Below, in pieces: positions 1 to 24,161 of a stretch of 24,161 bases of DNA (positions are counted from its first letter, which is position 1; each line of letters begins with the position of its first letter). Source of the stretch: Candidatus Heimdallarchaeota archaeon (GTDB lineage Archaea; Asgardarchaeota; Heimdallarchaeia; JABLTI01). The notes under the pieces were generated by a model. That model did no database searches. It was not told the origin of the DNA and saw nothing but the letters and a program-made list of their open reading frames with translations. The DNA lies in the NCBI GenBank assembly GCA_030614005.1, contig JAUWKS010000050.1, positions 1 to 24,161 on the forward strand, in the 5' to 3' direction. The translations under genes were made by a program, and so were the position numbers.

Positions 1-148
1 CAGCTATTCTAAGAGGCATTTAAAAAGAAGAAAGGGTATTGAATTGTAGGAGAATCACTATGCAAAATTATTGATATTTCTATGAAAAATGATACTTGCT
101 TATTTTCTTTGACTGTGGAAAATTTAACTATTAGTTAACGAAATAGAA

Positions 149-466
149 TCATAACATTTGGGAAAATATTAATGTCTCATTTTTTTGTAACATATTGATA
201 ATTGACGACTGGTAATGATCCGAATGACTGTGTGTTATCAGTATTGCATCTGCTGGTTTGTTACCATAACTTTCTGGAAGATTAATGGGATCAATGTATA
301 ATCTCATCCCTTTTGTTTCGATCATAACTCCTGCGTTATCTAGTAATGTGAGATTGACTGAATTATAGTTTAAAATTGAAATAGTTATAATTGGCGTTGC
401 AACAGCAGTGACTGTTACTATCCCCCCAATACTTATGAAAATTGATACTCTTCTTGTAAGCTTCAT
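149..466 (-). pseudogene. Truncated MBL-fold metallo-hydrolase with N-terminal signal/anchor
   Basis: Contains LYIDP and ITHSHSDH (HxHxDH) motifs but stops about 20 aa later at 105 aa. None of the three minus-strand frames in 1-148 continues the MBL fold. Confidence 0.7.
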
Positions 467-591
467 ACAATCTAAATAAGAAACAGTTATATTAAAACTT
501 CTCTACAATATAGAGAATCCATTCTCGTTAATATGAGAACTAGTCGATTTACTCCCCACTATTGAATATTCAACAAATTATTTAATGTGGT

Positions 592-1212
592 TTAGCAAGA
601 TTTCAATATTTCTTTAATATCATTCTTGTATATCATAATAAGCCAGGCGATGTTCTGAATGAATTGATTTATTTCAGTAAAGTCTTGACCCTGTAAAAGA
701 TCAAAGACCTTTTCATCTGAATTTTGAATAAACTCGATTGCAAGTTCTTCTCCTTGAGTCAACTTTCCCATAATATTTTCAATACATTCTTTTGTAAAGG
801 ATTTGTTTTCGTCAACTTGATCTAAAAGAAGTTTATAGGCTTGGTAAATCTTTCTTTTACTTGCTTTGGTTTTTACTTTGTCCTCTGTATCATCAAAGAA
901 CACATTCGCTGTTCGCATAAAAATTGAAACACTTTTATTTCTGTTATCCTCATCAGTAAAAATTCTCTTCCCTGCTTCTACTGCTAACCCAACTTCTTCC
1001 AAAGTCCGTATGTATCTATATAGTGTTTTATCCGATTTCTCATTCCCTTCTGCAGCGTATGCTTCTTCAATTTCCTTGATGGTTTTGGGACCTGTTCTTA
1101 GAAATGTCAAAAGTAACCCATAATCCTTGTCGTAGAAATATTTTGAAACCTCTTTATCTTTGATCCGTTTTGTTACTCGCTGATTATAGGTTATTACATC
1201 TTGCACTCGCAT
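592..1212 (-). CDS. Winged helix-turn-helix (ArsR-like) transcriptional regulator
   Basis: LLTFLRTGPKTIKEI...KSDKTLYRYIRTLEEVGL wHTH pattern followed by a helical C-terminal domain. GGAGA RBS upstream. Confidence 0.75.
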   Translation of the reverse strand: MRVQDVITYNQRVTKRIKDKEVSKYFYDKDYGLLLTFLRTGPKTIKEIEEAYAAEGNEKSDKTLYRYIRTLEEVGLAVEAGKRIFTDEDNRNKSVSIFMRTANVFFDDTEDKVKTKASKRKIYQAYKLLLDQVDENKSFTKECIENIMGKLTQGEELAIEFIQNSDEKVFDLLQGQDFTEINQFIQNIAWLIMIYKNDIKEILKSC

Positions 1213-1375
1213 TTAAATCTCCAATATATCAATCGTTACAATGAAATATTAATCTTTTCTCATTTCTTAGGATTCTATGGCAAATATTGGATATTTTGGA
1301 TATCTATTTGACTATTTAGACAAAAATCTGTAATCATTCTTAAAATATGAACCTCTTTCTCAACAAATGAGAAAA

Positions 1376-1410
1376 TTTATATACTAGTATGTTCATAATA
1401 TAGTTAGGGT
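1376..1410 (+). promoter_or_regulatory. Archaeal promoter (TATA TTTATATA) and RBS (GGGTGA) for the small ORF at 1419
   Basis: TTTATATA at 1376-1383, preceded by purine-rich GAGAAAA (BRE-like). GGGTGA ends at 1412, 6 nt before ATG 1419. Confidence 0.55.
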
Positions 1411-1418
1411 GAAATAAA

Positions 1419-1529
1419 ATGTCACAACCATCCATAAATAAAAGAGAAAAACTAACATCTGGCTATGAACGCTTCTTAGATAGACGATTAACAAGTGCTG
1501 AACAGCACTTATTACTTTCCCATAGATGA
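1419..1529 (+). CDS. Small hypothetical protein, 36 aa (MSQPSINKREKLTSGYERFLDRRLTSAEQHLLLSHR)
   Basis: Read manually; below the ORF-track cutoff. Has a TATA box, an RBS and a downstream T-rich tract. Confidence 0.55.
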   Translation: MSQPSINKREKLTSGYERFLDRRLTSAEQHLLLSHR

Positions 1530-1605
1530 GTGAGTAAGTAAAGAAAAGGAAGGAAACTTCCTTTTATTCATTCATCTGAAACTATTTTTCTGTTTTGAAA
1601 TAAAT

Positions 1606-2669
1606 TCAAAAGTAATGTGTCATCAACCAATTAAATCCTGGATGGGTGTTTGGCGCACTAATTTCTAATAGCTCTTTCCAAATTAATGGTGCCCTTTCAC
1701 TATTGCTCAAAATAACAACTCCAGATTTTTCTTCTCTTGAAGCAAGCACAAAATGATGAAAACTACTATTGTTACCCCAATGCTAAAAACAGATCTCGTT
1801 TTGGATTTTTTCAAGACCCCAACCCAGACCCCAAAAAACATTTGTACTTTCGGTAATTTCTGATTTTGGTATTGAATGTCTATTACTCAAACCTGCATCA
1901 CTTACTGGAACGACAAGAGAGAACATATTTTCAATACTTTTTTTGTTCAGATGGAAATTTGTGTCCTTGTCCTTATTCAATAAATTACACATAAAAGAAG
2001 CATAATCAATAACAGAAATGTGAAGAGAACCTGCAACATTACTTACCTTAGGTTTCATATTTTTTTGTTTTCCATTTTTCAGATAACCTAAAGCGGCACT
2101 TTTATCAAATGCTTCATTCCAAAGCAAGCTTGCACTATTCAATTTTAATGGTTCAGCGAATCTTTTTTGAAAAATTGTTTCAGCACTTTTTCCTGAAAGG
2201 TGCTCAATAACTTTTTGTAGATATACATATCCTTCTCCAGAATAGGAGAATCTTTCTCCAGGTGTAAAATGAATTTCTAAGGCTCCACCTTTTGGTCTCC
2301 AATTAGGAAATCCGGTTGTGTGCGATAGTACATGTCTAGCAGTTAAATATTGTAATTTTGGCTGATTTTGAATATATTTCTCAGGAAGATATTCTTCTAA
2401 TGGTGTATCAAGATCGAGTAATCCTTCCTCACAATATTTTAGTACAATATAAGCAAATGTTGGTTTTGTTAATGATGCGGCTTCAATGGGTGTACTATTT
2501 TCCATTGGTAATTTCTTATCTTTATCTCTGAATCCAAATCCTTCAGACCAACCAATCCTACCATTTCTAATAAGTGCAATTGAAAGCCCTATTACTTTTT
2601 TTCCTTCATTAATATAGGAATGTTCTTTTGAAGTGATCCTATTGTTTCTTTTTCATTTAATTTTGACAT
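1606..2669 (-). pseudogene. Serine hydrolase (class C beta-lactamase/AmpC-like family) pseudogene
   Basis: SxxK (ASLTKP), LLSHT-like VLSHTTGF, PGERFSYS and HWG motifs. A 1-nt deletion in the A7 run (T7 on + strand, 2596-2602) separates the N-terminus. An in-frame TAG at 1783-1785 (CF*HWGNN) is followed by 59 more in-frame codons ending at TGA 1606-1608. Confidence 0.88.
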
Positions 2670-2774
2670 TTCTTAATCATCCAAATCCTGCTACGAAAAG
2701 TTTGATTGGAACTTTCCTTATAAAATGAGTTCACATTTCGTGACTAAACTATCGATTTGAGCAATAAGTATACC

Positions 2775-2801
2775 TTTATAAGTGGAATCGTGACACGATT
2801 C
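2775..2801 (+). promoter_or_regulatory. TATA box followed by a 17-bp palindromic operator candidate
   Basis: TTTATAAG at 2775-2782, then GAATCGTG-A-CACGATTC at 2785-2801 (perfect 8-bp arms). Confidence 0.5.
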
Positions 2802-2948
2802 AATTGTATACATTCAAAAAAAACAAAAAATAAAAGTAATAGATTTTAGCAATTAGATTATGACAAGTAATTTTTTTTCGGAAATCCAAACCTTGAGTTA
2901 ATTGTTTTGAGTTTATGTATAACAGATATTATTCGGTGAAAAAATAAA

Positions 2949-3107
2949 ATGAATAACTATAACGGTTACAACCGCGAACCAAGAGAAATGCATAAAGTCA
3001 CATGTGCTGACTGTGGAAATGAAACAGAAGTTCCTTTCAAACCAGATGGCGAAAGACCAGTTTACTGTCGCGATTGCTACCAAAAACGAAAGCCAAAAAG
3101 ATACTAA
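2949..3107 (+). CDS. CxxC-x17-CxxC domain zinc-ribbon protein, 52 aa
   Basis: MNNYNGYNREPREMHKVTCADCGNETEVPFKPDGERPVYCRDCYQKRKPKRY has exactly 17 residues between the two CxxC pairs and the family VPFKP..RPVYC signature. GGTGA RBS. Not in the ORF track. Confidence 0.95.
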   Translation: MNNYNGYNREPREMHKVTCADCGNETEVPFKPDGERPVYCRDCYQKRKPKRY

Positions 3108-3128
3108 GTTTCTTAGTTACATAATCTA

Positions 3129-3183
3129 GTTGAATACTAACTATCTTTTTGAATGTTATATTCAACCTTTTTCTTTATTTTTA
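3129..3183 (+). terminator. Putative terminator (hairpin plus T-tract) after the CxxC-x17-CxxC gene
   Basis: GTTGAATA (3129-3136) pairs with TATTCAAC (3159-3166), followed by CTTTTTCTTTATTTTT. Confidence 0.4.
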
Positions 3184-3285
3184 ATTTAATTTATGAATTT
3201 TTTTCGTGCTTACTTTCTTATAAATATTTTATTTGAAAAGATATCAGAATGACTTTTCCATTTAATTCAAAAAAAACTAATATAT

Positions 3286-3420
3286 TCATGTGTTTTTCTT
3301 CATACGCACTAATCCACATTGCGGACATATAAATTTGGTTTGTTTATGAAATCCTCCCTTTCTTTTCACAGGTTTCATATGAACTCGTAGGTTTTTTATC
3401 CGGCAACGTGGACACTCCAT
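3286..3420 (-). CDS. Small basic zinc-ribbon protein, 44 aa (CPRC-x25-CPQCG)
   Basis: MECPRCRIKNLRVHMKPVKRKGGFHKQTKFICPQCGLVRMKKNT. GTGA RBS upstream. Not in the ORF track. Confidence 0.75.
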   Translation of the reverse strand: MECPRCRIKNLRVHMKPVKRKGGFHKQTKFICPQCGLVRMKKNT

Positions 3421-3569
3421 TTAAATCACAATTCGTTTTTCAATAAGGCATTCAAGCATTATTTATTACTCTATTAAAATTTATCATACCACATGATTCT
3501 AAACCCTACAATCGTAATTCTGGAAAGCACTTTGGTAATAGAAAAAATCAAGAAAAAGAAAAACAATTT

Positions 3570-4550
3570 CTATCTTTTTCTTTTCTTTGAAAAATTCAGA
3601 ACCGATGAAATACCAAAAATGCAGACTATACTCGAAATGAAACCAATTGCTGATGCTCCTTGTGAAGGTTGTAATTTGAAAGCAGGCATATTATAGTCAA
3701 CCTCTTCAAATAACAACGATGCAGATACATTAACAGCATAACCATTGAGCTCACCAGAACAAGAACCATCATATCTTGTTCCTAATACAATTCCTGTTGA
3801 CTTATGAATAGAAATCTGATAGTGACTTACACCTGTAATATTCGAAATAAAAAGTTCATTGGATCGAATATCTATCATTTCAACTACCCATTCAGCAGTA
3901 AATACATCATTTCTGGTTCGGCTTGTATAGTCAATAGTAAAATTGGCATTGTCATTTGTAGCTGTTAAAAAATAATGAGCAAAATTGTAACTATACATTT
4001 CAATAAATTCCCAAGTTGATTCTGTGATATCAATGAATGGAGCAAAAGTTGGCAGAAAGAGTATATTATATCCTTCCGCGAAAAGCGTTTCAGTATTTGA
4101 CCAATCATTTGCAAACGATAACATAATACTAAAAACGTATGTTACTGAGAATGGGATTAAATATTCCACAACATCTACTCTTATAATACTAGGAACTTCG
4201 AAACCCATTGCTGCAAATGTAGCTGAGACACCAAGCGATGAAATATCATTTATTTCCACTGATAAAGAATTACCTTCTTCAACATTTTTTTCATTAATAC
4301 TTATCCCTGAAATTTCAAGGTAATCTGAACCTATTGTAGCTTCAAGAGACGCTTCAGAAATAAAATAATCTATTTTATCTCCAACATTAACATTAAAAGT
4401 ACTAGTACTGAATTGTAAATTTACCAATAAAGCACTAATTATGATAGGAAAAATAATTCTCCAAATTTTTCTAATAAATATTACCCCCAATAAATCATTA
4501 TTACAAAAAGCGCGATATTGATATAAAAACCTACTTTTATTGAGAAGCAT
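3570..4550 (-). CDS. Secreted/C-terminally anchored surface protein (choice-of-anchor S-like); true start probably near 4475-4490
   Basis: Signal-peptide-like RKIWRIIFPIIISALLV; mature part begins FNVNVGD; HKSTGIVLG and VDYNMPAF segments; C-terminal TM (AIGFISSIVCIFGISSVL) with a KKRKR tail. Confidence 0.75.
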   Translation of the reverse strand: MLLNKSRFLYQYRAFCNNDLLGVIFIRKIWRIIFPIIISALLVNLQFSTSTFNVNVGDKIDYFISEASLEATIGSDYLEISGISINEKNVEEGNSLSVEINDISSLGVSATFAAMGFEVPSIIRVDVVEYLIPFSVTYVFSIMLSFANDWSNTETLFAEGYNILFLPTFAPFIDITESTWEFIEMYSYNFAHYFLTATNDNANFTIDYTSRTRNDVFTAEWVVEMIDIRSNELFISNITGVSHYQISIHKSTGIVLGTRYDGSCSGELNGYAVNVSASLLFEEVDYNMPAFKLQPSQGASAIGFISSIVCIFGISSVLNFSKKRKR

Positions 4551-4619
4551 TCGTTTTCCTTTTAAGAAACTCTTAAATGAAAGAGCTTCGTTATTGTAAT
4601 TGTTAACAGGTGGTGTATT

Positions 4620-5594
4620 ATGAATCGAAAGATAACAATTTTCATTATAGTAAAAATAGCTCTAATATCCATCCTAATGGTTACTACAACATCTATCCAA
4701 GCAGCTGATCGTTCTTGGCATGCAGGTGAAGTATATTTCTTTGGAGAGTCCAATGATTCCAAGTTAATCTATAGATCCTCTTCTCCGGAACTTCGAACAA
4801 TGGTCACAACTAATAGCCAATTGCAATTTTCATATAATATTACTGGTATAGATTTACTGCAAGAAAGATATCAAGCTATTTATGCAGATGACTCTGGACC
4901 ATCCTCAATTTCAAATCGTCGCTTTACTTGGGAGGATTTTGTTGAACGCTATTTAGATAATATCCTGCAAGCTACTTATGAATGGGATTATGAACACAAT
5001 AGCACTGTTCTCACTAGTTTTACATTTCCATCATCCACATGGAAATTCATTGAACCACAGTGGGATATGATAAACAATGGGTTTGCTAATGATATACTTA
5101 ACACATCAGAAATTATTGCTACAGTAAATGATCCCTATTTACCAATTATTCACAACATTACTTTAGACACTTTTCTAAATAACACAAATTCATATTCGAT
5201 AATGGGAAAAAGTAACTTAGAAGATGCTAAACAAAAATTCACGGAAAAAATTACCAATTGGTTTTTAGAGTTTGATTTAGCTGGATTTTTGATGGTTGGT
5301 GTCTACAATAGTACTTTAGGATACGATTTGTATCATCCTATTGAAGAAGCAACAATTAGCTATGAGATTGAGTATACCAAGGGTGGAGTTCTGAAAAGAT
5401 TTCATCTGAATGGCTATTCCAATTCTTCTTTCCCTGACTATACTCTTGAATCTTCAATGGATAAACTAGTTGTTCTTGGTGGTATAGAATCACTTGAAGG
5501 TAATTATCCATTTTTAATGGTATTTCCAGCCATATTCGTTATAGCTATTTTCGCATTGAAAATTAGAAAAGAAAAAAATCGGAGGATTAGGTGA
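4620..5594 (+). CDS. Secreted, C-terminally membrane-anchored glycoprotein-like protein (paralog 1)
   Basis: Signal peptide, many NxS/T sequons, C-terminal TM with basic tail. Collinear similarity to the next ORF. Confidence 0.85.
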   Translation: MNRKITIFIIVKIALISILMVTTTSIQAADRSWHAGEVYFFGESNDSKLIYRSSSPELRTMVTTNSQLQFSYNITGIDLLQERYQAIYADDSGPSSISNRRFTWEDFVERYLDNILQATYEWDYEHNSTVLTSFTFPSSTWKFIEPQWDMINNGFANDILNTSEIIATVNDPYLPIIHNITLDTFLNNTNSYSIMGKSNLEDAKQKFTEKITNWFLEFDLAGFLMVGVYNSTLGYDLYHPIEEATISYEIEYTKGGVLKRFHLNGYSNSSFPDYTLESSMDKLVVLGGIESLEGNYPFLMVFPAIFVIAIFALKIRKEKNRRIR

Positions 5595-5599
5595 TTACT

Positions 5600-6577
5600 A
5601 TGAAACAAAGATCTAAACTTTTCATGTTATTTCAGGTAATTTTTCTAATTGCTATTATTGGCACTCCAACAAATAGTCAAGCATTAGGAGAATCTTGGGA
5701 AGCTGGCACTCTTTATACATTTAACTACCGTGACTATGAGGAACTTTCTATAATTAATGAAAAGGATACTACAGAATACAATTCGGATTCCCTAGATATT
5801 GGTGAGTATGTTTTCAATATTACTAGTATCAATAATGTTACTGAAAACTATGTAGTAGATAGCTATGACTCAATTGGTAATGTAAATACAGCTGCAAGAA
5901 GTTATGATGCAGAATTATTTAGTGATTCATTATTAACATTGAGTAGTATGTACCAAGTAGATTATGATTGGGATTATGAATTCAATACTACTGTACTAAC
6001 TTCCTTTGCTTGTAATATCAATATTAATTCTTGGTATTTTGTTGAACCAAATTGGACTTTAATTAACAACGACTTTGCAAATAGTTTCAATGAATCCGAA
6101 ATTGTTTTTGCTCTTGCTGATCCATACGAACCAATCATTCATAATTTTACACTAGGTGATATTCTCAATGAAACAACATCATTTGCAATAATGGGTGAGG
6201 ATACTTTTCCTGAAATAAATCAGCAATTTGTAAATAATCTTTCTCGCTGGACGTTTGTCCATGACTTTTCAAATAGAATATTCTTTGGAGTCTATAATAG
6301 CACAATAGGTGAATTTTCATATTATCCATATGAAACCTACAAATTGACTCTAGAATTAGAATACTCATCTGGTGGAATTCTCAAAAAATATTTCTACAAA
6401 ACGGAAATCAAATATACTTCTTTCCAAATAACTACTTCCTTTTTGGATGAAAATGGAATTTTCTCTGGAGCTCTGCCAACAATAACAACCAGCGATTCTA
6501 GTTTTGCATATCTACTATCCATACCTGCGATTCTCGTTTTAGTAATCGTTTACAAATATCCAAAGAAGAAGAAATAA
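5600..6577 (+). CDS. Secreted, C-terminally membrane-anchored glycoprotein-like protein (paralog 2)
   Basis: ATG 5600 follows GGTGA, which is also the upstream stop codon. Signal peptide, TM and KKKK tail. Shares YxWDYExNxTVLTSF, EPxW, DPYxPIIHN, GVYNST and EYxxGGxLK with paralog 1. Confidence 0.85.
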   Translation: MKQRSKLFMLFQVIFLIAIIGTPTNSQALGESWEAGTLYTFNYRDYEELSIINEKDTTEYNSDSLDIGEYVFNITSINNVTENYVVDSYDSIGNVNTAARSYDAELFSDSLLTLSSMYQVDYDWDYEFNTTVLTSFACNININSWYFVEPNWTLINNDFANSFNESEIVFALADPYEPIIHNFTLGDILNETTSFAIMGEDTFPEINQQFVNNLSRWTFVHDFSNRIFFGVYNSTIGEFSYYPYETYKLTLELEYSSGGILKKYFYKTEIKYTSFQITTSFLDENGIFSGALPTITTSDSSFAYLLSIPAILVLVIVYKYPKKKK

Positions 6578-6783
6578 ATTTCAAGTTCTTCTTTTATTTT
6601 TTTTATTCAAATCAAATTGTTTTTCTGAAAAAACAATAAGATGCTGTTTATTTAGAAACTAAAGGAAAAATAGGACTAAACTTACTTTTTTAACCATAAC
6701 TCTTAATAAAAAAATAATCATATTGAAAATATATCATTGTATTGTCGAGATATTATTCTACATAAGTAAAAGGGTACAGAAGG

Positions 6784-9700
6784 TTGGTGAAATTTAAAAA
6801 ACTTAAAATGTCTTTTACAAAAAAAGCTACTTTTGTTTTAGTAGTTATGTTGAGTAGCTTGTTTTTTACTAATTTGACTTTTGATTATCAACCAATAAGC
6901 GCTCACTCAGCAATATCGTACCCTGCAGAAATCTTTTCTATTTGGAATAATACTTCCCCAACTCTTGATGGTAGTATAGATTTTATCTTTCAAGATATAT
7001 CTGAAGAATGGGCATTTGCAGCTGTTTATGATTTATATGATGAGTCCAAGGTTGTTAGTGGTAAATTGTTCTTACAAAATGATAATGAGAGTTTCTTTAT
7101 TGGATTGGATGCAACTTCGTTTGATGCTGAAAATCCAGTAACAGATTGGGGCATAACGATCTATTTTGATGTTGATCATGATGGGTTCCTTTCGGATAGT
7201 GATAAATCAATTTACTTTATATCAAACTCAACTGATGATTATGTAATTTATCGTGATTATACTCTTTCAGAGCACGGATGGACTGATGTTGAAAGCGGTG
7301 ATCCAGATACAACCCTTACAACAAGTGGTATCTATTTAGCAACTGATTTCTCACAATCCGCTTTTGAAAATGATACTGATCATAGGCAGTATGAGATTCA
7401 AGTACCTTTCACAGCAATCTCAAGTGGTCCTGGTAAAAGTTTAGGAATTGGATTAGAAGTAACAGAAGATTTTGCAACAAATTCTGCAGGAATTACCTGG
7501 CCATTTATTAAAGATAATCTCTTCAACATCAGAACACAGACAAGTGTATGGGGCGACATTGCTTTTGGAGAGGAACACAAGGATAGTTTTGGCTTTCTTA
7601 TTGAGGATAATTTGAATGTTAAAGCATCAGCTATAGGTTATAACAATGGAACATACATAACCACAGCAGATATAGACGGAAATGGTGATTTTGAGCTGAT
7701 AGTTAGTTCTAACCGAACCATTTTAGGTGATAATAATCTAATAGCAATATTCGATTACGTGAGTGGTGGTTATCAGAGGATTTGGTCGAGCTGGACAACA
7801 AGCCATCAAACATGGCTTACTTTCCCAATATTAGGGATGGCTGCATTTGATTTCAATGGAAATGGAAAAGAAGAATTATTCGCAGTAGGAAAAGCCCGTT
7901 CAATTCTTAGATTTAGTGAATGGAATGTAAGTACAAATGACTTTGAAACGAGTGAAGTAATTTTCAGTCATACAAGTCAGTTAATGGGTTACATTGCAAT
8001 AGGTGATGCTTCAAACGATACAGAAAACGATTTGGTATTTGGAGATCAAAACGGTTATCTCAATGTATTAGAATATGATAATAGTACAGATACATTTGAT
8101 CATGATGCGAGATCTTCCATGACACCAAAAGAAGTATCAGCATATAGATTACATGGAATTGGTTTAGGTGATATTGATGCAGACAATCAAACTGAAATAC
8201 TCCTTAGTTACCAATCTACTGCTGATGATTTGTTATCAGAAACGCTTTTGTTAATTTATCAGCGATCTCCTGCAAAGTATCTCGACAATCCTGATGATGA
8301 TTTGCCAGCTACTTCATCAGTTACAACTGCAGATTATTTTGGTCATACAATTCTAGTTGCTGATGTAGATAACGATGGGGTTAATGAAACAATTATTGTG
8401 GGTAAAGATTATTTGAGAGTTTTTGAACAATATTCTTTTACTGATTCTACTCCACCACTAGAATTTCTAGTTAACGATGGAATATCTGAACCACTTATGG
8501 CTGGTGGCGCAACTGTAGGTGACATCAATAATGATGGAATAAATGAGCTGATATTTGGCGCTAATAATGGCACTCTCTACATAGGTCGAGTTGTAGATAA
8601 TGGAACAGCATTAAGTTTTCATTTAAATTGGTCTGCTGACATAGGAAGTAGCTTAGGATACCATGGCTCAATGCTCGTTGAAGATTTCGATGGAGATGGA
8701 ACAAATGAGCTTGCGGTTGGAGATAATTTTGGCCAAATACTGATTATTGGAAAAGGAGAAGCACCCGAATTAACGATTACAAATCCAAGTTCTGGCTATG
8801 TTTCATCACAAGACAATGTTCTAGTGACATGGGATGCCTCTGATGACCATCATGCATTACACTATATTGATATTTATGTTGATGGTCTTTTTAAAAATAG
8901 ATTTGGTGGAGCACAAACAGGGGCAATTGTGTATCTAACTCCTGGTCAGAACAAAATTGAAGTTGATGCAAATGATTTCTCAGGGTTAAACACAAGCAAA
9001 TTTGTAGCTGTGAAATTTGATGTGAAAGCACCACAAGTAACAATTACTAGCCCTATAAACTACTTCGAAACAGTGCTTAGTTATGTTGATATAACCTACT
9101 ATAATACTGATCCCGATGAAGATTTTGACTATTACAAGATATATCTCAATGGTGCTGAAATAGAAAGTAATACTTCAGATGAATCTTATCGTGTAGATCT
9201 ATCATCAAGTGGTCAAGGTGAAATGAATATTACCGTTGTAGCCATCGATGAGACTTTGCTAGAAGGACGCGCATCAATATTTGTTATCAGAGACATTTCT
9301 AGCCCTACTATAATAATTTCATCTCCGGTTGATGGAGCAGCAATAAAAACCTCGGAACAAGAATTTACTTGGACTGCCAATGATAGCTATACTGACGTTG
9401 AATATTTTGACATCAAAGTTGATGGTTCATTCTATGACACTACAACAGATTATTCAGCAATTATTAATTTTGGAATAGATAAAGACTTTCTAGTTGAAAT
9501 TATTGCTTATGATTCATTAGGACATAGTGCTACCGATTCTGTTACAATCACTCGAGATACGGTCGATCCTACTGTAGTTTTTGATCCTATAAGCTTACCA
9601 ACATTAATAGATGGAACGTACTACACTAACAATCCGAATCTCTCTTTATCATGGAATGCTACTGATAATGAATTAGGTTCAGGGATAAGTGAAAGTAGAA

Positions 9701-17598: not shown

Positions 17599-18753
17599 TT
17601 AAGCTAAAACCAATGGGGATTCTTTTTTTACCCCTGGAATAGAAACTCCTTCTTTCATTTTCTTTAAGCGAAGAATATCTGTGAATGCTTCCAAACGTGT
17701 AAGAAAACCTGCTTCTCCAGTATGGGCATCTAAAGTGATAATCATTAAAGGTGTATCAGATTTAATTCTCTTCGAAAATTGTTTCACATATTCTAGAGAA
17801 ACAGAAACCGGTCCACAGATGAAATTTACCAGCATTAATACACCATCTATCCTTTTATTTTCAAGATAGTGCATTGTCGTTCCGACAAGCTCATGTTCGA
17901 ATTCAAAATAGAGATAATCATTTTCTCCGAGATAATATTTTTCCTTCTCTTCTTTTGTAACATTATCAATGTCTTTTACCATTAACCCAAAATCATCATA
18001 TGTTAAACGTTTTATTTGACGTTTTATTACTGAGCGAGGCATTTGTTGAGCAGTAATAATATCTGCACCCAGTTTTTGCATTTTTTTTCTCATTTCAAAA
18101 GAAGCGAACTCATCATTGATAACATAAGGGTGACTTACTACTGCAATTTTCAGCATTTCTTCACCATCGGGAATAATGGGCGGATCATTAAGAGAAATTT
18201 CAGAGCGCTCCCATTTTGCTAAATCCTCTTCACTGATAATTAAATTCTTTAAATATTTCTTATCCGCTCTTAATCCTTGTACAGTTGCGTTTAGAATCTT
18301 GAATGGGTTCTTTGTGAAATGAAATCCTATTTGGAATACTATTTTTAATAAGCGTACTACTCCATGTCTTTCTCGAGAAGTCGAGTAGTATGGGCCAAAA
18401 ATAGGTGGTGCATTTTCGAAAGTTGCTTTTATAATATCTGCTAAAGCAATGAATTTTGGGCAACCAACTTCATTTTTCTTTCTGCTTGCAAATCTTGGAA
18501 CAAATAAGTAGTCTACTTTATCTTGTAGTTCATGAACGTGTCCATAGAACAATTTCGCTGAATAACAGTCATCATCTAATGTAGATTGAATACCATCAGT
18601 TTTCATTTGTTTTGTTGTAGGAGGGGAAATAACAACTTCTGCACCTAGTTTCTCAAAAAAAGTCGTCCACATTGCCTCAAACTTATAGAAGAGGAGTGCA
18701 CGTGGAATGCCAACGCGTTTCTTCTTTTTTTGTGCAGAAAGTTTTTTCGACAT
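17599..18753 (-). CDS. DUF2229 acyl-CoA dehydratase activase-related subunit (reduction-domain-like)
   Basis: VGIPRALLFY, DDCYSAKLFYGH, GCPKF, FICGP and DAHTGEAGFLTRLEAF motifs. ATG 18753 has an AGAGGA RBS; the ORF is open up to TTG 18810. Confidence 0.88.
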   Translation of the reverse strand: MSKKLSAQKKKKRVGIPRALLFYKFEAMWTTFFEKLGAEVVISPPTTKQMKTDGIQSTLDDDCYSAKLFYGHVHELQDKVDYLFVPRFASRKKNEVGCPKFIALADIIKATFENAPPIFGPYYSTSRERHGVVRLLKIVFQIGFHFTKNPFKILNATVQGLRADKKYLKNLIISEEDLAKWERSEISLNDPPIIPDGEEMLKIAVVSHPYVINDEFASFEMRKKMQKLGADIITAQQMPRSVIKRQIKRLTYDDFGLMVKDIDNVTKEEKEKYYLGENDYLYFEFEHELVGTTMHYLENKRIDGVLMLVNFICGPVSVSLEYVKQFSKRIKSDTPLMIITLDAHTGEAGFLTRLEAFTDILRLKKMKEGVSIPGVKKESPLVLA

Positions 18754-18974
18754 CTTTATTTTCCTCTTTAGATTGACTGATGGAAACTTTTTATAATTCT
18801 TTCCTTTCAATCCATTATTTGTCGTTCGACAGAAATTAAGCCTAATTTTTCTTTAATAAAGAAGATTTTCTTTCTCTTTTTTCCCAGAACTATTTCTCGA
18901 AGCTATGAGAAACCTTTTTTAATAGTTTGAAAACAACTAAACTGGACATATAAATTGATAAAAAGAGGATACAA

Positions 18975-19226
18975 ATGTCAAGGTTTGATGTTGAAAGAAA
19001 GAAACCTTTGGATATACTAATTATTTCCAAAAACAATAATGAACTATTTGTACTTTTAACCGAATACCTAACATTAAGAAATAATTATGATGAACCTTTA
19101 GATGCTAGAAGAATGAGAGAAAGAGCAGAAGAATGTTTGCGAGAAGAATTACTAGATTATGATCGCGCATACAGACTTCTTAGGCTTGCCATGAAAATTA
19201 TGAAAGCATGTAATGGTATAAATTAA
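18975..19226 (+). CDS. Small helical hypothetical protein, 83 aa
   Basis: AGAGGA RBS and upstream TTTTTAATA TATA-like box. Charged amphipathic helices; no family recognised. Confidence 0.7.
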   Translation: MSRFDVERKKPLDILIISKNNNELFVLLTEYLTLRNNYDEPLDARRMRERAEECLREELLDYDRAYRLLRLAMKIMKACNGIN

Positions 19227-19240
19227 TAGTAATGAAGCAT

Positions 19241-19954
19241 TCACTTCATTACATCATCTGGTTTTAGTGTCGTCCACACTTTTGCTTCTCCTGAGCGAAT
19301 CTTTTTGAATTCCGGTATATAGCGCAGTAGAATAATGGCTAATATGCCAAACGAATATAGAATTGTGAACGGTATTCCGTAACCTGAACCGTCTGCGAGG
19401 TAACTGTGTGGGAATATTTGGATTATTTGTGTTCCTGGACCTATTAGATCTAGAATGAAAAATATTGGTGAAATAAAGCTTACACCCCAACCTGATCCAA
19501 CACCGGAATAACCTGAGAATCTGCTAAACAGAACAATGAGTAACGGAAAAATAAAAGGTCCAATTGGCCAGTAAAAGAATATCAGCGTTCCAGCCATTGT
19601 AGCGAGTCCTTTACCTCCTTTAAATCCTAAGTAAGGCATCCAGCAATGTCCTGCAACAGCGGCTAATGCTGTTAGCACTACAAGATAATCTAAATGCGGA
19701 TGATTACGAGCAAGTGCGTATTCTACGATAGCACATGCAGCAGCACCTTTTACAAGATCGGTAGCTCCTACCATCATTCCCCACGGCCAGAATCCTGCAG
19801 CACGAATTGCGTTTCTTGTGCTAACTGAACCTGAACCAAATTCACGTGGATCAATTCCCTTCACCAATTTACAAACAATGAATGATGTAGGAAATCCTCC
19901 TATCAATAAACCAATAATTGGGGCAACAAAGAATTGCCATATAATTGATGCCAT
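19241..19954 (-). CDS. plsY: Glycerol-3-phosphate acyltransferase PlsY family (divergent active site)
   Basis: IDPREFGSGS...NAIR (motif 1), DLVKG, GHCWMPYLGFKGGKGLAT (motif 2) and multiple TM helices. Motif 3 reads RYIPEF instead of RHxxN. Confidence 0.92.
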   Translation of the reverse strand: MASIIWQFFVAPIIGLLIGGFPTSFIVCKLVKGIDPREFGSGSVSTRNAIRAAGFWPWGMMVGATDLVKGAAACAIVEYALARNHPHLDYLVVLTALAAVAGHCWMPYLGFKGGKGLATMAGTLIFFYWPIGPFIFPLLIVLFSRFSGYSGVGSGWGVSFISPIFFILDLIGPGTQIIQIFPHSYLADGSGYGIPFTILYSFGILAIILLRYIPEFKKIRSGEAKVWTTLKPDDVMK

Positions 19955-19982
19955 AGTTTTTTACTTCCTGTTTTTCCTAACT

Positions 19983-20879
19983 TTAATTCTTGGTATTTTC
20001 AAGCCAAGAATTCTCATATTTTCCTAGATAACCAATGGTCAAATATTTCTTACCAACGAAGTTTGCAACAATAGCACCGGTTTCTTGGATAATTATCTTT
20101 TTATTTTGAGGGTTATATTGTTGCATATAATTGGCTACTTCTTCTGCTGCTTCAGGCCAACATGTGTGACCTATAAACACGTAGCCACTTGTACTGTTGA
20201 TATTTTCTAAAGCTGCTCTACCAAATTTCTTCATCTGCTGAATGATTATTTCATCATTTGCTCTTATTTTTCCTTGGACTGTCACATTTCCTTCAGAAAA
20301 TTTTACAATCGGTTTTACTTTGAAAAAATCTGCTAGAAATTTCTTTGTTCTTGGAACCCTTCCCGTTCTCACTAGATTTTCCATAGTTGACATTATTCCA
20401 GCGTGATTTATTTCTTCCAAATATTCATTTGTCTTTTCGATTATCTCTTCAAAAGACTGGCTGTTTTGTGCCATAATTGCTGCTTCTAAAACCAAAATTG
20501 CTAATCCAACACTAGTTACTTTAGAATCAAAAATACGTATTTTCTTGTCTGGGAATTTTTGTTTAATTAAAGCTTGAGAATTAGTTGCAATTGGAGACAT
20601 TTTGTTTGAAACAAAAATACCAATCGCTGTATCTGCTTTCTGAAATGCTTCCTCAAATTTCTGAAAAATCATTCCTGGAGATGGGGTAGAGGTCGTAGGT
20701 ATTTCATTAACCGTTCTCTTGTAATATTCATCAAGAGATAGTTCCCCCGTTGGACCACAGGAATTATAAACTTTATCGGAGAAAATAATCTTTACCGGAA
20801 TAATGGTAATGTCTAATTTTTTAATTAAATCTACTGGTAAATCACAAGTATCATCAGTTAGTATTGCTACTTTTGCCAT
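19983..20879 (-). CDS. degV: DegV family (FakB-like) fatty-acid-binding protein
   Basis: AILTDDTCDLP, PTTSTPSPG, IFDSK, TGRV, LLKVKP-like FFKVKP and IGHT motifs. Length 298 aa. Confidence 0.92.
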   Translation of the reverse strand: MAKVAILTDDTCDLPVDLIKKLDITIIPVKIIFSDKVYNSCGPTGELSLDEYYKRTVNEIPTTSTPSPGMIFQKFEEAFQKADTAIGIFVSNKMSPIATNSQALIKQKFPDKKIRIFDSKVTSVGLAILVLEAAIMAQNSQSFEEIIEKTNEYLEEINHAGIMSTMENLVRTGRVPRTKKFLADFFKVKPIVKFSEGNVTVQGKIRANDEIIIQQMKKFGRAALENINSTSGYVFIGHTCWPEAAEEVANYMQQYNPQNKKIIIQETGAIVANFVGKKYLTIGYLGKYENSWLENTKN

Positions 20880-21049
20880 TTTGATTGGTTACTCCTAATA
20901 ATTAGTTAGTATTGTAATTTCACCGACAAAAGGTCGGATATGAAAAATAATCTAACTTTAGAGAATAAAAAAATTACTACGAAATACATATATTGAGTAT
21001 TTGGGAGAAAAAAGAATCAATGAATAAAAAAAAATAGAAATCAGATGAA

Positions 21050-21445
21050 TTATTCACCTGCTTGACCGTATTTGAAATCTGGAGCACAAAAGCTTGATTT
21101 TTCACCTTTCAACCAGGCATTTAGACCATCTTTCTCATAAACAACCTTGTCATTAATCGTGAGTTTTATTTTATCAAGACACCAATCATCATCTTTTGCG
21201 GTTCGCGTTTTTTTCTTGAAACATAAATAACGGAAATCTGATTCAGTCAAATCAGATGGTACATCTAAATTATAGCTATCTGTATTTCCTCTTTCAAAGT
21301 CATCATAATGAGGTTTATCTAGATTCCATTCATGACCTCCAACGTAAAGTACAATGGGGTCATCTGTGGAGCTTTTTCTTTTTTCACTACAAGTAGTGAG
21401 TTCTAGAACAATTTTGTCAATTTTTTCATATTCTCTGTCTGTCAT
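21050..21445 (-). CDS. Stand-alone PLAT/LH2 domain protein
   Basis: STDDPIVL, DDFERGNTDSY, DDWCLDKIKL and NAWL match the PLAT/LH2 consensus (FERGxxDxF, WxLxxI, WL). No signal peptide. Confidence 0.8.
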   Translation of the reverse strand: MTDREYEKIDKIVLELTTCSEKRKSSTDDPIVLYVGGHEWNLDKPHYDDFERGNTDSYNLDVPSDLTESDFRYLCFKKKTRTAKDDDWCLDKIKLTINDKVVYEKDGLNAWLKGEKSSFCAPDFKYGQAGE

Positions 21446-21571
21446 TATTACTACCTTCTTTGAATAGTTTCTATGGTTGTATTATCTTAGAACTATAAAA
21501 CAGTATTCTTTGAGACCTTTGAAAAATAGAAAATGGAAGATATGTAGAAATAACCTATCTACAGACTCTAG

Positions 21572-21655
21572 CTACCTTCCAAATTTAATAGCAATACCTT
21601 TTCCAATTCCCGTGACGGTTGATACAATTGCTCCCCAATTTGTATTTTTAGTCAT
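21572..21655 (-). pseudogene. Possible decayed SDR/Rossmann N-terminal remnant
   Basis: Reads MTKNTNWGAIVSTVTGIGKGIAIKFGR*, resembling the AIVTGxxxGIGxxIA signature. Very short. Confidence 0.3.
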
Positions 21656-21936
21656 TTTTCTCATCTTTTTCTCTCTAGTTGCCTTATTGGATGAATCTTC
21701 CGAAGAATCAAACAGATGGGTCAAATTTCTGTTTGTGTAAACCATCTTTCTCGATTTTGATGGTTCCTCTCTTTGATTTTTCCTCTAAATCCATCGTAGG
21801 AATTGATTGATATATCGTCGAAGCGATATATAATTGTTGCTATATATATTCACTAATTTTTTAAGTTATTTCTGAAAATTTTTAATTGAGATAGACTTTT
21901 TAATAGCTATTTTTTATTTTTTATTTGTGAAACAAA

Positions 21937-22500
21937 TTGATTTCTAAGAACGGTTGGCCAATAGAAAAAGGAAGAAAAGGATTATCTGTATGGCGGTTAA
22001 ATCGAATGCTCTCCATCATACATAGACGTGTGAATAAATTATCAGAGACAAATAGAGAAATACCAATTATTTGGAGTGAAATGCATATGTATACTACATT
22101 GCAACTTGCAAAACTTGTTGCTTTAAAAAGAGATCTTAATCCAGAACTTGCTGGTTTGGTGTGTGCATTCCATGATATTTACACTCTTTTAACAGGTACC
22201 CATAAAGATCATGGGTTGTTAGCAAAAAAATACATTGTTGAAATTATTGCTGAATACAATGAAAACACTCGAGATGAATTATCTCCGATAACCGAAGAAG
22301 AACAACAGTGTATTATAGAGTCTATCAAAGTTCATAGCGATAAGCAAACAGAAGAAGAAAATGCTTATGCAGAATTGCTGAAGGATGTGGATAGTTTAGA
22401 TAGTTATTTGGCTGGATTTACTCCTGGACACAGCTCAGGAAGACTCCCTAGAATAAATAACCTCCTCACTAGCTTAAATATAGATCATACTGTTGAATGA
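21937..22500 (+). CDS. HD domain metal-dependent phosphohydrolase
   Basis: H(EMHMY)...AFHDI...DHG...VHSDK...LLKDVDSLD ligand pattern. Confidence 0.88.
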   Translation: MISKNGWPIEKGRKGLSVWRLNRMLSIIHRRVNKLSETNREIPIIWSEMHMYTTLQLAKLVALKRDLNPELAGLVCAFHDIYTLLTGTHKDHGLLAKKYIVEIIAEYNENTRDELSPITEEEQQCIIESIKVHSDKQTEEENAYAELLKDVDSLDSYLAGFTPGHSSGRLPRINNLLTSLNIDHTVE

Positions 22501-22527
22501 GTGACGGAGAAAAAAGTAATTGAGAAT

Positions 22528-22770
22528 TCAATCCTCTATCTTTGAAGACCAATAATTACCCTTTTGTCTTTGCTTTAATTCTGCTTGCTTAGATTTATTC
22601 CAATTGTCAATTTCTGAGAAATAACCAACAATTCTACTTATACCGTAAACATTGTTACTGCCGCATAGTGGACAAGTGCATTTTTCTTCTGAAGAACTGC
22701 ATTCTGACTCATCTTCAATACTATGCGTTCTATTATCTTTCTCATTCATTTTGTCTTCACTATGATACAT
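22528..22770 (-). CDS. Stand-alone C-terminal glycyl-radical/Zn domain of anaerobic ribonucleoside-triphosphate reductase (NrdD-like), 80 aa
   Basis: CTCPLCGS...SRIVGYF...NWNKSKQAELKQR. Has its own RBS (GAGGGATG) and ATG. Confidence 0.85.
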   Translation of the reverse strand: MYHSEDKMNEKDNRTHSIEDESECSSSEEKCTCPLCGSNNVYGISRIVGYFSEIDNWNKSKQAELKQRQKGNYWSSKIED

Positions 22771-23015
22771 TGTTCATCCCTCTAAACGATACTCTGGGAT
22801 CTTAATACTACTAAATAAACATTATACTTGTTTCACTTAAATCCTTTATCTCGAGAGATAACCTAAACTATTCGCTTCTTTTGTTTCATTTCAATTAGAA
22901 TTAAGTAAATGCGGTAATAATTAAACGGTATTTTATTCCACAAACCTTATATCTCGTTAGAATATTATACCAATGGAGATTTTCTCTACTTTAATTATTA
23001 AAATGGGTGAAAACT

Positions 23016-24161
23016 TTGAAATTAACAAAATTAATGAAATGTTTGTTTTTTATTGGGTTATTTTCTATTGGACTAGTAGCAAGTGTGATTAGTATTTCAG
23101 CACTAGTTCCACAAACGGTGGGAAATAATGCTACTTTAGCTTTAGGATCCAATTTTACTTATGCTCCACTTGAATTTACTGGAACCGTAAGTCAAGGATC
23201 AGATAGTACACAACATACGTTTAGTGTATCCTCTACTGTAACAAAGATTGAAGTTGAATTGTCATTCAGCACTTCTTATGATTTTGACTTGAGTTTATGG
23301 GATAATACCAATCGAAGAACTGGTGGGTGGACCGATGCAGATCACTCTCTAAAGAGTGACATTCCAAATGACTCCTATTCTGGTTACTCCGCAAATCCCG
23401 AAACTATTACTATTGACCCCCCTGCATCTTCTGGTACATGGAAAGTTGGTTGTTATGCATATCGTGGAACAGGAAGCTATACAATTACTGTAACAATAAC
23501 TGATACTGTACCAGACACAACTAATCCTACTGTTAGTATAACTGCTCCAGCAAACAGCGCAACTGTTAGTAGTACAGTAACAATTTCTGCTACTGCTTCT
23601 GATAATATAGGTGTAACCAAAGTTTCCTGTAATATAGATGGTGGAACTTGGACAGATGATACTTCATCTCCGTACTCTTGGACATGGGATACCACTGGTC
23701 TTACTGATGGGAGCACTCACACAATCAATTGCCGTGCTTATGATGTTGCAGGCAACTATGCTGACGATTCAGTCAGTGTAACCGTCGACAATAGTGGTCC
23801 TGGAGATAATGAATTAACTTCCGGTGTTGCAGTCACAGGTACTCTAACCAGTGTTGGTCAAACGGAAATGTGGTACATTGATGTTGCTGCAAACGCAGAA
23901 AAAATGGAATCAATATTAACTTGCGGAAGTTCTGATTTCGATCTCTATGGCAGATTAAATACTGAACCAACCACCAGCACGTACGATTGGAGAGGATACA
24001 CCTATGGTGGTGAAGAAGTTACTCACAATACTCCTGGCGCAGGTCGCTGGTATATTATGATCCGAGATTACAGCGGAAGTGGTAATTATGAATTAGCTGT
24101 AACAATAACCTATAGTGGCCCAGATACTACCCCTCCAACAATTTCCATTACCAGCCCAAGC
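23016..24161 (+). CDS. Secreted protein with alternating PPC (pre-peptidase C-terminal) and Ig-like domains; 3' partial
   Basis: TTG 23016 after GGGTGA, frame open to the window end. Signal peptide; PPC1 (DFDLSLW...GTWKVG..AY.G); Ig domain (DTTNPTVSITAP...AYDVAGN); PPC2 (DFDLYGR...AGRWYIM..YSG); next Ig domain starts DTTPPTISITSP. Confidence 0.88.
   Translation, partial: MKLTKLMKCLFFIGLFSIGLVASVISISALVPQTVGNNATLALGSNFTYAPLEFTGTVSQGSDSTQHTFSVSSTVTKIEVELSFSTSYDFDLSLWDNTNRRTGGWTDADHSLKSDIPNDSYSGYSANPETITIDPPASSGTWKVGCYAYRGTGSYTITVTITDTVPDTTNPTVSITAPANSATVSSTVTISATASDNIGVTKVSCNIDGGTWTDDTSSPYSWTWDTTGLTDGSTHTINCRAYDVAGNYADDSVSVTVDNSGPGDNELTSGVAVTGTLTSVGQTEMWYIDVAANAEKMESILTCGSSDFDLYGRLNTEPTTSTYDWRGYTYGGEEVTHNTPGAGRWYIMIRDYSGSGNYELAVTITYSGPDTTPPTISITSPS

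Follow-up and report, generated by a model that had tools for sequence, protein, structure and literature searches.

The closest described system is PlsY of Aquifex aeolicus (acyl-phosphate:glycerol-3-phosphate acyltransferase; PDB 5XJ5-5XJ9). In this enzyme motif 2 and His92 form the hole for the phosphate of the acyl-phosphate, S35, R45, K104 and N180 clamp the phosphate of glycerol-3-phosphate (G3P), S142 and H177 bind its 2-OH, and A40, T41 and N37 touch the acyl carbonyl and the oxyanion. Motifs 1 and 3 bind G3P and the mechanism runs without a catalytic base. The mutants N37S, H177Y, N180D, N180Q and E189A had 18%, 0.03%, 3.3%, 2.3% and 137% activity (Table 2 of that paper), and kcat/Km on G3P went down 650- to 2000-fold for H177Y and for an acidic residue at 180 each. 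Arg at position 41 was found in 3% of natural PlsY homologues, and PlsY-DegV fusions occur in the Chloroflexi Bellilinea and Thermanaerothrix (all PMC5700162). The PlsY enzymes of B. subtilis and E. coli accept both G1P and G3P (PMC13400652).

The presence of plsY in Asgard genomes has been published (Coleman 2019, PMC6431249; Manoharan 2019, PMC6737245) and its function there was stated as unresolved (PMC9385802); the available portions of the first two papers deal neither with active-site residues nor with the expansion of paralogues or their division into canonical and rewired forms. Gerdarchaeota were described as having no G1P dehydrogenase, with their lipid synthesis left unexplained (Cai et al., bioRxiv 10.1101/858530), and Ger homologues in Heimdallarchaeota have already been published. 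No characterised rewired PlsY paralogue, no paralogue expansion and no joint absence of GGGP synthase (GGGPS) and PlsC was found described in the literature searched. It has long been asked how the archaeal host of eukaryotes exchanged isoprenoid ether membranes for fatty-acyl ester ones.

Identity, fold and active site of the PlsY paralogue

The window is the whole stretch of 24,161 nucleotides analysed here, from a Candidatus Heimdallarchaeota genome (G000), which belongs to a Heimdallarchaeia family (f1) of 12 genomes. This family is probably Gerdarchaeales, as judged from two traits described for that group, the lack of G1P dehydrogenase and the presence of ftr/mch genes. The features of the locus, in window positions, are as follows.

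19241..19954, minus strand: plsY-fold paralogue (PF02660, TIGR00023, AF2 model, match to 5XJ5)
19802..19837, minus strand: motif 1, residues 40-51, GSGSVSTRN starting at residue 40
19646..19648, minus strand: His103, equal to Aquifex His92 of the acyl-phosphate phosphate hole, retained, 59/59 in the subfamily (role from PMC5700162)
19601..19618, minus strand: motif 2, residues 113-118 (GGKGLA), retained; phosphate hole and clamp Lys115 (Aquifex K104)
19493..19495, minus strand: Ser154, equal to Aquifex Ser142 (2-OH ligand), retained; Ser, Ala or Gly in the subfamily
19376..19444, minus strand: insert of about 23 residues between TM6 and TM7, of varying length (AF2 model and spacing counts)
19283..19324, minus strand: motif 3, residues 211-224, RYIPEF at 211; Arg211 invariant, Tyr212, Glu215 and Ala224 changed
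19983..20879, minus strand: DegV/FakB-type fatty-acid-binding protein, 298 aa (PF02645, E 6.9e-59)
21050..21445, minus strand: stand-alone PLAT/LH2 lipid-binding domain, upstream of degV (PF01477, E 7.6e-8)

The reading frame at 19241-19954 is free of internal stops and encodes 237 aa with seven TM helices, a protein of the membrane acyltransferase family in its STRN / acidic-180 subfamily. PF02660 is the sole profile match (E 2.5e-29, 102.9 bits against a cut-off of 24.1), and the score for TIGR00023, the canonical PlsY equivalog, is 95.9 bits, under the curated cut-off of 137.2. Profile searches gave no match to PF01553 (PlsC, the HX4D acyltransferase) or to PF01884 (GGGPS, a PcrB-type TIM barrel), and the fold is modelled as an all-helical membrane protein. 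The AF2 model (pLDDT 89.7, pTM 0.89) agrees with PDB 5XJ5 at Z 23.4 and rmsd 2.7 A over 195 residues (best unrelated Z 5.8); modelling on the Aquifex structure had been proposed along with the original prediction. Foldseek assigned the PlsY fold at prob 1.0, the ESM Atlas search returned PlsY clusters only, all below 0.9, and close homologues with a named source come from Candidatus Heimdallarchaeota.

The original prediction described a PlsY with non-canonical motifs, and both this and its numbering of Tyr212 and Glu215 (Aquifex His177 and Asn180) are correct. The acyl-phosphate phosphate hole is kept (His103 and residues 113-118 for H92 and G102-A107), and the GGKG at residue 113, predicted to be intact, is invariant along with His103 across about 60 subfamily members. 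Motif 1 retains Ser41 and Arg51 of the phosphate clamp (S35, R45) and the equivalent of N42, and is changed at N37 (Ser43), G39 (Ser), A40 (Thr46) and T41 (Arg47); motif 3 is changed at H177 (Tyr212), N180 (Glu215) and E189 (Ala224). The G3P phosphate clamp is incomplete, with S35, R45 and K104 retained and N180 replaced by Glu215, and of the 2-OH ligands S142 is retained as Ser154 and H177 is lost to Tyr212. Both carbonyl/oxyanion contacts, N37 and T41, are lost, for which Thr46 may partly substitute. The protein fails four features of a canonical PlsY, namely the TIGR00023 cut-off, N37/T41, the complete clamp and the 2-OH ligands. Read from the aligned residues, nothing is altered in the donor phosphate site, and the substitutions gather around the meeting point of acceptor and carbonyl.

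The motif 3 His, which the original prediction cites as important for activity, is in Aquifex (His177) a ligand of the G3P 2-OH and not a catalytic base, and H177Y has 0.03% activity. The extra loop of about 23 residues is also present, since 58 residues separate the Ser142 and His177 equivalents where typical bacterial PlsY has 35 (+23); the corresponding count is 42-48 for the Asp180 clade, which has the same motif 1 as the window clade, and 44 for the canonical copies. The loop length varies independently of the motif changes, which leaves the idea of a specificity element unsupported, and the model puts the insert between TM6 and TM7, probably the outer face if the topology is taken to be that of Aquifex PlsY, away from the active site.

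Because of the Aquifex data for H177Y and N180D/N180Q, poor activity of the window protein on free G3P is predicted. This much of the altered acceptor in the original prediction stands; G1P as the cause does not. Canonical PlsY already uses G1P, in B. subtilis and E. coli together with G3P (PMC13400652), and f1 has no recognisable G1P dehydrogenase, so G1P specialisation was rejected as the reason for the residue changes. It is unlikely, though with a real chance of being right, that the protein is an ordinary G3P/G1P acyltransferase with a co-adapted site, the paralogues differing only in a chain preference matched to their DegV carriers. Three of the four clamp residues and the entire phosphate hole are retained, N37S keeps 18% activity in Aquifex (PMC5700162), and the motif-1 Thr is moved back by one position in many bacterial homologues (Thr40/Ala41 in 39 of 56), like Thr46 here; against this, the acidic side chain at position 180 repels the phosphate of G3P, and the Aquifex H177Y mutant has almost no activity.

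Conservation and paralogues in the family

The alignment of about 60 homologues showed which of the changes define the subfamily. Arg47 is present in 58/58 and Ser43 in 57/58 members, Arg211 and an acidic residue at 215 each in 60/60, and the equivalent of Aquifex Glu189 is never retained. Clade conservation of the Tyr/Glu pair of motif 3 was therefore found for the acidic 215 only: position 212 is His in 31, Met in 11, Tyr in 10, Leu in 7 and Trp in 1 of the 60 members, and a tree from which this column was left out shows five or more exchanges between His and Tyr. Tyr212 was rejected as the defining change since it is labile; Arg47, Ser43 and Ala224 are more conserved, and the change of Thr41 to Arg47 had been overlooked in the original prediction. 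Ser154 tends to accompany Tyr212 (17/18 in the subclade by eye), but this covariation comes down to just 3 independent pairs and is not significant. The subfamily signature, as read from the alignment, is N37 to Ser, T41 to Arg, N180 to Glu/Asp and loss of E189, common to three paralogue clades, and Ser41, Arg47, Arg51, Lys115, Arg211 and the acidic 215 are held invariant across these three old clades.

The STRN subfamily forms its own clade with the nine motif columns removed (SH-aLRT 96, 22 rows; mixture model, quick search). Its branch against canonical PlsY has a support of 97, and the canonical f1 copies sit among bacterial canonical sequences. Paralogues of the Arg41 type were also found in other Heimdallarchaeia families (numbered f2 to f6 here); the wider group of f1 with f2, f5 and f6 has a support of 95 with all columns and is without resolution when the motif columns are removed. 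A common origin of the f1 and f2 Arg41 paralogues is likely from these sequences.

Every f1 genome carries at least one STRN paralogue. The His/Glu clade is present in 12/12 genomes and the Asp180 clade in 11/12, and the window clade is intact in 5/12, frameshifted in one (G005) and not found in 6, so the window plsY is an accessory, dispensable member of its enzyme set. The frameshift and the patchy presence are the points in favour of a decaying or neutral duplicate, which is largely refuted for the window copy and very improbable. Decay was rejected because the frame is open, pairwise dN/dS is about 0.1 and the signature is invariant in about 60 homologues; the original prediction would have taken sporadic substitutions as decay, and here the signature ones are conserved in the clade. 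The dN/dS values are 0.064-0.134 in the window clade, where synonymous sites are near-saturated, against 0.13-0.25 in the canonical paralogue, and on these values the window PlsY is under purifying selection.

The PlsY matches number 4-13 per f1 genome, most of them rewired. Canonical plsY, with N37, H177, N180 and E189 kept, was found in 8/12 f1 genomes and passes TIGR00023 with 154.6 bits. FakA-like Dak2 genes are present in 9/11 of the other f1 genomes and lie within about 2 kb of canonical plsY in 7, where plsY is just downstream of the fakA-like gene with degV between them where this was read. The FakA-like protein has the Dak2 and FakA middle domains in about 330 aa, without the C-terminal third of Firmicute FakA. 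Downstream of this conserved operon come genes for a GT87-like membrane protein, HerA and Mre11 (L061:8778-11560; L070; L075). Of the six PlsY-family genes in G000 none is canonical, and searches for Dak2 (FakA) and PlsX gave no match there. The operon is probably missing from G000 by an assembly gap and not by true loss, because the flanking HerA and Mre11 orthologues are missing along with it. Genomes of f2, including two on single contigs, typically have one canonical copy and two Arg41 paralogues with Gln177 and Asn180, Asn37 being kept as well; FakA is not claimed for f2 because its stand-alone Dak2 genes lack the FakA middle domain.

Since f1 keeps a canonical copy that passes TIGR00023, ordinary G3P acylation is covered elsewhere, and its place in the fakA operon speaks against an ordinary acyltransferase at the window locus, as does the invariant Arg47, which is unneeded for chain preference. 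His as the commonest residue at 212 and the 19 DegV paralogues in G000, which suggest chain sorting, speak for it.

Some further paralogues were recorded. Copies with His92 and the glycine loop and with the G3P clamp lost occur up to eight times per genome, three of them in G000 (L002, L004, L005 on contigs C71, C17, C75, with relatives), and their sequences suggest unphosphorylated acceptors. In the f1 genomes read, the universal His/Glu paralogue (L161:10001-13145) is flanked by cdc48-HTH on one side and by a 144-aa ORF, ftr and mch on the other, which may be mere genus-level synteny. Elsewhere in the Asgard phylum sample, PlsY was seen only as fusions of about 400 aa in one family and as a single copy in another. 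These fusions (L208-L218) are often found two or three in tandem, with motif 3 not recognisable and no Pfam match for the C-terminal half. A contig of bacterial origin, with TonB and T9SS genes, likewise carries a second PlsY that is rewired (Arg41, no Asn180; L186:6001-6630); plsY and gpsA stand paired 5 kb away, and comparable rewired copies recur in the representative search.

A non-catalytic or side role, in which the protein would take up, store or hydrolyse acyl-phosphate from DegV as its membrane partner, or would sense lipid, is quite unlikely. It would explain acceptor-side substitutions that inactivate Aquifex PlsY (PMC5700162) and goes with the loss of the entire clamp in three more G000 paralogues; the residues held invariant in the three STRN clades suggest instead a precise site for a second substrate.

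Neighbouring genes and the lipid-pathway survey

The degV gene ends 28 bp upstream of the window plsY on the same strand. Its orthologue (59-85% identical, and the top match among the G000 DegV paralogues) precedes plsY of the window clade in three distinct gene neighbourhoods, namely the window type with the PLAT gene, an unrelated one with a patatin lipase, and in G005 a broken degV by the broken plsY and a patatin. Because this pairing recurs, a donor derived from fatty acid is indicated, and we regard it as the best evidence; the different donor that was considered originally is disfavoured by the linked DegV together with the intact phosphate hole. In G007 and G009 degV is not adjacent to the window-clade plsY, in G001 it is split, and the C-terminal motif of the window DegV lacks its customary His. 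The 19 DegV/FakB matches in G000 have varied ligand-site motifs; Firmicutes usually hold two or three such proteins.

The PLAT gene is linked to degV-plsY in the nearest relatives only (syntenic in G001, G010 and L223). On the other side, four co-oriented genes at 14135-18810 (minus strand) encode a DUF2229 protein, a weak DUF2229 match, a BcrAD/BadFG activator, 35% identical to a 1263-aa PlsA-like ORF on G000 contig C61, and a 389-aa protein. By sequence they resemble a split PlsA/Ger ester reductase, and they could serve another dehydration or reduction. An operon link of plsY with this module was rejected, as it holds in the nearest relatives only and is interrupted by a convergent ORF. The 83-aa ORF at 18975-19226 (plus strand) is convergent with plsY with 14 bp between the stops; it is kept in G001, G010 and L223, and no family match was found for it. 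The plus strand also carries an FG-GAP / Ig-domain protein of 1847 aa (6784-12327) and a second Ig/PPC protein (23007-24161), and an FG-GAP protein similar to the former adjoins the window-clade plsY in G009.

The lipid genes were surveyed in a sample of 41 Heimdallarchaeia genomes, most of them incomplete and the related ones not independent. Profile searches found no PlsC, PlsX, GGGPS or glycerol kinase in 12/12 f1 genomes, no PF13685 match of G1P dehydrogenase strength and no convincing GpsA in the same 12, all PF01210 matches being weak. A tblastn search of G000 with GGGPS and G1P dehydrogenase from sister families was blank. GlpA was not seen in G000 by a crude, insensitive motif scan and has been reported in other MAGs (Cai et al., bioRxiv 10.1101/858530). 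A protein with a Rossmann fold near carS was rejected as a hidden GpsA, being a ketopantoate reductase, and the FGGY kinase of G000 was rejected as GlpK, being XylB-like; a TnpB-family endonuclease also lies near carS in G000 (L226:152-1363). By these searches f1 has no recognised pathway for making glycerol phosphate or the first ether bond. DGGGPS-like UbiA and CarS are each present in 11/12 f1 genomes and DUF2229 PlsA/Ger-like proteins in 12/12, and G000 has a polyprenyl synthase and several geranylgeranyl reductases. Full-length PlsA/Ger-like proteins of about 1400 aa (L187-L198) occur in f1, f2, f5 and 2/14 f3 genomes, and none was seen in f4 and f6.

In the other families, PF01553 (PlsC) was found in 0/12 f1, 0/10 f2, 0/1 f5, 14/14 f3 and 3/3 f4 genomes, and in f6 PlsC occurs together with an Arg41 paralogue. 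The Arg41 paralogues occur in f1, f2, f5 and f6, none being seen in f3 and f4. PF01884 (GGGPS) was found in 0/12 f1 genomes, as one strong match in 10 f2 genomes (and not in the two on single contigs), and is essentially missing in f5 and f6 too; f3 and f4 have a divergent GGGPS-like match.

The last distribution bears on whether the window protein stands in for GGGPS or uses some other non-acyl donor, with Arg47 and Glu215 (through Mg) binding the extra phosphate of a prenyl diphosphate and the product feeding DGGGPS and CarS. We regard this as improbable. Arg41 paralogues are present in all four families essentially without PF01884 and unseen in the two that have its divergent match, DGGGPS-like, CarS, polyprenyl synthase and geranylgeranyl reductase genes persist, and both residues for the acyl carbonyl and oxyanion are changed. 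The neighbours, however, are a cognate fatty-acid-binding DegV and patatins, an aspartate-rich metal motif is absent from the alignment, the f2 paralogues keep Asn37 and Asn180, and canonical PlsY itself could supply a lyso-lipid to DGGGPS. Prenyl transfer is a different chemistry with no known precedent in the PlsY fold.

Proposed function and comparison with known systems

The preferred reading, at about even confidence, is that the window PlsY would be an acyl-phosphate-dependent acyltransferase with an acceptor other than free glycerol phosphate. Our first choice of acceptor, a tentative one, would be a lyso-phospholipid, with DHAP or another phosphorylated polyol taking what is left of that confidence. 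Catalysis, donor, acceptor and the role of Arg47 are all what we infer from the sequence. A fatty acyl-phosphate would be made by the f1 FakA-like kinase, delivered by the cognate DegV/FakB and seated in the unchanged phosphate hole, and its acyl chain would be moved to the phosphorylated acceptor by the substrate-assisted mechanism of PlsY. Arg47 would replace Asn180 as the phosphate contact of a shifted acceptor, and position 212 would be released from reading the 2-OH. The step on a lyso-lipid may be the second acylation, which is the job of PlsC in bacteria, or the re-acylation of scavenged lyso-lipids. A lyso-lipid would fit because the reader of the 2-OH is relaxed (often hydrophobic), a new Arg is invariant, PlsC is missing and lipases are recurrent neighbours. 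The preferred reading as a whole draws on the invariant donor site, the dN/dS values, the recurring degV, the FakA-like genes of the relatives, the canonical plsY that serves ordinary G3P acylation, the low activity of the corresponding Aquifex mutants, the occurrence of Arg41 paralogues in families without PlsC (f1, f2, f5) and not in f3 and f4, and the STRN paralogue in each f1 genome.

Several points tell against this preferred reading. The mutant data are from single changes in a 25%-identical thermophilic enzyme and may not transfer to a co-adapted site; f6 combines PlsC with an Arg41 paralogue, and few independent lineages stand behind the PlsC contrast; a single acyl groove is present in the PlsY pocket. 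The clade is dispensable, degV is away from plsY in two genomes and split in a third as given above, no FakA was found in G000, and the window DegV has the altered C-terminal motif. The need for a PlsC substitute would also be removed if the DGGGPS-like enzyme fills the second position, e.g. by adding an isoprenoid onto acyl lyso-PA. No report of an acyl-phosphate-dependent second acylation by the PlsY fold was found in the literature searched. The wider idea, rather doubtful at present, is that Gerdarchaeales gave up the GGGPS/G1P entry and may make fatty-acyl or acyl-isoprenoid hybrid lipids from scavenged fatty acids, with the PlsY subfamily replacing PlsC.

To the published absence of G1P dehydrogenase the f1 survey adds GGGPS, PlsC, PlsX and glycerol kinase, none of which was found in the 12 genomes. 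The FakA-DegV-PlsY operon, rewired PlsY, DGGGPS-like, CarS and PlsA/Ger-like proteins make a small expressible set with which bacterial-type or hybrid lipid synthesis may be tested, and this set bears on membrane making in a close archaeal relative of eukaryotes, the window gene being accessory within it. Since most f1 copies are rewired, not each Asgard plsY match should be taken as a G3P acyltransferase.

On its sequence the rewired PlsY is a conserved variant within the known PlsY enzyme family. With Aquifex PlsY it shares the 7-TM fold, the phosphate hole of H92 and G102-G105, and S35, N42, R45, K104 and S142; it differs by N37S, G39S, A40T, T41R, H177Y, N180E and E189A, by the 23-residue outer loop, a C-terminal extension and a TIGR00023 score below the cut-off, and in being one of six paralogues. 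Canonical f1 plsY shares the fold and probably draws its donor from FakA/DegV as well; unlike the window copy it keeps N37, H177, N180 and E189 and passes TIGR00023. The ~400-aa fusions that make up the Lokiarchaeia-type PlsY matches are another type. PlsC (PF01553, lyso-PA acyltransferase) would have only the proposed step, the second acylation, in common with it, as its fold is unrelated and its donor is acyl-ACP or acyl-CoA. The Firmicute system, in which FakA/FakB feeds PlsY, likewise couples DegV with PlsY for acyl-phosphate delivery, whereas here there are 19 DegV in G000, 4-13 PlsY per f1 genome and a short FakA, with no PlsX or PlsC found.
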